This document shows positions 1 to 64,000 of a DNA stretch of 64,000 nt, one piece after another (positions within the stretch are counted from its first letter, which is position 1; each line of letters opens with the position of its first letter). The DNA is from Agarivorans sp. (GTDB lineage: Bacteria; Pseudomonadota; Gammaproteobacteria; Enterobacterales; Celerinatantimonadaceae). The notes beneath the pieces are model-generated. The model did not search any database. It worked only from the letters and a program-made list of their open reading frames with translations, and was not told where the DNA came from. Location: NCBI RefSeq assembly GCF_050295395.1, contig NZ_JBNKPP010000092.1, positions 21,654 through 85,653 of the forward strand, written 5' to 3'. The translations under genes were made by a program, and so were the position numbers.

Positions 1-268
1 GAAGGATCGCGCCAAATATTTGTTTAAGCGCGCTTTCGCTTAAGTCTTTTTGCTGAATAATTGAAGAAGTAAATAATGAGCTTAGAACAATATTAAAAAA
101 GCCAAATAACACAGCCGACATGGCCACTACGCCATAATCGTCTGGGCTTAGAATGCGAATAACCCAAAAGGTCATTGCCCAACGCAACATTTGGGTCACT
201 ATTTTTCCCATTGCCACCCATTTTAGGGACGACAGTACTTGGTTTTTCAGTGGGGCTTGTTTAGGCAT
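1..268 (-). CDS. Wzx/PST-family polysaccharide flippase (5' part; runs off the window)
   Basis: Manual translation from ATG at 268: MPKQAPLKNQVLSSLKWVAMGKIVTQMLRWAMTFWVIRILSPDDYGVVAMSAVLFGFF..., a typical WzxC-like N-terminus (ILSPDDYG motif); lies in an EPS locus. Confidence 0.8.
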   Translation of the reverse strand, partial: MPKQAPLKNQVLSSLKWVAMGKIVTQMLRWAMTFWVIRILSPDDYGVVAMSAVLFGFFNIVLSSLFTSSIIQQKDLSESALKQIFGAIL

Positions 269-292
269 TGATTTCTATGAGTAGGAAAAGGC

Positions 293-1513
293 TTAATAGT
301 ATTGCTTAGCTTGATACAAGCCCACAGCACCGAGTATTTTTTTTACAGGTTTTTTTAGCTCTACCAGCAGTTGCTTGGGAAGGCCTTTAAGCAATAGGCA
401 ATAGGCATCGAGATAGTGTTTTATGGCAAAAGGCTGGCCTATTTGTTTGGCCCAAACCACAATTTCTTTAAGTAAAGGGTCATCGCTTATCAATAGTTTC
501 GCAATGAAGTGTTGCTTATGTTGATAATACACAGCTAAATCAAAGCGCTCTTTATAGAGTTCAAGTTTGCCGGCTAAATCTAAAGTCAGTAGGGTTCGCA
601 AGCATTTGTCACAGTGAGAGCAGTTATTCGCACTGTCGCCTTTCACGCAAACATCCAATACCTCGTAAGAGTACTCGCTTTGTGCGACCTTGAGGGTTTT
701 TTCTATTCGCGAATATTCACTGCCTACCGAGTGGCTTTGCAGTGACTCGGTAGACATTAGTGGCAAGCTAAATAGATCGCTATAGGCCATATCGTAACTG
801 GGGCCAACAAAAACATCGTGATAACTGTAAGCTGAAGAGTAAAGAAAGTGAGCAATGTGATTTTGCAGCAATAAAGGGACGGCTGCATTACGAATGGTAT
901 GAGTAAGCTGAAAATCTAGTACCTTGCCATAGAAGTCATCCATATTGGAGTTGACCATAATGAAAGGTAAATCCCATTTATTGGCGGTGGTGCGTAATTG
1001 TTGGTAACGCTCCTTAAATAAGCGTTCTTCACCTACGCCATGTGAGCCCACATTGTTATAAAGTAAATGGGTAATTTTAAGCTGCTTTGGGCTGTGTTCT
1101 GCGAAGTAATCGCATATCGTGCTAAACGAATCGATGCCTGCGGAAAACCCGCTAATTACTCCTTCGCCAGCAGCCACTTGGGAACTGCAGCGTTCAGCAG
1201 AAATGTTAATCCTGTTTAAGAATGGGATCTGTTGCAAAACTAGGCTTTGATAGGGGCCATTTAAGTTAAACAATAAGCGCTCAGAGACGGCATCCTTTAT
1301 ATGAATATCTTCCTTAGCTAACATCGCAGGCAATAATAAGGCAAGTAAAGCGCTATCCGCATTATTGGTCAGACTTATAGATGGACAATGACTGACTTCA
1401 AACCATAACTGCTGGGCTTGCTCCTTGAGAGTGAAGTCTACTTGGTAAACTTTACTGTCCGATTTTTCAATAATGTTAATAGGACCAATGTCCATAAGCG
1501 TTTTCCTTAACAT
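293..1513 (-). CDS. PP-loop (adenine nucleotide alpha-hydrolase-like) protein with QueC-type Zn cluster, putative polysaccharide-modifying enzyme
   Basis: GFSAGIDS PP-loop-like motif; C-x8-C-x2-C-x2-C (CVKGDSANNCSHCDKC); co-oriented and 24 bp upstream of the flippase. Confidence 0.6.
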   Translation of the reverse strand: MLRKTLMDIGPINIIEKSDSKVYQVDFTLKEQAQQLWFEVSHCPSISLTNNADSALLALLLPAMLAKEDIHIKDAVSERLLFNLNGPYQSLVLQQIPFLNRINISAERCSSQVAAGEGVISGFSAGIDSFSTICDYFAEHSPKQLKITHLLYNNVGSHGVGEERLFKERYQQLRTTANKWDLPFIMVNSNMDDFYGKVLDFQLTHTIRNAAVPLLLQNHIAHFLYSSAYSYHDVFVGPSYDMAYSDLFSLPLMSTESLQSHSVGSEYSRIEKTLKVAQSEYSYEVLDVCVKGDSANNCSHCDKCLRTLLTLDLAGKLELYKERFDLAVYYQHKQHFIAKLLISDDPLLKEIVVWAKQIGQPFAIKHYLDAYCLLLKGLPKQLLVELKKPVKKILGAVGLYQAKQYY

Positions 1514-1771
1514 ATAGCACTTTGCGCTGTTCGATAGGCTAACGTATCTTGATGAAAAAGAGTAGCTAATATAGAGGTTTAAATGGCTCGACTTCTAAGG
1601 TTAGAATTATCGCTTAGCTATTGGCTTTAAACACAAAAAATCTAATATTTGCCTTAAGCCCTAGGTGTTTGTTGGGGACTAAGGTGATAGGCTAAGTTTC
1701 GCTGGCGAGTTTACATAAAGGTTCAGCCTTTATTCTAAACTTTTGTTTTCATATGGACATGGAAGTGAGTG

Positions 1772-3118
1772 ATGGCCCTTTACCCATCGTTACTACGTAG
1801 TTGCTTAATGCCTGCTTATGAAATGCTTAAAGGTAAAAACCTTTTAAAGCATTTGAGTACTTATGAGCAGCACTTAGGTTATTCTCAACAGCAAATACTT
1901 GATTTGCAATGGCAGGCCTTACAAGCTTTGATCGCGCATGCCTTCCATAATACTCAATACTATCCGCGAGTATGGGCCGAGCTAGGGATAAATGACCCAC
2001 GCGATATAACCAGTATGCAAGACTTTCAGCGTTTACCCATCGTCACCAAAGATGATATTAAACAGCATTACGCCGAGTTTGTATCGTCTCAGCATTCGCA
2101 TAATATTCGCAAATCCACAGGTGGCTCTACTGGCCAGCCTTTTCACTTTGAATTGGATCTTGAAAGCAATACTCGCCGAGAGGCTGTTATGTGGCGAGGT
2201 TACGGTTGGTTAGGAGCGGGATTGGGTCAGCGAACCTTGTATTTGTGGGGCGCCGATTTAGGCCAACCGTCGCGTTTTAAAACCATTAAGAATGCGCTTT
2301 ATCATGGCTTTTATAATCGTAAGATGCTGAATTCGTTCGCCATGAATAAAGATAATTTGCAGCAATATGTCGAGCAAATGAATCGCTATAAAGCCACCGC
2401 GATGGTGTCGTATGTGAATCCACTCTATGAACTCGCGCTGTATATTAATCAAAATCAGTTGCAGGTATGGCAGCCGCAAACCATTTTAACTGGCGCTGAG
2501 CCCTTACATGAGTTTCAACGCCAAGAAATCGCCAAAGCTTTCAATGCGCCAGTTTATAATACCTTTGGCTGTCGTGAATTCATGTTGATGGCAGCCGAGT
2601 GCCCCCAACATAAACAGTTACACATTAATGCCGATCATCTAGTGGTTGAAACTGTAGATGAGCAAGGTCAAGTGGTAACGGGTAGCAGCGGTGACCTTTT
2701 AGTTACCGATTTATACAACTATGGTATGCCGTTGATCCGTTATTTAAATGGCGACCGCGGGACCTTGCTGGAGCAAAGTTGCAGTTGTGGTAACCCTCTA
2801 CCTTTAATGTCCAGTATCGATGGTCGCAAGTTGGATATTATTAAAACCCCTTCTGGTGGCAGTATTCCGGGCGAGCTGTTCCCGCATTTATTTAAAGAGT
2901 TTAAAGGCATAAGTCGTTTTCAGGTGGTTCAGCAACGCTTAGAGCAAGTGCGTATAAAGCTGGTGGTGAACGAGCTGTTTAGCGAACAAGACAAACAAGG
3001 CATTCGTGAGGAAATTAATAAATACAGCCATGGTGAATTAGCTTTGGAGTTTGAACTGGTAGACGAAATTCCCTTGACAGCTAGTGGCAAACATAGGGTG
3101 ACTATCTGTGAAGTCTAA
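1772..3118 (+). CDS. Phenylacetate-CoA ligase family (CapK-like) adenylate-forming protein
   Basis: STGGSTG P-loop, YGCRE-like (TFGCRE) motif, RYLNGDRG, C-terminal SGKHR; ATG at 1772 after GGAAG. Confidence 0.85.
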   Translation: MALYPSLLRSCLMPAYEMLKGKNLLKHLSTYEQHLGYSQQQILDLQWQALQALIAHAFHNTQYYPRVWAELGINDPRDITSMQDFQRLPIVTKDDIKQHYAEFVSSQHSHNIRKSTGGSTGQPFHFELDLESNTRREAVMWRGYGWLGAGLGQRTLYLWGADLGQPSRFKTIKNALYHGFYNRKMLNSFAMNKDNLQQYVEQMNRYKATAMVSYVNPLYELALYINQNQLQVWQPQTILTGAEPLHEFQRQEIAKAFNAPVYNTFGCREFMLMAAECPQHKQLHINADHLVVETVDEQGQVVTGSSGDLLVTDLYNYGMPLIRYLNGDRGTLLEQSCSCGNPLPLMSSIDGRKLDIIKTPSGGSIPGELFPHLFKEFKGISRFQVVQQRLEQVRIKLVVNELFSEQDKQGIREEINKYSHGELALEFELVDEIPLTASGKHRVTICEV

Positions 3119-4235
3119 ACCGGCGATGGTGATCATTAGCAATCTCTACCCGCTGCCATGGGAGCCTAATCGCGCTAAGTTTAATCATCAACAATTTTCC
3201 TTGCTCAAAACCGAGTATCAGTTATCGATATTGGTGCCGGTGGCCTTTCCTGAGTGGTTTAAACACCGTAGGCAAATACAACAGTCAGATGAGCTTCGCT
3301 ATTTACCCTATTTTTACACGCCCAAGTTGGGCCGCCGCTTTTACAGCGTGATGATGTTTCTGTCGTTACTATTGCATTCTGGCTGGTGGCTGAAGCGCCA
3401 ACGGCCTGAAGTGCTAATGGCTAGCTGGGCTTATCCTGAGGCGGTGGCAACTAGTTGGTTAGCCAAGCTGTATAAAGCCCGGTTTTTCTTTAAGGTGCAT
3501 GGCAGTGATATTAACCAGCTGGCGCAAGTTCCTGCTCGAGCGAAACAAATTAAAAAGGCCAGTCAGCGGGCTTTAGGCATTTTGTCGGTATCTCAAGCAC
3601 TGGCAAAAGAGATGGGCAATTTAGGTATTGCTCAGAATAAAATATCGGTTATCTACAACGGGGTAGATCATCAAAAGTTTGGGGTTGATAGTGAGCGACC
3701 CTACTCAGAACCCTATGTGCTGTATGTGGGGAACTTAAAAGCCGATAAGGGCGTGATGGAGCTATATCAAGGCTTCGCACAGATAGCCGCCAGTCAGCCG
3801 CAGCTGCATTTAGTCTATGCGGGCACTGGTGCGATGAAAGCGGCAATCGAACAACAAGCTCAAAGGGATGGTTTAAAGCTGCGCGTCATATGGCTTGGCT
3901 CGGTGGCGCATGACGATTTACCGGCTTGGATCAGCCATGCCCAGTTATTGGCCCTGCCGAGTTACGCAGAGGGGGTACCCAATGTGGTTCTTGAAGCGAT
4001 GGCCTGTGGCACGCCAGTGTTGGCTACCCGTGTTGGCGGTATTCCAGAGGTGGTGAATGAAGCCATTTGTGGAATATTAATTAAACCTAAAATGGCGGAT
4101 GCGGTTGCTCAAGGTATTGCAAGCATAATGCAGCGTGATTGGGATAGGGCTGCGATCAAGCAACATGCTAGTCAGTTCTCATGGCAGCGCAACCAACAGC
4201 AGTTTCTAGAGATGTTGGAAATGGGTAAAAGTTAA
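3108..4235 (+). CDS. Glycosyltransferase family 4 (TuaC-like)
   Basis: HGSDI, YVGNL..KG, PSYAEGVPNVVLEAMACGTPVLATRVGGIPE signature. Confidence 0.9.
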   Translation: MKSKPAMVIISNLYPLPWEPNRAKFNHQQFSLLKTEYQLSILVPVAFPEWFKHRRQIQQSDELRYLPYFYTPKLGRRFYSVMMFLSLLLHSGWWLKRQRPEVLMASWAYPEAVATSWLAKLYKARFFFKVHGSDINQLAQVPARAKQIKKASQRALGILSVSQALAKEMGNLGIAQNKISVIYNGVDHQKFGVDSERPYSEPYVLYVGNLKADKGVMELYQGFAQIAASQPQLHLVYAGTGAMKAAIEQQAQRDGLKLRVIWLGSVAHDDLPAWISHAQLLALPSYAEGVPNVVLEAMACGTPVLATRVGGIPEVVNEAICGILIKPKMADAVAQGIASIMQRDWDRAAIKQHASQFSWQRNQQQFLEMLEMGKS

Positions 4236-4558
4236 TGTTTTGGTTAATAAATTGCTGGGGATGTTTGGGTATTTTGTTACACTAACAAGCTGGTTTATGC
4301 TCAACATTATTGGCTCAAATGGATTTGCGGTTAATGTTTTTTAAGCTCTTAGATTCTCGTAGTTACGGTCGCGTTTTTAGCATCAAGCGACGGTTTCCTG
4401 TGACTATTAGGCCTGTGTTTAAGTCTTTTCGCTACCTATCGCTCAAGCAACAGCATGATAACCTAGCCCGACATCCCTTTACGCCTGAAACTTTCGGCAT
4501 TTTATTCTCATCCCGTGTGCAGCGGGCTCTACCCTCAAGCATTGGAGAACAAGCTTAA

Positions 4559-5746
4559 ATGAATATTCTATTCCACCATCGTACGCGAGGCAGAGGTGCT
4601 GAAGGTGTGCATATTCGCGGGGTGGTAAAAGGCCTGCGTGAATTGGGGCATAAGGTGAGTATTTTGTCTTTACCTGGTGCCGATCCAGAAGAAGAATTAG
4701 TCAATAAGGCTGCAACAGAGGCACCTAAACAAGCGCCAGCTAAAAACAAAAGCCTATTTTCGCGTTTAGCGGAATTGACTAAATATACTCCAGAGTTTGT
4801 TTTTGAATTGTTTGAGCTAGGCTTTAACCTATTGGCGTGGTGGCGTTTACGCAAAGCGGTGCATCAGCAGCAAGTGGAACTGATTTATGAACGTTATTCT
4901 TTGTTTATGTTTGCCAGCGTCTGGTGGGCTAAGCGTCATCAAGTTCCCATAGTTTTAGAGATTAACGACTCTTGCTTGGTGCATCGGGTTCGCCATTTGT
5001 TTTTCCAACGTATTGCGCGTGCCATAGAGTCATGGATTTTTAGTAATGCAACTGGCTTGGTATTTATCTCTAGTCGTTTTCAGCAAGTGGCCAAACAGGC
5101 TTACCCTGATATTGCACCTTCGCTGGTCTCGCCCAATGCCGCAGATTTAGACCAATTTGTGCTTAACGATGAGGCCGCTCTAGCACTGCGCCAACAGCTA
5201 CAAGTTGAAGATAAGGTAGTGGTGGGTTACGTAGGCGCTTTTGTGCATTGGCATGGCATAGATTGGTTTGTGGATTTAATTGCTGAGCGCTTAAAGGATT
5301 ACCCAAACGTAGTGTTGTTGTTAGTGGGTGACGGGGTGTGCTACTCCAGCATTAAGCAGCGCATTGCCAGCGCCGGTGCTGAGCAGCAAATTATTCTGCC
5401 GGGGCGGGTTGCCCATGACCAAGTGCCTAGCTATTTAGCCGCGATGGACTTTGGCATTTTGCCAGACTCAAATGATTATGGTTCGCCGATGAAGCTATTT
5501 GAGTTTATGGCAATGGCCAAAGGCATGGTAGCGCCAGATTTTACTCCCATTGCAGAAGTGGTCGCCGATGGTGAAACCAGTTGGTTGTTTAAGGCTAATG
5601 ATCGGGAGGCCTGTGTAGAACGAGTATTGGCCTTGTGTTCACAAGTCGAGGAGCAGCAACGAGTTGGCCAACAGGCGCGCCGCTACATCGAGCAGGAACG
5701 GCAATGGCGGCATAACGCAGAGCAATTACTGACATTGGTGAATTAA
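4559..5746 (+). CDS. Glycosyltransferase family 4
   Basis: GT-B fold motifs YERYS, GYVGAFVHWHG, SPMKLFEFMAMAK. Confidence 0.88.
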   Translation: MNILFHHRTRGRGAEGVHIRGVVKGLRELGHKVSILSLPGADPEEELVNKAATEAPKQAPAKNKSLFSRLAELTKYTPEFVFELFELGFNLLAWWRLRKAVHQQQVELIYERYSLFMFASVWWAKRHQVPIVLEINDSCLVHRVRHLFFQRIARAIESWIFSNATGLVFISSRFQQVAKQAYPDIAPSLVSPNAADLDQFVLNDEAALALRQQLQVEDKVVVGYVGAFVHWHGIDWFVDLIAERLKDYPNVVLLLVGDGVCYSSIKQRIASAGAEQQIILPGRVAHDQVPSYLAAMDFGILPDSNDYGSPMKLFEFMAMAKGMVAPDFTPIAEVVADGETSWLFKANDREACVERVLALCSQVEEQQRVGQQARRYIEQERQWRHNAEQLLTLVN

Positions 5747-6267
5747 TGGAACTGATTAAAGCGGATCTGCGGCGTAAGCAGGAAATATTTAAGCAGGATG
5801 GAGCAGAGCTCAGTATGCTGCGTATCTTGATGGCCGATGGCACCAGCGCCAACATTATTTATCGTTGGATGCGCTGGTGCGCTACTCATAACTTGGCTTT
5901 AATCGCCTATTTTTTCCAATGGCTGAATAAGTTTATCAATGGCTGTGTGATTGGCAGCGGTGCTGATTTTGGCCCAGGCTTTGTGATTATGCACCCGGTT
6001 GGGGTAGTGATTAACTCTAAAGTTAGCGGCGGCACTAATATTACCGTGGAGAGCGGAGTGGTGATGGGTGATGAAAAAGGCCTGTCACCGCGTTTAGGCT
6101 CCAATATTTTTGTTGGCGCTGGCGCCAAAATTATTGGTCCACTTACGGTGGCAGACAATGTGAAGGTGGGGGCTAATGCGGTGTTAACCAAATCGGCGGA
6201 AGAAGGGCAAACCATGCTGGGGATCCCGGCTAAGCCCCATGCCGCAAAATCTCAAGCGGAGCAGTAA
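5746..6267 (+). CDS. Left-handed beta-helix O-acyltransferase (CysE/WcaB-like)
   Basis: Hexapeptide repeats, HPVGVVI, P.LGSNIFVGAGAKIIG, VGANAV. Confidence 0.85.
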   Translation: MELIKADLRRKQEIFKQDGAELSMLRILMADGTSANIIYRWMRWCATHNLALIAYFFQWLNKFINGCVIGSGADFGPGFVIMHPVGVVINSKVSGGTNITVESGVVMGDEKGLSPRLGSNIFVGAGAKIIGPLTVADNVKVGANAVLTKSAEEGQTMLGIPAKPHAAKSQAEQ

Positions 6268-7440
6268 ATGGAACTGATATTTTGGCTGTCGCTGACTTTG
6301 ATTGCCTATAGTTACGCTGTTTACCCCTTGCTGCTGCTAATAGTGAGTGGTATTCAGCAGGCATTGCGCGATACTCGTTATCTTTGGCGTCGTCGCGAAC
6401 GTCGCTCTGAGGAAGCGAAAGTATGGCCCAATGTGTCGATTATTATTGCCGCTTATAACGAAGAGCAATGTCTGCAGCAAAGAATCGATAATTTGCTGCA
6501 GCTTAGTTACCCCAAGGAAAAGTTAACTATTCATATCGGTTCCGACGGCAGTAGCGATGCCACGGCAAGAATTTTAATGGCGGTACAAGCGAGTCATTTT
6601 AGAGCGCATGTTTTTGAGCAGAATCGCGGCAAAATTAATGTGTTAAACGATTTGGTTGCCTTAACTGACGATTCCATCTTGGTGATGTCAGATGCCAACA
6701 CCCATTTTGAAACTGACGCCATAGAAAACCTAGTAAAACACTTTGATAGCCCAGAAGTGGGCGCTGTTTGCGGTGAGTTGCACCTCGTTGACTCGGAATC
6801 GGCCGATAATAAAGATGGTATCTACTGGCGTTATGAGCAAATGCTCAAGTTTCATGAGTCGCGCATTGGTGCTTTGCTGGGAGCCAACGGTGCCATCTAT
6901 GCGATTGCCAAGCCGTTTTATCAACCCCTGCCAAGCAATACCATCGTTGATGATTTTATGATCGTGATGAATGTGTCGAAACAGGGCAAGCAGGTGGTGT
7001 ATGAACCTAATGCGGTGGCTTATGAAGAAGTTGCCCCTTCGTTACAAGATGAAGAGCAACGACGAGTGAGAATTGGTACGGGAAATTACCAAGCGTTTAC
7101 TCGCTGTTTGTGGGCGCTAAACCCCTTACGAGGTGCGCGCTGTTTTGCTTATATCAGCCATAAAGTACTGCGCTGGTTTACCCCTCATTGCATGTTAGTT
7201 GCACTGTTAAGTAACCTATTGCTAGCGGCTCAGCCTGCCTATGCGGGTTTTTTGCTAATTCAATTGTTGGCCTATGGATTGGCGATCTGGGGCAAGCGTA
7301 AGAGTTCTCGGGGAGAAAGCCTACCTGGCAGCTTGGCTTTTCTTACTTTTTTTGTATCGATGAATTTAGCGCTAATGAAGGGCTTTTATTCATTTCTGTT
7401 TAAAAATGTGCAAGGCACATGGCAAAGGACGTCACGGTGA
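6268..7440 (+). CDS. Glycosyltransferase family 2 (CESA/IcaA-like, membrane-anchored)
   Basis: IIIAAYNEE, SDGSSD, DAN (DxD equivalent), VDD, QRRVRI motif; flanking TM helices. Confidence 0.88.
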   Translation: MELIFWLSLTLIAYSYAVYPLLLLIVSGIQQALRDTRYLWRRRERRSEEAKVWPNVSIIIAAYNEEQCLQQRIDNLLQLSYPKEKLTIHIGSDGSSDATARILMAVQASHFRAHVFEQNRGKINVLNDLVALTDDSILVMSDANTHFETDAIENLVKHFDSPEVGAVCGELHLVDSESADNKDGIYWRYEQMLKFHESRIGALLGANGAIYAIAKPFYQPLPSNTIVDDFMIVMNVSKQGKQVVYEPNAVAYEEVAPSLQDEEQRRVRIGTGNYQAFTRCLWALNPLRGARCFAYISHKVLRWFTPHCMLVALLSNLLLAAQPAYAGFLLIQLLAYGLAIWGKRKSSRGESLPGSLAFLTFFVSMNLALMKGFYSFLFKNVQGTWQRTSR

Positions 7441-8627
7441 CAATAATTTTAGCCTTGGTTGTAGTAATGCTGCTAAGCCTAGCAGCCGTAACCCTTATTA
7501 TTCGTAAAAAGCAAATGCACTTATGGTTGCCGCATTATCTGCAGCGAAAGTTTAGCGCAAAGACTAAACATCAAGGGCCAACTCATATTCTGTTTTGTTT
7601 TGTCGACCATTACGAACCGCAATGGGGGAAAAACATTAGCATTGAACAAGAGCGAGCAAGGGTTGACCGCTGGTTTAATGACTATCCGCAAGTGGCCGGA
7701 AAACACCAAGACGCCGATGGTTGTTTTCCGAAACATTCCTTTTTCTATCCTGAAGAAGAATACCGTTATGAACACTTAGCTAAAATTGCCGATTTATGTG
7801 CTCGAGGCTTTGGTGAGATAGAAGTTCACCTACACCATGAAGACGATACCAGTGACAATCTACGTAAAACCTTAGAGGGGTTCACTGAATTGCTGCATGA
7901 GAAGCATGGCGCGTTTGTGCGCAGTGAGCAAAGCGGTAAGCTGCAGTATGCTTTTATTCATGGCAACTGGACTTTGGATAACTCCCACCCTGAAGGCAAA
8001 CTATGTGGGGTTAATGATGAGCTGATAGTGCTCAAAGAAACCGGGTGTTTTGTTGATTATACCTTCCCTTCGGCGCCAAGTGTGACTCAACCGGCCACGG
8101 TTAACTCCATTTATTACGCTAAAGACGATCCTGATGCGCCTAAATCTCACAACCGTGGCCAAATGGTAAAAGTGGGTGGCCAAGCTTGGGGAGATTTAAT
8201 GTTAATCAACGGGCCATTGGATCTTAATTGGAAGGTGCGTAAAAAAGGCATTTTTCCGCAAATCGAGAACGCCGATGTGCGTAGCAGCATGCCGCCTAGT
8301 GAAAGCCGCATCGATCTTTGGGTGAAGGCAAATATTCACGTTGAAGGGCGACCCGAATGGCGCTTCATTAAGGTTCATACTCACGGTACTCAAGAAGCCG
8401 ACATGCCAACCTTGTTGGGACAGCCCTTTGAGCAAATGTGTGATTATTTGGAAAGCAAGTATAACGATGGTGATAACTACGTGCTGCATTACGTGTCGGC
8501 GCGTGAGATGTACAATATAGCCAAGGCTGCAGAGGCTGGAGAAAGCGGTAACCCGAATCAATTTCGCGATTATTTGGTTAAGGCACCGGTCTATAAAACC
8601 TTGAATGAGAGCATGGATGCTGAATAG
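7419..8627 (+). CDS. Conserved hypothetical membrane-anchored protein, possible metal-dependent carbohydrate esterase
   Basis: N-terminal TM helix; Asp/His-rich motifs FVDHYEP, EVHLHH, FIHGNW, KVHTHG. Confidence 0.5.
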   Translation: MAKDVTVTIILALVVVMLLSLAAVTLIIRKKQMHLWLPHYLQRKFSAKTKHQGPTHILFCFVDHYEPQWGKNISIEQERARVDRWFNDYPQVAGKHQDADGCFPKHSFFYPEEEYRYEHLAKIADLCARGFGEIEVHLHHEDDTSDNLRKTLEGFTELLHEKHGAFVRSEQSGKLQYAFIHGNWTLDNSHPEGKLCGVNDELIVLKETGCFVDYTFPSAPSVTQPATVNSIYYAKDDPDAPKSHNRGQMVKVGGQAWGDLMLINGPLDLNWKVRKKGIFPQIENADVRSSMPPSESRIDLWVKANIHVEGRPEWRFIKVHTHGTQEADMPTLLGQPFEQMCDYLESKYNDGDNYVLHYVSAREMYNIAKAAEAGESGNPNQFRDYLVKAPVYKTLNESMDAE

Positions 8628-9618
8628 AGCGAAAATCCGCCAGTTTTTCTTCGGCAGTGTTTATAAGAAGCGCTGGAAGCAGCGCTTGCCTGGTATTTAT
8701 GTATTTAATTACCATCGCATTGGAGACGCGAGAGGCAGCGAGTTTGACCCTAACGTGTTTAGTTGTACTGCCGAGGTGTTTGAACAACATTTACGTTTTT
8801 ACTTGCAGGAATTTGAAGTACTTAATGAGGTTAGCCTGTTGGCCTTGTTAGAGTCTGGAGCCGATATCACTAAGCCTTATGCTCTGATTACCTTTGATGA
8901 CGGTTATATTGATAGTTATAGCCATGCTTTTCCTTTATTGAGGAAACATGGTGTAAGCGCACTGTTTTTCGTGGTTACTGAATATACCGACGGCGGAATA
9001 ATGGCCTGGTGGGATGAGGTCGCTTGGTTGGTGAAACACTCCCGTTCTTCTAAGCTGAAGTTAGCGCACTGGACCAGTGCGGTCGATCTTAGCGGGAAAA
9101 ACCAAAGCCAAAACATTCGAAAATTGTTGTTTGCCTTTAAAGCCGATCACAGCTACTCCATGGATGAAAAGTTGGCTCAACTGAAACGAGAATGTCAGGC
9201 TCCGCCATTACCTAAAACGCAAAACCTCTTTGCCAACTGGCAGCAACTAAAGGAAATGGCCGATCACGGCATGACGATTGGTTCTCATACCCGTAGCCAC
9301 CCAATATTAGCCCACCTTACCAAGGAGCAACAGCGCCAAGAGTTGAGTGAATCGCGGAGTTATATTGAGTCAAAACTGGCGAGGCCTATTTACACTTTGG
9401 CTTATCCTGTGGGGCGCGCGGATAGCTTTACCGAACAAACCCAACTATTAGCCAAGCAAAGTGGTTATCGTGTTGCCTTTTCTTTTATGACTGGGATTAA
9501 TTTTCACCTCGATCAGAGCAGCGCTTTTGCTTTGAAGCGAATTTCGGTAGATGGCAACAAATCGGTAGAAGCCTTAAAAATGCAAATTCTTAGCTTAAAT
9601 GATATGCAGGGCTCTTAA
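8605..9618 (+). CDS. Polysaccharide deacetylase (CE4, PgaB/IcaB-like)
   Basis: FNYHRI, ITFDDGY, IGSHTRSHPIL, LAYPVG motifs. Confidence 0.9.
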   Translation: MRAWMLNRAKIRQFFFGSVYKKRWKQRLPGIYVFNYHRIGDARGSEFDPNVFSCTAEVFEQHLRFYLQEFEVLNEVSLLALLESGADITKPYALITFDDGYIDSYSHAFPLLRKHGVSALFFVVTEYTDGGIMAWWDEVAWLVKHSRSSKLKLAHWTSAVDLSGKNQSQNIRKLLFAFKADHSYSMDEKLAQLKRECQAPPLPKTQNLFANWQQLKEMADHGMTIGSHTRSHPILAHLTKEQQRQELSESRSYIESKLARPIYTLAYPVGRADSFTEQTQLLAKQSGYRVAFSFMTGINFHLDQSSAFALKRISVDGNKSVEALKMQILSLNDMQGS

Positions 9619-9684
9619 TCAGCTCGGTTTTTATAAGTCATCTACACTTTAGGATTTAGCATTGTAATTCCAAGGAGCTGAATT

Positions 9685-11220
9685 ATGCTTTTGCGCCTTA
9701 GCCATCGCTTTTTGTTTACCATGCTTAGTGTGGGTATGCAGATAGTCAGTTTTGCTAGTTACGCTCTTGACCAGAGTTTGAACATCACCATACCTCCCTT
9801 AAAAACTGTCAGTGAAGTACATTATTTTGTACTGCCAATTGGCAATTCGACTATTTCCGAGCAGCAAGGCTTTCAGCTTGAACAAGGCTCCAAGTCACTG
9901 ACTTTTCGCGCCAGCGCGCATTTGTTTTGGCCCAATACCAGTGAGCCGCGTTATTATCGGGCGGTGTTATTTGCAGTGGAAGGGCTACGCGCAGGGCCAT
10001 TGACCTTGAGTTGGGGAGAGGACAAGCTTAAGCCTAGGGAAAAGTTATTTGCTGACCCAAACTGGTTAATCGACGTAGAGCTACCCGAAGCGTGGTTAAA
10101 CCTCGCGCTATACTCACCAGTGATTTACCAGCCAAATAATCTTGAATGGGGCTGGTTTGATAAAGCGCACTGGCGCTATGCGAGTTTTAGCGCCGATGAA
10201 AGCTTAATTGCACAACAGCACAAACCCAAAGATCCAACTAAAAAGGCCACTTTGCCTAGTACCAGTGCTTCGCCGTGGTTGTTTGATAGGCCATATAACT
10301 TTTACCAACTGTATTTTAAAAGCGGCGACTTGCATTGGAAGCGCGTAGCTCACCAACAGGCTCAGTTTTTTATCAGCAAACTCGATCGACAGGGTGACTT
10401 CACTTTAAAGGGACGGGCAGACTTAAAATACATGTTAAGTGCGGGTTTATTGCTGGATTACCTATTTTACCCTTCACCGCAGACTCGAGAAGCTATCGAA
10501 AAAATGACCGCTAAAGGTTTGGCTTGGCCCGAGCGCTATTCTTCGCGCCTAGGTTTTTGGACCGAGCGTCATCTATCTTCCGCTTTTAATTTAGCGGTAA
10601 ACCAATGGGAACTGGATGGCAGTGCTAGCGCGCATGCGCGAGTGCAGCAGTTACTAGAGGGAATTAAAGCAGACTTAAAGGTAAACCAAGCTGGCTCGGG
10701 AGCCTGCATTCAACATCGCCTAAAGGTGCATACCGGTAAGAATAGTGAGGTGATGGTGTGCTCGCCCTGGATGAGTGCATTATTGGTGGAGCAGTTGTGG
10801 CGTTATTATTGGATAACCAAAGATGTCACAGTAGCAATGATGATTATCGATTTTGCTGAGCTGTTGTTAGAGCGTGGCATTTATACTGTAGAGCATAAGG
10901 GGACGACCTTATATATACCTGATTACTTGGTGTATTTTGGTGAGTCTATTTTTCAAGAGCGCAACTCTTGGAATGACCGACAACACGGTTGCGATGTGGC
11001 TGGCATGGTTTATAAAGCGGTGCATCTTAAACGCCAGCGTCAGCAGGATGACTTATTACTAAGCCTGTTGGCCGACGAGCTGTTTAATACCTGTCACCGA
11101 ACTGCCTATCAACCTGGTAGCAGGGCAGAGGCTAATCCTGCGTGGGCATTAAAGCCCCTCAGAAAATTCAACTGGTGGTTTACCGGAAATGGTTCTCTAA
11201 CTTGGATCTTGCAGCAATGA
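9685..11220 (+). CDS. Secreted hypothetical protein, helical C-terminal domain (possible polysaccharide lyase/hydrolase)
   Basis: AAGGAG RBS; signal-peptide-like N-terminus ending ASYA; Trp/Tyr/His-rich helical C-terminal part. Confidence 0.5.
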   Translation: MLLRLSHRFLFTMLSVGMQIVSFASYALDQSLNITIPPLKTVSEVHYFVLPIGNSTISEQQGFQLEQGSKSLTFRASAHLFWPNTSEPRYYRAVLFAVEGLRAGPLTLSWGEDKLKPREKLFADPNWLIDVELPEAWLNLALYSPVIYQPNNLEWGWFDKAHWRYASFSADESLIAQQHKPKDPTKKATLPSTSASPWLFDRPYNFYQLYFKSGDLHWKRVAHQQAQFFISKLDRQGDFTLKGRADLKYMLSAGLLLDYLFYPSPQTREAIEKMTAKGLAWPERYSSRLGFWTERHLSSAFNLAVNQWELDGSASAHARVQQLLEGIKADLKVNQAGSGACIQHRLKVHTGKNSEVMVCSPWMSALLVEQLWRYYWITKDVTVAMMIIDFAELLLERGIYTVEHKGTTLYIPDYLVYFGESIFQERNSWNDRQHGCDVAGMVYKAVHLKRQRQQDDLLLSLLADELFNTCHRTAYQPGSRAEANPAWALKPLRKFNWWFTGNGSLTWILQQ

Positions 11221-12645
11221 AGGACTGCTAGCGTAGCGTTGAAGTTGCTCGGTTAGAGCATTTTTTGCAGCTTGGCAATCTTGCTCTAAACACAGGCTGG
11301 AGCCCGCTAAAATGGCGCTTTTACGTTGACCTCTGAGTACTTCTATAAAACGTTGGTTTTTTAATTGTGAGCGATTAGCGGCTAAGCCTGCGCTGTTAGC
11401 GTACGCATAGGCGAGTAGCGCTGGACGGTTGCTAGACGCGCGAAAGTAAACGTAATTAATGTTTTCTTCAACCATGGTTTTGTTGACATGTAAAGACTCC
11501 GGAACTACCTCATTTAAATAATATGAAGCTTTGTTATCTAAGCCTAAGCCACTGAAGCGATATAGCCATAACTGTAATTGCAGCTCTTCTGTTTGGAGCT
11601 GTTGCTGCTCAAGACTTTGATACTTGTCGACTAACAGAGTCGGGTGTATTTGGCTAGTGAGCTGCGCTGGAGGCTGATTAAGTTTATCTGCATCCAAGTT
11701 CGGCCAATCGATCATGCTTGGAGAGAAAATAACTAGGGCCAATAATACAAAAGCCACATTACGGGGAGTGGGTGAAGAGGAAGGGGCGACACTGCTCAAC
11801 TTAGACGTCGTGGGCGCATCACTGAGTTTGGCTCCCAAATAGAAAGCCAAAACTAAATAAGGAATATACAGATACCAGCCAAGGTCGTTATGGTCGTAGA
11901 TGAGCTCACTTTGCATTTGTGTTTCGTGACCGATCAAAATAATCACTATGATGCGTATCCAGTTAACTACCAGCGCACCCGCGAGACCTACCACCAAAAA
12001 CAGTATCGCTTTCTTGAGGTTGCGAATATTAAAATAGATATACAGTAGGCAGAGAAATAGTGAGGTGATGAAATAACGTAAACCGCTGCAGCCGTTGGCT
12101 ATCTCGAATTGTCCGGAAGGAATAGACACCACGTTGCCTTCAAAATAGCTGGGGACATGGGTATAGGACATTACCAGCTCTACCATGTTAGTGGATAAAT
12201 GCTGTAATGGTGGCGAGAGTACACCCCAAATGGGCGTGGCAAATATCATCACCAAAGAATAAACATAAAGGCTGAATCTATGTTTGAAGATACTCAGTAG
12301 GCTAAACAGTAAAATAAACGGTAGCAGCGCCCGTGTAGGAAGGCTGAATTGGGCTAGGTAAAATAGTAGTTCTAAGGCGAGACAGATAATCAGTAAAGCT
12401 AGCCATATACTTGAGCTTTGGCGAAATTGCAGCTGTTTACGGCAATCGTAAAGCACATAAACAGCCACCAAAGGGATCAAAAAGGCGTGCGAGTAGGTGC
12501 CGTCATCAAAGCTATAGCGCCAAATATCTAATACTACTGGCCAAAATAAGCCTAGTAGAATAGCCGTAACTAAAATCGCCGCAGCCATTTCGATTAAGCC
12601 GCTACGGGTTTTGCTTGGTTCTTCAGTGGCTGACGCTGAACCCAA
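11197..12645 (-). CDS. xrtA: Exosortase A (EpsH family) with C-terminal EpsI-like extension
   Basis: YSHAFLIP, catalytic Cys (ANGCSGLRY), Arg (VNWIRI), His (DHNDLGW); multi-TM; start could be TTG 12645 or ATG 12588. Confidence 0.85.
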   Translation of the reverse strand: MGSASATEEPSKTRSGLIEMAAAILVTAILLGLFWPVVLDIWRYSFDDGTYSHAFLIPLVAVYVLYDCRKQLQFRQSSSIWLALLIICLALELLFYLAQFSLPTRALLPFILLFSLLSIFKHRFSLYVYSLVMIFATPIWGVLSPPLQHLSTNMVELVMSYTHVPSYFEGNVVSIPSGQFEIANGCSGLRYFITSLFLCLLYIYFNIRNLKKAILFLVVGLAGALVVNWIRIIVIILIGHETQMQSELIYDHNDLGWYLYIPYLVLAFYLGAKLSDAPTTSKLSSVAPSSSPTPRNVAFVLLALVIFSPSMIDWPNLDADKLNQPPAQLTSQIHPTLLVDKYQSLEQQQLQTEELQLQLWLYRFSGLGLDNKASYYLNEVVPESLHVNKTMVEENINYVYFRASSNRPALLAYAYANSAGLAANRSQLKNQRFIEVLRGQRKSAILAGSSLCLEQDCQAAKNALTEQLQRYASSPSLLQDPS

Positions 12646-12648
12646 GGA

Positions 12649-14052
12649 TTAGCGTCCTTTGCCAAATAGAATGATTTCGGCGGTGCGCACTAAAATCAGC
12701 AGGTCGAGTAAGAAGCTACGGTGTTTAATATAATACAGGTCAAACTTGAGTTTCTCTAAGGCATCCGCTTCGGTACTACCATAGGGATATTTAAGTTGTG
12801 CCCAGCCAGTTAAACCTGGTTTTACGTTGTGGCGTTGATTGTAATAAGGGATCGATAGCACCAATTCTTTCACAAAAGCAGGGCGTTCTGGTCTTGGGCC
12901 AACAAAGCCCATATCGCCCACCAGTACATTATAAATTTGTGGTAATTCGTCAACTCGGTATTTACGAATGAAGTTGCCCACCCGAGTTACTCGAGGATCT
13001 TTCTCTTGAGCCCATTTGGCACCATCTTTTTCTGCGTCGGTGCGCATCGAGCGAAACTTGTAAATATTAAAAGGCTGGCCGTTTAAACCGATGCGTTCTT
13101 GGGAATATAGAACTGGTGCTCTAATACCTTCCTCAAGCTTAATCATCAGTACGGTAATTAACATAAGCGGCCAAGTCAGGGCTAATACGATGAGTCCTAA
13201 GAGAGTGTTGCATATCCAGTCTAAAGAGCTTCTGAGATAGTTAGTGGAATGAAACCCGTTACTGTAAATCACCCAAGAAGGGTAAATGAGGTTCACAGCT
13301 ATTTGGCCAGACTCTCGCTCAATGAAGTCGATAATATCGGTAATTTCAACGCCACGTAATTTACATAAAAATAAGCTATCTACGGGAAGGTTAGCGCGGC
13401 GTTCATCGGCGGCAATAACGATCTCTTCTACGCCATGCGCCAGCACAAAGGACTCTAAAGGTTGGTCTAACTCAATAATAGTTTCGCGTTTAATACCATC
13501 TTCTGAATCACCCTGCATTCTAACAAACCCTGCCATTTCAAAACTGACACGATCTGATTTGCGACGCATCCGTTTTTCAATAATGCTGGCTCTCTCTCCG
13601 GCACCTAAAACTAAAATACGTTTGCGCCCAAGATGTTCGTAGCGCATCTTCAAGGCAAAGTAACGCACGGTGGTTAAACCAAGCATTACCGTGGCATAAA
13701 GCACTTCTCGAAAGTTGCCTGGAAATACGTTAAGAGGCGACAACACATAAACCACTGAGGAGATAAAGTAGCCTAAAGCCACACTGACCAATAAGCGGCG
13801 AATTACTCCGCGAAAGGTTTCTCGGATTTTCTGGTTGTATAGGCCAACTGACAATATTGACAGTTGTATGGGGAAAATAAATAGCGCACAGTGCAGTAGT
13901 AAGATGCCTTCGCCGTAGTTGGGAATATTTTCAAAGCCGGTGAAACGAAGTAGTTCCACGCCAATCACAAATATTCCAATAAGCAACAAAAATTCGGCAA
14001 GAATGATTGCTCTACTACCAGGATCTAGATTGTGAAATTTCGAACCAGCCAC
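12649..14052 (-). CDS. Priming sugar transferase, PEP-CTERM/XrtA system-associated
   Basis: C-terminal bacterial sugar transferase domain (KFRSM, DELPQ, GPRPERP, KPGLTGWAQ); likely GTG start at 14052 after AAGGAAG. Confidence 0.9.
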   Translation of the reverse strand: MAGSKFHNLDPGSRAIILAEFLLLIGIFVIGVELLRFTGFENIPNYGEGILLLHCALFIFPIQLSILSVGLYNQKIRETFRGVIRRLLVSVALGYFISSVVYVLSPLNVFPGNFREVLYATVMLGLTTVRYFALKMRYEHLGRKRILVLGAGERASIIEKRMRRKSDRVSFEMAGFVRMQGDSEDGIKRETIIELDQPLESFVLAHGVEEIVIAADERRANLPVDSLFLCKLRGVEITDIIDFIERESGQIAVNLIYPSWVIYSNGFHSTNYLRSSLDWICNTLLGLIVLALTWPLMLITVLMIKLEEGIRAPVLYSQERIGLNGQPFNIYKFRSMRTDAEKDGAKWAQEKDPRVTRVGNFIRKYRVDELPQIYNVLVGDMGFVGPRPERPAFVKELVLSIPYYNQRHNVKPGLTGWAQLKYPYGSTEADALEKLKFDLYYIKHRSFLLDLLILVRTAEIILFGKGR

Positions 14053-14335
14053 GCTTCTTCCTTGAAACAGATTGTTAAATTCTAATAGTAAGGTTCCCAA
14101 GTATAGCGAGATTTCAGGTCAGTGACACTAAAAATACAAGCAACTTGCGCCCTTCCAGTAAAGCTTGAGAATGTTACCTTACCATTACATTTCTGTCACA
14201 CCGAAGATAAATGTCAATATATTTAAACTATTTAGCCCTAGAGATTTACAACATGCGCGCTAGCGCACTATCATGGGAAAAAGGACTAGTTAAATCAATT
14301 TTATTTGGTGAACTTTCAGCGTAATGGACAGTGCT

Positions 14336-14977
14336 ATGAAAAAACTTAATACAGTGGTAATTAAATTACTCGCGGTTATGGCGATAGGGCTTTTCCTAAC
14401 CGCATGCTCCAATTCTTTATCAACCCTACCCAGTGCGTCAATCCATCCTTCTTTAACTAAAGACCCGGCAGATTATCAATATTTGATTGGTCCGGGCGAT
14501 CAGTTAAATATCTTTGTTTGGCGCAACCCTGAAATCTCCGGCACCTTTTTGGTGAGACCCGATGGCATGGTTTCTACCTCATTGGTTGAAGACTTAAAGG
14601 TTTCCGGTAAAACGCCTACCCAGTTAGCGCGTTTGATCGAATCAGAGTTATCCGAGTTTATTCGTGACCCCATCGTGACGGTGACAGTCGCTGGTTTTGT
14701 TGGCCCCTTCAGCGAACAAGTTAGGGTGATTGGCGAAGCCTTTGAACCGCAAGCGATTAACTACCGTGAAGATATGACCTTGTTAGATGTAATGATTCAA
14801 GTTGGTGGCTTAACCGAATTCGCCGATGGGGATAATGCTCGCTTGGTTCGTGTAGTTGGAGGTGAGCAACGTTCTTATAAAATTTTAGTTGGAAAGTTAA
14901 TTCAAGACGGTGAGATTGAAGCCAACGTGGATGTTCTTCCAGGTGATATTATCATTATCCCAGAAGCGTGGTTTTAG
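14336..14977 (+). CDS. Polysaccharide export lipoprotein (Wza-like), XrtA system
   Basis: Lipobox FLTAC; YLIGPGDQL, VRPDG, SLBB region; alternative ATG at 14324. Confidence 0.9.
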   Translation: MKKLNTVVIKLLAVMAIGLFLTACSNSLSTLPSASIHPSLTKDPADYQYLIGPGDQLNIFVWRNPEISGTFLVRPDGMVSTSLVEDLKVSGKTPTQLARLIESELSEFIRDPIVTVTVAGFVGPFSEQVRVIGEAFEPQAINYREDMTLLDVMIQVGGLTEFADGDNARLVRVVGGEQRSYKILVGKLIQDGEIEANVDVLPGDIIIIPEAWF

Positions 14978-14994
14978 TCGGAGTACTGATTTAG

Positions 14995-16551
14995 ATGCAA
15001 GATTTAATAGAGGATTTCCTGCAGTACCTCCGCGGAATATGGTTAAAGCGCCGTTATATATTGCTGGCTCTTTGGATTATTTGCCCGATTGGTTGGATAG
15101 CTGTCACCCTGCTGCCCAACCAATATACAGCCGAGGCTCGCGTTTATGCAGATACTCGCTCTTTGCTACAACCCCTATTAAAGGGGTTGGCGCTCCAGAC
15201 TGATCCAAGTCAGGAATTAGCGATGATGGTGAAGACCTTACTGAGTCGCGGCAATTTAGAAAAAATAGCCCGAGCCAGTGATGCAGATGTGAGAGTCAAC
15301 AACAGCGCAGAGTATGATGAGTTGCTCGACTCACTTAAAGAAACCATAGAAATCGATAAAACTCGTAGAGAGAATTTGTACACCATTACTTTTAGTGGTG
15401 ACTCTCCACAGTATGTGCGTGATGTAGTGCAAGCTGCCTTAGATGTATTTGTTGAAAATACCCTTGGGGAAAAACGACAAGATACAGATACTGCCAATTC
15501 TTTTATTAATCAGCAAATACAAGAGTATGAAACCCGTCTGATCGAGGCGGAAAAACGCCTAGCCTCATTTAAGCAAGAGTACACGGAGTTTCTACCAGGT
15601 AAAGAAACCACTTATTACAGTAACTTGGAATCGGTAAAAAAGCAGTTAGAAGAAACTCGTTTGCAGCTCAGTGAGGCCGAGACAAAGCTTACTTCTGCCC
15701 GAGCCCAACTCGCTAGCGAAGAGGCTTTAGCTTCTCAGCAAACGGCTAGGGTGCGCACCGAATTTGATGACCGTATTGTGGCGATGCAAACTCGTTTAGA
15801 TGACTTGTTATTACGTTATACCGAACGCCATCCAGATGTTATTGAGGTGAAGCGTCAAATTGCCTCATTACAACGGCAAAAAGATAATGCCTTGGTCAAT
15901 GTGAGGACTCCAGCGGCTATAGCCTCCGAGTCGGTGATTTATCAAGATCTTAAGATCACGGTAAGCCAATTAGAGAATGAAGTGGCTTCGCTTAAGGTGC
16001 GAGAGCAACGTCACCAAGAAAAAGTCGACAGTCTAGAACAACGCTTGCGTCAGGTACCTGATGTTGAGGCCAAATTGACTGGCTTAAATCGTAATTACGA
16101 GATCACTAAATCTAAATATGAAGATTTATTGTCACGTAGAGAAAGCGCCTTGATCTCTCAAAGCGCCGGTAAAACCACGGATGACATTAAATTTAGGGTC
16201 ATTGATGCTCCACGAGTGCCGCTTGAGCCTTCTGGGCCAAGACGACCATTGTTAATTGCTGGTGTGTTGATTTTAGCGCTGGGTATTGGGATTGGCCTAT
16301 CGTTTGTATTTAGTCAGATCAATCCAGCAGTGTCGAGTATTCAACAGCTTTATCAACAAACGGGCTTTCCTGTTTTCGGCGTGGTGTCGGCTACTCAGAG
16401 CTCTGGTTTGGCAAAAATTGAGAAGCGAAAAATGCGGATATTTGTATTGTCAAATGCCGTGTTGTTGTGTGGTTTTATTGGTTTTATGGTGATTAACCTG
16501 CTACCCAATTTACACAGTAAAATTATTTTAGGCTTAGGTGGATTGCTATGA
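14995..16551 (+). CDS. Polysaccharide chain-length determinant (Wzc N-terminal/PCP), XrtA system
   Basis: Two TM segments flanking a long periplasmic coiled coil; YTERHPDV motif. Confidence 0.88.
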   Translation: MQDLIEDFLQYLRGIWLKRRYILLALWIICPIGWIAVTLLPNQYTAEARVYADTRSLLQPLLKGLALQTDPSQELAMMVKTLLSRGNLEKIARASDADVRVNNSAEYDELLDSLKETIEIDKTRRENLYTITFSGDSPQYVRDVVQAALDVFVENTLGEKRQDTDTANSFINQQIQEYETRLIEAEKRLASFKQEYTEFLPGKETTYYSNLESVKKQLEETRLQLSEAETKLTSARAQLASEEALASQQTARVRTEFDDRIVAMQTRLDDLLLRYTERHPDVIEVKRQIASLQRQKDNALVNVRTPAAIASESVIYQDLKITVSQLENEVASLKVREQRHQEKVDSLEQRLRQVPDVEAKLTGLNRNYEITKSKYEDLLSRRESALISQSAGKTTDDIKFRVIDAPRVPLEPSGPRRPLLIAGVLILALGIGIGLSFVFSQINPAVSSIQQLYQQTGFPVFGVVSATQSSGLAKIEKRKMRIFVLSNAVLLCGFIGFMVINLLPNLHSKIILGLGGLL

Positions 16552-17426
16552 GTACGATTGAAAAAGCCATGGGCAAGCTTGCTCAGCAAGCGCAGGCAAA
16601 AGAAAAGCCACCAGAGACTACTGCACAAAGCCAGCAAGCCAATTCCTCTAGCGTTTCAGAGAAAGATAAGCCCATTCTGCAAATTGATTCTGCGGTGCTG
16701 AAGCGTTTAGGCATGTTGTCGGATATTCGTTCTCGAGAGACTCGGGTATTGAGTGACGAATACCGTAGCATTAAGCGCAAATTATTGAAAAATGCTTTTG
16801 AGCCAGGCCTGATTCCGCAGGATAAAAGCAACTTGATTATGGTCACTAGTGCCAATCCCGGCGAGGGCAAAACCTTTACCTCGATTAATTTAGCCTTGAG
16901 TCTTGCTTTGGAAAAAGACAAAACCGTATTGTTAATTGACTCCGATGTGCTCAAACCCACGGTGAGCAAAACTTTGGGAATTGGTCAGCATATGGGCTTA
17001 ATGGAATATTTGTTAGGCGAAACTGACGATGTAGCTGATGTTATTTACCATACAAATATTCCCAATTTGCGCATTATGCCCGCAGGCATGCCTCACCATT
17101 TAAGTAATGAATTATTGGCCAGCGATAAAATGCGCGCCTTAACAGAAGAACTAAATAGCCGCTATTCTGACCGAGTGGTGCTGTTTGATAGCCCTCCAGT
17201 TTTAGGCGTCAATGAAACAGTGGTGTTGTCCAACTTTGTCGGTCAAGCTGTGGTAGTGGTTGAACAAGATAAAACTAAATTGGCGGCGATTAAATCGGCG
17301 GTACAGCAGTTTGGTGAAGAGCTGGCAATTGGTTATGTATTGAATAAAGCGGTGCATGGGAAAACAGGAACCTACGGATATGGCTACGGATATGGCTACG
17401 GATATGAGGAAGAACGCAGCGCCTAG
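16548..17426 (+). CDS. Stand-alone bacterial tyrosine (BY) kinase, XrtA system
   Basis: Walker A SANPGEGKT, A' IDSD, Walker B FDSPP, C-terminal Tyr cluster YGYGYGYGYGY. Confidence 0.9.
   Translation: MSTIEKAMGKLAQQAQAKEKPPETTAQSQQANSSSVSEKDKPILQIDSAVLKRLGMLSDIRSRETRVLSDEYRSIKRKLLKNAFEPGLIPQDKSNLIMVTSANPGEGKTFTSINLALSLALEKDKTVLLIDSDVLKPTVSKTLGIGQHMGLMEYLLGETDDVADVIYHTNIPNLRIMPAGMPHHLSNELLASDKMRALTEELNSRYSDRVVLFDSPPVLGVNETVVLSNFVGQAVVVVEQDKTKLAAIKSAVQQFGEELAIGYVLNKAVHGKTGTYGYGYGYGYGYEEERSA
17373..17406 (+). repeat. 12-bp tandem repeat (TACGGATATGGC x2.8) encoding the kinase Tyr-Gly tail
   Basis: TACGGATATGGC TACGGATATGGC TACGGATATG read directly. Confidence 0.95.
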
Positions 17427-18867
17427 GTTTTTTGTTGCGCTTGTTATTACTGTTGGGGGGCTTTTTTCGGCTCAGGCCGCGGATGTGGAGTTTAGCCCTA
17501 AAGTTGATTTAGAAGCTATCTATACGGATAACGCTGAACTTACCGAGACAAACAAAGAGTCCGGCGAAATCGGTATTATTTCTGCTGGCTTTGTTACAGA
17601 TGTACTGGGCAAAGACGGCGAGCTCTCCTTGAAGTATCGAGCTAGGCAAACTTACCATTCGTATAATTCGGATAAAAACAAGCTTTACCATGAACTTGAT
17701 TTTAACGCCGACAAGAAGCTAGGGCGCTCTGGCTTTAGCGCGGATGTAACGGCCGCTATGGACATATTACCTGCCGACGTGAGTAATAATGCGATTACCG
17801 ATGTGGTGGCGGGTGATCTTATCCAAAGTCGCGAATTAGGCGTAGGTTTTAGCTATCAATCTAATCCACGTAAATGGGTTGATCTTAATGCTCGCGTTTC
17901 CGGTAAATTATATCGTTACGAAGATAACCGAGGAAATAACAACGATTACGATGCCTCATTGGTATTCAAAAATGGCCATAGAGTCAATCAGGTATTTTGG
18001 TTAGTTGATTCCAGCTATATTCGCAGAGAAGCCCGTGACAATAGGCAAGAAACGGAAAGCGTAAAATACAAGGGTGAGTTAGGTCTGCAACAGCGAGCGG
18101 GTTTTAGTCCCTTCATTCGTTACTACGCAGAGAGCTACTTAGAAGGTCTTAGTTCTTCCGCCAAGTTTGGTGAATCAGAAAGTTGGGGACCAGCATTACG
18201 CTATTTTCGTACTAAGCTAAGTTACATTGAGGTAAGCTATAATTTTTCCTTAAATAAAGAGAAAAACGATGATTACGTAGGCGCTGCCATCAATTTAGAG
18301 CCTAATCGTCGCACCAAGTTTTTCTTTGAATACAGCAAACGTTTCTATGGGGATGCCTATGAGTTTATGTTTGCGCATCAAAAACGCCGCATCAGTACCG
18401 ATATTAGTTACCAAGAAGAACCAACCAGCTTTGACCGCCGTTTCTTTGTTGAGGGCGATAATGTAGAAGAACAAAAGTTGGATAAAACTTTCCGTTGGAA
18501 TACGCGCTTGGATCTACGCCGCTCTGCACTCGATTTCGAGTTGCGTCATCAAACTCGAGAAGGTTTACGAGATACTACGGATTTCATTAAAGATACCACC
18601 TACGGCGGCGGTATTAGTTATGACCACAAATTGTCGCGGCAGTTGAGTTTGGCTTTTGCTTTTGACTATGACCACTACAGCTTCGAGAAACTTACCGGAG
18701 CCGAACAAATCGACAAATATAGCCGTTACGACTTGTCTTTAGCGCAAGATCTTATGGAAGGCTTGTTCTTAACCTATCGCTATCAATTTACTCATCGTAG
18801 CTCAAATGTTTCAGGGCGCACTTATGATGAAAACCGAGTTTCAATTAACGCTACTAAGCAGTTTTAA
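17404..18867 (+). CDS. Outer-membrane beta-barrel protein, PEP-CTERM EPS system-associated
   Basis: Signal peptide MRKNAAPRFF...SAQA from ATG 17404; alternating aromatic beta-strands; C-terminal Phe; position between kinase and ATPase. Confidence 0.8.
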   Translation: MRKNAAPRFFVALVITVGGLFSAQAADVEFSPKVDLEAIYTDNAELTETNKESGEIGIISAGFVTDVLGKDGELSLKYRARQTYHSYNSDKNKLYHELDFNADKKLGRSGFSADVTAAMDILPADVSNNAITDVVAGDLIQSRELGVGFSYQSNPRKWVDLNARVSGKLYRYEDNRGNNNDYDASLVFKNGHRVNQVFWLVDSSYIRREARDNRQETESVKYKGELGLQQRAGFSPFIRYYAESYLEGLSSSAKFGESESWGPALRYFRTKLSYIEVSYNFSLNKEKNDDYVGAAINLEPNRRTKFFFEYSKRFYGDAYEFMFAHQKRRISTDISYQEEPTSFDRRFFVEGDNVEEQKLDKTFRWNTRLDLRRSALDFELRHQTREGLRDTTDFIKDTTYGGGISYDHKLSRQLSLAFAFDYDHYSFEKLTGAEQIDKYSRYDLSLAQDLMEGLFLTYRYQFTHRSSNVSGRTYDENRVSINATKQF

Positions 18868-18869
18868 AT

Positions 18870-19925
18870 ATGTATGAGTCTTTTTTCGGGCTAAGTGATA
18901 AGCCATTTAAACTTAGTCCTGATCCTAAATTCTTTTTTGCCAGTCCCCACCATGATCGCGCGGTATCCTATTTACGCTATGGTTTATCGCAAGGGGAAGG
19001 TTTTATTGTGGTTACTGGCCCCATAGGTACCGGAAAGACCACCATTGCACGAAGCTTACTGGCCTCGGTTGATGATTCCATCGTTGCGGCCCAGATTGCT
19101 ACCACTAAATTGAACCCTGATGAGTTAGTTCGTCTGGTGGCGGCTCAATTTAGTATTGATGTTGAAGGGCTCAATAAAGCCGAAATCCTAAAGCGTTTTG
19201 AACAATACTTATTAACTTTAAACAAGCAGGGGAAACGCGCCCTCTTGGTGGTGGATGAAGCGCAAAACTTGCCTGCCGAAACGGTAGAAGAATTACGCAT
19301 GTTGTCTAACTTTCAGCTAAACGATAAGCCGCTATTTCAAAGTTTTTTGTTAGGCCAAGAAGAGTTAAAACCGATTATTGAGTTGCCTGAAATGGAGCAA
19401 TTTCGGCAGCGAATTATTGCTTCTTGTCACCTTAAGCCTTTTGATGCTGAGCAAACTCAAGGCTATATTATCCATCGTCTAAAGCAGGTGGGCTGGCAAG
19501 ACAACCCTAAGCTAGAAGATGATATTTTTGAACAAATCGCCGATTTCACCAAAGGCATCCCTCGTAAGATTAATATTTTTGCTGACCGCTTGTTTTTGTA
19601 CGCTTTCTTGGAGGACTTGCACACCATTACTCAAGCAGATGTGACTGCGGTTATTGAGGAAATGGGCGGAGAGCTTTCTGGTTCACTGCAGGGAACGCCT
19701 GAGCAGCAAGGAGTGAGTGACTTAGATGCCGTGTTGGGACGTCAATATGATGCCCTGCCAAGTGGCTCATCAATGATGAGTGACAGTCATATCAAGGCCG
19801 CGTTACTCGATGTCTCGGGTTATCTAGAAGAAGTGGTATTGCGTAAGATTAAAATTATTCGCTATCTAGATAAAATGATTGAAAAGAAACGCAAAGAGAT
19901 TGTCGAGATGGGTGATAACAGCTAG
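18870..19925 (+). CDS. ExeA-like AAA ATPase, XrtA/PEP-CTERM system
   Basis: MYESFFGL..KPF.LSPDP..FF start, GPIGTGKT, VVDEAQNL, GIPRKIN. Confidence 0.9.
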   Translation: MYESFFGLSDKPFKLSPDPKFFFASPHHDRAVSYLRYGLSQGEGFIVVTGPIGTGKTTIARSLLASVDDSIVAAQIATTKLNPDELVRLVAAQFSIDVEGLNKAEILKRFEQYLLTLNKQGKRALLVVDEAQNLPAETVEELRMLSNFQLNDKPLFQSFLLGQEELKPIIELPEMEQFRQRIIASCHLKPFDAEQTQGYIIHRLKQVGWQDNPKLEDDIFEQIADFTKGIPRKINIFADRLFLYAFLEDLHTITQADVTAVIEEMGGELSGSLQGTPEQQGVSDLDAVLGRQYDALPSGSSMMSDSHIKAALLDVSGYLEEVVLRKIKIIRYLDKMIEKKRKEIVEMGDNS

Positions 19926-19977
19926 GTGCAGGCTTTGCAGCTGCGCTAGCAACTGAGTCAAAAATGGAACAAAGCTT

Positions 19978-22017
19978 TTGAGCATGATTGTTGGTTTTCT
20001 GGGTTACAGTGCCTCTGCCGCAGTGTATTTGTTATTTAGCCTGTTGCTATTAACGACTAAACAAAGTGGTTTTCAACGACAGGCATTAAGTTTGGCGGTG
20101 TTCTTTACTTTGTTGTGGGCACTGGCTGCTGCCTTACAAATTTGGTTTGCCTTGCCGCTGGTATTTCTTTATGCGGTAGAAACCTTACGTAATGGCTTAT
20201 GGTTTTTGTTGCTTTACGCCACTATTGTCCCACAATTTGAATTTAGCCAGTTGTTAGATGGGCCTTGGCGTAAAAAAGGCACCTTACTTGGCTTACTGAT
20301 TATTGCATTTCTACAACTGGGTGCTGGCTTTAGTGGTTTTAGTTTAAATCTCTTTTGGCTGGTTTCTCAATTGGCACAAGCGGTAATTGGTTTATGGTTG
20401 ATTGAACAGTTGTATCGGCGCATTGAGCCTTCAGCCCGAGACACTATCAAGCCGATGTGTTTAGGTTTGGGCGCTGTGTTTGCCTTTGATTTCTCGCTAT
20501 ATGCCAATGCCTTAATTACTTCGGGTATCTCTTTCGACTTTTGGAGTCTACGCGGTTTTGTGGCTATCGTAGCGGCACCTTTAGTATTGTTAAGTGCTCG
20601 ACGAGTGAAACGCTGGTCGACAAAAATCTATGTATCGCGCGATGTGATTTACCACAGTACCTTATTGCTGGTGGCAGGTGCTTATCTGCTGGTTATGTCG
20701 CTAGTGGGTTATTACATTCGTTATGCTGGCGGCGATTGGGGGAGCATGGCGCAAAGTGGTTTCTTTGCGTTAAGTGTGCTGATACTGGTGAGTTTGTTCT
20801 TGTCTGAGCGCTTACGCAAACGGCTAAAAGTGCAAATCACTAAGCACTTCTTTGCCAATAAGTATGAATATCGTGAAGAGTGGATGAAGTTTGCTGCGGT
20901 GTTAGAGAATCAGCAAGGTTCTCCCTATAGCATCGCTCTTAAAGCCATTAATCAACCTTTTGATTGTCAGTTTGCCTGTTTAGCGGTGGCCGAAAACGGT
21001 CGTATGGTGGTAAAAAATACCTACAATATTCGTGACGATGATCCTCAGGCCTTACTTTGCCTTGAACTGTTTGGTCAACAAGCGATAGAACATCAATGGA
21101 TTGTTGACATTGAGGAATTAAAACAAGACAGCAGCGCACTGCCGTTTAAGGTGCATACCAATAGTCTGAATAATATTAACAAGTTTAGTTATGTGATACC
21201 CATGAGTACCGATGCTGGGTTTAAAGGTTTGATTTTATTGTCTGCGCCTACTGCCATTCATAGCGTTAACTGGGAAGACCGAGACCTAATGCGAGCGATT
21301 AGTCGCCAACTGGCGGTGTTTTTAAATCTTCATCGCTCAAATTTAGCCTTGGCAGAGAGTCAGCAGTTCGATACCTTTAATCGTATGTCTGCATATTTAG
21401 TGCACGACTTAAAAAACGTGCTGGCGCAATTACAGCTGTTATCGAAAAATGCGATTAAACATAAACACAATCCAGAATTTATTGAAGATGCCTTCGAAAC
21501 CGTCGATTCGGCGGTAAACCGTTTGTCTAAGGTAGTGGGGCACTTAAGTAAAAAACAACGAATTGATACGGTGGTCGCGCCTTTTTCTTTAAAACCTGCG
21601 CTGCAACAAGTGATTAAATCGCGCTCGATAGGTTTACCCACGCCACAGTTGGAATATCACCTGGACGATGGATTTGAGCTGGTTTGCGACCAAGAACGTT
21701 TTATCAATGTACTGAGCCATTTAGTACAAAATGCCCAAGACGCGAGTGAAGACAATGGCAGTGTTATCTTAAGAGCCAGCCTGTTTGAGCAACAGTGCTT
21801 AATTGAGATTGAAGACCATGGTGAAGGGATGAGTATCGAATTTATCGATACCCGTCTATTTAAGCCTTTTGATACCACCAAAGGTAATGCTGGTATGGGA
21901 GTAGGTGCTTACGATGCAAAACGCTTCGTTGAAGAGTTGGGTGGTCATATCCATGTGCAAAGTAAGCTTGGTGAAGGTAGTTTATTTAAGCTTTACCTGC
22001 CAATTCATAAAATTTAA
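19978..22017 (+). CDS. prsK: PEP-CTERM system sensor histidine kinase PrsK
   Basis: Multi-TM N-terminus, FFANKYEYREEW, H-box YLVHDLKN, N/G boxes; adjacent to prsR. Confidence 0.9.
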   Translation: MSMIVGFLGYSASAAVYLLFSLLLLTTKQSGFQRQALSLAVFFTLLWALAAALQIWFALPLVFLYAVETLRNGLWFLLLYATIVPQFEFSQLLDGPWRKKGTLLGLLIIAFLQLGAGFSGFSLNLFWLVSQLAQAVIGLWLIEQLYRRIEPSARDTIKPMCLGLGAVFAFDFSLYANALITSGISFDFWSLRGFVAIVAAPLVLLSARRVKRWSTKIYVSRDVIYHSTLLLVAGAYLLVMSLVGYYIRYAGGDWGSMAQSGFFALSVLILVSLFLSERLRKRLKVQITKHFFANKYEYREEWMKFAAVLENQQGSPYSIALKAINQPFDCQFACLAVAENGRMVVKNTYNIRDDDPQALLCLELFGQQAIEHQWIVDIEELKQDSSALPFKVHTNSLNNINKFSYVIPMSTDAGFKGLILLSAPTAIHSVNWEDRDLMRAISRQLAVFLNLHRSNLALAESQQFDTFNRMSAYLVHDLKNVLAQLQLLSKNAIKHKHNPEFIEDAFETVDSAVNRLSKVVGHLSKKQRIDTVVAPFSLKPALQQVIKSRSIGLPTPQLEYHLDDGFELVCDQERFINVLSHLVQNAQDASEDNGSVILRASLFEQQCLIEIEDHGEGMSIEFIDTRLFKPFDTTKGNAGMGVGAYDAKRFVEELGGHIHVQSKLGEGSLFKLYLPIHKI

Positions 22018-22057
22018 TCAGCCTTAAAAACGGGCCTAGCCGAACGGAAATAATACG

Positions 22058-23410
22058 ATGGAAACGTTACTGGTTGTTGAAGATGATCCCGGTATTCAAA
22101 AGCAATTAAAGTGGAGTTTCAGTGACTACGAGGTGATAGTCGCCGGAGATAGAAAAGAAGCCATTACTGCTTTGCGCCGCTATGAACCGAAGGTGGTGAC
22201 TTTAGATTTGGGCTTGCCGCCAGATGAAGCCAATGCCAGTGAAGGTTTGGCCACGCTTAAAGAAATGCTGGAATTGAATCCTAAATTGAAAGTGATAGTG
22301 ATTACCGGCAATGAGGACAAAGACAATGCGCTCAAAGCTATCGCGATGGGCGCGCATGATTTTTATCATAAGCCGATTGACGATGATACTTTGTCGGTGA
22401 TTATCTCTAGAGCTTTCTGGGTGGCAAGTATTGAGCTAGAGAATGAAGCGCTACGCGGAGCTTCACTCGATAGCAACGGCTTTTTAGGCAACTCTCCACA
22501 GGTGCAAAAGGTTTGTCGCATGGTGGAGCGCATCGCCCCTACCGAAGTAACCACCTTGCTATTGGGGGAAAGTGGTACTGGTAAAGAGGTGCTGGCTCGG
22601 GCTATTCATCAACAAAGTCCTCGTAAAGATAAGCCCTTTATCGCAATTAACTGTGCTTCGATCCCTGAGAACTTGCTTGAAAGTGAACTCTTCGGTTTTG
22701 AGAAAGGCGCGTTTACGGGTGCCCATAAAACCACTGAGGGTAAAATTGAATGTGCCCACGGCGGCACTCTATTTCTTGATGAAATTGGTGACATGCCCTA
22801 TCCCTTGCAAGCGAAAATCTTACGCTTCTTGCAAGAAAAGGTGGTTGAGCGAGTGGGGGGGCGCAAAGAAATTCCAGTGGATGTGAAAATTGTTTGTGCC
22901 ACTCACCAAGACTTGCAGCAAATGGTGGAGCAAAAATCCTTTCGGGAAGATTTGTTTTACCGCATTAGTGAAATCACTATCAATATTCCGCCGCTGCGCG
23001 AGCGCGGTGAAGACGTGGTGTTGTTAGCTCGCGCTTTCTTGCAAAGCTATAACAAGCAAATGCAGCGTAACATCAATAATTTCAGTGATGATGCCATTGC
23101 CGCCCTTACGCGGCATCGTTGGCCGGGCAACATTCGCGAGTTACAGAATAAAGTGAAATCGGCGGTGATCATGGCGGATAGCAAGCAAATCACCGCAGAT
23201 GATCTAGCCTTGCCTTTGGCTGATGGTGATGAAGAACAGTTAAAGCTAGCCTTAAACCTTCGTCAAGTGCGCGAAACGGCTGAGAAACAAGCGATTAGTA
23301 AGGCGCTAGCCTTGAGCAATGGCAACATCTCCAACACCGCTGGCTTATTAGGGGTTACTCGTCCCACGCTATACTCTTTACTTGAGAAGTACGGATTAAA
23401 AACTGATTAG
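22058..23410 (+). CDS. prsR: PEP-CTERM-box sigma54 response regulator PrsR
   Basis: REC (LDLGLPPD), AAA+ [15 protein letters not shown]-terminal Fis HTH. Confidence 0.92.
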
Positions 23411-23417
23411 GACCGTT

Positions 23418-23879
23418 ATGGACAAATCACAAACAGAAATGAATATCTTGGTGACTCCAGAAATGGCTAATTTCTCGGGGAAAATGCACGGTGGTGCAAT
23501 GTTAAAAGTATTGGATGAAGTAGCCTTTACCACGGCCATTCAATACTGTGGTAACTACGCTGTAACCTTATCGGTAGACCAGGTGTTATTTAAGAACCCA
23601 GTTGAAATTGGTGAGTTTGTGACTTTTTTGGCGTCGGTCAATTATACCGGAAGAACCTCGATGGAAGTGGGCATTAAGGTGGTAGCTAAGAACCTAAAGG
23701 AACAAGTGGTTCGCCATACTCATTCCTGCTTTTTTACTATGGTGGCGGTTGATGAACAGGGGAATTCCATTGCGGTACCGCCGTTGAAACCAACTACCGA
23801 GTTGGCGAAAAGACGTTATAACGACGCTTTACGTCGTCGTCAGCAAAGAATTGATAACCATAAAGTAAGACAAGCTTGA
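23418..23879 (+). CDS. Acyl-CoA thioesterase (hotdog fold, YciA family)
   Basis: NFSGKMHGG..LK.LD, TGRTSMEVG, YFTMVAVD-like motifs. Confidence 0.9.
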   Translation: MDKSQTEMNILVTPEMANFSGKMHGGAMLKVLDEVAFTTAIQYCGNYAVTLSVDQVLFKNPVEIGEFVTFLASVNYTGRTSMEVGIKVVAKNLKEQVVRHTHSCFFTMVAVDEQGNSIAVPPLKPTTELAKRRYNDALRRRQQRIDNHKVRQA

Positions 23880-23892
23880 TCAGCTTGTCTTA
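23866..23892. terminator. Intrinsic terminator-like hairpin between the prsKR-thioesterase operon and convergent dctM
   Basis: TAAGACAAGCT-TGATC-AGCTTGTCTTA perfect 11-bp stem. Confidence 0.65.
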
Positions 23893-23940
23893 TTAAACAT
23901 TAGGCTAGGCGGTTTAATGGTGGTCACTAGCTGCTTAGCG

Positions 23941-25338
23941 CTAATAGCCGTTTAGTCGATCGAAATATTCTGGTAGAAATAGCGATATCTGCGGAATATA
24001 GGTAATCAGCATTAAGAACAACAACAGCAAGCTCAACCAAGGTAGACAAGCCTTAATCACCCAACCCATGCTTCTGCCAGTAATACCTGCAGTAACAAAC
24101 AGGTTTAAGCCCACCGGCGGCGTTAGCATGCCTATTTCCATATTGACCACCATGATGATACCCAAATGGATGGGGTCAATGCCCAGCTGAGTCGCAATTG
24201 GGAACAAGATAGGTGCCATAATTAATAAGATGGCCGAAGGCTCCATAAAATTACCGGCGATCAGCAGCAAAATATTCACCACCACTAAAAATGCCCAAGG
24301 TTGTAAACCATGAGCCACGATGGATTCGGCAATCATGTGAGGGATCCGCTCAGTGGTGAGCACGTGCGCAAATAACATGGCATTGGCAATAATAAATAAC
24401 AGCATGATGCTAACTTTGGCAGCATCTTTCACCACTTGGCGCACTTCTTTATCCAGTATCGATTTAACGATGCTAAGAGGCAGTAAAGCAAGGTTGCGCA
24501 GGCCGGCTGCAGTGAGGCTTTCCCCTTGATTACGCCATGCTTGCTGCTTAATTGGGCCAATGTCACGATAGCCGTAGACCGAGACTAAAAAGGCATAGAT
24601 TGCCGCTACTGAGGCGGCCTCTGTAGGGCTGGCGATACCGCCATAAATCGAGCCCAACACAATGACTATTAGCATCAGACCACCGGTCGCCTTGAGGGCG
24701 GAAATGCCCCATTGACGGCAACCAGGATAGGGCTGAGCGGGAAGGTTCTTGATTCTAGCTACTACGTAAATGGCGAGCATTAAAATACTGCCCATCATGA
24801 TGCCGGGAATGAAGCCGGCCATGAACATACGCGAGGCTGATACCTCGGTGGCGGCCGCGTAAACCAGCATCACAATGGAGGGCGGAATTAAGATCCCCAG
24901 AGTGCCTGCGTTAGCGATTACCCCGGCAGCCAATGATTCAGGATAACCTGAACGAACCATGCCGGCGATAACTATTGAGCCTATGGCTGCCACGGTGGCA
25001 GGGCTAGATCCTGATACGGCGGCAAACAACATACAAGCTAACACTGAGGCCATGGCCAAACCGCCGCGAATGTGGCCTACGCTGTCCATGGCAAAATTGA
25101 TCAGCCGCCGAGCCACTCCTCCGGTAGATAAAAAGGCCGAAGACAGAATGAAAAAGGGAATGGCGAGTAGTGTGTAGTGCTCAGAGGTGGCTTCAAACAG
25201 CTTTAGCGCAATTGAGGCAAGTGAGTCATTGGAAAATAATAAAATAGTGGTCATGCTGGCGAAACCTAACGCGATGGCGATGGGCATGCCGATGATCATA
25301 CAAATAAACAGTAGAATAAATAGGGTAAAGGTAGTCAT
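23941..25338 (-). CDS. dctM: TRAP transporter large permease DctM
   Basis: SGSSPAT, GTLGILIPPS, GMLTPPVG motifs. Confidence 0.95.
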   Translation of the reverse strand: MTTFTLFILLFICMIIGMPIAIALGFASMTTILLFSNDSLASIALKLFEATSEHYTLLAIPFFILSSAFLSTGGVARRLINFAMDSVGHIRGGLAMASVLACMLFAAVSGSSPATVAAIGSIVIAGMVRSGYPESLAAGVIANAGTLGILIPPSIVMLVYAAATEVSASRMFMAGFIPGIMMGSILMLAIYVVARIKNLPAQPYPGCRQWGISALKATGGLMLIVIVLGSIYGGIASPTEAASVAAIYAFLVSVYGYRDIGPIKQQAWRNQGESLTAAGLRNLALLPLSIVKSILDKEVRQVVKDAAKVSIMLLFIIANAMLFAHVLTTERIPHMIAESIVAHGLQPWAFLVVVNILLLIAGNFMEPSAILLIMAPILFPIATQLGIDPIHLGIIMVVNMEIGMLTPPVGLNLFVTAGITGRSMGWVIKACLPWLSLLLLFLMLITYIPQISLFLPEYFDRLNGY

Positions 25339-25360
25339 GCTCTGTTCCTTGCCGCAATGC

Positions 25361-25897
25361 TTATGATTTTTTTAATTCGTCGGCTAACTGCATACTTTCT
25401 TTGGCTTCATCGGCCAGATGGAAGCCATCTTGTTGGTTGGTTATTACTTTCCAGCCCACCTCCAAGAAACGGACAACTAGCAGTACAAAACCAATAAATA
25501 ACACGCTCATGGCCTTCCATTTCTCAATCGGCAGATCTTCCATCTCGATGCCAATGCTGTGTAGCTTGCTCAAGTACACCCATGAGCCATACAGGAATAG
25601 GCTGCAATAGAAGAGACACAAGGCTAAAGCGACGAGGGTTAACAACTTTCGTTGCTTGTGCGGGAGGAGCTTGACGAAGGCGTCGACACCAATATGAGCA
25701 CCTTCTCTTACTCCCCAACTGGCTCCAAGTAATACCAACCACGCAGAGCAGTAGAGGGTGACTTCTTGGATCCAATGGAGGCCAGAGTTAAATACAAAGC
25801 GCATCACCACTTCGATAAATACCAGCAAGGTCATTACCACCAATAGTGAGGCAATAAGATTCTCTTCGATGCTTCTAAACCAGTTCACCAGCTTCAT
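25361..25897 (-). CDS. dctQ: TRAP transporter small permease DctQ
   Basis: Four TM helices, HIGVD motif; between dctP and dctM. Confidence 0.92.
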   Translation of the reverse strand: MKLVNWFRSIEENLIASLLVVMTLLVFIEVVMRFVFNSGLHWIQEVTLYCSAWLVLLGASWGVREGAHIGVDAFVKLLPHKQRKLLTLVALALCLFYCSLFLYGSWVYLSKLHSIGIEMEDLPIEKWKAMSVLFIGFVLLVVRFLEVGWKVITNQQDGFHLADEAKESMQLADELKKS

Positions 25898-25971
25898 TAT
25901 TTTTCCTTAAATAACCTGTAACAAAGGTTGCTAAAAGCGCGCAGAGCGAGGGGGCTCTGCATCATCGTTAG

Positions 25972-26997
<1,026 letters not shown>

Positions 26998-27002
26998 TTA
27001 TG

Positions 27003-27018
27003 GCAAGCCTTGTGCCAA
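27003..27018 (-). promoter_or_regulatory. sigma54 -24/-12 promoter for dctPQM
   Basis: Minus strand TTGGCAC-AAGGC-TTGC, canonical spacing, about 50 nt upstream of dctP. Confidence 0.85.
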
Positions 27019-27034
27019 TTTAAGAAGGTGTTTT

Positions 27035-27047
27035 TAAGTTTTTGAAA
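27035..27047 (-). promoter_or_regulatory. Putative IHF site
   Basis: TTTCAAAAACTTA, one mismatch to WATCAANNNNTTR, between promoter and enhancer. Confidence 0.5.
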
Positions 27048-27101
27048 TGTTTAGATAAAATTTTAGAGTGTGGTTTTGCTTGGGATTGCGAAGTCAATTT
27101 A

Positions 27102-27152
27102 TGGGGGGATGTTCCCCCATGGAAATTAATTAAATGGGGGGGAAGCCACCCA
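27102..27152. promoter_or_regulatory. Tandem palindromic enhancer sites, putative DctD UAS
   Basis: TGGGGGGATGTTCCCCCA (27102-27119) and TGGGGGGGAAGCCACCCA (27135-27152), 33 bp apart. Confidence 0.65.
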
Positions 27153-28502
27153 TTAGTCTGAGTGCTGGGTTTTGTAGTCACCCTTGTCTAAATGGTGCTT
27201 TTTCATTTTCTCGTAGAGCGTTTTGCGGCCAATTTGTAGTTCATGCTGTACTGCTTTTAGCTGGCCTTGATGACGTTGCAGCGCGTCTTGTAGCAGGGTG
27301 TGTTCAAAACGATAGAGTTGTTCGGCCAAATTCATGTTCTGCTGGGGTTTTTCAGCTTCGTCAAAGGCGGCATGTTCGCCCATTAATACCCAGCGCTCGG
27401 CTAAATTACGTAATTCTCGTACATTACCTGGCCAGTCGTGCTTCATTAAGCTGCCCAAACGCTGTGGGCTAATATCTGGGCTATTTAGCTGATAGCGGGC
27501 GGCGGCCACACGTAAAAAGTTGTTTAGCAATAAGGGAATGTCTTCAAGGCGCTCGCGTAGCGGAGGAATATGCACCTCTACTACGTTGAGCCGATAGTAC
27601 AGATCGCTGCGAAAGACGCCGTTATCTCCTAGCTGTTTTAAGTCGCTTTTGGTGGCGGCAATCACGCGAATATCCAAGGGTGTGGCTAAGTTACTGCCAA
27701 GTGGCTCAACGCTGCGCTCTTCGAGTACGCGTAACAATTTGATTTGCAGGGCCATCGGCATGCTTTCAATTTCATCGAGAAACAGTGTGCCTCGATGGGC
27801 AAAGGCAATTTTGCCTACACGTTTTTTTTGCGCGCCGGTAAAGGCTCCGGCTTCGTGACCAAATAGCTCGCTTTCAATCATGTTTTCTGGAATGGCGCCG
27901 CAGTTAATCGCTACAAATGGGTGTTGGGCGCGAATACTGTGATCGTGTAGGAAACGGGCAACCAGTTCTTTTCCGGTACCGGTCTCGCCGTTGATCAGGA
28001 CGTCGGCAGGGGTATCTTTAATTTGTCCTAAAATTTTTCGCAGTCGGCTTATCACTGGGGTGGAGCCAAGGATCCGTGGGCCAGGGCCACTTTGGGCGTC
28101 TAGTTCGGCTTTGAGTTCTCGGTTTTCTAGGGTTAAGCTGCGTTTGTCTAAGGCGCGCTTTAATACATCCAGTAAGTGGCTAGTTGCAAACGGTTTTTCT
28201 AAGAAGTCATAAGCTCCGTCTCGAATGGCTTTAATCGCCATAGATATATCACCGTGACCGGTGAGGAGAATAATCGGCAGGTCGGCGTCTATTTGATGGG
28301 CCTGTTGCATCATCTCTAGGCCGCTAAGGCCGGGCATATTAATGTCGGAAATAATCACTCCGGGCCATTCTGCTTGCAGTGTTGCTAATGCGGACTCTGC
28401 GTTAGCAAAACTTAAACTCTGGTAGCCTTCTAGCTCCAGCGTTTGACTTAAAGAGCGCAAAATATCCGGGTCGTCATCAATAATAATTACCTGTTTATCC
28501 AC
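27153..28502 (-). CDS. dctD: sigma54-dependent response regulator DctD
   Basis: REC + AAA+ (GETGTGKE, GAFTGA) + HTH; downstream of dctB, next to dctPQM. Confidence 0.9.
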   Translation of the reverse strand: MDKQVIIIDDDPDILRSLSQTLELEGYQSLSFANAESALATLQAEWPGVIISDINMPGLSGLEMMQQAHQIDADLPIILLTGHGDISMAIKAIRDGAYDFLEKPFATSHLLDVLKRALDKRSLTLENRELKAELDAQSGPGPRILGSTPVISRLRKILGQIKDTPADVLINGETGTGKELVARFLHDHSIRAQHPFVAINCGAIPENMIESELFGHEAGAFTGAQKKRVGKIAFAHRGTLFLDEIESMPMALQIKLLRVLEERSVEPLGSNLATPLDIRVIAATKSDLKQLGDNGVFRSDLYYRLNVVEVHIPPLRERLEDIPLLLNNFLRVAAARYQLNSPDISPQRLGSLMKHDWPGNVRELRNLAERWVLMGEHAAFDEAEKPQQNMNLAEQLYRFEHTLLQDALQRHQGQLKAVQHELQIGRKTLYEKMKKHHLDKGDYKTQHSD

Positions 28503-28511
28503 CTTGGCCTC

Positions 28512-30308
28512 TTAGGGTTTATGTTGCGGGTCGGGTAAGTGGATCACAAACTCCGGCCCGAAATCTGCTTTGTTAGTGACAGTAATTTCACCACCAAAGG
28601 ATTCAATTAAACGTTTTGATATCGCCATTCCTAGTCCTAAACCTTGTTTTTTAGTGGTGTAGAACGGTTCAAATATACGCTGTAGTTGCTCTTCGCTGAG
28701 CTCTGGGCCGTTGTCCCAAATGGCGATGCATTGCCAGCCATCTTGCTGGAATTGGCTGATCCCCAAACGCGGCTGCGGTTGTTGTTCTAGGGCGTCGATG
28801 GCGTTGTTGAGCAGGTTAATTAACACCTGCTCTAGGTGAATAGGGTCAACCTTCACCCACTGCTCGTCCTGACCAGAGAACTCAATTTTAATATTATTGG
28901 CAACGATGCGATTAGCCAAAATCGATAGAGCGGCGTTAATCGCTGTGGAGCTGGCAACCAATTGGCTTTGGCCACTGGATTTGCGCGAGAAAATTTTAAA
29001 TTTGGCGATCATCTTACTCATCATGGTACTGAGTTTGAGGATCTCTTGGAGATTATTGCCAACCTGCTGATGCTGTTGCTTTTGTTGAAAACGCAAGGCA
29101 TTTTCAGCGTAGTTGCGTAGCGCGGTTAGAGGTTGGTTAAGCTCATGGTTGATGCCTGCAGACAGCTCTCCTAAGGTAGCTAGCTTAGCGGCTTGAACTA
29201 ATTCATCTTCAGTTTTCTTTAAGGTTTTGGCAGTGCGTTGATAATTATCTAAGGCTTGTTGTAGTTGCCTATTGGCTCGAGTTAATTCGGTGGTGCGTTG
29301 TTGAACCCGTTCCTCTAGTAGTTGGTTTGCTTGTAATTGCAATTGACGACTGGTTTGTAATTGTCGCCAATACAGGTAAAGCAAAACTAAACCCCAATAG
29401 AGTAGCGAGCAAAGTAATAAGGCTTCACTAACTTCACTGCTATATGCGCTTTGCGGAGATAGGGCATATAAATGCCATCCAGCTGTTGGCAATACTCGAT
29501 GTATGCTGAGATAGCTTTGGGCTTCTCCATTGTAGTTAGGCAGGATGATGCTATCGTTGGTTTTGCGCTGAGCCATGTTGTTCAACGAATGCTCGCCATA
29601 CTGACGGGAGTTAATGATTTGCTGGCGTAACGAGTCGGCTATGGGGCGAATGCTGCGGTATAACCAATGGTTTTGCGAAGCATAAAATACCACCCCATGT
29701 TTATCGGTGAGTAGGTATTCAAAATGCGGATCGCGCCAGCTTCTTTCAATAATATTTAAGGCTACTTTCACCACCACCACACCGACCACTTTTTGTTGAT
29801 AGAGCACCGGGGCGGAAAAATAATAACCGCGAACACCTGAGCGAGAGCCAAGAGCAAAGTATTGGCCATATTTGCCAAGGATGGCGGTCTGAAAATAGGG
29901 GCGGTAGCTGTAATTACTGCCGACGAAGGAGCGAGGACTTTGCCAATTACTGGAGGCAATGGTGGTGCCGTTTACATCCAGTAGGTAGCTCACATCGCTC
30001 CCTTGGCGCTGATTGATTTCTTGCAAATATAGATTAAGTTGTTGGCTGCGCTGAGTGCTAGCGTTGAGCCGCAGCGGTTCGATGAGTTGTTGTTGAAATG
30101 CCAGTACCTTAGGAAAATTACGAAAACGGTCTAATTCATGTTGAATGCTGCGTTGTAAACGTTGGCTCTCGCCAAGTAGGCGCTGTTTTTGTTGTAGCTT
30201 GGCTTGGTATTGAGCACTGACTCCTGCCAATAACATCAGGACTAACCAGCACAGGCCGAGTAGAGCCTTGTGCCCTAAGGGTATATCGTTTTTTAGGCCT
30301 TGTTCCAT
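28512..30308 (-). CDS. dctB: C4-dicarboxylate sensor kinase DctB
   Basis: Periplasmic dCache (FVGSNYSYRPYF), H-box INHELNQPL, GLGLG. Confidence 0.9.
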   Translation of the reverse strand: MEQGLKNDIPLGHKALLGLCWLVLMLLAGVSAQYQAKLQQKQRLLGESQRLQRSIQHELDRFRNFPKVLAFQQQLIEPLRLNASTQRSQQLNLYLQEINQRQGSDVSYLLDVNGTTIASSNWQSPRSFVGSNYSYRPYFQTAILGKYGQYFALGSRSGVRGYYFSAPVLYQQKVVGVVVVKVALNIIERSWRDPHFEYLLTDKHGVVFYASQNHWLYRSIRPIADSLRQQIINSRQYGEHSLNNMAQRKTNDSIILPNYNGEAQSYLSIHRVLPTAGWHLYALSPQSAYSSEVSEALLLCSLLYWGLVLLYLYWRQLQTSRQLQLQANQLLEERVQQRTTELTRANRQLQQALDNYQRTAKTLKKTEDELVQAAKLATLGELSAGINHELNQPLTALRNYAENALRFQQKQQHQQVGNNLQEILKLSTMMSKMIAKFKIFSRKSSGQSQLVASSTAINAALSILANRIVANNIKIEFSGQDEQWVKVDPIHLEQVLINLLNNAIDALEQQPQPRLGISQFQQDGWQCIAIWDNGPELSEEQLQRIFEPFYTTKKQGLGLGMAISKRLIESFGGEITVTNKADFGPEFVIHLPDPQHKP

Positions 30309-30521
30309 CGCTATTCAATCAACTTCATCCATAGAACCAGCTTATAAGAGAAACTTAAATATTGCTGGCGGATTAGTCACATAGTCCGAGTTTTGGGGCT
30401 TCTATTAGGGAACTCAGCTCCTTATATTACCTAAGGTTATAAAGAATCCCGTTTTATTCTTTATTGTCTGGCCTAGGGCTTGGTTAGACTAGCAGCAATT
30501 ACGAATCTAGGGTGTGATAAA

Positions 30522-32312
30522 ATGCTGTTAAAGGAACTTTCGTCATTGGCTAGCCCACTGTCTGAGCAACAGGTACAACTGTTACAACAGGCAACGGCTG
30601 AGCTGTCGGTTACTCAACTTGCTTGGGTCAGTGGTTATCTAGCGGGCATTGGCCAAACTGCAGGCTTACAGGCTCCGCAGGCTCAAGCGCAGGCTGCAGC
30701 TAAGTTAACCATTGTTTACGCCTCACAAACCGGCAATGCCAAAGGTGTTGCTGAAGAATTGCATAGTGCGGCAGTGGCTAAGGATATTAACGCCGAGCTA
30801 GTCAATGTTGCCGATTACAAAGCCAAGAGCTTGAAAAATGAAACTCACTTATTGATCGTCGCCAGTACTAATGGTGAGGGTGAGCCGCCCGATGACGCTA
30901 TTGAGTTCCATGAATTTTTGTTTTCGAAGAAGGCTCCTAAACTCGATAAGCTTCACTACAGCGTGTTGGCCTTGGGTGATTCTAGCTATGAGTTTTTTTG
31001 TCAAACCGGTAAAGATTTTGACCAGCGCTTGGCTGAGTTGGGTGCTCAGCGAGTGTGCGAGCGGATTGACTGTGATGTGGACTATGATAAAGCCGCAGCG
31101 GACTGGACAGACAAAGCATTAAGCGAAATTCAGCAAACCTTAGCCAGTGCGCCCAGTGCATCGGTGGTAAGTCTACCTTTAGCAGGCACAGCTAGCAGCC
31201 AATACAATAAAAAGAACCCTTATGCAGCATCTTTGAGTGTTAGCCAGAAGATTACTGGTCGTGATTCGGCGAAAGATGTTCGTCATGTTGAAATTGACTT
31301 GGGTGATTCAGGTATTCAATACCAAGCCGGTGATGCTTTAGGGGTTTGGTTTGAAAATGACCGTGAGCTAGCCAGCCAAATTATTGCTCGCCTTGGTTTG
31401 TCTGAAGATGAGTCAGTACTGGTTGATGAGCAGCCACTGAGTTTGTTAGACGCCTTGGTTGAAAAGCTTGAGCTTACTCAAAGCAGTGCCAGCTTCGTAC
31501 AAGCTTGGGCGCAGTGGTCAGGCAGCAAAAAGCTGCAGGCGATAGTGGCCGATAAAGATAAACTCAGAGAATACGCAGCCAACCATCAGGTTATCGATGT
31601 TTTGCTAGAGAAAAAAGCTAAGGTGGCGGCGCAAGATTTTGTGGACGCTCTGCGCAAGCTGACTCCGCGCTTGTATTCAATTGCATCTGCTCAGGCTGAA
31701 GTTGAAGAGGAAGTGCATTTAACGGTGGGCGTGGTGCGTTACCAACAAGGTGACGAGCAGCGCTTAGGCGGCGCGTCTGGTTTCTTGGGCGCTCGCGCTG
31801 AAGAAGGTGCTAGCGTGAAAGTCTTCGTTGAGCATAACGATAACTTCCGTCTACCGAGCAATCCTGATACGCCTGTGATTATGATTGGCCCAGGCACCGG
31901 TATTGCGCCGTTCCGTGCCTTCATGCAGCAGCGTGATGCCAGTGATGCAGAAGGTAAAAACTGGTTATTCTTCGGTGATCAAACCTTCACCCAAGATTTC
32001 CTTTACCAAACTGAGTGGCAAGGCTACTTGAAGTCGGGCTTATTAACCAAATTGGATGTGGCGTTTTCTCGCGATCAAGCCGAAAAGATCTATGTACAAG
32101 ATCGCCTCAAAGAAAATGCGGCTGAAGTCTACCAATGGTTGGAAGAAGGGGCACACCTATACATATGTGGTGACGCTAATCGCATGGCCAAAGATGTGCA
32201 TCAGGCCTTGATTGAAATCATCGTTGAACAGGGCAAACAAAGCCCCGATCAAGCAGAAGAGTATTTAAAACAGTTACGCAGTGCTAAGCGTTACCAGAAG
32301 GATGTTTACTAA
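30522..32312 (+). CDS. cysJ: Assimilatory sulfite reductase flavoprotein
   Basis: Flavodoxin [33 protein letters not shown]; ATG 30522. Confidence 0.97.
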
Positions 32313-34015
32313 TGAGTTCTAAGTTAATTGTTGAAGGCCAGTTGTCAGATAATGAACGCCTAAAGCGAGAAAGTAACTTCCTACGAGGTACTATTGAGGA
32401 AGATTTAAAAGACCGTATTACCGGTGGCTTTAGCGCTGATAACTTCCAGTTGATCCGTTTTCACGGCATGTATCAACAAGATGACCGCGATATTCGCGCC
32501 GAGCGGGCCAAGCAAAAGTTGGAGCCCTTACATAACGTGATGTTACGTGCGCGGATGCCTGGTGGGATTATTCAGCCCAAGCAATGGCTAGCGATTGATA
32601 AGTTTGCCGCCGAACATACTATGTACGGCAGTATTCGCTTAACCACCCGTCAAACCTTTCAGTTTCACGGTGTATTAAAGCCCAATATCAAGTTAATGCA
32701 CCAAACGCTGAACAGCATTGGCATAGACTCGATTGCCACTGCGGGTGATGTGAACCGTAATGTACTGTGTACCAGTAACCCTGTTGAATCTGAGTTACAT
32801 CAGGAAGCTTACCAATGGGCGACTAAGATCAGTGAGCATCTATTACCTAAGACTCGCGCTTATGCCGAGATTTGGTTAGACGGTGAAAAAATTGAAGGCG
32901 GCGATGAAGAGCCTATTCTAGGTTCCAACTATCTACCTCGTAAGTTTAAAACCACGGTAGTGATCCCTCCGCACAACGATATAGATGTGCACGCTAACGA
33001 TCTTAACTTCGTGGCGATTGCTGAGGAAGGCAAATTAGTTGGCTTTAACGTGCTGGTAGGTGGTGGTTTAGCCATGACTCACGGTGACAAGTCAACCTAT
33101 CCTCGTCGCGCCGACGACTTTGGTTTTATTCCAGTTGAAAAAACCTTAGATGTGGCTGCAGCGGTAGTCACTACCCAACGTGATTGGGGTAACCGAGTCA
33201 ACCGTAAAAATGCCAAAACTAAGTACACCTTGGATCGGGTTGGCATCGATACTTTTAAGCAAGAAGTGGAAAAACGTGCCGGCATTAGCTTTGAGCCGAG
33301 TCGGGCCTACGAGTTTACTTCTCGCGGTGACCGCATTGGCTGGGTTGAAGGCATCGACGGTAAGTATCACTTAACTTTGTTCATCGAAAATGGTCGTTTA
33401 TTAGATTACCCTGGTAAAGCGCTAAAAACTGGGGTGGCTAAAATTGCCGAAATTCATCAAGGTGATTTTCGCATGACAGCCAACCAAAACTTGATAGTGG
33501 CGGGTGTGGCTGCGAAAGATAAAGCCAAAATTGAGCAGCTAGCTCGCGAACATGGCTTAATTGATGATAGCCATAGCCCGCAGCGTTTAAACTCGATGGC
33601 TTGTGTGGCTTTTCCAACTTGTCCATTAGCGATGGCTGAGGCCGAGCGCTACTTACCGGGCCTAGTGACAGAGGTAGAGCAACTACTAGCCAAGCATGAG
33701 ATGAGTGAACAGCATATCATCTTGCGTGTTACCGGTTGTCCTAATGGCTGTGGCCGCGCGATGTTGGCTGAGGCAGGTTTGGTGGGGAAAGGTCCAGGTA
33801 AATACAACCTCTACCTTGGTGGTAATCAAAGTGGAACACGTATCCCTAAGCTTTATCTAGAAGGGATTAGTGAACAACAGATTTTATCAGAGCTAGATGG
33901 CTTAATTGCGCGCTGGTCTAAAGAGCGTGAACAAGATGAGGCATTTGGTGATTTTGTCATTCGTGTCGGTATTGTCGCTGAAGTGAAAGTAAGCGCTAGG
34001 GATTTTCATGATTAG
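32312..34015 (+). CDS. cysI: Sulfite reductase hemoprotein
   Basis: [18 protein letters not shown] and GCPNGC siroheme/Fe-S ligands. Confidence 0.97.
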
Positions 34016-34760
34016 CTTTGATTTAGAACAGTTAGCCGCCTTGCCAGTAGAAGCAAGGTTAGCTGAGTTAGCTGAGGTGAACCAAGAGCTTGAAAGCTTG
34101 AGTGCCCAGCAGCGAGCAGAATGGGCTTTAGCCCATTTACCCCAGCAAGTGGTATTAACTTCTAGCTTTGGTATTCAAGCTGCGGTGAGTTTGCACATGC
34201 TGACCCAAATTAAACCGGATATTCCAGTGATATTGACCGATACCGGTTATTTATTTCCAGAAACCTACCGTTTCATCGACGAATTGACGGCGCGCCTGGG
34301 TTTAAATTTGAAGGTGTATCAGTCGAAGTTGTCGAATGCATGGCAAGAAGCGCGTTTTGGGAAGCTGTGGGAGCAAGGGGTAGAAGGGCTTAAGCAATAC
34401 AATACGCTTAACAAGGTTGAGCCGATGCAGCGCGCCTTTAAAGAGCTAGAAGTGCAGACTTGGTTTTCGGGTTTGCGCCGCAGTCAGTCTTCTACTCGCT
34501 CTGAGCTACCGGTATTACAAGTGCAAAATGGTGCCTTTAAAGTGTTACCGATTATTGATTGGAGCAATAAAGACGTTCATTACTACCTTAAAGAGCATAA
34601 CCTGCCATATCACCCGCTGTGGGAACAAGGCTATGTCTCTGTAGGAGACGTACAAACATCGCAACCTTTGCAAGCCGGAATGAGCGAAGAAGATACCCGT
34701 TTCTTTGGTTTGAAGCGTGAATGTGGCTTACACGAAGAAGTCGCCGGTAGCGGTATTTAA
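34008..34760 (+). CDS. cysH: PAPS reductase
   Basis: [26 protein letters not shown]. Confidence 0.96.
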
Positions 34761-34775
34761 GCTTGTTATGTTTAG

Positions 34776-34802
34776 AAAAACGCGGCTAAGTGCCGCGTTT
34801 TT
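34776..34802. terminator. Bidirectional intrinsic terminator
   Basis: AAAAACGCGGC-TAAGT-GCCGCGTTTTT between convergent genes. Confidence 0.85.
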
Positions 34803-35644
34803 TATTGCGGCGAAAAGTGCTTGTGCAGCAGTTGCTCTAGATGCTCTTGATAAGACTCTAGCACCGCTGGTTCAATTAGCTTAGCTAACTCGTCACCTGT
34901 TGGTGTGAAACGGTAGTACAGCAACTTACAGCCCTTAAAACGTGGTCGTAGGCTGTAATGGCTTTGACCATGAATAAGGCTGGTATCATGATGGGGCGAA
35001 GGGCTGATTTCTAATTCTCTGTCAAATATTAAACCCAACTCAATCAATTGCAGAATGTGGTTGTAGGGCATGCGGTGCTGCCCTAAGCTAATTTTGTCCC
35101 AGCGGGCTCTGACCAGCCCCAAATTACTAGCAGGACGAAGCACGCCTGTAATCAGCTTGTGGTTCTGTTCGCCGCCAAGAATGGAGCTTAATTGACAAGC
35201 TTGTTGAAACCAAGTGGCCTCACGTTGGGTCATCAGGGTTAGGCTGCGTAATGCTTTAACCGAAAAGCTCCCATGGGTGGCCAGTTCTTGACTCAGAATA
35301 TCGGCCCAAAGCATTTGCATGGTTTTAACTTGGGTTTGACAAGCCAGCTGCAAAAACTCGCTCATCCAGTCTGCGTCCGGCTCGCTGCCCACATCTTGCT
35401 CGCTGGTTTTTTGTGAGGCGTAGTAAAAAATATCCTCTAGATTTTTTTGTTGAGTGGCTTTTTCTACAATTGCGCGAGCTTGTGCTCGCTGAGACCAAGT
35501 TGATGTGGGCTTAGTGGGTTGTAGCCTTGCATCTAAGCCTCTCTGCTTGGCTAATTTGGCTAACTGCAACTTACCGTTTTCCACTTGGCTGGTCTTATTT
35601 TCAATAAATGGCTTGTTTGACATCGGGGGCTCCTCACTAGCCAT
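34802..35644 (-). CDS. Conserved hypothetical protein (resembles TIGR03899 family)
   Basis: QKNLE.I, D.DW...F, MQ.LWA.IL..E, GSFS.K.L..L..MT..EA motifs; family assignment from recall. Confidence 0.65.
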   Translation of the reverse strand: MASEEPPMSNKPFIENKTSQVENGKLQLAKLAKQRGLDARLQPTKPTSTWSQRAQARAIVEKATQQKNLEDIFYYASQKTSEQDVGSEPDADWMSEFLQLACQTQVKTMQMLWADILSQELATHGSFSVKALRSLTLMTQREATWFQQACQLSSILGGEQNHKLITGVLRPASNLGLVRARWDKISLGQHRMPYNHILQLIELGLIFDRELEISPSPHHDTSLIHGQSHYSLRPRFKGCKLLYYRFTPTGDELAKLIEPAVLESYQEHLEQLLHKHFSPQ

Positions 35645-35732
35645 GTTTTACTGAGAATTCAACAATAAAGCAAGTTTGCAATCGTTGTTAAAAGTGTTAA
35701 ATTTAGGTTAATTGGTTTATTGGGAGGTCGCA

Positions 35733-35837
35733 GTGTTAAAAAATCTTAGCTTGTGGACCAGACAACATAAAATATTGGCGGTATTGATAAGCGCATATGT
35801 GCTAACTTTGCTGATTTTAATGCTTATGTTTGAGTAG
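35733..35837 (+). CDS. Unannotated 34-aa single-pass membrane protein
   Basis: GGGAGG RBS, GTG start, MLKNLSLWTRQHKILAVLISAYVLTLLILMLMFE*, terminator immediately after. Confidence 0.6.
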   Translation: MLKNLSLWTRQHKILAVLISAYVLTLLILMLMFE

Positions 35838-35863
35838 GCGTAATCGCTTACGCCTGTTTGTTT
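35836..35863 (+). terminator. Intrinsic terminator (U-tract on the + side)
   Basis: AGGCGTAA-TCGC-TTACGCCT followed by GTTTGTTT. Confidence 0.7.
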
Positions 35864-36404
35864 AGATATTTTCTTTAATTAATGCAAGCACCTGCTTTAT
35901 CTCGTCTGCCTGCAATTCCCCTTCTTTGGCAAAAATCACCTTTCCTTTGGCATCAACTAAGATGATTGCTGACGATTTGCTTTTAAGCTGCCATTGCTCA
36001 AATAGCGCCCCTGCTTCATCTAAAACAAAGCTAGCGTGAGGAAATTGTTGTTTATTTTTCTTTAACTTGCTTTTCACCAAACCAGATGTGCCAAACATGG
36101 CATCGTTTAAATTGACCACGGTAACGGTTTGATAGGATTGTTCGGCGAACTTAGCCTGCTTTACCGCTTCTATCATTGGGGCATTGAGCTTTTTGGCGCT
36201 GCTTCTACCTGCTATCGCATGGATTAGCCTCACCTTACCGCTCAGCTCTTGGCTACTCCAAGGCTGGTAAGTGATCTCGTTATTGTTGAGTTCTAACTCT
36301 CCAGCTTGGCGAATTTCAACCTGAGGCAAGGGCTGGCCGGGTTGTATAGTTAGGGCCATCGCCCAGGCTGGCAAAAAACTAAGTAAAATGAATAAATGTT
36401 TCAC
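35862..36404 (-). CDS. ytfJ: YtfJ family protein
   Basis: Signal peptide, Y.PWSS.EL.GKVR.I..IAGR, YQT.T.VN..DA..GT. Confidence 0.85.
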   Translation of the reverse strand: MKHLFILLSFLPAWAMALTIQPGQPLPQVEIRQAGELELNNNEITYQPWSSQELSGKVRLIHAIAGRSSAKKLNAPMIEAVKQAKFAEQSYQTVTVVNLNDAMFGTSGLVKSKLKKNKQQFPHASFVLDEAGALFEQWQLKSKSSAIILVDAKGKVIFAKEGELQADEIKQVLALIKENI

Positions 36405-36478
36405 ATTGGCTTCCTTTTGTGGCGTCGTTACTCAGGTCAGACCTGTGTGAAACATTTATAACAAATTTTAAACAATTG

Positions 36479-37384
36479 TTAATAGAGCGCGTCGCTAATC
36501 ATTTGTACATCTGCGAGCAACATCTCTTTTATTAACTCCACAGAGCCAGAGACTAAAGTATGGGCGCGGTTGTCGATCATCACCGTGGGCCCTTCTATGC
36601 CACTGCTGGCATCAACCGTAAGCCAAGCTGGCGAAGCGCTGCCTACACTGCTGGCGGGGTAAACCATATACAATGGGTGCTCGGGGGCTATTTTGCTGAA
36701 TACGATGGCCAGTAATAGGGCTCGCTCGTCGCTGTCTGCGAGGTTGTCGGTTAATACGTCTATGGGCGAGCTAAAGCCAATATTGTTTTCTTGCTTCTGC
36801 GGAATGGTAAGTAGCCAAGCTTGTACTTCGGCTAAAGCTAGGTTGATATCTTGTTGTTTAAAGAACTCACCAAGGTCGTTAATCCGTTGTCGATTACGGT
36901 AGAAAAGCTGTGAATAGTTGGGGCGTACGCAAGGGTACTGAGCACCTCTAGGGTGAATACAGGGTAGTAAGCTCAAGTGACGAAAAGCGTCACGGGTGTA
37001 TTGTTGATAGGCTTCCCAGAGCAACTGAGAAGAAGGGCTATCATTTTGGCTACTTAAGGCTTTAAGTATGTCATCTACCCGCTGTTCAGGTTCATCGATG
37101 TATTGGTTGATCATGTTTACTGCGTGTCGCAGCCGCGGACTTAAGTAAGCACTAATGGCTTGAGAGGGATAGCTGAGGCTGTAGTTGAGCCGAAAGGTTT
37201 CTACTTTAGACTGGGCCAGCTGTTGTTCAGAAAATTGGAGGATGAGCTGTTGATATTTTCCCTGAGGTGTCTGCCAGTGCCATTCTGCACTCATTGCGGC
37301 TTGATTTGGCACTATTCTTTCGAGTTGAGTCGCCGATGCACAAGCACTAATAGTTAGCAGGTAAAACGCAACCATTCTTAACAT
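36479..37384 (-). CDS. Secreted hypothetical protein, transglutaminase-like region with degenerate active site
   Basis: Signal peptide; GFSSPIDVLTDNLADSDERALLLA resembles F..P..VL..N.GDCD.K..L. Confidence 0.45.
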   Translation of the reverse strand: MLRMVAFYLLTISACASATQLERIVPNQAAMSAEWHWQTPQGKYQQLILQFSEQQLAQSKVETFRLNYSLSYPSQAISAYLSPRLRHAVNMINQYIDEPEQRVDDILKALSSQNDSPSSQLLWEAYQQYTRDAFRHLSLLPCIHPRGAQYPCVRPNYSQLFYRNRQRINDLGEFFKQQDINLALAEVQAWLLTIPQKQENNIGFSSPIDVLTDNLADSDERALLLAIVFSKIAPEHPLYMVYPASSVGSASPAWLTVDASSGIEGPTVMIDNRAHTLVSGSVELIKEMLLADVQMISDALY

Positions 37385-37475
37385 AAAAGCCTCTCAGTGC
37401 TTATTGGCTATCTATTAACTAAATAGCACCGATTGGCTGTTTTGTTAAGTTTTCGTCTTTGTTGTTAATCCAGTG

Positions 37476-37715
37476 TTATTCTGGGCAGGCGCCGATTTGG
37501 TAAGAGCTGACCGCTGGATCGCCACAGGCAGAACAGGCGTTACCGTACTCAACTAATTCTCCGGCAACCTCGGCGCAAACTGGGTCATACTGCATAGTGC
37601 AAACCTCAGGACGAGGTTCTTGGCACAGTCCGTCAGCTCGCAACATGGTTTCAGGATTTTGGCTACAGGCGATTAATAGCGCAGAGAAAAGGGCAATAAC
37701 AAGATGCTTAATCAT
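37476..37715 (-). CDS. Small lipoprotein with Kazal-like Cys motif
   Basis: Lipobox LLIAC from ATG 37715; C..RPEVCTMQYDPVC...YGNACSAC. Confidence 0.7.
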   Translation of the reverse strand: MIKHLVIALFSALLIACSQNPETMLRADGLCQEPRPEVCTMQYDPVCAEVAGELVEYGNACSACGDPAVSSYQIGACPE

Positions 37716-37762
37716 GGGTAATAACCTAAACTTTAAAGAACTCAATTGTAGATGAAAAACTT

Positions 37763-38071
37763 ATGTGGCGTCGACTCATTTACCTTCTGTTCTGCTTCGC
37801 TCTGCCCTTGGCGGTAGCCAGTGCGGGGCAGATTATTGTGCAGAAGAGCTCTGATGAAAATAAAGTAGATATTTTTGCTTTAAAACAAGAATTGTTGCAG
37901 CAACACATTTGGCAACAACGGTTGCGCAATCAAGCCCAATTGCGCTGGTTAAGTACACTTCCCTTAGGCTGCATTTTTAGCCCGCAAGGTGATTATCAGT
38001 GTGGATTAACTTGGTATCGCCCTTACCGCTATCAACAGCAACAGTTATATATTGAAATTCCTCCGCAATAA
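37763..38071 (+). CDS. Small secreted hypothetical protein
   Basis: Signal peptide (LAVASA), Gln-rich, one Cys pair. Confidence 0.6.
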   Translation: MWRRLIYLLFCFALPLAVASAGQIIVQKSSDENKVDIFALKQELLQQHIWQQRLRNQAQLRWLSTLPLGCIFSPQGDYQCGLTWYRPYRYQQQQLYIEIPPQ

Positions 38072-38163
38072 TCTTCACTGATAAATTGCGACGAGCAGCA
38101 AAACTGTTCATCAATAAGTGCTATTCTAAACGTTGGTTTTTGGTCTCTAACACTCAGTATTTT

Positions 38164-39513
38164 ATGCATATTCATATTTTAGGTATTTGTGGCACCTTCA
38201 TGGGCGGCTTGGCTATGTTAGCCAAGGAGTCGGGCTTGCGGGTGACAGGTAGTGATTTAAACGTTTACCCGCCAATGAGCACTCAGCTCGAATCTTTAGG
38301 TATTGAACTGATCCAAGGTTACGACCCCTCGCAATTGCAACCTGCACCCGATTTAGTGGTGGTAGGAAATGCCATGAGCCGCGGTAATCCCTGTGTTGAA
38401 TATGTTTTAGATAAGGGGCTCAAATATTGCTCTGGGCCGGAGTGGTTAAAAAATTATATATTGGCCGAGCGCTGGGTTCTGGCGGTAGCGGGCACTCATG
38501 GTAAAACGACTACCGCCAGCATGTTAGCTTGGATTTTAGAAGATAACGGTATGCAACCGGGCTTTTTGATTGGTGGTGTTCCGCGTAATTTTTCCGGTTC
38601 GGCTCGCCTAGGCGGCAGTCCATTTTTTGTGGTGGAAGCCGATGAATATGATAGCGCGTTTTTTGATAAGCGGTCTAAGTTTGTACATTATCAGCCGCGG
38701 ACTTTAGTGATTAATAATTTGGAGTTTGATCATGCCGATATCTTCGATAATTTAGCCGCGATTGAAAAACAGTTTCACCATTTACTGCGCATTGTTCCTA
38801 GCACTGGTCGGGTGATCACACCTAGCGATAGCCCAGCGATTCAGCAGGTGCTTAATCAAGGTTGCTGGTCGGAATTAGAGCAGACGGGGGAAGGGAAGAA
38901 CTGGCAATGGCAAGCCTTGGCTAGTGACTTTAGTCGTTTGAAGATTTTATTAGATGGGGTCGAGCAGGGCGTCCTCAATTGGTCGCTAATCGGTCAGCAT
39001 AATGCCGAAAATGCGCTAATGGCAATTGCTGCCGCGAGGCATGTGGGGGTATTGCCTAGTTTGGCGATAAGCAGTCTAGCGAAATTTAAGCCACCTAAAC
39101 GGCGTTTGGAGCTATTGGCTGAACGTGATGGAATAAGGCTGTTCGATGATTTTGCTCATCATCCTAGCGCTATTCGTAGCACTTTAGCCGGGCTACGTGC
39201 CCAAGTGGGTTCAAAGCGCATTATTGCCATTTTGGAGGCTCGTTCAAATACCATGAGAATGGGCGTGCACCAGCAACATTTGGCAGAAAGCCTTCAGGAA
39301 GCGGATATGGTTTTACTCTATCAGCCCGATCCCAAGAATCAGTACATAGCCAATACTGCGGCACAACTCGCCCAGGCTCAAGTGATGAGTAATGTCGATG
39401 AAATGGTGCAGATGGTAGCAAACACTATGACCGGCGGCGATCAGCTTCTGATCATGAGCAATGGTGGATTTGAGGGAATACACGCTAAGTTGAAGGCTTT
39501 GCTGCAGCCTTAA
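38164..39513 (+). CDS. mpl: Murein peptide ligase Mpl
   Basis: MHIHILGICGTFMGGLA start at 38164, GTHGKTTT, EADEYD, DDFAHHP. Confidence 0.96.
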   Translation: MHIHILGICGTFMGGLAMLAKESGLRVTGSDLNVYPPMSTQLESLGIELIQGYDPSQLQPAPDLVVVGNAMSRGNPCVEYVLDKGLKYCSGPEWLKNYILAERWVLAVAGTHGKTTTASMLAWILEDNGMQPGFLIGGVPRNFSGSARLGGSPFFVVEADEYDSAFFDKRSKFVHYQPRTLVINNLEFDHADIFDNLAAIEKQFHHLLRIVPSTGRVITPSDSPAIQQVLNQGCWSELEQTGEGKNWQWQALASDFSRLKILLDGVEQGVLNWSLIGQHNAENALMAIAAARHVGVLPSLAISSLAKFKPPKRRLELLAERDGIRLFDDFAHHPSAIRSTLAGLRAQVGSKRIIAILEARSNTMRMGVHQQHLAESLQEADMVLLYQPDPKNQYIANTAAQLAQAQVMSNVDEMVQMVANTMTGGDQLLIMSNGGFEGIHAKLKALLQP

Positions 39514-39528
39514 AAAAGATGCGCTGAC

Positions 39529-39556
39529 AAAAAAGGGCCCTTTGGGGGCCCTGTTT
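39529..39556. terminator. Intrinsic terminator between mpl and the TetR regulator
   Basis: AAAAAAGGGCCC-TTTGG-GGGCCCTGTTT. Confidence 0.8.
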
Positions 39557-39561
39557 ACTGA

Positions 39562-40179
39562 TTACTGACCGGGTGGTCGTAATAGTGACAACACGAAGTC
39601 ATTCAAGAAGTCTACTACTTCTTGACGCTCAGGGCTGTCTGGTCGATTAATCATTTGTACCGCTAGGTACAAACCGGCGTTAATCGCTTGAGCAGCTTGA
39701 AGAGCGTTAAGTGCACTAGTGATTTCTTTATTGTCGAATCCAGCTTGAATGCTGTCGCCAATTTGTTGGTTAATTTTAGCCATTACTGCGCTAAAACGTG
39801 GCCATACGTCTTCGCGAACCGAAGAGCTCCATTCTAACCAGATGTGAATGACATCAGAGTTACTATAGGCCAACTCAACTAAACCTGATAAATGCTGCTG
39901 TACAGCAGTTAGAGCGTTTTCATCGCTAGGATAGGTTTGTCCAACCAAGCCCAACATGGTTTGCTCAACTTCTGATAAAACAGCGTCAACAAGGTCTTCG
40001 CGGGTATTAAAGTAGTTAAATACCGTGGCTACAGAAACATTTGCTAATTCAGCGATTTCGGCGTGACCGGCACGACCAATACCTCGGCGAGCAAAGATTT
40101 CAATGGCACATTGCATGAGTTGTTTACGGCGGACTTCCGGCGACAGCCGAGTACGGCGTCTTAGAGTGCTAGTTTGCAT
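39562..40179 (-). CDS. HapR/LuxR/SmcR/LitR-type TetR quorum-sensing master regulator homolog
   Basis: RTRLSP..R..QLM..A.E.FARRGIGR.GHA.IAE.A.VSVATVFNYF.TREDLVD; W.EWS.S.R..VWP; divergent from hpt as in Vibrio. Confidence 0.85.
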   Translation of the reverse strand: MQTSTLRRRTRLSPEVRRKQLMQCAIEIFARRGIGRAGHAEIAELANVSVATVFNYFNTREDLVDAVLSEVEQTMLGLVGQTYPSDENALTAVQQHLSGLVELAYSNSDVIHIWLEWSSSVREDVWPRFSAVMAKINQQIGDSIQAGFDNKEITSALNALQAAQAINAGLYLAVQMINRPDSPERQEVVDFLNDFVLSLLRPPGQ

Positions 40180-40463
40180 AGTTTGTTCTCGCGTTTGTTA
40201 TTCATTTTTTTATGAGGTATTTCTTGTTTACCATTTTGGACAAAAATCATCTAAAATGTGCCGCTCAGTTTAAGAGAGCCGCTAAAATTTGAATACCTTC
40301 GACTAAAGCATAGTGTATTTATAAGCTAATTAATAGTTATTGATATAAGTAACTACAGGTTTGGTTGTTAATTTTTTGATATTTATTGTGTTTTTTTTAT
40401 TCTGCTTATATTTGTGTTAGATAAGTTTTTGCTGAGTATTCAGCCAGTTAATAGGTTCGTATT

Positions 40464-40994
40464 ATGAAACATCGCGTAGAAGAAATGATCAGTGAGCAGG
40501 AAATTGCTCAACGTGTCGCAGCAATAGGGAAAGAAATCAACTCGAAATTCTCCTCTGACCGTAAACTGGTGCTCATCGGCCTATTACGCGGTTCATGTAT
40601 CTTTTTGTCTGACTTGGCTCGTCAGATTGACCGTAAACTCACTTTAGATTTTATGACGGTATCGAGCTACGGCAGTAGCATGGTGAGTACCCGTGATGTT
40701 CGTGTATTAAAAGATTTAGATGATGATATCAAAGACTGCGATGTGATTATCGTGGAAGACATTATTGATACCGGCAATACCTTGAGCAAGGTGCGTGACA
40801 TGCTGGCATTGCGTGAGCCACATAGTGTAAGTATTTGCACGTTACTGGATAAACCTTCGCGTCGTGAGGTTGATGTGCCGGTAGATTGGGTTGGCTTTAC
40901 CATCCCCGATGAATTTGTTATCGGTTATGGACTTGATTTTGACCAATACTATCGCAATCTACCTTATGTAGGGAAAGTGATACCGCTAGACTAG
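40464..40994 (+). CDS. hpt: Hypoxanthine phosphoribosyltransferase
   Basis: [27 protein letters not shown]. Confidence 0.96.
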
Positions 40995-41006
40995 TGGTTC
41001 TTCATC

Positions 41007-41028
41007 AGGCCCCAAGGGGCCTTTTTTT
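41007..41028 (+). terminator. Intrinsic terminator after hpt
   Basis: AGGCCC-CAAG-GGGCCT-TTTTTT. Confidence 0.85.
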
Positions 41029-41051
41029 ATTTTTCAATTTAAGTTGTCATT

Positions 41052-41969
41052 ATGCAAGCGTTAGCAATTCAGGGTTTGAAAAAGACTTACCCCGGTGGGG
41101 TGCAGGCGGTTAAAGGTTTCGACTTGGTGGTAGAACAAGGCGACTTTTTTGCTCTTCTTGGGCCTAATGGTGCAGGCAAGTCGACTTCTATCGGGGTGAT
41201 TACCTCGTTAGTCAATAAGTCGGCCGGAACGGTGAAAATTTTTGGCCATGATATTGATACTGAGTTAGAAGAAGCCAAGTCTTACGTTGGTTTGGTTCCT
41301 CAAGAATTTAACTTCAACCAGTTTGAAACAGTGCTGCAAATTGTCGTTAATCAGGCAGGCTACTACGGCGTGCCGCGTGCACTAGCCATTCAGCGAGCCG
41401 AGAAGTACTTATCTCAGTTAGATCTTTGGCAAAAACGAAATGCCCGGGCACGTGAGCTGTCGGGAGGCATGAAGCGCCGCCTGATGATTGCTCGAGCCTT
41501 GATGCATGAGCCTAAACTGCTGATTCTGGATGAGCCTACCGCCGGTGTTGATATTGAGTTACGCCGTTCTATGTGGCTGTTTCTCAAACAGTTAAACGCT
41601 CAGGGTATTACCATTATTCTTACCACCCACTATCTTGAAGAAGCGGAAATGCTATGCCGCAATATCGGCATTATTGACAAGGGTGAGTTGGTCGAGCATA
41701 CCTCGATGAAGCATTTATTATCGAAACTTAATCTAGAGACTTTTATTTTCGATATTGAACAGTTACCGGCTAATTTTACTTTGACTGGCTTTGAGAGTCG
41801 CCGAGTGGATGAGCATACTTTGGAAGTGGATGTAGAAAAGAGCCAAGGTTTAAATGCGGTGTTTCGCGCTTTAGATGAAGTGGGCATTGAGGTGCAAAGT
41901 ATGCGCAATAAGGCCAACCGCTTAGAAGAGCTGTTTGTGAGTTTAGTGGCGCAAGGGAGACAAGCATGA
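41052..41969 (+). CDS. yadG: ABC transporter ATP-binding protein YadG
   Basis: GPNGAGKS, LSGGMKRR, LDEPTAGVD, MRNKANRLEELF. Confidence 0.92.
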   Translation: MQALAIQGLKKTYPGGVQAVKGFDLVVEQGDFFALLGPNGAGKSTSIGVITSLVNKSAGTVKIFGHDIDTELEEAKSYVGLVPQEFNFNQFETVLQIVVNQAGYYGVPRALAIQRAEKYLSQLDLWQKRNARARELSGGMKRRLMIARALMHEPKLLILDEPTAGVDIELRRSMWLFLKQLNAQGITIILTTHYLEEAEMLCRNIGIIDKGELVEHTSMKHLLSKLNLETFIFDIEQLPANFTLTGFESRRVDEHTLEVDVEKSQGLNAVFRALDEVGIEVQSMRNKANRLEELFVSLVAQGRQA

Positions 41970-42739
41970 AGTTCGCTTTATATGGCACCGCGTTAAAAAG
42001 TATTCTAACTAAAGAAATCATTCGCTTTGGCCGTATCTGGGTGCAAACCTTAGTGCCACCTGCCATTACCATGAGTTTATATTTTGTTATTTTTGGTAAT
42101 TTGATTGGCTCACGGATTGGCCAAATGGGCGGTTATAGTTACATGGAATTCATTGTTCCAGGTTTGATTATGATGTCTATCATTACTAATTCCTATTCTA
42201 ATGTGGCTTCATCATTTTATAGTTGTAAGTTCCAACGTAACATCGAAGAACTGCTAGTGGCGCCAGTACCTAACTACATCATTATTTGGGGCTTTGTGGG
42301 TGGCGGTGTCGCCCGTGGTTTGTGTGTAGGTAGCATTGTTACTGCGGTATCACTGTTTTTTGTGCCACTGCAGCTGCATAGTGTGAGCGCCATTGTGCTT
42401 ACGGTGATATTAACCTCGATACTGTTTGCTCTAGGTGGTCTAATTAACGCCATTTATGCGAATAGTTTCGATGATATCAGTATTATTCCCACCTTTATTC
42501 TTACGCCCTTAACCTATTTGGGCGGGGTATTTTATTCGATCAGTTTGCTGCCTGGTTTTTGGCAAGGTGTGTCACAGATCAACCCAATCGTTTATATGGT
42601 GAACGCTTTCCGTTTTGGCTTTTTGGGGATCACCGACGTCTCTTTGTGGCTGTCTTTTAGCATGATTATTGGTTCCATTGTGGTGTTGTATACTTGGGCC
42701 TATATATTGATTAAACGTGGTTACGGATTAAGAGCATAA
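41966..42739 (+). CDS. yadH: ABC-2 permease YadH
   Basis: RIWVQTLVPPAITMSLYF, FQRNIEELLVAP. Confidence 0.92.
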   Translation: MKFALYGTALKSILTKEIIRFGRIWVQTLVPPAITMSLYFVIFGNLIGSRIGQMGGYSYMEFIVPGLIMMSIITNSYSNVASSFYSCKFQRNIEELLVAPVPNYIIIWGFVGGGVARGLCVGSIVTAVSLFFVPLQLHSVSAIVLTVILTSILFALGGLINAIYANSFDDISIIPTFILTPLTYLGGVFYSISLLPGFWQGVSQINPIVYMVNAFRFGFLGITDVSLWLSFSMIIGSIVVLYTWAYILIKRGYGLRA

Positions 42740-43404
42740 TGGAAGGTAACTCTCGTAGTGTTAGCTCCAATCAAGTGGGGCTGCATGAAAACCTAGATAA
42801 GGTGGTATTACGCCATTTAGCTCAGCCCTTTCAAAAGCCTTATCAACAGCATACGCTGGACGCGTTTTTGAAACTGGAAAAGCAAGTTGAAGCGGCTAAT
42901 CGTCCATTGATATTTGATTCCTGTTGCGGCACTGGTCTAAGCACGGCTGCGTTAGCGCAATTGCATCCCGATGCCTTGGTGGTGGGCACGGATAAGTCGG
43001 CCCATCGTTTAACCAAACATCAGGCACACTTTGACCAGTTAGGGCAAAACTACCTGTTGCTGCAAGTTGACTTAAATGACTTTTGGCGTTTAGCGGTGGA
43101 AGCTGGCTGGCAGCTAAGCCATCACTATATTCTTTATCCTAACCCTTGGCCAAAGTCTCGCCATTTGCAGCGTCGTTGGCACGGTAGCGCGGTATTTCCG
43201 TTTATTCTTAAACTGGGTGGCCAATTAGAGTTACGAAGCAATTGGCAAACTTACTTAGAAGAATTTCAAGTTGCTCTGCAGCTAGCGGGCTTTCAAAGTC
43301 AGCTGAATGCCTACCAAACCGAGCAGCCAATTACGGCCTTTGAGCGCAAGTACCAAAACAGCGCGCAGGCTTTGTGGCAACTTCGCTGCCAGCTTAGTTC
43401 TTAG
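42739..43404 (+). CDS. TrmB-like SAM-dependent methyltransferase
   Basis: FDSCCGTG SAM motif, YPNPWPK..H.QRR, GG.LELRSNW. Confidence 0.7.
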   Translation: MEGNSRSVSSNQVGLHENLDKVVLRHLAQPFQKPYQQHTLDAFLKLEKQVEAANRPLIFDSCCGTGLSTAALAQLHPDALVVGTDKSAHRLTKHQAHFDQLGQNYLLLQVDLNDFWRLAVEAGWQLSHHYILYPNPWPKSRHLQRRWHGSAVFPFILKLGGQLELRSNWQTYLEEFQVALQLAGFQSQLNAYQTEQPITAFERKYQNSAQALWQLRCQLSS

Positions 43405-44230
43405 CGTTTTGTTGCGCCTCCAAATGGGCGATGCCGGCATCAAATAGCTGGTAGAGCCCTTCTAATACCTTAGTGGCCTGTTGAAAATATTCATTTACCG
43501 GAATCGTTGGCTGGGGCTTGTTAATCAGCTCTTGCTCTATGGTGATGAGGAGTTCTTCAAGTAAACCTTGGTAAGCGGGTGTTTCAGGAATGAAACTATG
43601 AGCAAAATGATTCAGCGATTGTGCATCTATTTGACCAATTTTGTTATGCAAAAAAGCTAAGCGTATACGCTCCACACTGGTGCTATGCTGCGCGGCAGCT
43701 AGTCCACTACCTAAGGCGCGTACCTGGCCAATGGACTCGGCGGTTTCCAGCAATTCATACCATAAGAAGTCGATATTTTTATATTGCTTGCTAAGCGACG
43801 ACAGGCTGTAGTATTCGGCTAGATCTTGAGACAAAAACAGTAAGTTCTTAATCATCAGGCTGTGCTGAGCAATGTTGTTTTCCAAGTTGTTGTCTTTCCA
43901 GCTGTGTTGCAGCTTTGCCCAGTGCTGAACGAAGCTATCCCAGCGCGATTGAGCACTAACAAAGGCCTCGTTTGCTAGCTGCTGACTGTAGTCTTTAATA
44001 TCCTGCTGTTGTTGCTGAAGTGCCTTGGCTTGTTGTTTGTCACCATTGAGCATGGCCGAGCTTAGTCCACGGTGTTTTTGTAAAGAAACAATTAGGTTTT
44101 TCAGTTGTTTTAAGGTTTGTAAGCCTGCATAACGCTGCTTTAGTCGATGCCGACCGAGAGTCCAAGACAACAGCCCCGATAAAACGATCAGGCTGAGCAC
44201 ACCAGCAGAGATAAGCAAAATGGTATTCAT
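43394..44230 (-). CDS. NIT (nitrate/nitrite-sensing)-like domain protein with N-terminal membrane anchor
   Basis: LQKHRGLS and ESIGQVRALGSG segments resemble NIT-domain helices; no output domain. Confidence 0.65.
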   Translation of the reverse strand: MNTILLISAGVLSLIVLSGLLSWTLGRHRLKQRYAGLQTLKQLKNLIVSLQKHRGLSSAMLNGDKQQAKALQQQQQDIKDYSQQLANEAFVSAQSRWDSFVQHWAKLQHSWKDNNLENNIAQHSLMIKNLLFLSQDLAEYYSLSSLSKQYKNIDFLWYELLETAESIGQVRALGSGLAAAQHSTSVERIRLAFLHNKIGQIDAQSLNHFAHSFIPETPAYQGLLEELLITIEQELINKPQPTIPVNEYFQQATKVLEGLYQLFDAGIAHLEAQQNAKN

Positions 44231-44231
44231 C

Positions 44232-45329
44232 TTAAGCTCCTTGTTGGCTTAACACATTGAGATGTTTAGCGATGTAGGCACTTTGTTCAGCGCTGTTGGT
44301 ATTGTTGCGAGCCGCGTCTGCCACTTGGTTAATATGCTGAGAGAGTTCTATTGTGGCGGCGTGTTGCTGTTCACTGTTACTGGCAATGATCTCCGTTTGT
44401 ACTTGTAACTCTTGGTTTTTGGCATAAATCTTGGTTAACTGTTGGCGCGAGTGCTCTACTTTGTGTTGAATGGTTTCGGCTTGTGAACTCAGTTCGGTAA
44501 TGTCGCTTAGCACCTCATCAATATTACTCAGAATATCCTGCATGCTCTGGCTGATTTGGTTGGCTGAATCTCGGCTGCGAATAGCCAGCGCTTTGACTTC
44601 ATCGGCGACAATGGCAAAGCCTCGGCCATGTTCTCCGGCGCGTGCCGCCTCAATCGAAGCATTTAAGGCGAGTAGGTTAGTCTGTTCGGCAATCGCTTCA
44701 ATGGTTTTAGATATACTGCTAACGGCATGGGATTTTTGATGCAGTTGGGTGACTTTATTTAGGCTTTGCTCGCCTTGAACCACCATTTTTTCGCTGCCTT
44801 GTTGGGCATCTAGCGCCGCCTCTTGGCCTAGCTCTGAAAAGCGTCTCGCTTCAAAGCTGGCTTCCGCTACCCGTTTTACCTGTTCTGCCACATCTTTAAT
44901 GCTCTCACTCATTTCGACAATGGCGCTGGCCGATGCTTGACTGCTATCGGCTTGTTGAATTGCGCTAGAGGCCACTAGTTGGGCTTGTTGGCTTAGCTCT
45001 TTAGAGCAATGATTAATTTCATTTAGTGCATCTTGTTGTTGAGCCACTTGCCGAGCTTGTTCGGTGACTAGCTCCAATTGCTGTTGGCGAAGGTCTTGAA
45101 ATAGGTAGCTCGCTAAGCCCCTTTCATGCTGTTGGTTAGGCTGATTTACCTGTTGAATCAATAAACTCAGAATGCTTTGGTTTGCCAGTGCGAGAATAAT
45201 GCTTAATCCAATCAATAATAGGCTGCTCAAGCTTGCATTAGGGTAGCTATTAACAATAGTTAGCCCGATTAAGAGGATGTAGCCCAGCAGTAAGCTGTAA
45301 AAAATGGTGGCAGCGCTCCGCATCTGCAC
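44232..45329 (-). CDS. Methyl-accepting chemotaxis protein lacking a periplasmic sensor
   Basis: [33 protein letters not shown]; two closely spaced TM helices at the N-terminus. Confidence 0.92.
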
Positions 45330-45347
45330 TCCTTGGTGATGTTAGTT

Positions 45348-45800
45348 TTAGTGCTTATTGAGTAATAAAGCAAAGACTGTACCCTTTGGAGATGGTGCGG
45401 AAAAAGAGCGTTGTGCTAACAGCTCGCCCAAGACGATAATTTTTTGATGATGGAGTCGAATTTCACTTAACTCTCGGCTCAGATGTAGACTCTGCCAGTG
45501 CTCAATTAAAGCTTCTAATTGGCAGCAAACTTGGTAATTTTGCTGGGTTTGCAGTTTTAGGATGATTTCATCAACCTGTTCTTTGGCGCGATCCAGCAAT
45601 GTGGGGCTAAAGAGCGGGTCGTTGACGCGTTGAGCATGTAGGCGCCAATGTTGGCGAATCGCCTTATTTAGCATTTCAAGTAGCTGTTTTTGAGCTATAA
45701 ATCGTTGTTTATCGGCCTGTTGTTGGGCACTTAGGGGCAGTGATATTGGCACTAAAGCCAATATTAGCAAGCTGACCAATACCAGACTAATACTTAGCAT
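45348..45800 (-). CDS. Hypothetical membrane-anchored helical protein, first gene of the MCP operon
   Basis: GGAG RBS; N-terminal TM helix; 18-bp gap to the MCP gene. Confidence 0.6.
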   Translation of the reverse strand: MLSISLVLVSLLILALVPISLPLSAQQQADKQRFIAQKQLLEMLNKAIRQHWRLHAQRVNDPLFSPTLLDRAKEQVDEIILKLQTQQNYQVCCQLEALIEHWQSLHLSRELSEIRLHHQKIIVLGELLAQRSFSAPSPKGTVFALLLNKH

Positions 45801-45989
45801 TAATGCTCTCCTGCGCTAGTAATGAGGTTCCTCTACTATTACAGCAAAAAACAAACCAAGCGCTTATAGAATGGCGATGAAGAGCGTGTTTGTCTCTAGT
45901 TTTGTGAGCTAAGTTAGTGAAATATCTGTTTTTATCGAGCCTTGCTTAGCTCATTCAGGGTTTTATCAGGGGATGCTAAAAGTTGGATT

Positions 45990-46020
45990 AGCGGGCCTGC
46001 ACGTAACTGGTGCGCCCGCT
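45990..46020 (-). terminator. Hairpin after panD
   Basis: AGCGGGC/GCCCGCT and GCAC/GTGC stems; weak U-tract. Confidence 0.45.
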
Positions 46021-46042
46021 TAAGCCTTGCTCTGTTTTGGTG

Positions 46043-46423
46043 CTAGGCCAATTGCACAGGAATAGCTTTACTGGTTCTTACAATGTCATTGTTTTCATTT
46101 AGATAAACTAAAGATGGCTTATGACTTTTAGCTTGCTCGTTATCCATGGCAACGTAAGCACAAATAATGACTCGGTCGCCAACCGCCGCGCGCCGCGCTG
46201 CTGCACCGTTAACCGAGATGATTTTCGAACCGCGCTCACCAGAAATAGCATAAGTGGAGAAACGTTCACCATTCTCAATGTTGTAAATATCAATTTTTTC
46301 GTACTCGAGAATACCAGCTTGATCCAGAATATCTTGGTCAATGGCGCAAGATCCTTCGTAATTAAGTTCGGCGTGGGTGACACGAGCCTGATGAAGCTTG
46401 CCTTTTAGCATGGTGGTTTGCAT
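46043..46423 (-). CDS. panD: Aspartate 1-decarboxylase
   Basis: [13 protein letters not shown] cleavage site, NGAAAR. Confidence 0.97.
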
Positions 46424-46451
46424 CGAGATCCTCTCTTTATAAAAAATGAAA

Positions 46452-47300
46452 CTAGTTAACGCTTACTACGCAGTTATCGATAAGCCTTACATCACCTAAG
46501 AAGGCGGCCATAAGAATCACTGCATGACGAGATTGCGCAGATAATGGAGTTAAGCTAGCGGCATCAACCACGTCGATGCCGTCGCAAATAAAACCGTGTT
46601 GCTCTAATTGCTGCTTGGTCTGTTCCACCAATTGCGTGATGTTATTAAGCTTTAGCTGCTCAGCTAGCTGGTACATCTGTTGTGCCAATATAGGGGCCTT
46701 ATCACGTTGCTCTGGGCTTAAGCGATTATTGCGCGAACTCATGGCTAAGCCGTCAGCTTCTCTAACGGTGGCCAGCCCACGGATCTCTATCGGTAGCAGC
46801 AAGTCTTTGGTCATTTTGCGGATCAACGCCAGTTGCTGGAAGTCTTTCTCGCCAAATACCGCTAAATCAGGTTGAACTAAATTGAACAGCTTACAGACCA
46901 CCGTGGCTACGCCTTCAAAATGGCCTGGGCGTAATTCGCCTTCTAGTATGTCGGATAGTCCGGGGACCTTAACTTTGGTTTGTTCGGCTAAGCCGTTGGG
47001 GTAGAGCACTTCAGCGCTGGGGACAAAGGCGAAGTCAGCGCCGGCTTCTCTCAAGGCTTGTAAATCTTGTTCTAGGGTACGCGGGTAAGAGTCAAGATCG
47101 CTGCTGTTATTAAATTGCAGCGGATTGACAAAAATCGACACCACCACGCGGTCACAGTAGCGTTGCGCTTCTTTAACTAAGGCAATATGCCCTTGATGCA
47201 AGTTGCCCATGGTAGGGACAAAGCCTAGTTTAAGCCCTTGTTGACGCACGCTATTTAGCGCTTCGCGTAATGGCTCTGGCTGCTCGAAAACATTAAGCAT
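46452..47300 (-). CDS. panC: Pantoate-beta-alanine ligase
   Basis: [31 protein letters not shown]. Confidence 0.97.
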
Positions 47301-48094
47301 TAGTTGAAACTCTGAGCTTCACCTGGGAACTCACCCGAGGCTACTTGGTTTAGATAAAGGCTAATTGCGCTGCGAATATCCCCAGTTTCGGCTAAGAAGT
47401 TCTTTGAAAACTTAGGAATATGCCCCTTGCTGATGCCAAAGGCATCATGCATTACCAGTATTTGCCCATCGGTGACATTGCCCGCACCAATACCAATCAC
47501 TGGTATGCTTAAAGCCTCGGTGATTTGCTCGGCCAGCTGAGTGGGTATGCATTCAACCACTAGTAATTGAATGCCGGCGGCTTCTAATGCTTTGGCGTGT
47601 TCAATCATTTGCTGCGCTTGTTGTTCGTTGCGCCCTTGCACTTTATAACCACCGAACAGGTGAACCGATTGAGGGGTTAGCCCTAGGTGACCACAAACGG
47701 GGACGCCGCGTTCCACCAAACCCTTGATGGTTGAGCTAAGCCATTCGCCGCCTTCTAACTTGACCATTTGCGCGCCAGCTTGCATTAGCTGGGCTGCGTT
47801 TTGGTAGCTTTGCTCGGGAGTGGCATAAGACATAAACGGCATGTCGGCCACGATCATGGCTTGTGTGGTACCTCGAGCCACACAGCGAGTATGGTAGGCA
47901 ATGTCGTCGATGGTCACCGCTAGGGTATCGTTGTGTCCCTGTAATACCATGCCCAAGGAGTCACCAATCAGCAACATATGCATGCCAAGTTCGTCAAACA
48001 ACGCGGCAAAGCTGGCGTCATAGGCGGTGATACAGGAAAATTTCTCGTTGTTTTGTTTGAATTTTTGTAGCTGAGAAACTGTAATTCTGCTCAT
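47300..48094 (-). CDS. panB: 3-methyl-2-oxobutanoate hydroxymethyltransferase
   Basis: [25 protein letters not shown]. Confidence 0.97.
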
Positions 48095-48149
48095 AGTTAG
48101 TTACCGTTTACTTCGCATCAGGAAGTAAATTATCTAGTGAATATGCTCA

Positions 48150-48650
48150 TCAAGCCCACTCTTGAGGGCGTTTGAAAACTTGTAATCCGTTATTATCGAT
48201 AGATTCTGCTAGTTGTGTCACCGAACTCCCGTCGGGTAAGCACAAATCTTCGGCAATTTCAGCGAGCGGTAATAATACAAACTCTCGCTGCTTCATTCCA
48301 TAGTGTGGAACTGTTAGCCGAGGGGTGTCGATTACTTGCTGGTCATACAGCAGAATGTCGAGGTCTAAGGTTCTGGGGCCCCAGCGTTGTTGCTTACGAA
48401 CTCTGCCTTGTTGCTGTTCGATATTTTGAGTGAAATCGAGCAACTCCAAGGGGGAAAGCTCGGTGGAGATATGTAGTACCGCGTTAAGGTAGTCGGGCTG
48501 ATCTTGTGGGCCCATGGGACGACTGCGGTAGAGAGATGACGCAGCCAACAATTGAATCTGCTGGCTGGCGGCGAGGCTCTGCCTTGCCGCTATCGCTTGC
48601 TGAAGTGGTTCGACTAAGTTGCTACCTAGTGCGATAAAGCAATGGCTCAT
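48150..48650 (-). CDS. folK: 2-amino-4-hydroxy-6-hydroxymethyldihydropteridine diphosphokinase
   Basis: ALGSNL, QPDYLNAV, WGPRTLDLDIL, PHY. Confidence 0.96.
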   Translation of the reverse strand: MSHCFIALGSNLVEPLQQAIAARQSLAASQQIQLLAASSLYRSRPMGPQDQPDYLNAVLHISTELSPLELLDFTQNIEQQQGRVRKQQRWGPRTLDLDILLYDQQVIDTPRLTVPHYGMKQREFVLLPLAEIAEDLCLPDGSSVTQLAESIDNNGLQVFKRPQEWA

Positions 48651-50026
48651 GATTCGTTAGAGGTATTTTTGGGTTTACGGCGACGACGTTTGTTGTTGCG
48701 ACCGGCGCTTTTATTGAGTTCGCGAACCATGCTATTACGCCCTTGCTCGTTACTCCGTTGCCATTGTTGCCACCATTGAGCTAGTTCGCCTAGCTGTTGA
48801 TCTTGGCTGGCCTTGGCTCGCAGTTCCAAAAAGTCAAAGGCGGCTCTAAAGCGCGGATGAGCAAAAGTTTGGAAGGCGCGTTTGCCAAAACGGCGATCCA
48901 GTCGAGATTGCAGCTGCCAAATCTCTCTAATGCCTGTAGTGAAGCGTTTCGGTATGGCGATACTCTTACATTGTTCACTCAGTACCCAGTTCATCGCCAT
49001 TGCCATGGCATCATGTTCACCCAATGACAGTTCAACCAATAACTCATCTTTTTTGATTTCGAGCAGCGGCCATAGCAATGCTGCAAAGATAAAGGCCGGA
49101 GTGACTTTTTGCTCACCTCGCACCCGTTTATCGGTGCTGGCCAAGGCCATTAAAATAAAGCGTAGCTCTGGAGCGTCTTCGTCCCATTGTTGGAGCAAGG
49201 GCTTTAACAGAGGGAATAAGGGGTAGAGTAACTGGGTTTGAGCCAGCATTTTGAAGGTTTCTTTGCCTTCACCGCTTAACAGCAATTTCAGGCTTTCTTC
49301 AAACAAACGGGCTGCTGGAATGTCTTTTAATAAATGACCGTACTCGGCAATTGGCGCAAGGCTTTCTGGCGCGATATCGAAATCTAATTTGACCGCAAAG
49401 CGCACCGCTCTGAGCATCCGTACAGGATCTTCTCGATAACGAGTTTCTGGGTCACCAATCAGCTGTAAACGACGCTCGGCAATGTCGCCAATGCCGCCGG
49501 CAAAGTCTACCACCGAGAAATCGGCGATGTTGTAGTAAAGCGCATTCACCGTGAAGTCGCGACGTTCAGCATCTTCTTCAATGCTGCCATAAACGTTGTC
49601 ACGTAGCAGCATGCCTTCGTCACTGCGTTTAGAATCGGTATTGGCTTGTTCGCTATCGTGATGACCACGGAAGGTGGCCACTTCGATGATGTCGCGCCCA
49701 AATAGAATATGAGCGAGACGAAAGCGCCGACCCACTAGTCGACAGTTTCGGAACAAACCTTTGATTTGCTCTGGGGTGGCATCGGTGGCGATATCAAAGT
49801 CTTTTGGCTGTTTGCCCAAGAGTAAGTCGCGAACTCCGCCTCCTACCAAGTAGGCTTTGTAACCCGACTTGTGTAGACGGTATAAAACCTTAAGGGCATT
49901 TTCGCTAATGTCTTGACGTGAAATATTGTGCTCGGCACGCGGAATCACTTGTTGCTCTATAGTCACGGTTTGTTTGCTATTCGGCTTGATGATCCGTTTA
50001 TATACCTTGGCCAGTTTACGTAAAAT
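48647..50026 (-). CDS. pcnB: Poly(A) polymerase I, probable AUU start
   Basis: VGGGVRDLLLG..PKDFDIAT, RRDFTVNA, HPRFRAAFDFL; in-frame ATT at 50026 after AAGGGGG extends the track ORF by 20 codons. Confidence 0.93.
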   Translation of the reverse strand: MLRKLAKVYKRIIKPNSKQTVTIEQQVIPRAEHNISRQDISENALKVLYRLHKSGYKAYLVGGGVRDLLLGKQPKDFDIATDATPEQIKGLFRNCRLVGRRFRLAHILFGRDIIEVATFRGHHDSEQANTDSKRSDEGMLLRDNVYGSIEEDAERRDFTVNALYYNIADFSVVDFAGGIGDIAERRLQLIGDPETRYREDPVRMLRAVRFAVKLDFDIAPESLAPIAEYGHLLKDIPAARLFEESLKLLLSGEGKETFKMLAQTQLLYPLFPLLKPLLQQWDEDAPELRFILMALASTDKRVRGEQKVTPAFIFAALLWPLLEIKKDELLVELSLGEHDAMAMAMNWVLSEQCKSIAIPKRFTTGIREIWQLQSRLDRRFGKRAFQTFAHPRFRAAFDFLELRAKASQDQQLGELAQWWQQWQRSNEQGRNSMVRELNKSAGRNNKRRRRKPKNTSNES

Positions 50027-50108
50027 GGTTGCCCCCTTGAGCGCACGATACCTAGATGGTGAAAAATAAGGCGCTAATATAGCTTTTTTAGCAAGAAATA
50101 CAACTTAT

Positions 50109-50984
50109 TCACTGGCTGTTTAGCGAGATTTTGGGCAGTGTTGCGAGCTGCCAATTCGCTACTGCCTTGTTTAATATTTGCTCACAGCTTAGTTCAATCC
50201 ATTGGTTTTCGCTGGCTTGCCCTAGATAATTCAAGGCTTTCAGTAGTAGCTGCTGATTTTGTTTTCCAGAGATAGAAGGGGCGTGGTTTTGTTTGCTGAG
50301 TTTATTGCCATGTTGGTCAAACACCAGTGGTAAATGTAAATAGGCCGGTGCTGGCTGAGCCAAGCGTTTAAAAATAGCGATTTGCTTACCGGTGGTATAC
50401 AGCAGATCGGCGCCTCTCACCACCTCAGTAATGCCTTGCTCGGCATCATCTAAGGTCACCGCTAGATTGTAAGCATATAGCCCATCCCTGCGCTTAATAA
50501 TGAAGTCTTCTTCGGCTTCGGCGGTTGGTAGTTGTACCTCACCATAGGCTTGGTCGTGGAAGTGGTAAACCGGCTGCTGGTTGCAAAAGCGCAGTGCTAA
50601 ACCGTCGCCGCTGAGCTGTTTGTTTCGGCAATTGCCTAGATACACACCGCCTGAGGCCTTAATTTGTTTGCGAGTACATTGGCAATAATAGGCTTGTTGT
50701 TGGCTAAGCCAGTGGTCAATTTGTTGCTGATAGCGCTTAAGCTGCTGACTTTGGTAGCGTACTTCGCCATCCCAATAGAGGGCGAATTGTTCCAACTGTT
50801 TTTGAATTAACGTGCTGGCACCGGCTTGTTCACGAGGCGGGTCAATATCTTCAATGCGCAGTAACCATTGGCCTTGCTGAGAACGGGCTTGTAAATAACT
50901 GCCGAGAGCGGCAACTAAGGAGCCTAGGTGTAAAGGACCTGAAGGCGAAGGGGCAAAACGGCCAATGTAGGGCTTAGCTGTCAT
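50109..50984 (-). CDS. gluQ: Glutamyl-Q tRNA(Asp) synthetase
   Basis: RFAPSPSGPLHLGS, LRIEDID, KLSKQN; no anticodon-binding domain. Confidence 0.94.
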   Translation of the reverse strand: MTAKPYIGRFAPSPSGPLHLGSLVAALGSYLQARSQQGQWLLRIEDIDPPREQAGASTLIQKQLEQFALYWDGEVRYQSQQLKRYQQQIDHWLSQQQAYYCQCTRKQIKASGGVYLGNCRNKQLSGDGLALRFCNQQPVYHFHDQAYGEVQLPTAEAEEDFIIKRRDGLYAYNLAVTLDDAEQGITEVVRGADLLYTTGKQIAIFKRLAQPAPAYLHLPLVFDQHGNKLSKQNHAPSISGKQNQQLLLKALNYLGQASENQWIELSCEQILNKAVANWQLATLPKISLNSQ

Positions 50985-51004
50985 GGTGAATACTTAGCAA
51001 TACA

Positions 51005-51045
51005 AAGCCGAGCAGTTAACCACGACAAATGGTAACTGCTGGCTT
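51005..51045 (-). terminator. Hairpin between dksA and gluQ
   Basis: AAGCC.AGCAGTT.ACCA / TGGT-AACTGCT-GGCTT imperfect stem. Confidence 0.55.
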
Positions 51046-51055
51046 GTCGTTCTTC

Positions 51056-51499
51056 TTAGCCGACTAATTGTTTCTCTTTAATTTCGGCTAGAGTTTTACA
51101 GTCGATGCATAAATCAGCAGTAGGACGAGCCTCTAAACGGCGGATCCCAATTTCTACACCACAGGCCTCGCAGAAGCCGAAATCTTCGTCGATCTTCAGC
51201 AAGGTTTTCTCAATTTTCTTGATCAGCTTACGTTCGCGGTCGCGAGTACGAAGTTCAAGACTGAATTCTTCCTCTTGAGCTGCGCGGTCTACTGGATCAG
51301 GGAAATTAGCCGCTTCATCTTTCATATGCGTTACCGTGCGGTCAACTTCTTCACGAAGTTGGTTACGCCACGCTTCAAGAATAGTGCGGAAGTGGTCTAA
51401 CTGAGCATCGTTCATGTACTCTTCGCCAGGCTGAGCTTGGTATGGTTCAACCCCTGCGATAGAGAGCACACCTAGTGTTTTCTTTTTGCCGTCTGGCAT
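51056..51499 (-). CDS. dksA: RNA polymerase-binding transcription factor DksA
   Basis: [12 protein letters not shown] start at 51499, [10 protein letters not shown]4 zinc finger. Confidence 0.97.
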
Positions 51500-51968
51500 A
51501 CTTCTCTCCCAAATTCCGTGCGACTTTTTTCGATAAAACAGTCGAGGATGTAAATTAGGCGGGTATCTATAGCAGAAAGGCAAACGTACCGCAAATGAAT
51601 TGCTGATAATTTGCTAATCCCGCCTAAGCTAGGTAACAGAATTAGACCTTTATGTTGGTTTTTTAATCACCCCTTGGTCGGTGTTGGAACTGAACGTTTA
51701 TTCACAAAAATGTAACTTCTTATACCTAATCATCTAGCTGTAAATTGTGGCGAATGCCAGTTTTAACTAAAGGATAATGTTCAGTCTGAGCTGTACACCG
51801 AAGAATACAAAAAAACTATCAAGCATCAGTTAAACGGGCGAGCTATGCGCCCAAATTCTCAAGTGCTCTTTTACTGCTGAAGGCAACGCTTAGCAAAGCC
51901 CTCATTAGCGGTTTCGGTTCGCAGTGATTTGTGATTGGTTTTGTTTGCAATAACCCAACACTGGCAGC

Positions 51969-52637
51969 TTATTGCGCCGAGGGTGGGGCCATAAATTCAA
52001 AGTATTGCGATAAATTCGGTTTATAACACAACACTTCCACACCGGCTTTTTTCGCTTGTTCAAGTAACTCTGCATACTTAGGGTCAATGTGTTTGGCGGC
52101 TTTAACTGAATTAATGCCGCTATGCAAAATGGCGAACAGCAGCACCGCGCGATGGCCGGCTTCGACAATTTTAATTAATTCCAGCAGATGTTTTTGACCA
52201 CGTTGAGTAACGGTATCGGGGAAGTAACCTTGAGCGTTTTCCAGTAAGGTGCAGCTTTTTACCTCCACAAAACAGGTCTCATTGTTGCGGCTTAGCATGA
52301 AATCAATACGGCTATCACCGTATTTAACTTCTGCTTGTACTTGATAGCCTGACAAAGACTCGATGGCCCCAGTGCGCAGTGCATGTCCAACAAACTCATT
52401 GGCTCTGGCGGTATTCACGCAAATCAGTCCATCACGTTCGGTGAGCTCCCAAGTATGCTGATATTTGCGTTTAGGGTTGTCGCTAGTGCTGTACCAAATT
52501 ACATCGCCTGCGCTACCACAGTTGGTCATTGCTCCGGTATTGGGTACGTAAATCGTGCTGCTGTGCTGGTCTAGTTGCACATCGGCGAGAAAACGCTTGT
52601 AGCGCTTAATTAGTATTGCGGGTTTAACTTTGATCAT
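51969..52637 (-). CDS. sfsA: DNA/RNA nuclease SfsA
   Basis: [31 protein letters not shown]. Confidence 0.95.
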
Positions 52638-52817
52638 TTAGTTCACTTTAGGTTACGGCATCTGCAGCACATGCAGTGGCTTAGCTGCGTGTCTGTTTTT
52701 ATATTGGCGCATGCTAACACCTAAAGTAGGCAGCGCAGAAGGGCTGAACATAACTTGGGTCATAGGGCGGCTTTCGCTACACTAGGCGCGTTTATATTAT
52801 GATTTTAAGGACTGACC

Positions 52818-55283
52818 TTGAGTGCATTGCCCATAGCTCAATTGTTTCCCGAGTTATTAGCTAAGCTTAACCAGCAGCGACAATTTGTGATTGGTGCTCC
52901 ACCAGGGGCGGGCAAGTCCACCGCCTTGCCTTTAATGTTGCTGCAACAAGCTAAGTTGTCGGGCAAAATTATTTTGCTCGAGCCGCGGCGTTTGGCGGCG
53001 CGAAATATTGCTCAGTTTCTTGCCTCTCAATTAGCCGAGCCCCTCGGGCAAACGGTGGGATATCAAATGCGTGGCGAGCAGCGCTTATCGGCCAACACCC
53101 GTTTGGTGGTGGTCACCGAGGGGATCTTAACGCGTTTGATTCAAAATGATCCCGAGCTTAGCGATGTGGCGATGATTATTTTTGATGAGTTTCATGAGCG
53201 CAGCATTCATGCCGACTTAGGTTTGGCCTTGAGCTTGGAAGTTCAGCAAGTATTTAAGCCCGAACTTAAACTGATGCTGATGTCGGCAACTTTAGAAAAT
53301 CAGGCTTTAATGTCCTTACTGCCTGAGGCGCTAGTGCTAGAAAGTGCTGGGCGCAGTTTTCCGATTAGCTATAGCAATCACCCGATAAAACGCGATTGGC
53401 AGTGGGCCGATAATTTGGCTCAGTTGGTATTGCAGGCGGCGCAACAACAAAGTGGCAGCATGTTGGTGTTTTTACCGGGCAATGCCGAAATTCGCCAGTT
53501 AGCTGAACGCCTGAGTGGGCGCTTGCCAGATGAACTGAGCTTACATCAGCTCTATGGCAAGTTGAGTTTGGCCGAGCAACAGGCGGCGATTGAGCCCGCA
53601 ACAGCGGGGCGACGTAAACTAGTGTTGGCGACTAATATTGCCGAAACCAGTTTAACCATTGAGGGCATCTCTTGTGTGATAGACAGCGGTTTAGAGCGTC
53701 AGGCTAGTTATCACGCTAGTAGTGGAACTACCCGCTTACAAACTAAAATGATCGCTAAAGCTTCGGCGATTCAGCGCGCTGGGCGGGCTGGGCGTTTGCA
53801 GGCGGGGCATTGCTACCGCGCCTATAGCGAAGAGCAATTAAACCATCGTCCCTTTGCCAATCCGCCGGAGATTACCCGCAGTGAGTTAAGCCGCTTGCTG
53901 ATTGAGTTACAGCAATGGGGAGCCGAGGCCGAGGACTTGCAATGGTTAGATCCGCCGCCCGCTGCCCATTTGGCGCAAGCGCGCGAGCTGTTAAGCGAGC
54001 TTGGTCTAGTCTCTCAAGGCCGCTTGAGCAATGCCGCTCAGCAGCTTGGTGCGAGTGGTTTATCCCCGCGTAGTGTTGCCATGTTGCAACAAGCGCAGTC
54101 TTGGCAACAGCAGCTATCGCAGCCTAGCTTGTTATGGCGCGCCTGTGAATTAGCCGCCTTTCTGGATGTGAGCGGGCCATTACCTGATGGCCCGCTGGCT
54201 CAGGCTTTGTTGCAATTAAAAGGCGCGCTAAAACAGCAATATCAGCAGCAGTTGTCGCGCCTAGCACAGCGCTTTAATCTTCAACCCGCGGCTAGCATCG
54301 CCGAACACTGGGATGGCTTGCTACTGGCACAGGCTTTTCCCGACAGAATTGCCGTCAAGCGCCAAGGGTGCAGCTATCATAGCAGTGGTGGTTTTGGTGT
54401 GGAGGTAGACCAACAGCAGCACTACCTAGCTAAGCAAACGGCCTTAGTGGTGGTTGAACTGTTTTGGCCGGAAGGGCATAAGCAGGGCAAGGTGGCATTG
54501 GCCTGTGAGTTGGATTTAGCGCTGTTGCAAAAATATCAACCAGGCCGCTTTAGTGCCCAGTTACACTGTCAGTGGTCTGATAGCGCCAAGCGCATCGTGG
54601 TGGAGCAACAGCAGCGTTTGGCACAGCTAGTGCTAAGTAGCCAAGCGGCAGAACAGGTGCCCGGAGAGTTAATAAGCCAAGCGTGGTTGAGGCAAATTAA
54701 TAGCAAGGGTTTGGCTTGGTTACCGTTGGATGATAAGGCCCTAGCTTGGTTGGAACGGGTGCGCTGTGCTGAGCAATGGTTTAGTGAGTTGGGATTGACT
54801 GATTTTAGCGAGCAGGCCCTGCTTGATGATGCCGAGACTTGGTTAGCCCTGCAGCTACAAAACTGCCGTAGTTGGCAACAGCTGAAGGCAGTGGATTGGT
54901 TGGGCGCCTTAAAATCACGACTCACTTGGCAACAACAGCAACAACTTGAGCAAGTCGTACCGAGCCATTACCTAGCGCCTTCGGGGAATAAAGTGGCAAT
55001 TCGTTATCAGCTCGGTCAGGCGCCGGTGGTATCGATTAAGCTACAAGAAATGTTTGGTCAGCCGCAATCGCCGATGCTGGGCAATAAAGTGGCGATTACC
55101 TTGGAGTTGCTCTCTCCTGGAGGCAAGCCCTTGCAACTAACTCAAGATTTAGCCAGCTTTTGGCAATCCGCCTATGTTGAAGTGAAAAAAGAAATGAGAG
55201 GGCGTTATCCTAAGCACCCTTGGCCTGATGATCCGGTGGCGGCGCAGGCTACCCATAAAACCAAGCGGCAGCTGGCTCGTTAG
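52818..55283 (+). CDS. hrpB: ATP-dependent RNA helicase HrpB
   Basis: APPGAGKST, DEFHER, MSAT, QRAGRAGR, RYPKHPWP. Confidence 0.96.
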   Translation: MSALPIAQLFPELLAKLNQQRQFVIGAPPGAGKSTALPLMLLQQAKLSGKIILLEPRRLAARNIAQFLASQLAEPLGQTVGYQMRGEQRLSANTRLVVVTEGILTRLIQNDPELSDVAMIIFDEFHERSIHADLGLALSLEVQQVFKPELKLMLMSATLENQALMSLLPEALVLESAGRSFPISYSNHPIKRDWQWADNLAQLVLQAAQQQSGSMLVFLPGNAEIRQLAERLSGRLPDELSLHQLYGKLSLAEQQAAIEPATAGRRKLVLATNIAETSLTIEGISCVIDSGLERQASYHASSGTTRLQTKMIAKASAIQRAGRAGRLQAGHCYRAYSEEQLNHRPFANPPEITRSELSRLLIELQQWGAEAEDLQWLDPPPAAHLAQARELLSELGLVSQGRLSNAAQQLGASGLSPRSVAMLQQAQSWQQQLSQPSLLWRACELAAFLDVSGPLPDGPLAQALLQLKGALKQQYQQQLSRLAQRFNLQPAASIAEHWDGLLLAQAFPDRIAVKRQGCSYHSSGGFGVEVDQQQHYLAKQTALVVVELFWPEGHKQGKVALACELDLALLQKYQPGRFSAQLHCQWSDSAKRIVVEQQQRLAQLVLSSQAAEQVPGELISQAWLRQINSKGLAWLPLDDKALAWLERVRCAEQWFSELGLTDFSEQALLDDAETWLALQLQNCRSWQQLKAVDWLGALKSRLTWQQQQQLEQVVPSHYLAPSGNKVAIRYQLGQAPVVSIKLQEMFGQPQSPMLGNKVAITLELLSPGGKPLQLTQDLASFWQSAYVEVKKEMRGRYPKHPWPDDPVAAQATHKTKRQLAR

Positions 55284-55444
55284 CGCTGTTTGGTTACATC
55301 GAAGGTACCCAGCCTATTTCTCTTTAAGCAGGGCGCATTTTCACTTAAAAAAACACCGCGGTGAGAGTATCCTAGGGCCTCCTCAAATGAAGCGACCTTA
55401 GCGTGGCTGGTATTATTTATTCGCATTTTTAGTAGTAAGGCAAT

Positions 55445-57832
55445 ATGAGTCCTAAAAAGCCCAGTTCTGCAGCCAAGAAACCCACAAGTAAAGCCGCACC
55501 GCGTAAAAAGGCCGGAGCTAAACCAGCGGCCAAGCGGCGCGCTAGTTCTGCGAAAAATAAGTCTAGTGCTAAGTCTTCATGGAGCAAGCGCCTATGGCAA
55601 TTAAGTTGGAAGCTAGGCGTAGTGGTGATGGTGATGTTACTCGCTTGGGGGGTGCTGCTTGATAGTAAAATCCAGCAGCGTTTTAGCGGCGACAAGTGGC
55701 AGCTTCCTGCGGCGGTGTACGGCCGTGAGTTACAGCTTTATCCGGGGCTGCGTTTAAGCCGCAAAGAGCTGCAAGATGAATTGGCGTTACTTAACTACCG
55801 CAAGGTGAAACGTGCTCGACGTGGCGGCGAATATGCTGTGTCGCAAACCCGTATTGAAGTGGTGCGGCGTCAGTTTGAATTTGCTGACGGCCTAGAGCCC
55901 GAGCTGCCGATGTTGCTCACGTTTAGTCCTTCTCGTCTAACCAAGATCCAACATCGCGATAGTGGTGAAGAACTCGCGCAAACCCGGTTGGACCCAGTAT
56001 TACTAGAGCGGCTTAACGTGAGTGAGCAAGAAGACCGCTTGTTTGTGCCCTTGCAGGACATTCCTGAGAGTCTGAAGAAAGCCTTGATCCTCACCGAAGA
56101 TCGCCAGTTCTATCAACATGATGGTGTCTCGCCCTTGGCGATTGCCCGAGCCTTGGTGGTGAATGTAAAAGCCGGACGCACAGTGCAGGGTGGCAGTACC
56201 ATTACTCAGCAATTGGCTAAAAACTTCTTCCTTACCCGCGAGCGCACGCTGTGGCGTAAGCTGCAAGAGGCCTATATGGCCTTGCTAATCGACTTTCGTT
56301 ATAGCAAAGATGAAATTTTAGAGAGCTATTTTAACGAAGTTTACCTTGGGCAAAATGGCAGCAATGCGGTGCACGGCATTGGCCTTGCCAGTTATTTCTA
56401 CTTTGGGCGTCCGGTTAGTGACTTAAGCGTAGAGCAGGTTGCTTTATTGGTGGCGGTTATCAAGGGGCCATCCTATTACGACCCTTGGCGGCATCAGCAA
56501 CGCGCCTTGAATCGTCGTGATTTAGTGTTGCGTATTTTAGCCGAAGAAGGGGAGCTATCTTCCGAAGCCTATCAGCTGGCGGTGCAACAGCCGTTAGGTT
56601 TGAGTGAGCGTGGTAGCATGGGTTATCAAAAGACCCCTGGATTTGTCTCGTTGGTGAAGCGGGAATTACGCCAGCATGCCAGCAATTGGCGTGAGCATAA
56701 TGGGGTGAAGGTATTTACCACTCTTGATCCTCTATCGCAGCGCCATGCGCAAACCGCGGCTCAGTCGGTATTGGCTGAGTTGGATAAAGGCGCGAAAAAT
56801 CAGCTGCAAACGGCGATGGTGATCAGCGAACGCTATAGTGGCGCGATCCGCGCGTTAATTGGTGGTAGAGAAGAGAATAATCAGGGCTTTAATCGAGCTT
56901 TAGATGCGCGCCGTCCGATCGGCTCTTTAGTCAAACCCTTTGTCTATCTCAGTGCTTTTGAACAGGGCCATCAATTGGGCGAATTATTAGAAAATAGCCC
57001 CTTAAGCGTGCCCTTGGATGACGGCAGCCAGTGGCAACCGCAGAACTACGATAAAACCACAGGTGAAGCTGTTATGTTAGTGGACGCCTTGGCTAACTCT
57101 TTGAATATACCTACGGTTCGGCTCGGCTTAGCACTGGGCTTAGACTCGGTCGTCAATACCTTGCATAAGGCCGGTTTGCAGGAGCAGGTTCAAGCTTATC
57201 CTTCGTTATTGTTAGGCAGCCTCAGTCTTTCTCCTTTCCAAATGGCTCAGCTCTATCAAACCCTAGGCGGGGATGGAGAGTATCGTCCCTTGTATGCAGT
57301 ACAGCAGGTGAATGATGCACATGGCCAGGTTTTATATCGCGCCGACCTGAGCGCCGAGCGACGTTGGTCGGAAATGGGCAACTATTTAACCCTTTATGCA
57401 ATGAGCCAAGTGACGCGCAGCGGCACGGCGCGTTCTTTAAAATGGCGTATTCCCAAGGTGGATTTGGCGGGTAAAACTGGTACCACTAATGATTTGCGTG
57501 ACAGCTGGTATGTGGGAATTGATCAGCGTGAGATTATCACCGTATGGGTGGGACGAGATGATAACAAACCAGCTGGCGTAACGGGATCTTCAGCTGCGCT
57601 GCCGGTGTATGCAGCCTACTTGAAAACCTCTTACCCGCAATCGTTGAGGCCGATGCAACCGGATAATTTAGCCTGGGTGCATTTTGCACAGGCGAGCGGT
57701 CAACCGGTGGCGGTCGGCTGTGGCGAGACTCAATTATTGCCGGCACCTGCTGAGCAAACTAAATTAGCTAAAGGCTGTGTAAAGCAGGCCGCAAGCAAAG
57801 CTAAAACTTGGCTACAAAGCCTATTTAACTAA
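55445..57832 (+). CDS. mrcB: Penicillin-binding protein 1B
   Basis: UB2H domain, EDR.F..H, QGGSTITQQL, GS.VKP, KTGTT; basic low-complexity N-tail. Confidence 0.95.
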   Translation: MSPKKPSSAAKKPTSKAAPRKKAGAKPAAKRRASSAKNKSSAKSSWSKRLWQLSWKLGVVVMVMLLAWGVLLDSKIQQRFSGDKWQLPAAVYGRELQLYPGLRLSRKELQDELALLNYRKVKRARRGGEYAVSQTRIEVVRRQFEFADGLEPELPMLLTFSPSRLTKIQHRDSGEELAQTRLDPVLLERLNVSEQEDRLFVPLQDIPESLKKALILTEDRQFYQHDGVSPLAIARALVVNVKAGRTVQGGSTITQQLAKNFFLTRERTLWRKLQEAYMALLIDFRYSKDEILESYFNEVYLGQNGSNAVHGIGLASYFYFGRPVSDLSVEQVALLVAVIKGPSYYDPWRHQQRALNRRDLVLRILAEEGELSSEAYQLAVQQPLGLSERGSMGYQKTPGFVSLVKRELRQHASNWREHNGVKVFTTLDPLSQRHAQTAAQSVLAELDKGAKNQLQTAMVISERYSGAIRALIGGREENNQGFNRALDARRPIGSLVKPFVYLSAFEQGHQLGELLENSPLSVPLDDGSQWQPQNYDKTTGEAVMLVDALANSLNIPTVRLGLALGLDSVVNTLHKAGLQEQVQAYPSLLLGSLSLSPFQMAQLYQTLGGDGEYRPLYAVQQVNDAHGQVLYRADLSAERRWSEMGNYLTLYAMSQVTRSGTARSLKWRIPKVDLAGKTGTTNDLRDSWYVGIDQREIITVWVGRDDNKPAGVTGSSAALPVYAAYLKTSYPQSLRPMQPDNLAWVHFAQASGQPVAVGCGETQLLPAPAEQTKLAKGCVKQAASKAKTWLQSLFN

Positions 57833-57846
57833 ATTAAGGAATCGAG

Positions 57847-58500
57847 ATGCTACAAGCAAATCAGGCACAAATAATGTTGCAACTGCAAGATAAAATGAAT
57901 GCCAAGGTGAATCCTGAGTGGCTAACCACTCGCTCTCCCTTTTTGCGTGCGGTGATAATAGAAGGGGCCGAGGCTATCGAACACCATGGTTGGAAATGGT
58001 GGAAGAAACAAGATTGTGACTTGGCGCAGTTGCAAATGGAGCTGGTAGATATTTGGCACTTTATTTTGTCAGAGTTACTGCTGCAGGCCGAAGGTGACCA
58101 GCAGCAGGCGCAAGCGGCGATTTTTACTGATATCGACCAGCAGAGTGTGCAGTTTGACGGACAAGATTACCATTTTGCCGAGCTGGGACTACTGCACAAG
58201 CTGGAGTTGTTAATTGGCTTAGCGGCGGCAAAACGCTGTAGTATCGGTTTGTTTTCCGCTCTGCTGGTGGATTGCCAAATGTCGTGGTTGGAGCTGTATC
58301 AGCAATACGTGAGTAAGAACGTATTGAACTTCTTTCGTCAAGACAATGGTTACAAACAAGGAACTTACCGTAAAACTTGGGATGGTCGTGAAGACAATGA
58401 ACATTTAGTGGACTTGATGACGCAATTGGACGCTTCCGCTGACAGTTTTCAGGATGATTTGTACCAAGCGCTACATCAACGTTACGCTGTCTCAAAATAA
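57847..58500 (+). CDS. Dimeric all-alpha dUTPase (dUTPase_2 family)
   Basis: E..E...HHGWKWWK, E.VDIWHF, K..LN.FRQD.GY motifs. Confidence 0.88.
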   Translation: MLQANQAQIMLQLQDKMNAKVNPEWLTTRSPFLRAVIIEGAEAIEHHGWKWWKKQDCDLAQLQMELVDIWHFILSELLLQAEGDQQQAQAAIFTDIDQQSVQFDGQDYHFAELGLLHKLELLIGLAAAKRCSIGLFSALLVDCQMSWLELYQQYVSKNVLNFFRQDNGYKQGTYRKTWDGREDNEHLVDLMTQLDASADSFQDDLYQALHQRYAVSK

Positions 58501-58695
58501 TGTAGCTTTTGATACAAATTGGCGCAGTAATGCGCCATAATTGCGCAGTATGCCCTCTACTAAAAACTGCAAATTTTAGCGAGCTCAGCATATTTAACTA
58601 TTTGTTATTTGTATTTTGGTTTTATTGATCAAGAGATAGGCTTTTCAAGCATATACTGTTGGGTATCTCAATATATCCTGCCTTACAGCATACAC

Positions 58696-58712
58696 TTGGC
58701 CTTGATATTGCT
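58696..58712 (+). promoter_or_regulatory. Candidate sigma54 promoter
   Basis: TTGGCCT-TGATA-TTGCT with correct GG/GC spacing. Confidence 0.55.
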
Positions 58713-58779
58713 CTAGTAATAGTAAGTCTGCAATAAGGCGACTTAGATTAAATTTTTCAAAGTAGTAGAGGTAATAATT

Positions 58780-58869
58780 ATGGCTTTTTCAAGTTTTCGC
58801 GGTGCTTCAGGTGCAACCTTTTGTCCAAGTAAATCTAACGACCAGCAAACTCGTCGTGAAACAAAGTAA
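58780..58869 (+). CDS. Candidate 29-aa small ORF
   Basis: GAGG RBS, MAFSSFRGASGATFCPSKSNDQQTRRETK*. Confidence 0.4.
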   Translation: MAFSSFRGASGATFCPSKSNDQQTRRETK

Positions 58870-58903
58870 GTGGCTAGCCACGCGGTGCAAAAACCAGTGA
58901 ATA

Positions 58904-58929
58904 AAGCGCTTATCTACAACTAAGCGCTT
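58904..58929. terminator. Shared terminator hairpin between two convergent small transcripts
   Basis: AAGCGCTTA-TCTACAAC-TAAGCGCTT perfect 9-bp stem; TTTATT follows on the minus strand, CTGCTTTTCTT on the plus strand. Confidence 0.7.
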
Positions 58930-58967
58930 CTGCTTTTCTTGATAGACTTTGGCGCAATTGCCTAGGT

Positions 58968-59144
58968 TTAATTGGCTCTAGGCCGATAGCGATCATTGAA
59001 ATGACTCGCCTCATCGATATGTTTTAACTGGCTTAACTCACTGAAATAGAGAGACTTAGCTGAGTTTAGTGGTCGAGGCTGGTAATAACGCTTAGCCCTT
59101 GGCTGAGTGGTAATAAACGTTTCTTTTTGTATGGCTTCAAACAT
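58968..59144 (-). CDS. Unannotated 58-aa protein downstream of a SAM-II-like riboswitch
   Basis: AAGGAG RBS 6 nt before ATG; MFEAIQKETFITTQPRAKRYYQPRPLNSAKSLYFSELSQLKHIDEASHFNDRYRPRAN*; below the ORF-track length cutoff. Confidence 0.7.
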   Translation of the reverse strand: MFEAIQKETFITTQPRAKRYYQPRPLNSAKSLYFSELSQLKHIDEASHFNDRYRPRAN

Positions 59145-59174
59145 ACGAACTCCTTTATCTTAGTTCGCGCGCAG

Positions 59175-59228
59175 GGCGCTTTAGCTGTATTTGTTAGCCG
59201 CCCGCAAGTTGGCAATAAATCGGCGACA
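59175..59228 (-). ncRNA. SAM-II-type riboswitch aptamer
   Basis: GUCGCC-GAUUU-AUUGCCAAC-UUGC-G-GGCGGC-UAACAAAUACA-GCUAAA: P1 stem plus the GAUUU, UUGC and GCUAAA core elements in order. Confidence 0.8.
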
Positions 59229-59233
59229 CCCTT

Positions 59234-59262
59234 AAGATATACTTTAGACGTCTAGATGTCTA
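59234..59262 (-). promoter_or_regulatory. sigma70 promoter driving the riboswitch transcript
   Basis: -35 TAGACA (59262-59257), 17-bp spacer, -10 TATCTT (59239-59234); predicted +1 at the start of P1. Confidence 0.65.
59246..59261. promoter_or_regulatory. MetJ operator (two tandem Met boxes)
   Basis: AGACGTCT (8/8) + AGATGTCT (7/8). Confidence 0.88.
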
Positions 59263-59350
59263 ATCCCTTTTGCTTCCATCTCATAATTTTTAGTTATTTC
59301 GCTTGCTCACGGTTAGACTACAGATAAGTGATTGAGTGAGTAGATCTTAA

Positions 59351-59710
59351 ATGTTGCGTTTGTTTACCATGTTAATGGCTTGGCTGGCGGTAGTGCTGGG
59401 AACCATTGGCATCTTTCTTCCCTTATTGCCCACCACACCGTTTATTCTATTGGCGGTGATGCTGTTTTCCCGCAGTTCCCCGCGCTTTGAGGCTTGGTTG
59501 CATAATCACCCTCGGTTTGGCCCGCTGATTAACGATTGGCGCAACCATGGCGTGGTAAGTGTAAAAGCCAAGTGTAGCGCCACCATCATGGTGGGCTTTT
59601 CCTTGGGCTTGATGCTGTGGATGAAGCTACCCCAATTGGCTATGTGGCCAGCTATCGCCTGTTTAGCCGCGGTAATGATATTTTTGTGGACTCGCCCTTC
59701 CCAAAAATAA
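59351..59710 (+). CDS. ybaN: YbaN (DUF454) family inner-membrane protein
   Basis: GIFLPLLPTTPF.LLA, RSSPRF..WL..HP.FGP.I.DW. Confidence 0.9.
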   Translation: MLRLFTMLMAWLAVVLGTIGIFLPLLPTTPFILLAVMLFSRSSPRFEAWLHNHPRFGPLINDWRNHGVVSVKAKCSATIMVGFSLGLMLWMKLPQLAMWPAIACLAAVMIFLWTRPSQK

Positions 59711-59781
59711 CCGTGTGCTCTGGCTCTTTGTCTATAATTAACTTTTTAGTTAATAGTGGCTTTGAATAGTGGGGGAGTTGA

Positions 59782-60066
59782 GTGAAAAGCTATATTGCAA
59801 CAGGCGTATTACTGATGCTGCTGGCAGGCGGGGCATTTGCAGGTAAAGGTACGGAAGTCTCCAATATTAACTGTCACGGCACTTGGATACGTTCCGAGAC
59901 CGATAAACTCGAGTTGCTCAGCGCTTGTGGTAAGCCGACCTTTAGTGAGGTGGTGAGTGGCGCTAATTATAGTAAGCTGGAAGGCCTGCTGTATCAGCTA
60001 AATGGCAACAAATACGTGATTTATCTAAACCGCGGTAAGGTGGTTAAAATGGAATGGTTACGTTAA
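59782..60066 (+). CDS. Small secreted protein (DUF2845-like)
   Basis: GGAG RBS, signal peptide, LL..CGKP motif. Confidence 0.6.
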   Translation: MKSYIATGVLLMLLAGGAFAGKGTEVSNINCHGTWIRSETDKLELLSACGKPTFSEVVSGANYSKLEGLLYQLNGNKYVIYLNRGKVVKMEWLR

Positions 60067-60090
60067 AGCCGCGCTGTGCTAGCGCGGCTT
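60066..60090. terminator. Terminator hairpin between convergent genes
   Basis: AAGCCGCGCT-GTGCT-AGCGCGGCTT. Confidence 0.75.
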
Positions 60091-60096
60091 GCTGAT

Positions 60097-61380
60097 TTAT
60101 TTTAGCTTGGCAAAGCAACGTTCTGCTGCGGCAAGGGTGGCATCTATATCTGCTTCGCTATGGGCGAAGCTAGTAAATGAGGCCTCAAAAGCAGAAGGGG
60201 CAAGATAAATACCTTCTTCTAACATCAAGTGGAAGAAGCGTTTAAAACGCTCGGTATCGCAAGCGCAGGCTTGGGCGAAGTTAGTCACTTGTTCGGCCTC
60301 GGTAAAGAAGAAACCTAACATTGCTCCAACCTGATTCACCGCCAATGGGATCCCTTGGCGCTCTGCTGCTTGTTTCAAGCCCAGGGCTAAACGCTCGGTT
60401 ATCTGGTTAAGGTGTTGATGTACCGCTGGGTCTTTTATCGCATTTAGGGCGGCTAAACCAGCGGCCATGGCGATGGGGTTACCCGAGAGAGTCCCAGCTT
60501 GATAAACTGGGCCTACTGGGGCTAGATGAGCCATGATTTTTTTACTACCACCAAAGGCACCTACTGGCATGCCGCCACCAATCACCTTGCCTAAACAAGT
60601 GAGATCGGGTGTTACCTCGTAATAAGCTTGCGCTCCGCCTAAGGCGACCCGAAAGCCGGTCATGACTTCATCGATGATGAAAACCGCTTGGTATTTGTCA
60701 CAAATAGCGCGCAGCCCTTGTAAAAATCCGGGCAGTGGGGGAATACAGTTCATATTGCCAGCCACCGGTTCCACGATGATACAAGCGATATCTTCAGGAT
60801 ATTCGCTAAACAAGGCTTCCACCGATGCCAAATCGTTATAAGTCGCGGTGAGGGTGTGCTGAGCAAAGTCGGCTGGAATCCCCGGAGAGCTCGGTTGACC
60901 GAGGGTCAGCGCACCGGATCCCGCCTTTACCAATAGTGAATCAGCATGGCCGTGGTAACAACCTTCAAATTTTAAAATTTTGTCTCGTCCGGTGTAGCCG
61001 CGCGCTAGGCGAATCGCGCTCATGGTGGCCTCGGTGCCAGAGTTGACCATGCGTACTTGGTCCATCGATGGCACCAATTCACAGACCAAGTCTGCCATAG
61101 CTATTTCACTGGCGGTGGGCGCTCCAAAGCTCAAGCCTTTGGCGGCTGCATCTACTACGGCTTGATGAATGGCGGGATGATTGTGGCCTAAAATCATCGG
61201 TCCCCAAGAGCCAACGTAATCGATGTAGCTATTGCCATCGACATCATAGATGCGCGCCCCCTCGGCTCGTTCAATAAACAGCGGGGTTCCGCCAACGCCG
61301 TTAAAGGCGCGAACCGGTGAGTTAACGCCTCCGGGAATAGTCTGCTGGGCTTGACTAAAAAGTTGTTCTGAACGAGACAT
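60097..61380 (-). CDS. hemL: Glutamate-1-semialdehyde 2,1-aminomutase
   Basis: [35 protein letters not shown]. Confidence 0.97.
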
Positions 61381-61507
61381 AGCGCATCCTTTAAAATATC
61401 TGAAAATGGCTGTGGAAGCCTAAAAGTGGGCTCACTATAACAAACTATCTACAGGGGCTGAATCTCTGGTTTGTTGCTAGGCATAATTCTCGGTAAACTG
61501 TCGCTTT

Positions 61508-62200
61508 TTGAACGTTAGTAGGTATTCAGTGGCCAAGCCTAAATTATTAGTTGCCAGTCTCATCGGGGCTTTAGCGCTCACCAGTATTTATGGTTTGTCG
61601 GTGGTGGTAGAGCAAAAAGACCAGATGATTAGCCAGTTGCAACAAGGTGTTAGTGAAGCGCTAGATGGCCAAGCTGAATTACAACAGCGCTTGGCTCTGC
61701 TCAGCTTAGAGCAAGATAGTAAGGTGGCAGAGCTGGCGCGCTTAGAACAAGAGGTGGCGCAACTCAATGACGAAAACCTCAGCCTTAAACAAGAGCTGAT
61801 GGTATATCGACAGATTATGGCTCCCGAGCAGCAAGCGGGCGGGATGAAGATTGAGCAACTACATATTGAGCCGATGCTGAGCCCGGGTTACTACCGTATT
61901 GATGTATTACTGATGCAGGTAGCGCGTAATAAGCGCTGGCTGCAAGGAGAGCTAAAAGTGCAGCTGGTGGGAAGTCAAGACGGGCAACCCGCCAGCTATA
62001 ATGTCGCTGACTTGCAACAGCCTGCCTCCGAGCTTACATTTAAGTTTCGTTACTTTCAGGAGCTCAGCTCCGAAATTAAGCTACCTGAAGGCTTTCAAGT
62101 TGAGCGAGTGGAGTTAAGTGCCTTTATTAAGGGCAATAAGTGGAATAAAGCTGCGCAAATCGACTTGCAGCAAGCTTGGCCGGATTTGGGTAATACTTGA
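61508..62200 (+). CDS. Conserved hypothetical membrane-anchored coiled-coil protein (DUF6776-like)
   Basis: TM helix, coiled coil, FKFRYFQEL motif; upstream of erpA; start uncertain. Confidence 0.65.
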   Translation: MNVSRYSVAKPKLLVASLIGALALTSIYGLSVVVEQKDQMISQLQQGVSEALDGQAELQQRLALLSLEQDSKVAELARLEQEVAQLNDENLSLKQELMVYRQIMAPEQQAGGMKIEQLHIEPMLSPGYYRIDVLLMQVARNKRWLQGELKVQLVGSQDGQPASYNVADLQQPASELTFKFRYFQELSSEIKLPEGFQVERVELSAFIKGNKWNKAAQIDLQQAWPDLGNT

Positions 62201-62251
62201 ACTAATTACTCAGGTATTAGATAATCCGCGTGAGTTAACATTTTTAAGGAA

Positions 62252-62617
62252 TTGATAGTGTCAGAGCAAGCTGTAACTGAACAAGCCGCATTTCCGATCC
62301 AATTCACTGATGCCGCAGCGGCTCGGGTGAAAGAGTTGGTTGCTGAAGAAGAAAATCCAGCGCTTATGCTGCGAGTTTACGTGACTGGTGGTGGTTGCTC
62401 TGGATTCTCTTATGGCTTTACCTTTGATGAGAAAGTCAATGAAGGTGACACCCTCGTAGAGAAGCAGGGCGTGTCGATGGTTGTTGATTCAATGAGCCTA
62501 CAATATTTAGTGGGTGGGGTGGTTGACTTTACCTCCGGCTTAGAAGGTTCACGCTTCTTGGTGAATAACCCCAATGCCAGTACTACCTGTGGCTGTGGCT
62601 CATCATTTAGTATTTAG
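62252..62617 (+). CDS. erpA: Fe-S cluster insertion protein ErpA
   Basis: [29 protein letters not shown]; start may be GTG 62258. Confidence 0.95.
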
Positions 62618-62638
62618 TTTAGGGCCAAACAAGCCTTA

Positions 62639-62670
62639 CAAAGCCACCTATGGGTGGCTTTGTTGTTTTT
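62639..62670 (+). terminator. Intrinsic terminator after erpA
   Basis: CAAAGCCACC-TATG-GGTGGCTTTG-TTGTTTTT. Confidence 0.85.
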
Positions 62671-62779
62671 TCCTTACGCCTGCTTTGTCGTTATTTTGTC
62701 AGCCGCCTAGATAAAGCATGTTACTGGTGTAACTTAGCCTATATAATCAACAACACTTGCTATCATCAACAGGGAGTGT

Positions 62780-63889
62780 TTGATTGTGTCGGCCAAGCTA
62801 GGGCGGTTTTTTGCTGCTCGCCCGTATATTTTATCTATTGTTATCATTGCGCTAGTGACTATTTGGATGGTCAGTGGCCAATACTCCCAAGCCGAAGCTG
62901 AAACCCAGTCCCACAATGACTCCCCGCATAAACTTACTCGAGTTCAAATTCAGCGTTATCACGCTCAGCAAATCGAGCGTAGTTTACAACTCTACGGTCA
63001 AACCGAAGCCAAACGTCAAAGTGTGATTTCCGCTGAAGTGGCAGGGCGTCTATTAGAGTTTTTGGTGGCGGAAGGACGTCCCATCACTAAGGGGCAAGCG
63101 TTGGCGCGGCTAGATATTCAAGACCGTCGCGCGCAATTACAGCGTGCTGAGGCTTTATTGGAGCAACGCCGGATAGAGTACGCTGGGGTTAATGCGCTGA
63201 GTAAGCAAGGTTTCCAAGGTAAGGCCCGCTTAGCCGAAGCCAAAGCCGCATTGGTCGACGCGGAATCTATGGTGAAGTCGCTTAATCTGGCAATTGACAA
63301 TACTCTGGTATTAGCCCCCTACAGCGGCATTTTTGAGGAAAATATCGTTGAAGCGGGTGCTTATTTAGGCATTGGTGATCCCATTCTGCGGCTTGCCGAT
63401 ACACAACAACTGTTAGTGCGCACCGATGTTTCGGAGCGTGACGTGGCTTTACTTGAACTAGGACGAAAAGCCTATGTAAGCCTTGTGACAGGACAGCTCT
63501 TAGAAGGCAGGGTTGAGTTTATCGCCAGCGTGGCCAATGCCAATACTCGCACCTTCAAGGTGGAAGTCTTGCTAGATAATGCCGAGCAAAAACTTAAGGC
63601 CGGGGTGAGTGCCAGTGTACGTTTTCCTTTGGAAACAGTAGAGGCGATTAAGGTAAGTCCGGCAGTGTTGGCTTTAGATGAGCAGGGGCAGCTAGGTGTA
63701 AAAACCGTGGTAGATGGGCGGGTACAGTTTGTAGCTGCTCGGCTGGTTCGTTCCGAACCCGATGGTGCCTGGTTATCGGGTTTTAGTGGTGATGTTGATG
63801 TAATTGTATTGGGGCAGGGTTTTGTTAAGGCTGGAGAGCAGGTTGAGGCGCTCACTAAGGCCGATATAGAGCAGCAGAGGGCGCCATAA
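62780..63889 (+). CDS. RND efflux periplasmic adaptor (membrane fusion protein)
   Basis: N-terminal TM helix, ISAEVAGR, APYSG, NTRTF.VEV. Confidence 0.9.
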   Translation: MIVSAKLGRFFAARPYILSIVIIALVTIWMVSGQYSQAEAETQSHNDSPHKLTRVQIQRYHAQQIERSLQLYGQTEAKRQSVISAEVAGRLLEFLVAEGRPITKGQALARLDIQDRRAQLQRAEALLEQRRIEYAGVNALSKQGFQGKARLAEAKAALVDAESMVKSLNLAIDNTLVLAPYSGIFEENIVEAGAYLGIGDPILRLADTQQLLVRTDVSERDVALLELGRKAYVSLVTGQLLEGRVEFIASVANANTRTFKVEVLLDNAEQKLKAGVSASVRFPLETVEAIKVSPAVLALDEQGQLGVKTVVDGRVQFVAARLVRSEPDGAWLSGFSGDVDVIVLGQGFVKAGEQVEALTKADIEQQRAP

Positions 63890-64000
63890 TGCACGCCTTC
63901 ATTGAAGCTATTTTATCGCGCACCCGTACCGTACTATCGTTACTGGTATTCCTGTTTATTGCCGGCATCATTACCTATATCAACATTCCTAAAGAGTCTG
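63889..64000 (+). CDS. AcrB/AcrD/AcrF family RND transporter (5' partial)
   Basis: TAATG overlap with the MFP stop; MHAFIEAILSRTRTVLSLLVFLFIAGIITYINIPKES. Confidence 0.85.
   Translation, partial: MHAFIEAILSRTRTVLSLLVFLFIAGIITYINIPKES

Follow-up and report, generated by a model that had tools for sequence, protein, structure and literature searches.

The locus described here raises a simple question. What does a transcription unit predicted to be governed by methionine and SAM produce, when its gene is an open reading frame (ORF) of only 58 codons? The Met/SAM regulons are among the best mapped in bacteria, and the products known from them are enzymes, transporters, and regulators. The unit lies in a stretch of Agarivorans DNA of 64,000 nucleotides (64 kb), which was analyzed at its full length and is called the window below. 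Our verdict, drawn from sequence comparison, is that the locus is a genus-restricted orphan micro-protein gene under double predicted SAM control. The evidence is taken in the order of the unit itself, from operator to protein.

The ORF, MFEAIQKETFITTQPRAKRYYQPRPLNSAKSLYFSELSQLKHIDEASHFNDRYRPRAN, runs intact from ATG to stop through 58 codons on the minus strand (58968-59144). At 58 amino acid residues, it falls just short of the 60-residue cutoff for listing ORFs and was missed for that reason, as the first-pass annotation of this DNA had pointed out. A Shine–Dalgarno sequence, AAGGAG (59150-59155), is found 5 nt ahead of the ATG. The elements of the unit occupy about 360 nt (58904-59262) in the order operator, promoter-like site, aptamer, a hairpin designated P3, Shine–Dalgarno hairpin, ORF, and terminator, and all are conserved together. 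Thus, the ribosome-binding site, the ORF, the promoter-like site, and the terminator some 40 nt further on, on which the first-pass annotation had built its case, are all present. The terminator is a palindromic hairpin of nine pairs, AAGCGCTTA-N8-TAAGCGCTT (58904-58929), which begins 39 nt past the ORF stop and was scored by a terminator scan as a plus-strand element. On the ORF strand, the bases that come after the hairpin are TTTATTCAC in the window, and close relatives have a clean T-run there, TTTTTTAG. Because of this tail, we call the hairpin a two-way intrinsic terminator, acting on both strands and common to the ORF and a convergent gene of 29 residues. The hairpin is kept in close relatives, and another orthologous locus, L006, has an equivalent palindromic terminator about 50 nt past the ORF. 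The predicted transcript is about 320 nt in length and self-terminated. That the ORF is the sole cistron of a transcript carrying a SAM-II-type aptamer as well as a MetJ operator is, at the level of predicted elements, supported.

The operator consists of two tandem MetJ boxes, AGACATCT AGACGTCT (59246-59261, read on the minus strand), located between the small ORF and a ybaN-like gene. The boxes match the double consensus, AGACGTCTAGACGTCT, at 15 of 16 positions. This is the sole such match in the 64 kb, and a match with one mismatch or fewer was found in none of 100 shuffles. The boxes are kept, with small changes such as AGACATCTAGACGGCC, AGACATCTAGATGGCT, and GGACGTCTGGATGTCT, in every orthologous locus (L001-L007, L128, L130, and L132). 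A consensus scan places a sigma-70-like promoter, TAGACA-17-TATCTT, at 59262-59234 on the minus strand, with 9 of 12 matches, and the −35 element, TAGACA, sits within the MetJ boxes. From this consensus match, the predicted transcription start is near 59227, where aptamer helix P1 begins. Equivalent promoter sites, TAGACA-16-GATAAT and TAGACA-17-TAAATT, are found in two Agarivorans orthologous loci (L006 and L007). The site therefore has what is seen in gammaproteobacterial MetJ operators, that is, two or more tandem 8-bp boxes near AGACGTCT, overlap with a promoter, and conservation in orthologous loci. It differs from them in that the target is outside the known regulon, in the presence of a SAM riboswitch on the same gene, and in its location between divergent genes. 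The metJ gene is absent from the 64-kb window; MetJ was present in all the Alteromonadales genomes analyzed by Leyn et al. 2014 (PMC4239095).

The ybaN-like gene (59351-59710, plus strand) encodes a membrane protein of the DUF454 family (Pfam, E=8e-37) and points away from the small ORF in all loci. On its strand, a −10 element, CATAAT, is found 17 nt past TCTAAT, and TCTAAT overlaps the MetJ boxes. Since the likely ybaN-like promoter shares sequence with the boxes, the YbaN-like protein may be co-regulated, and we infer that the operator is common to both genes, with the ybaN-like gene a possible second target. The small protein had been called the only output of the unit, which is right for the riboswitch transcript and too narrow for the operator. 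For the small ORF, Met/SAM control appears to be real, resting as it does on two independent predicted elements, the MetJ boxes and the aptamer; the premise from which the first-pass annotation started is thereby borne out.

The SAM-II-type aptamer extends from 59173 to 59229 on the minus strand, at the start of the predicted transcript. Helix P1 is formed by the pairing of GUCGCC (59227-59222) with GGCGGC (59202-59197), for 6 bp, and in relatives a U-G pair of this helix becomes C-G. The U-rich loop L1 is GAUUU (59221-59217). The strands of P2b, CUUGC (59208-59204) and GCUAAAG (59185-59179), make up what in SAM-II is the ligand-binding core. The combination of GAUUU, CUUGC, and GCUAAAG at the right spacing occurs in exact form once in the window, with 0.01 occurrences expected by chance. 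When the window was scanned with Rfam at the gathering thresholds, no family reached its gathering score. In a permissive Rfam scan, SAM_alpha (SAM-II, RF00521) matched over its full length at 59161-59236 of the minus strand, with 21.4 bits against a gathering score of 36 (E=0.005 on 200 nt). For Rfam's SAM-V, no match was reported at E≤10.

A wider survey puts the low score in context. A scan of one genome per species with the pattern CGATTT..AACTTGC..GCTAAAGC found at least 120 loci with at least 104 distinct aptamers. The matches listed come from Gemmatimonadaceae, Halomonas and its relatives, Lysobacterales, Betaproteobacteria, and others. Among them, one Gemmatimonadaceae copy passes the Rfam gathering score with 48.9 bits, and the gammaproteobacterial copies stay below it with 27-33 bits, so that the Rfam threshold misses the gammaproteobacterial branch in general. 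Where a recognizable gene follows one of the related aptamers listed, it is often metH, metF, metK, or metY. Other genes follow about 40 of the 89 related aptamers listed, as judged by a crude motif test. The rule invoked in the first-pass annotation, that SAM riboswitches nearly always stand before Met/SAM genes, is thus weaker for this group. As to the published distribution, SAM_alpha was restricted to Rhizobiales and Rhodobacterales in the study of Leyn et al. 2014 (PMC4239095), and Meyer et al. 2009 (PMC2704228) name Alpha-, Beta-, and Gammaproteobacteria as hosts of SAM-II aptamers.

Is the window element folded like the others? An alignment was made of 48 aptamers from other taxa, with none from the Agarivorans lineage. 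Paired cells amount to 92% in this alignment, against 44% or less in controls in which the pairing partners were slid. Nine pairs show changes on both sides, namely five of the six P1 pairs and four pairs of the pseudoknot. In the wider set listed, P1 has 17 different 5′ strands, with a mean of 5.7 of 6 pairs formed. The columns of the P2b strands are invariant in all 48 comparison aptamers. A covariance model, R1, built from the 48 aptamers gives the window element 65.8 bits (E=8e-14), of which about 40 bits are circular because the training set was chosen by 21 invariant nucleotides; the next best score in the window is 11.8. P1, the linker, and the spacing account for the score beyond the circular bits.

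One helix of SAM-II is missing. The partners in P2a would be the four bases that precede AACUU and the four that follow AAAGC; in the window, these are UGCC and GCCC, which form two of the four pairs. Every Agarivorans variant forms one or two of the four (L132 was counted by hand). Elsewhere, at least three of the four pairs form in 81 of the 104 aptamers listed, with clear covariation. Measured against RF00521, then, the window element has the P1, L1, and P2b of the family, together with a AACAAAUAC-type linker and the SAM-II spacing; it scores below the gathering threshold and does not form P2a. There is a precedent for a functional aptamer of this kind. SAM-V, found upstream of metY in Pelagibacter, has a SAM-II-like core, does without the final 3′ pairing, and binds SAM (Meyer et al. 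2009, PMC2704228). Since SAM-V does so, the loss of P2a is no argument against function here. In its loop and stem sequences, the window element follows SAM-II rather than SAM-V. Between lineages whose synonymous sites are saturated, the aptamer keeps about 93% identity, and it is nearly invariant among nine variants of the locus. Because this identity persists despite such saturation, we argue that the aptamer is functional.

Downstream of the core, two hairpins make up the likely expression platform. The first, P3 (59166-59179, minus strand), pairs GCGC(C) with G(G)CGC directly after AAAG, in the place of P2a. Its stem is invariant, and the nine variants have six different loops (CCU, CUAUUAA, UAAG, CAAG, AGCAU, and UCUA); there is no covariation. 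The second (59145-59168, minus strand) pairs GCGAACU with AGUUCGU and is found in the minimum-energy, centroid, and RNAalifold consensus folds. AAGGAG lies partly in its loop and partly in its stem, so that the hairpin holds half of the Shine–Dalgarno sequence and the whole of the spacer. Both strands are invariant around seven different loops, with a single A-C mismatch in L006. Spacers between a Shine–Dalgarno sequence and a start codon normally vary freely, whereas this one is invariant, which suggests a pairing role for it. As all the elements of the platform are invariant, covariation is absent, and the case for them is one of conservation. The folding energy of the whole leader is no better than that of shuffled sequences (z = +1.3).

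The aptamer is thus, by its predicted structure, a SAM-II variant that lacks P2a, has P3 in addition, and has its Shine–Dalgarno hairpin detached. In the standard SAM-II arrangement, the Shine–Dalgarno sequence is in a strand of the pseudoknot; here, it has a conserved hairpin to itself, 24 nt past the last G of GCUAAAG. The locus differs further from known SAM-II cases in that the host is a gammaproteobacterium, in having MetJ boxes, and in that the gene encodes an orphan micro-protein instead of a Met/SAM enzyme. The nearest comparison is the SAM-II riboswitch of Sinorhizobium meliloti metA, for which a non-standard translational effect alongside SAM-dependent promoter regulation was described (2022, PMC9373788). 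In that riboswitch, the Shine–Dalgarno sequence is within the aptamer, unlike the separate one before the 58-residue orphan. Each of the two elements, the MetJ operator and the SAM-II aptamer, is of a known kind; the comparative study of methionine regulons in Proteobacteria (PMC4239095) describes no gene that has both.

How would the two gates work together? We propose that, at high SAM, the promoter would be shut by MetJ-SAM. SAM would also lock the aptamer pseudoknot, and translation would be lowered, either by favoring the hairpin that occludes the Shine–Dalgarno sequence and spacer or by removing a single-stranded standby site for the ribosome. P3 and the Shine–Dalgarno hairpin overlap by only 1–2 nt, so that no clean, mutually exclusive switch can be drawn. 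A three-part arrangement may be considered: with the tail free, P3 would form and weaken the Shine–Dalgarno hairpin (ON), and with the tail locked, the full hairpin would form (OFF). At low SAM, both gates would open and the 58-residue protein would be produced. Synthesis on SAM starvation is the most likely course, judged by the logic of MetJ and by analogy with SAM-II OFF switches; to our knowledge, the SAM-II riboswitches characterized to date are OFF switches. An OFF switch is accordingly favored over the other two possibilities: we consider OFF to be probable, ON to be rather unlikely, and the lack of any response to be less likely again.

The opposite logic deserves to be weighed with some care. 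The riboswitch might be an ON switch, or control might be incoherent, with the protein made only at an intermediate SAM level at which MetJ is off the operator and the aptamer is occupied. Here, without SAM, the 3′ strand of P1, the linker, or GCUAAAGC would pair with the start codon and codons 2–6, and SAM would free them. Such pairing does turn up in foldings. Three variants have minimum-energy folds in which GGCU..CAAAUA is paired to UGUUUG.AGCC, and RNAalifold pairs GCUAAAGC with GUUUGAAGC. The duplex in L007 and L128 is stronger than in 96–100% of control initiation regions, and codons 2 and 3 (UUU and GAA) are without synonymous variation in nine variants. However, the complementarity is ordinary in seven of the nine, where 19–56% of 52 control initiation regions pair equally well, and when the linker and P2b strand are taken alone, the complementarity is average in all variants. 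Moreover, P1, a strong local helix, forms first during transcription, and an ON switch would work against MetJ. We regard this opposite logic as unlikely and retain the OFF switch as our working model.

A second alternative is that the aptamer is a decaying relic that is blind to SAM, leaving the gene under the control of MetJ only or constitutively expressed. The loss of P2a, the sub-threshold Rfam score, and the detachment of the Shine–Dalgarno sequence from the aptamer are what such decay would look like. A relic would drift, though, and the core, P3, and the Shine–Dalgarno hairpin have stayed nearly invariant across lineages that differ greatly at synonymous sites and in the adjoining intergenic DNA. 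SAM-V, as noted, binds SAM without the final 3′ pairing (PMC2704228). A relic is, in our estimation, quite improbable, and an active aptamer in an OFF arrangement remains the reading that we carry forward.

We turn now to the product. Sequence searches found three close homologues of the 58-residue protein. Two further, more distant homologues came from an exhaustive profile search of 1.84 billion representatives, which otherwise returned the family itself alone. One further locus, L128, came from a scan of metagenomes with the leader pattern, and two further variants came from synteny with the ybaN-like gene. A protein-pattern scan of GTDB genomes for the family gave 66 pattern matches, none of which was confirmed. 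There are, in all, nine nucleotide variants, each flanked by the divergent ybaN-like (DUF454) gene on one side and by the dUTPase/mrcB end of the locus on the other, and all nine carry the MetJ boxes, the aptamer, P3, and the Shine–Dalgarno hairpin. Homologs with the same leader, for which the first-pass annotation had proposed a search, do therefore exist, and in nine of nine variants the leader is kept together with the ORF. The family is confined to marine bacteria of Agarivorans or near relatives, and its named members, from Agarivorans species, are annotated as “hypothetical protein”. HemL of the window shows 92% identity to its counterpart in Agarivorans sp. Alg241-V36, which places the host of this DNA in the genus or beside it.

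Family members are 56–67 residues in length, and the length changes in the gene, of 6, 12, and 18 nt, are all multiples of three. The N-terminus has an invariant MFEA followed by [IVF][QR][KE][EQ]. The motif F-x-D-x-[Y/C]-R-P, also invariant, lies near the C-terminus, with 6–7 more residues past it in L128 and L130. The two ends are joined by a linker of about 35 residues that varies in sequence and length. The stretch rich in Arg, Tyr, and Pro that had been noted in the N-terminal half does exist, at residues 15–25, and lies in this non-conserved linker. By the Nei–Gojobori method, pS is about 1.0 and pN about 0.2 for the C-terminal motif, and pS is 0.35–0.7 and pN 0–0.1 for the N-terminus, so that neither terminus has a pN/pS above about 0.2. 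For the linker, pS is 0.68 and pN 0.22 in the closest pair, and pN/pS climbs towards 1 in more distant pairs. Synonymous changes within the motif include CGG/CGC/AGG/CGT, CCT/CCA/CCC, GAT/GAC, and TAT/TAC. Judged by these substitutions, both ends of the protein are under strong purifying selection and the linker is free to vary and fast-evolving. The codon substitution pattern is that of a translated protein rather than an RNA element, which speaks against the concern that the ORF might be untranslated. We consider the ORF to be a real, conserved protein-coding gene, as judged from its codons.

The protein resembles nothing in the databases consulted. In Pfam and NCBIfam, it has no match at E≤1, in agreement with the earlier statement that it is unlike Met enzymes; nor was any similarity found that would make it a decayed fragment of a met gene. 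A search of the PDB at E≤10 returned nothing, and literature searches found no paper on the family. PHROGs and PADLOC were likewise empty for the protein, and a phage or defense protein was rejected on that ground. Other small ORFs linked to SAM-II aptamers, the Halomonas DDIVRPELRNDAIL family and the Dechloromonas PEWRPRIL, had been considered as sharing an x-R-P-[R/E] motif with it; with an hhalign probability of 0.1%, a common motif was rejected. AlphaFold2, run with the family alignment, gave a mean pLDDT of 65, a pTM of 0.14, and hardly any secondary structure. This modeling suggests that the product is probably a disordered micro-protein in which two short conserved motifs are carried on a free linker.

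There are signs that the unit is transcribed. In three estuary metatranscriptomes from related strains, contigs span the leader and the N- and C-terminal parts of the ORF, with DNA carry-over possible, and one contig extends from just beyond the ORF stop into the aptamer. Raw-read runs whose species label matches that of some runs containing this DNA, which are poly-A or oligo-dT libraries apparently from a eukaryotic host, contained no reads of the locus.

Might the RNA itself be the main product, a trans-acting sRNA derived from a SAM riboswitch, with the ORF secondary or incidental? The transcript is short enough, at about 320 nt, and self-terminated, and the SAM-II riboswitches of S. meliloti do yield stable sRNAs, for which a trans-acting role was not shown (PMC9373788). 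An RNA acting in trans, which the first-pass annotation had offered as an alternative, finds no support in our results and fails to explain conservation at the amino acid level: the C-terminal motif is kept as amino acids through many synonymous changes, and the frame survives length changes of 6, 12, and 18 nt. We hold this to be highly improbable. Less probable still, to the point of being barely credible, is an ORF that serves as a regulatory leader or arrest peptide, whose translation would itself control a neighboring gene. The conserved Arg-Pro motif near the stop codon has a superficial likeness to the TnaC arrest peptide, which ends in ...DHRP; against this, a terminator directly follows the ORF and the next gene is convergent, L128 and L130 have 6–7 residues beyond the motif, and the N-terminus, which arrest would not need, is conserved too. 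A Met attenuator was rejected, as the initiator codon is the only Met codon in the ORF.

The reading that we prefer is, therefore, that of a protein gene. In our judgment, the locus is probably a single-gene unit for a lineage-restricted and probably disordered micro-protein, placed under double SAM control and made at low SAM. The protein would then bind one or more partners by its two motifs and modulate Met/SAM homeostasis. It is tempting to go further and propose that it is a direct effector of SAM homeostasis, its motifs clamping MetK, MetJ, a major SAM consumer, or the YbaN-like protein, with the result that SAM would be spared or restored. We put this forward tentatively, as a possibility that is more doubtful than not. 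The YbaN-like membrane protein and the Met/SAM enzymes are conjectural candidates for the role of partner. The proposal in the first-pass annotation of a modulator of MetK, MetJ, a methyltransferase, or the ribosome stands in the same position, as no result points to any of them.

For function, an analogy may be drawn with MntS and MgtS, starvation-induced bacterial micro-proteins that tune the homeostasis of a limiting nutrient. Like them, the window protein is shorter than 70 residues and is encoded by a single gene under the predicted control of a regulator of one nutrient. Unlike them, it is genus-restricted and predicted to be disordered, and it has no sequence relationship to either.

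The reach of the protein is limited to one genus-level clade, to which its family is confined; the leader has a wider bearing. It points to many more SAM-II-type aptamers, as yet unexplored, in Gamma- and Betaproteobacteria, which fall below the Rfam thresholds and are followed by genes of unknown function. As a natural SAM-II variant that lacks P2a and whose Shine–Dalgarno hairpin is detached, the aptamer would be useful for learning how small aptamers are wired to expression. The locus is also predicted to place one gene under two sensors of a single ligand, a protein repressor and a riboswitch, and such double control would hint at a function important enough for two gates. A micro-protein under a SAM-dependent repressor and a SAM riboswitch would be a new kind of output for the Met/SAM regulon. 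If the protein does prove to be an effector, it would be the first small-protein effector described in that regulon, with a P2a-less SAM-II variant acting together with MetJ.

Convergent to the 58-aa gene lies a second unannotated small gene, encoding 29 residues (MAFSSFRGASGATFCPSKSNDQQTRRETK; window 58781–58870, plus strand), and the two genes have a common terminator. The 29-aa gene has GAGG as its ribosome-binding site, and the region upstream of it is strongly conserved. Counterparts are found in other Agarivorans-type loci, at L006 3719–3826 and L007 3635–3724 (both minus strand) and at L130 1697–1798 (plus strand). The N-terminal sequence MA[FV]SSFRGASGA[TS]FCPSKS is kept across Agarivorans, and among close relatives there are six synonymous against two non-synonymous changes. 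A Pfam search with the 29-aa protein gave no match.

The enterobacterial mrcB to hemL neighbourhood is retained in the window, but the intervening genes differ. Directly downstream of mrcB, which encodes PBP1b (55445–57832), is a gene for a dimeric-type dUTPase (57847–58500, plus strand; Pfam dUTPase_2, E = 4e-25). At the other end, the window and other loci have a 92–94-aa gene, with a weak DUF2845 match, that separates the ybaN-like gene from hemL; in one Agarivorans genome (L130), an isochorismatase-family gene (2882–3427, minus strand) takes its place. In some Agarivorans genomes, the interval from the dUTPase gene to the 58-aa gene contains a small gene that encodes 63–65 residues, present in one to seven tandem copies; the window has no such array. 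Copies lie at L133 645–2036, L134 1191–2036, and L132 1627–2036, and the gene is also present at L006 3289–3519 and L007 3186–3428 (both minus strand), where the N-termini of the encoded proteins are signal-peptide-like.

SAM-II-type aptamers with the core CGAUUU..AACUUGC..GCUAAAGC are widespread, with at least 120 loci (L008–L127) in Gemmatimonadaceae, Halomonas and its relatives, Lysobacterales, Betaproteobacteria, and others. The scores of several copies from Gammaproteobacteria, at 27–33 bits, fall short of the Rfam gathering score of 36. By a crude motif test, genes other than metH, metF, metK, or metY follow about 40 of 89 aptamers among the matches listed. Eight products of such genes were searched against Pfam; seven had no significant family, and the remaining one is an N-formylglutamate amidohydrolase. 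In Halomonas, Vreelandella, and Billgrantia, the aptamer is followed by an ORF of 65–84 codons (L009, L023, L032, L037, L039, L040, L068, L085, L088, L098, L099, L113, and L114), in whose products the motif DDIVRPELRNDAIL is conserved at the centre and the flanking residues vary. This family is unrelated by hhalign to the Agarivorans 58-aa protein. Three of these loci (L039, L113, and L114) have another aptamer at a distance of about 1.1 kb, upstream of a gene for a 225-aa protein, for which a Pfam search found no family.

The divergent ybaN-like DUF454 gene (59351–59710, plus strand) has an upstream region, 59246–59350, with a likely promoter (TCTAAT-17-CATAAT, plus strand). Since the met boxes also overlap this likely promoter region, the ybaN-like membrane protein may be part of the MetJ regulon in Agarivorans.

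Follow-up and report, generated by a model that had tools for sequence, protein, structure and literature searches.

A probable SAM-II riboswitch aptamer follows tandem Met boxes in the leader of a small Agarivorans gene

We analyzed a stretch of 54 bases in an intergenic region of Agarivorans sp., a genus that we take to belong to the Alteromonadaceae (Alteromonadales). It lies in a DNA segment of 64 kb (64,000 nucleotides; the window), whose coordinates are used throughout. The minus strand of this stretch (59227→59175) carries a SAM-II-like element, which is very probably the aptamer of a SAM-II riboswitch of a beta-/gammaproteobacterial subclass. Our best explanation of the whole locus, which we consider likely, is that a short monocistronic mRNA transcribed behind a MetJ site begins with such an aptamer, which may bring about translational shut-off. 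An earlier note on this DNA had read the site as a SAM-II-type riboswitch, and this reading is now supported by the SAM_alpha family (RF00521) as the sole Rfam match in the intergenic stretch, by an element close to the subclass consensus and by covariation in helix P1. The riboswitch class is a known one. What is new is its presence in a MetJ-bearing Alteromonadales lineage, a MetJ operator followed by a SAM riboswitch on one transcription unit, and an orphan small-protein target combined with an architecture that has a hairpin instead of P2a and no terminator. For SAM sensing by a protein, the MetJ-bearing gammaproteobacteria are the standard example. A SAM-II riboswitch behind a Met-box promoter would, if true, mean that one metabolite is read twice per transcription unit, by a protein and by an RNA.

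SAM-II was described by Corbino et al. 2005 as the metA motif, and its crystal structure is said to have been determined by Gilbert et al. 2008. The window element resembles the classical RNA (RF00521) in its H-type pseudoknot layout, with P1 right after a predicted promoter, GAUUU, CUUGC, an A-rich L3, GCUAAAG with a bulged U, and a putative methionine/SAM regulatory context. The earlier note had listed P1 GUCGCC/GGCGGC, GAUUU, UUGC, the A-rich L3 and GCUAAA in the order and spacing of SAM-II, and we found all of these on the minus strand (Table 1). In the RNA, GUCGCC is followed by GAUUUAUUGCCAACUUGC, a single G, GGCGGC, UAACAAAUACA, GCUAAAG and finally CGCC. All six P1 pairs can form in the window, five of them G-C or C-G and one U·G. 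The order and spacing of the ligand pocket are also kept: GAUUU comes directly after the P1 5′ strand, CUUGC ends 1 nt before the P1 3′ strand, and GCUAAAG follows the 11-nt L3. The P2b pairing of CUU.GC with GC(U)AAAG is present as complementarity in the window; the bases involved are without variation and were constant in our search patterns.

Table 1. Positions of the promoter, leader and gene features in the window
Feature	Position	Strand	Sequence or detail	Basis or remark
Sigma-70-like promoter	59234..59262	-	-35 TAGACA 59262-59257, 17-nt spacer, -10 TATCTT 59239-59234	Consensus scan only
Tandem Met boxes (MetJ operator-like)	59246..59261	-	AGACATCT AGACGTCT	Overlap the -35 hexamer
P1 5′ strand	59222..59227	-	GUCGCC	Sequence and Rfam alignment
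L1 (GAUUU...) and P2 5′ strand (...AACUUGC)	59204..59221	-	GAUUUAUUGCCAACUUGC	GAUUU and CUUGC are highly conserved RF00521 positions
P1 3′ strand	59197..59202	-	GGCGGC; spacer G just before, at 59203	Rfam alignment and P1 covariation
A-rich L3	59186..59196	-	UAACAAAUACA, 11 nt	Fits the subclass consensus UAAyAAAUrCr
P2b 3′ strand	59179..59185	-	GCUAAAG, bulged U at 59183	Can pair with CUU.GC at 59204-59208
Hairpin H1, in place of the missing P2a 3′ strand	59169..59179	-	GCGC-CCU-GCGC	Predicted folding
Hairpin H2	59145..59168	-	GCGAACU-AAGAUAAAGG-AGUUCGU, 10-nt loop	Predicted folding
58-aa ORF	58968..59144	-	MFEAIQKET...SHFNDRYRPRAN, AUG at 59144	ORF list
Bidirectional terminator-like hairpin ending the short transcript	58904..58929	.	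Stem AAGCGCTTA...TAAGCGCTT	Stem kept in syntenic loci

Several features set the window element apart from classical SAM-II. Its P1 is GC-rich (GYCGCC/GGCGGC, against the alphaproteobacterial consensus CGUGGU/GCCACG), it has AACUUGC in place of GGCUUGC, a 3′ hairpin in place of P2a, and a score under the Rfam gathering threshold, and it precedes an uncharacterized 58-aa ORF, unlike the classical targets metA/X/Y/Z/K. The AACUUGC variant is common to SAM-II elements from metagenomes and Gemmatimonadota. P2a is nearly absent: GCC stands opposite GCC after GCUAAAGC, which allows for at most 2-3 pairs, against 3-5 bp in the class, where this helix is well supported, in line with the weak P2a that had been pointed out earlier. 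Many relatives have 3-5 pairs at the P2a position, as seen by hand inspection of the alignment, and a by-eye search found no P2a or anti-Shine-Dalgarno partner that is consistent in all lineages.

We compared the window with Rfam at two levels of stringency. A scan of the whole 64-kb window at the gathering thresholds gave no match. In an E-value scan of the 551-nt intergenic stretch against 4227 families, SAM_alpha (RF00521) was the sole match, aligned over its full length with 21.4 bits and an E-value of 0.015. The SAM_alpha covariance model, one of those by which the note had proposed to check its reading, recognizes the element along its entire length, with a score that stays below the SAM_alpha gathering cut-off of 36 bits, as do those of clear metZ/metX elements (below). 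The SAM-V (RF01826) and SAM-II long-loop (RF01726) models, which had been named alongside, yielded no match at E ≤ 10 in the 551-nt scan. When the E-value scan was extended to the whole window, the same SAM_alpha match had an E-value of 1.7 and stood beside five chance-level matches to unrelated families, which makes the window sequence alone a borderline case. The window-wide E-value and the sub-gathering score would fit a chance resemblance, in which the conserved block acts as a regulatory region at the level of DNA or is some unrelated RNA, and the region does bear DNA-level signals in the form of a conserved palindrome and the Met boxes. We nevertheless regard this explanation as extremely improbable. 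The resemblance is full-length with P1 in register, it was detected by a model built without the window, and it recurs in four other Agarivorans loci, where RF00521 matches the homologous site with 21.8-27.1 bits. The comparative data described below lift the likeness to SAM-II far above chance.

Species-representative genomes were searched with a loose SAM-II signature, GATTT-N5-12-CTTGC-N7-TAA-N6-10-GCTAAAG, which returned at least 120 loci. In 131 of the 139 unique signature matches listed, the hexamers that precede GATTT and TAA are paired with each other in register. Most of the matches listed represent one beta-/gammaproteobacterial subclass with the core gCGCC-GAUUUga..CAGCUUGCGGGCGC-UAAyAAAUrCrGCUAAAGCG, and among gammaproteobacteria it was found in Competibacter, Thiothrix, Acidiferrobacteraceae and Pseudomonadales MAGs, among others. 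Most of these elements lead into an intrinsic terminator, often containing a CUUUAGC anti-sequence, and the genes located 3′ of them code for Cys/Met PLP enzymes (metZ/metY type), aspartokinase-homoserine dehydrogenase and MetX-like hydrolases. Members upstream of metZ/metX score 22.9-33.1 bits with RF00521, compared with 74.7 bits for a classical alphaproteobacterial example. As these clear metZ/metX members also miss 36 bits, the gathering threshold is no membership test for the subclass; it misses a large and real group of metZ/metX SAM-II elements in beta- and gammaproteobacteria, which annotation pipelines consequently under-report. Leyn et al. 2014 described a 'new' pseudoknotted element with a terminator in betaproteobacteria, the 'metXZ RNA element' (PMC4239095), with which the subclass is probably identical. 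The window element shares with these relatives upstream of metZ/metX a near-identical core and a score under Rfam gathering. Unlike them, with their terminators and met enzymes, it has no terminator, has a Shine-Dalgarno hairpin and lies behind Met boxes.

We built a covariance model (R2) from 125 subclass sequences among the matches listed, with the lineage of the window excluded. R2 scores the window element at 61.2 bits (E 6e-16) and classical alphaproteobacterial SAM-IIs at about 53 bits (for example L015), the window score being partly circular because 20 fixed pattern bases were derived from the window itself. The agreement between window and subclass extends to positions that the pattern left unconstrained, namely the P1 sequence, GCGG after CUUGC, and AAAUACA (more than 100 elements). 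This base-for-base likeness to over 100 elements upstream of met genes, beyond the pattern-fixed bases, argues against a chance resemblance. P1 itself covaries: among 104 aligned members, 95.9% of the cells are paired, and five of the six pairs show double-sided changes. None of 500 shuffles reached as high a value, and slid registers were all far lower. A second R2 match in the window, of 14 bits at 4674-4761, falls within a 395-aa ORF and is without GAUUU and CUUGC; we rejected it as a chance match.

The leader is found in about ten loci of the Agarivorans lineage, where the order Met boxes, aptamer, hairpin H1, hairpin H2 and small ORF is kept and variation is chiefly located in the hairpin loops. 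Homologous loci have a common gene order, with hemL, a small ORF, DUF454/ybaN, the riboswitch and its small ORF, dUTPase_2 and mrcB. The HemL protein of the window groups with that of Agarivorans gilvus in a cluster of ≥90% identity; the window stems from this marine species or a close relative of it. In the alignment, conservation of the leader begins exactly at the first P1 base, on the transcribed side of the promoter, and this sharp boundary again speaks against a chance likeness. The window leader and that of locus L001 differ by 2 changes in 84 nt, whereas synonymous sites of the adjacent ORF differ by 58% (pS 0.58). This comparison indicates that the leader is under purifying selection. 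Both of the changes are structure-neutral: one is a C→U exchange that turns the closing G-C pair into G·U, and the other is located in the H2 loop. Within the lineage, both G-C and G·U occur as the closing pair of P1 (L001 versus L002), and both U·G and C-G as the second pair; the terminal pair is a mismatch in L151/L158 and in L159. No double compensatory change was found in P1 within Agarivorans, where all changes are one-sided.

No copy in the lineage departs from GAUUU, AACUUGC, the L3 core or GCUAAAG, even where the ORF product is at 33-42% identity. Such invariance next to diverged ORFs is hard to explain without ligand binding. It also bears on the notion that the element is a relic or has been re-purposed, having lost P2a and the ability to bind SAM, so that the leader would act as a constitutive structure (in mRNA stability, or in protein or sRNA binding) and SAM control would operate via MetJ alone. 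The missing P2a, the window leader's predicted lack of a ligand-dependent switch and a target that is not a met gene would be in keeping with such a relic. We consider it very unlikely, since the nearly constant positions of the class (GAUUU, CUUGC, L3, GCUAAAG) have stayed invariant among these diverged loci, and since SAM-V demonstrates that P2a is dispensable. The SAM-V (RF01826) pseudoknot is without the final 3′ pairing element (P2a), acts on translation and yet binds SAM (PMC2704228), and the missing P2a in the window thus need not abolish binding. In the lengths and sequences of P1 and the loops, the window element follows SAM-II rather than SAM-V.

We inspected the region upstream of the aptamer for signals of transcription initiation. 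The predicted +1 of the sigma-70-like promoter falls at approximately 59226-59228, at about the first base of P1, as had been proposed earlier, and the promoter-like site stops 7 nt short of P1. The same geometry is found in the aligned Agarivorans leaders. SAM-II usually begins a few nt past a promoter (Corbino 2005, PMC1273637). The Met boxes, cited in the note as independent support for a SAM function, agree with the 16-nt consensus at 15 of 16 positions, and this is the sole such match in 64 kb, where 0.08 would be expected. All loci of the Agarivorans lineage have Met boxes, in the form of AGACATCT followed by AGACG(G/T)C(C/T) or AGATGGC(T/C), or of GGACGTCT GGATGTCT, the latter being found in L159; the variation across lineages stays box-like. 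Because the boxes cover the -35 hexamer, SAM-loaded MetJ would repress initiation. No metJ gene is present in the 64-kb window. We infer that the genus has MetJ from an order-level survey in which MetJ is reported for nine of nine genomes of 'various Alteromonadales' (PMC4239095). No terminator follows the aptamer in the window leader, and the short transcript would end at the hairpin downstream of the ORF (Table 1). Public RNA runs yielded only low-depth estuary metatranscriptome contigs, which span the aptamer and the ORF; these contigs extend into the promoter region and therefore yield no transcription start site.

SAM-II was first described mainly in alphaproteobacteria, in a few other proteobacteria and in Bacteroides (PMC1273637), and was later termed common in Alpha-, Beta- and Gammaproteobacteria (PMC2704228). 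A gammaproteobacterial SAM-II is by this statement not new in itself. The earlier description of the class as known mainly from alpha- and betaproteobacteria and Bacteroidetes has to be amended in this respect, and what is unusual about the present case is the MetJ-bearing lineage. A survey of methionine regulons across Proteobacteria (Leyn et al. 2014, PMC4239095) found SAM_alpha only in Rhizobiales and Rhodobacterales; in its 62 gammaproteobacterial genomes with MetJ, it detected neither SAM_alpha nor the metXZ RNA element. The window promoter resembles those of MetJ-controlled met genes in Enterobacterales, Vibrionales and Alteromonadales, which are likewise overlapped by tandem boxes of 8 bp similar to AGACGTCT. 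It differs from the MetJ genomes of that survey in that one transcription unit has both a MetJ site and a probable SAM riboswitch. Our literature search found no paper on such a riboswitch in Agarivorans. A further parallel in layout is SAM-II of S. meliloti, in which the regulated start codon is also located tens of nt past the aptamer, and promoter- and RNA-level responses to SAM are layered. In contrast to S. meliloti, where the Shine-Dalgarno sequence lies inside the aptamer, a terminator is present and MetJ is missing, the window has its Shine-Dalgarno sequence in a separate hairpin 24-29 nt downstream.

The two predicted hairpins between aptamer and ORF are joined to one another without a spacer, H1 abuts P2b, and the start codon follows H2 directly or after 1-2 nt. 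H1 keeps an unchanged stem, GCGC(C)/(G)GCGC, which is closed by six loop forms (CCU, CAAG, UAAG, CUAUUAA, AGCAU and UCUA). The H2 stem is kept in all lineages except L151/L158, and L159 loses one pair. In L151/L158 the H2 5′ strand is now CAAACA, which pairs perfectly with UGUUUG of the start region. The H2 loop has 10 nt with an AGG end in at least five lineages and occurs in seven different sequences overall. The Shine-Dalgarno sequence AAGGAG (59150-59155) is split between the H2 loop and its 3′ strand and is half-buried as a result.

These features suggest a possible mode of action. Transcription would start at or next to P1, from the promoter whose -35 hexamer is located under the two Met boxes. 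SAM would lock the H-type pseudoknot formed by P1, by the L1 U-tract in the groove of P2b and by the A-rich L3 running along P1, as expected from class membership. H1 may substitute for P2a, and the bound pseudoknot could stack continuously through P2b, H1 and H2. Ligand binding would withdraw a single-stranded A-rich stretch 5′ of H2, a possible standby site for the ribosome, the Shine-Dalgarno hairpin and start site would stay closed, and translation would fall. Together with MetJ, this RNA layer would provide a coherent two-layer, SAM-dependent shut-off. As to the output itself, our working guess is translational repression by SAM (OFF), a model to which we give about even weight; a small share goes to the ON switch discussed next, and the remainder to other outputs such as mRNA stability or Rho, or to loss of function.

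The opposite output would be an ON switch, in which a genuine SAM-II aptamer, when free of SAM, pairs through its P1 3′ strand and L3 (GGGCGGCU..CAAAUA) with the start codon and codons 2-6, and SAM binding frees the AUG. A helix of this type appears in the unconstrained minimum free energy folds, with 4+6 bp in the window clade and 8+6 bp in the A. albus, A. litoreus and Alg241 lineages (duplex energies of -17 to -19.5 kcal/mol), and an RNAalifold consensus retains the pairing of CAAAUA with UGUUUG. Constrained folding of the A. albus leader predicts that AUG accessibility rises from 0.37 to 0.81 on closing of the aptamer, and the native codons of the A. albus lineage rank in the best 3% of synonymous variants. 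However, this codon-choice signal is absent in three of the six sequences, which rank at 42% (the window), 35% (L151) and 41% (L156). Cognate and non-cognate duplexes of aptamer and start site are equal in energy (-11.36 versus -11.37 kcal/mol, permutation p 0.45), and the helix has no compensatory changes. Constrained folding of the window predicts no ligand-dependent change in the accessibility of Shine-Dalgarno sequence or start codon (AUG 0.31→0.29), and among the other lineages the predicted changes have opposite signs, with L151 moving the opposite way to A. albus (AUG 0.28→0.03). An ON switch would moreover counteract MetJ repression at the same promoter, and we know of no natural SAM-II ON switch. 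We thus consider it unlikely that the aptamer works in this way, and retain SAM-dependent repression as the preferred output. A more far-reaching proposal would combine a reduced SAM-II variant, whose P2a is replaced by a hairpin stacking on P2b, with a MetJ operator in series and with a small protein (MFEA-QKET N-terminus, F-D-YRP C-terminus) that has a role in methionine or SAM physiology, the element perhaps being an ON switch in the A. albus group. Taken as a whole, this combination appears rather doubtful to us.

The presumed riboswitch target is an orphan small ORF without a known link to methionine or SAM, and not a met gene, a point that the earlier note had not raised. Pfam, NCBIfam, PHROGs and PADLOC contain no family that matches it. 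Homologues turned up solely in Agarivorans and in related samples of marine or estuarine origin, in a profile search that covered 1.8 billion representatives; searching species-representative genomes with an alignment of the small ORF gave nothing, and the Agarivorans family came up through protein searches. An AlphaFold model of the small protein is uninformative (pLDDT 65, pTM 0.17). The family comprises members of 56-67 aa with in-frame indels and an overall dN/dS of 0.14-0.58, and this pattern indicates that the ORF encodes a protein. If the riboswitch is genuine, this uncharacterized, genus-restricted small protein is thereby marked as part of the SAM/methionine response. Its N-terminus MFEA(I/V)QKET and its C-terminus F-x-D-(R/S)-(Y/C)-R-P are conserved around a hypervariable middle, and within the window clade dN/dS is 0.03-0.07 at both ends.

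A strongly conserved stretch between the promoter of the probable SAM-II riboswitch and the divergent ybaN-like gene contains a palindrome-like site, for which Agarivorans proper has ATAACT-N3-AGTTAT and the window ATAACTAAAAATTAT. This site is possibly the operator of another regulator. Beyond Agarivorans, the YbaN/DUF454 protein has its closest named relatives mostly in alphaproteobacteria (Rubellimicrobium, Sinorhizobium, Rhizobium; 45-55% identity). Alphaproteobacteria are the clade richest in SAM-II, and these relationships could hint at a horizontal origin of the region.

On the other side, the small ORF downstream of the riboswitch faces a convergent 29-aa ORF in the window clade (MAFSSFRGASGATFCPSKSNDQQTRRETK); gene calling picks this ORF up in comparison locus L003 as well. 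In Agarivorans albus, litoreus, and aestuarii, it is replaced by one to three tandem genes for secreted peptides of 63-65 aa, which carry a signal peptide and share a conserved two-Cys C terminus (...DRHTCQREALRGEVQSPFC). Transcriptional read-through from the riboswitch unit would yield RNA antisense to these convergent genes.

Coordinates of features around the riboswitch and at comparison loci
Feature	Locus	Position	Strand	Remark
Palindrome-like site	window	59283-59297	-	~20 bp upstream of Met boxes; conserved
YbaN/DUF454 protein gene	window	59351-59710	+	divergent from riboswitch
29-aa ORF	window	58780-58869	+	conserved in window clade
Tandem secreted-peptide genes	L153	3408-4030	-	
Tandem secreted-peptide genes	L155	3245-3867	-	
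Tandem secreted-peptide genes	L156	3244-3867	-	
Tandem SAM-II aptamers	L128	10-77 and 153-222		
Tandem SAM-II aptamers	L140	2816-2883 and 2690-2758		
SAM-II aptamer and ~125-aa ORF	L126	11016 onward		after SAM-II aptamer
SAM-II aptamer and ~125-aa ORF	L132	8034 onward		after SAM-II aptamer
~125-aa ORF	L135			start ~46 nt 3' of aptamer

Near-identical DNA was found in sequencing data (runs X2, X6, X10, and X11), both in runs carrying the coded label 'organism A' and in metagenomes classed as marine, estuary, or 'aquatic viral'. The remaining 'organism A' libraries are oligo-dT or polyA RNA-seq, and 'organism A' is thus probably a eukaryotic host. Given this distribution, the bacterium appears to be host- or particle-associated.

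Our SAM-II covariance model gave a second, weak match in the window (14 bits; 4674-4761, plus strand), in a neighborhood resembling a polysaccharide-synthesis gene cluster. Since it lacks GAUUU and CUUGC and lies within a 395-aa ORF, we rejected it as a chance match.

Beta/gamma-type SAM-II elements upstream of metZ/metX score 22.9-33.1 bits with RF00521 (L011, L036, L042, L047, L051, and other loci from the signature search), below its gathering threshold of 36 bits, and are therefore missed. The 'metXZ RNA element' presented as novel (PMC4239095) is probably this subclass. The opposite strand of these loci weakly matches the Burkholderia sRNA family Bp2_287 (RF02424).

Several metagenomic/MAG loci (L128, L140, L083, L135, L028) carry a tandem pair of SAM-II aptamers within ~130 nt. 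Other terminator-less aptamers of the AACUUGC type (L126, L132, L135) are followed by ORFs of ~125 aa, which gave no Pfam match and share the motifs ...W-(K/N)-(L/V)A...GxHL...SREAGHKPN / KSAGRKPS. These ORFs seem to form a further orphan family controlled by SAM-II.

Follow-up and report, generated by a model that had tools for sequence, protein, structure and literature searches.

Predicted MetJ boxes and a SAM-II-like aptamer, two candidate SAM locks, lie in series upstream of an orphan small gene in Agarivorans

A small minus-strand gene of Agarivorans, which encodes an orphan 58-aa protein, is preceded by two candidate sensors of SAM: a pair of tandem Met boxes, predicted to serve as a MetJ operator, that lies over the promoter, and a SAM-II-like aptamer with which the transcript would begin. 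Judging from the sequence, we lean towards the view that both SAM locks are functional on the small-gene transcript. The analysis was centred on a 64-kb stretch of Agarivorans sp. DNA, which we refer to as the window, and all coordinates given here are positions in that stretch.

The candidate operator occupies positions 59246-59261. On the plus strand it reads AGACGTCT (59246-59253) followed directly by AGATGTCT (59254-59261), which on the minus strand, that of the small gene, becomes AGACATCT-AGACGTCT. When compared to the two-box consensus AGACGTCTAGACGTCT, 15 of the 16 positions agree (1 mismatch), and this was the sole match to the consensus in the 64-kb window. Matches with one mismatch or fewer appeared in 0 of 100 shuffles, and the chance expectation for three mismatches or fewer in a scan of the window was 0.08. 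The preliminary description had placed these boxes over the -35 element and spacer of a TAGACA-17-TATCTT promoter, and we found both boxes and promoter at that position: a consensus scan returned a sigma-70-type promoter on the minus strand at 59234-59262 (-35 TAGACA, 59262-59257; 17-nt spacer; -10 TATCTT, 59239-59234). The promoter agrees with the consensus at 9 of 12 positions, a class of match that is common by chance (3 found vs. 1.1 expected in 700 bp). Counted from the small-gene transcription start predicted near 59227, the boxes span approximately -34 to -19, the distal (first) box overlapping the -35 hexamer and the proximal box lying within the promoter spacer. Two features expected of a MetJ operator are present here, namely two or more 8-bp repeats in tandem that resemble AGACGTCT, and overlap with or adjacency to a promoter together with conservation in orthologous promoters. 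A MetJ target is also expected to belong to methionine or SAM metabolism; here the target is an orphan that matches no protein family, and only the SAM aptamer and the lack of Met inside the protein hint at such a role. These observations support the prediction that the Met boxes form a MetJ operator on the small-gene promoter.

Since a MetJ operator presupposes MetJ, the preliminary description had made its reading depend on a metJ gene in the genome. The window itself contains no metJ detectable by tblastn. A search with the E. coli MetJ protein returned only enteric and Pasteurellaceae clusters among the best 120 of 2950 hits, and a degenerate metJ core pattern gave no Agarivorans among the matches listed (at least 120). 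The MetJ core was near-identical in every readable gene, in approximately 117-119 genomes of these at least 120 pattern matches, which came from Vibrionaceae, Alteromonadaceae, Shewanellaceae, Pseudoalteromonas, Aeromonadaceae and related groups; a published survey recorded MetJ in 62 of 62 genomes of such groups (PMC4239095). Mixed-community sequencing runs compared with Vibrio metJ yielded several metJ variants, and these runs (X1, X2 and X18) also hold Pseudoalteromonas and Vibrio metJ; one candidate metJ contig from them proved to be Pseudoalteromonas and was rejected. A high-depth contig supplied the MetJ tail motif PLPDDADLQK, and a scan with it in the form TGQPLPDDxDLQK retrieved five genomes, including Agarivorans sp. 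DSG3-1 and Agarivorans sp. QJM3NY_25. MetJ of QJM3NY_25 (locus L248) has 85% identity with E. coli MetJ across residues 3-91, and upstream of its gene stand four tandem boxes, AGACGTCA ACACTTCT AGACGTCT AAATGTCT, that resemble the small-gene boxes with 6-7 of 8 matches each. This metJ lies on the same QJM3NY_25 chromosome (NZ_CP194041.2) as an orthologous small gene that has both the boxes and the aptamer (L006/L091). Support for a metJ in the strain of the window is indirect and comes from run X1, a mixed community that contains the contig of the window at a depth of 9.74 (4 differences in 2.1 kb) and, at the matching depth of 12.3, an Agarivorans-type metJ contig of 1752 bp with 87% identity to QJM3NY_25 metJ. 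The differences listed between this contig and QJM3NY_25 metJ fall at 3-nt intervals, and the 5' leader is the same. The possible lack of metJ in the genome thus does not refute the reading, as the gene occurs in the genus, including in QJM3NY_25 which bears the orthologous element, and on the run X1 contig.

The upstream regions of eight orthologues, drawn from about six lineages, were compared in an alignment (the window, L001, L003, L005, L006, L122, L123 and L249). The -35 element and a TAnnTT -10 element occupy identical offsets in all eight sequences, the latter 6 or 7 nt past the Met boxes. The whole layout is rigid in 8 of 8: a palindrome, 20-21 nt, the two Met boxes, 22-23 nt, and CCGAUUU, with which the aptamer loop starts; the 21-nt and 22-nt spacers around the boxes differ between orthologues. 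Read on the small-gene strand, the boxes are AGACATCT-AGACGTCT in the window and L001, AGACATCT-AGACGGCC in L003, L005 and L123, AGACATCT-AGACGGCT in L249, AGACATCT-AGATGGCT in L122, and GGACGTCT-GGATGTCT in L006. A core, GAC(A/G)TCT(A/G)GA(C/T)G, is common to all eight, and both flanks diverge.

Would these data also fit an aptamer that works alone, with "Met boxes" that are simply a -35 element and spacer resembling the MetJ consensus, and with no MetJ control? Conservation of the distal box is expected anyway because it overlaps the -35 element. The second box falls to 6 of 8 consensus matches in several lineages, the proximal box having decayed to AGACGGCC or AGATGGCT in most, and the small gene is no known methionine gene and is absent from published MetJ regulons. 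However, the spacer core is kept in all eight sequences despite the diverging flanks, the 15/16 match did not arise in any of the 100 shuffles, and the level of 6-7 of 8 matches per box is that of the metJ operator of L248. Moreover, L006 has altered its -35 element to TGGACG, yet retains 13 of the 16 box positions. Because the proximal box is kept in a spacer that is normally free, and because the boxes are held in L006 where the -35 element is not, we read this conservation as selection acting on the boxes themselves, and we consider the account without MetJ rather improbable.

The palindrome of the footprint is a 15-bp sequence, ATAAC-N5-(G/A)TTAT, at 59283-59297, with its centre near -62, and it stands 20-21 nt upstream of the boxes in the eight sequences. 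Taken alone, such a palindrome is expected 0.71 times per window by chance. It may be the site of a further regulator. Its sequence departs from the MetR consensus TGAA-N5-TTCA. For evidence of the transcription start we searched four RNA-seq runs that carry the label of this organism, and they gave 0 reads at the locus. Metatranscriptome contigs span only the conserved aptamer and the N-terminal stretch of relatives, and these contigs may be DNA.

The SAM-II-like aptamer lies on the minus strand at 59175-59229. Its P1 helix pairs GUCGCC (59227-59222) with GGCGGC (59202-59197) over 6 bp, its L1 loop carries a U-run (59219-59217), and the strands of its predicted pseudoknot are CUUGC (59208-59204) and GCUAAAG (59185-59179), the latter with an unpaired U at 59183. 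In the crystal structure (PDB 2QWY), the nucleotides that contact SAM are those of the L1 U-run, CUUGC, and GCUAAAG with its unpaired U, and it is this unpaired U of P2 that reads the adenine of SAM (PMC3303485). By these roles, every SAM-contacting nucleotide of the crystal structure is retained in the window. The L1 sequence GAUUU is invariant, as is the aptamer as a whole across Agarivorans. In Rfam searches no family reached its gathering score anywhere in the window; SAM_alpha (RF00521) matched the leader over the full length of the model (59236-59161, minus strand), with 21.4 bits (E 0.022 in an 801-nt search) vs. a gathering score of 36.

To place this aptamer among relatives, we ran a genome-wide scan with the signature GAUUU..GCC..CUUGC..CAGCUAAAG, a pattern derived from the window. 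The scan returned 34 matches, of which about 28 were clear aptamers by inspection and five were chance matches. The clear aptamers came from Wenzhouxiangella, Nitrosomonadales, Chitiniphilus and other beta- and gammaproteobacteria, many of them followed by terminators and met genes, and are probably the same as the "metXZ element" described by Leyn et al. (2014). Four of nine signature aptamer loci pass the gathering score of RF00521 and the remaining five fall just below it; the family straddles the threshold, which misses the Agarivorans aptamer along with several of its beta- and gammaproteobacterial relatives.

An alignment of 25 sequences showed standard pairs in 95.7% of cells. In P1, 97% of cells are paired and the two outer pairs covary over the 25 sequences (AU/CG/GC/UA and GC/CG/UG), the second of them including a swap from G-C to C-G between the beta/gamma set and Agarivorans. 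In the pseudoknot, the pairs can form in 94% of cells and are invariant, with no covariation, in part through the way the comparison set was selected. A covariance model built from 17 non-Agarivorans SAM-II-type sequences (R1) scored the window at 58.2 bits and three divergent Agarivorans copies at 54-55 bits, with nothing above 13 bits elsewhere in 127 kb; these scores are inflated because the comparison set was picked with the window-derived pattern, and the independent information in them lies in P1 and the linker. The leader had been described beforehand as a SAM riboswitch. Its parts bear this out (P1, the U-run, CUUGC and GCUAAAG are all present, and the R1 score is high), although the gathering score of RF00521 is missed, and we conclude from the sequence features that the leader is probably a divergent member or near relative of SAM-II.

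How such an aptamer would act on the gene is less evident. Two conserved hairpins, predicted in every lineage, fill the minus-strand interval 59145-59179 between aptamer and start codon. The first (GCGC-loop-GCGC, 59179-59169) differs in loop length between lineages, and the second (GCGAACU/AGUUCGU, 59168-59145) encloses the Shine-Dalgarno (SD) sequence AAGGAG (59155-59150). The stems of these hairpins are invariant and the loops vary in length and sequence, with no covariation; RNAalifold on the leader likewise found 0 pairs with changes on both sides. The aptamer tail reads GCUAAAGCGCC, and the SD stands 24 nt further 3', in its separate hairpin. The SD of a SAM-II riboswitch is expected inside the 3' strand of P2b or directly beside it, and it does lie in the P2b strand in alphaproteobacterial SAM-II; in Agarivorans, a gammaproteobacterium of a MetJ lineage, it lies outside. 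Partition-function folding of four lineages gave equal accessibility of SD and AUG with the aptamer free or locked. We dropped a model of SD sequestration, since a locked aptamer leaves SD accessibility unchanged in all lineages folded. A long-range helix between the 3' strand of P1 or L3 (the linker) and the start-codon region, present in the minimum-energy fold of the window, was also set aside, being lost by inspection in L006 and L122. Nor does an intrinsic terminator follow the aptamer, as the window has no T-run there. Transcriptional and translational sensing of SAM, stacked on one gene, had been proposed for this locus: the operator and the aptamer of that proposal are in the sequence, but the SD lies outside the pseudoknot and folding reveals no SAM-dependent change at the SD. 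In S. meliloti metA, a SAM-II riboswitch controls translation at a distance (PMC9373788). Our best guess from the folding analysis is that the output of the Agarivorans aptamer would be the loss of a ribosome standby site; Rho-dependent termination of the transcript or an effect on its stability would be just as possible.

These same features could be taken as signs of a relic or repurposed aptamer, one that has lost SAM binding or that acts as a structured 5' stabiliser or within a small RNA, which would leave MetJ as the sole SAM sensor. Along with an SD outside the pseudoknot, a leader free of terminators and the lack of a switch in modelling, such a reading could draw on the sub-threshold Rfam score and on a downstream gene unrelated to metX, metY and metA, which are known SAM-II targets. 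A relic would be expected to decay, however, and here all SAM-contacting nucleotides are kept and the aptamer is invariant where flanks and the middle of the coding sequence have diverged. There is, in addition, precedent for regulation at a distance (PMC9373788). We regard a relic or repurposed aptamer as quite unlikely, and retain the reading in which the aptamer senses SAM.

The regulated gene is a small minus-strand ORF of 58 codons at 58968-59144 (MFEAIQKETF...SHFNDRYRPRAN). Homologues of its product, 56-67 aa long, were found only in syntenic Agarivorans loci: three are close, two are distant, one is the QJM3NY_25 copy and one lies on a further contig. An exhaustive profile search across 1.8 billion representatives supplied the two distant homologues and found only Agarivorans. 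In these loci the order is hemL, a 94-aa ORF, ybaN, the small gene, dUTPase and mrcB; the Aliagarivorans locus lacks this gene arrangement, and a locus search based on ybaN gave no matches. HemL of the window shares 90% identity with its counterpart in Agarivorans sp. QJM3NY_25 and 83% with the one in Aliagarivorans marinus. Both ends of the small protein are conserved (N-terminus MFEA[IV]QKE; C-terminal motif S-x-F-[NK]-D-[RS]-Y-R-P) and the middle varies freely. The codons of the conserved ends turn over, with Ser encoded by AGC, AGT, TCG and TCT (thus by both codon families), Arg by five codons and Pro by three, and the indels among homologues are in frame. Because conserved ends are combined with synonymous codon turnover and in-frame indels, the ORF, as far as comparative data can tell, is clearly translated and under selection at the protein level.

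There is no internal Met in the 410 residues of the seven homologues, when compared to 1.8% Met in the long ORFs of the window. A Met-free protein would fit manufacture under methionine starvation, a suggestive point that carries little weight because the homologues are related. Profile searches with the 58-aa protein gave no Pfam, NCBIfam, PHROG or PDB match, and AlphaFold predicted a single helix at residues 28-46 (pLDDT 65; pTM 0.20). Downstream of the gene, a terminator scan of the plus strand identified a bidirectional terminator hairpin at 58904-58929 (AAGCGCUUA...UAAGCGCUU) that is common to the small gene and a convergent 29-aa ORF. The stem of this hairpin is invariant in relatives, and L003 and L005 carry a T-run on the small-gene strand.

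The divergent neighbour ybaN (DUF454; plus strand, 59351-59710; Pfam PF04304, E 7.6e-37) is a possible second target of the operator. The preliminary description had put it about 90 bp away, and its ATG at 59351 is indeed 90 bp off the boxes. The operator might mainly or also control ybaN, with the small gene under the riboswitch only, or it might be common to both genes. Besides the distance, this possibility can draw on ybaN being always adjacent and divergent in Agarivorans, and on a plus-strand promoter-like sequence, TTGGCA-18-TAAGAT (59209-59238), whose transcript would start at the boxes, so that MetJ bound there would act as a roadblock. The plus-strand site is weak, however (a 9/12 match, of a class found at chance level), its spacer grows to 19 nt in L006, and its -35 element lies inside the aptamer DNA, which accounts for its conservation. 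The boxes are also in register with the minus-strand -35, -10 and aptamer and not with the ATG of ybaN: the sequence between boxes and ybaN diverges and has indels in L006, L122 and L123. The MetJ regulon survey contains no mention of ybaN or DUF454. We give control of ybaN from this operator a low probability, and prefer the small gene as its target.

Taking operator, aptamer and gene together, we propose the following mechanism. A monocistronic minus-strand unit of about 330 nt, from approximately 59227 to approximately 58900, would encode the Agarivorans-specific 58-aa protein. SAM-loaded MetJ dimers would bind both Met boxes cooperatively and bar RNA polymerase from the promoter, a step for which we rely on the sequence and how it is conserved, and on the finding of metJ. 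Residual transcripts would begin directly with the aptamer, an H-type pseudoknot of SAM-II type, and once SAM is bound, its A-rich linker and GCUAAAG tail would become fixed in base triples and in the P2 helix. When free, linker and tail would load ribosomes; by removing this single-stranded standby site, SAM would lower translation at a distance. We favour an output through a standby or loading site because the SD is 24 nt downstream in a constitutive hairpin, and we take this aptamer step to be the weakest link of the mechanism. Expression would then require low occupancy by SAM-MetJ and an empty aptamer together, and the conserved palindrome near -62 might provide a third, activating input. 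A wider scenario, which we offer tentatively as a possibility, is that Agarivorans gained or kept a SAM-II aptamer within a MetJ lineage and combined it serially with a MetJ operator, and probably with a LysR-type activator site, on a Met-free and largely disordered 58-aa protein that would be a new effector of methionine/SAM starvation, the aptamer acting at a distance (through standby or Rho) and not by SD sequestration.

Each layer of this arrangement has known counterparts. The boxes resemble E. coli-type MetJ operators (metA, metBJ, metC, metF and others) in having at least two tandem 8-bp AGACGTCT repeats over a promoter and, if MetJ binds them, SAM as corepressor; the Agarivorans operator differs in that its target is an orphan 58-aa protein and not a gene of methionine biosynthesis or transport, that there are two boxes only, and that the transcript carries a SAM aptamer. 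Two-layer control by one signal is classical: the E. coli trp operon combines TrpR with attenuation, and the B. subtilis pur operon combines PurR with a guanine riboswitch. The likeness lies in a repressor of initiation followed by a checkpoint in the leader RNA, which multiply dynamic range; what would set Agarivorans apart is that protein and RNA bind the same ligand, SAM. With SAM-II (RF00521), including the pseudoknot of the metXZ element (Leyn et al., 2014), the aptamer shares P1, a U-rich L1, and CUUGC and GCUAAAG strands that can pair around an unpaired U. In betaproteobacterial metX and metZ leaders, however, a terminator (hairpin and T-run) follows the aptamer, which the Agarivorans leader lacks, and the gene downstream in Agarivorans is none of the known SAM-II/metXZ targets metX, metY, metZ and metA. 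S. meliloti metA and metZ offer a close parallel, as they combine a SAM-responsive promoter with a SAM-II leader whose pseudoknot does not adjoin the start codon, translation being controlled 74 nt from the riboswitch (PMC9373788). That organism has no MetJ and its targets are biosynthetic enzymes, whereas in Agarivorans a candidate repressor site can be identified. The hom-metXC operon of Oceanicaulis alexandrii likewise bears a transcription factor site and a SAM_alpha riboswitch on one operon, but there the factor, SahR, senses SAH and not SAM, so that two metabolites are read, and the case concerns a biosynthetic operon in an alphaproteobacterium (PMC4239095).

The distribution of the two sensors makes their meeting in Agarivorans unusual. 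In a 2014 survey of approximately 200 proteobacterial genomes, the lineages with MetJ were not those with SAM-II riboswitches: SAM_alpha was confined to Rhizobiales and Rhodobacterales and occurred in 0 of 62 MetJ-bearing genomes, and the sole overlap of a transcription factor with SAM-II was that of SahR in Oceanicaulis (PMC4239095). It is on account of this 0 of 62 that we call the combination unusual, and the count agrees with the earlier remark that MetJ lineages generally do without SAM riboswitches. The literature searched contained no paper in which MetJ and a SAM-II riboswitch are combined on a single gene. Taken singly, MetJ operators and SAM-II riboswitches are well known, and the logic of a repressor followed by a leader checkpoint is classical; it is their combination that is new, and the new points are the pairing of a protein sensor and an RNA sensor for the same ligand, the unusual host lineage, and the orphan target. 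If both locks work, this would be the first case found in the survey and literature of one gene controlled in series by a protein repressor and a riboswitch with a common ligand, and thus a compact natural system in which to ask how two stacked sensors of one metabolite set threshold and dynamic range. It would also provide a model for a riboswitch class that enters a genome already equipped with a dedicated repressor, and for a SAM-II aptamer that regulates an SD it does not contain. For Agarivorans itself, the orphan small protein emerges as a likely player in methionine/SAM starvation, which supplies the condition under which to study it.

Inspection of the region upstream of the Met boxes in the small-gene promoter revealed a 15-bp palindrome, ATAAC-N5-(G/A)TTAT (59283-59297), lying approximately 62 nt before the predicted transcription start. 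Its distance to the Met boxes was constant (20-21 nt) in all eight orthologous promoters (8/8). By its sequence, the palindrome fits a generic LysR-type T-N11-A box. It does not fit the MetR consensus. In the metJ region of Agarivorans sp. QJM3NY_25 (L248), four tandem Met boxes (AGACGTCA, ACACTTCT, AGACGTCT and AAATGTCT; 4898-4929) lie between metJ and a divergent gene, and constitute, as would be expected, the predicted autoregulatory metJ operator of this strain.

The product of the small gene (58968-59144, minus strand) belongs to a protein family in which no internal methionine was present (0 of 410 residues in seven homologues; background: 1.8%) and conservation was confined to the N- and C-terminal ends. 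A conserved ORF of 29-33 amino acids (MAFSSFRGASGA[TS]FCPSKS...; 58781-58870, plus strand), preceded by a strong SD sequence (GTAGAGGTAA), converges on the small gene and uses the same terminator. Both the window group and QJM3NY_25 possess this ORF; in L122 and L123, two relatives with the orthologous small-gene promoter, its place is taken by another ORF of ~63 amino acids that is signal-peptide-like.

Among the beta/gamma-proteobacterial loci, the aptamers of L086, L089, L099, L105 and L110 display the full SAM-II signature and a met-gene context, and were not reported at the gathering score of the Rfam SAM-II model RF00521; near-identical aptamers were reported at this score. The RF00521 gathering threshold splits this aptamer subfamily. 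L093 (Wenzhouxiangella MAG; elements at 816-930, minus, and 1391-1466, plus) and L105 (Lysobacteraceae MAG; 4183-4307, minus, and 4460-4502, plus) each carry a SAM-I riboswitch together with a SAM-II-type aptamer on the opposite strand, a few hundred bases away, so that each is one divergent locus with two SAM riboswitch classes.

In the ORF list of the Aliagarivorans marinus locus (L007, 7290-7970), neither dUTPase nor the small gene was found on the expected strand, nor ybaN on the minus strand; a 119-aa plus-strand ORF overlaps a minus-strand ORF there. If these genes are truly absent, the block between hemL and mrcB would be an Agarivorans-specific insertion.

Finally, a weak promoter-like site directed towards ybaN (TTGGCA-18-TAAGAT; 59209-59238, plus strand) lies within the aptamer DNA. 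A transcript starting from it would have the Met boxes just downstream, and MetJ control of ybaN as well would therefore be possible.
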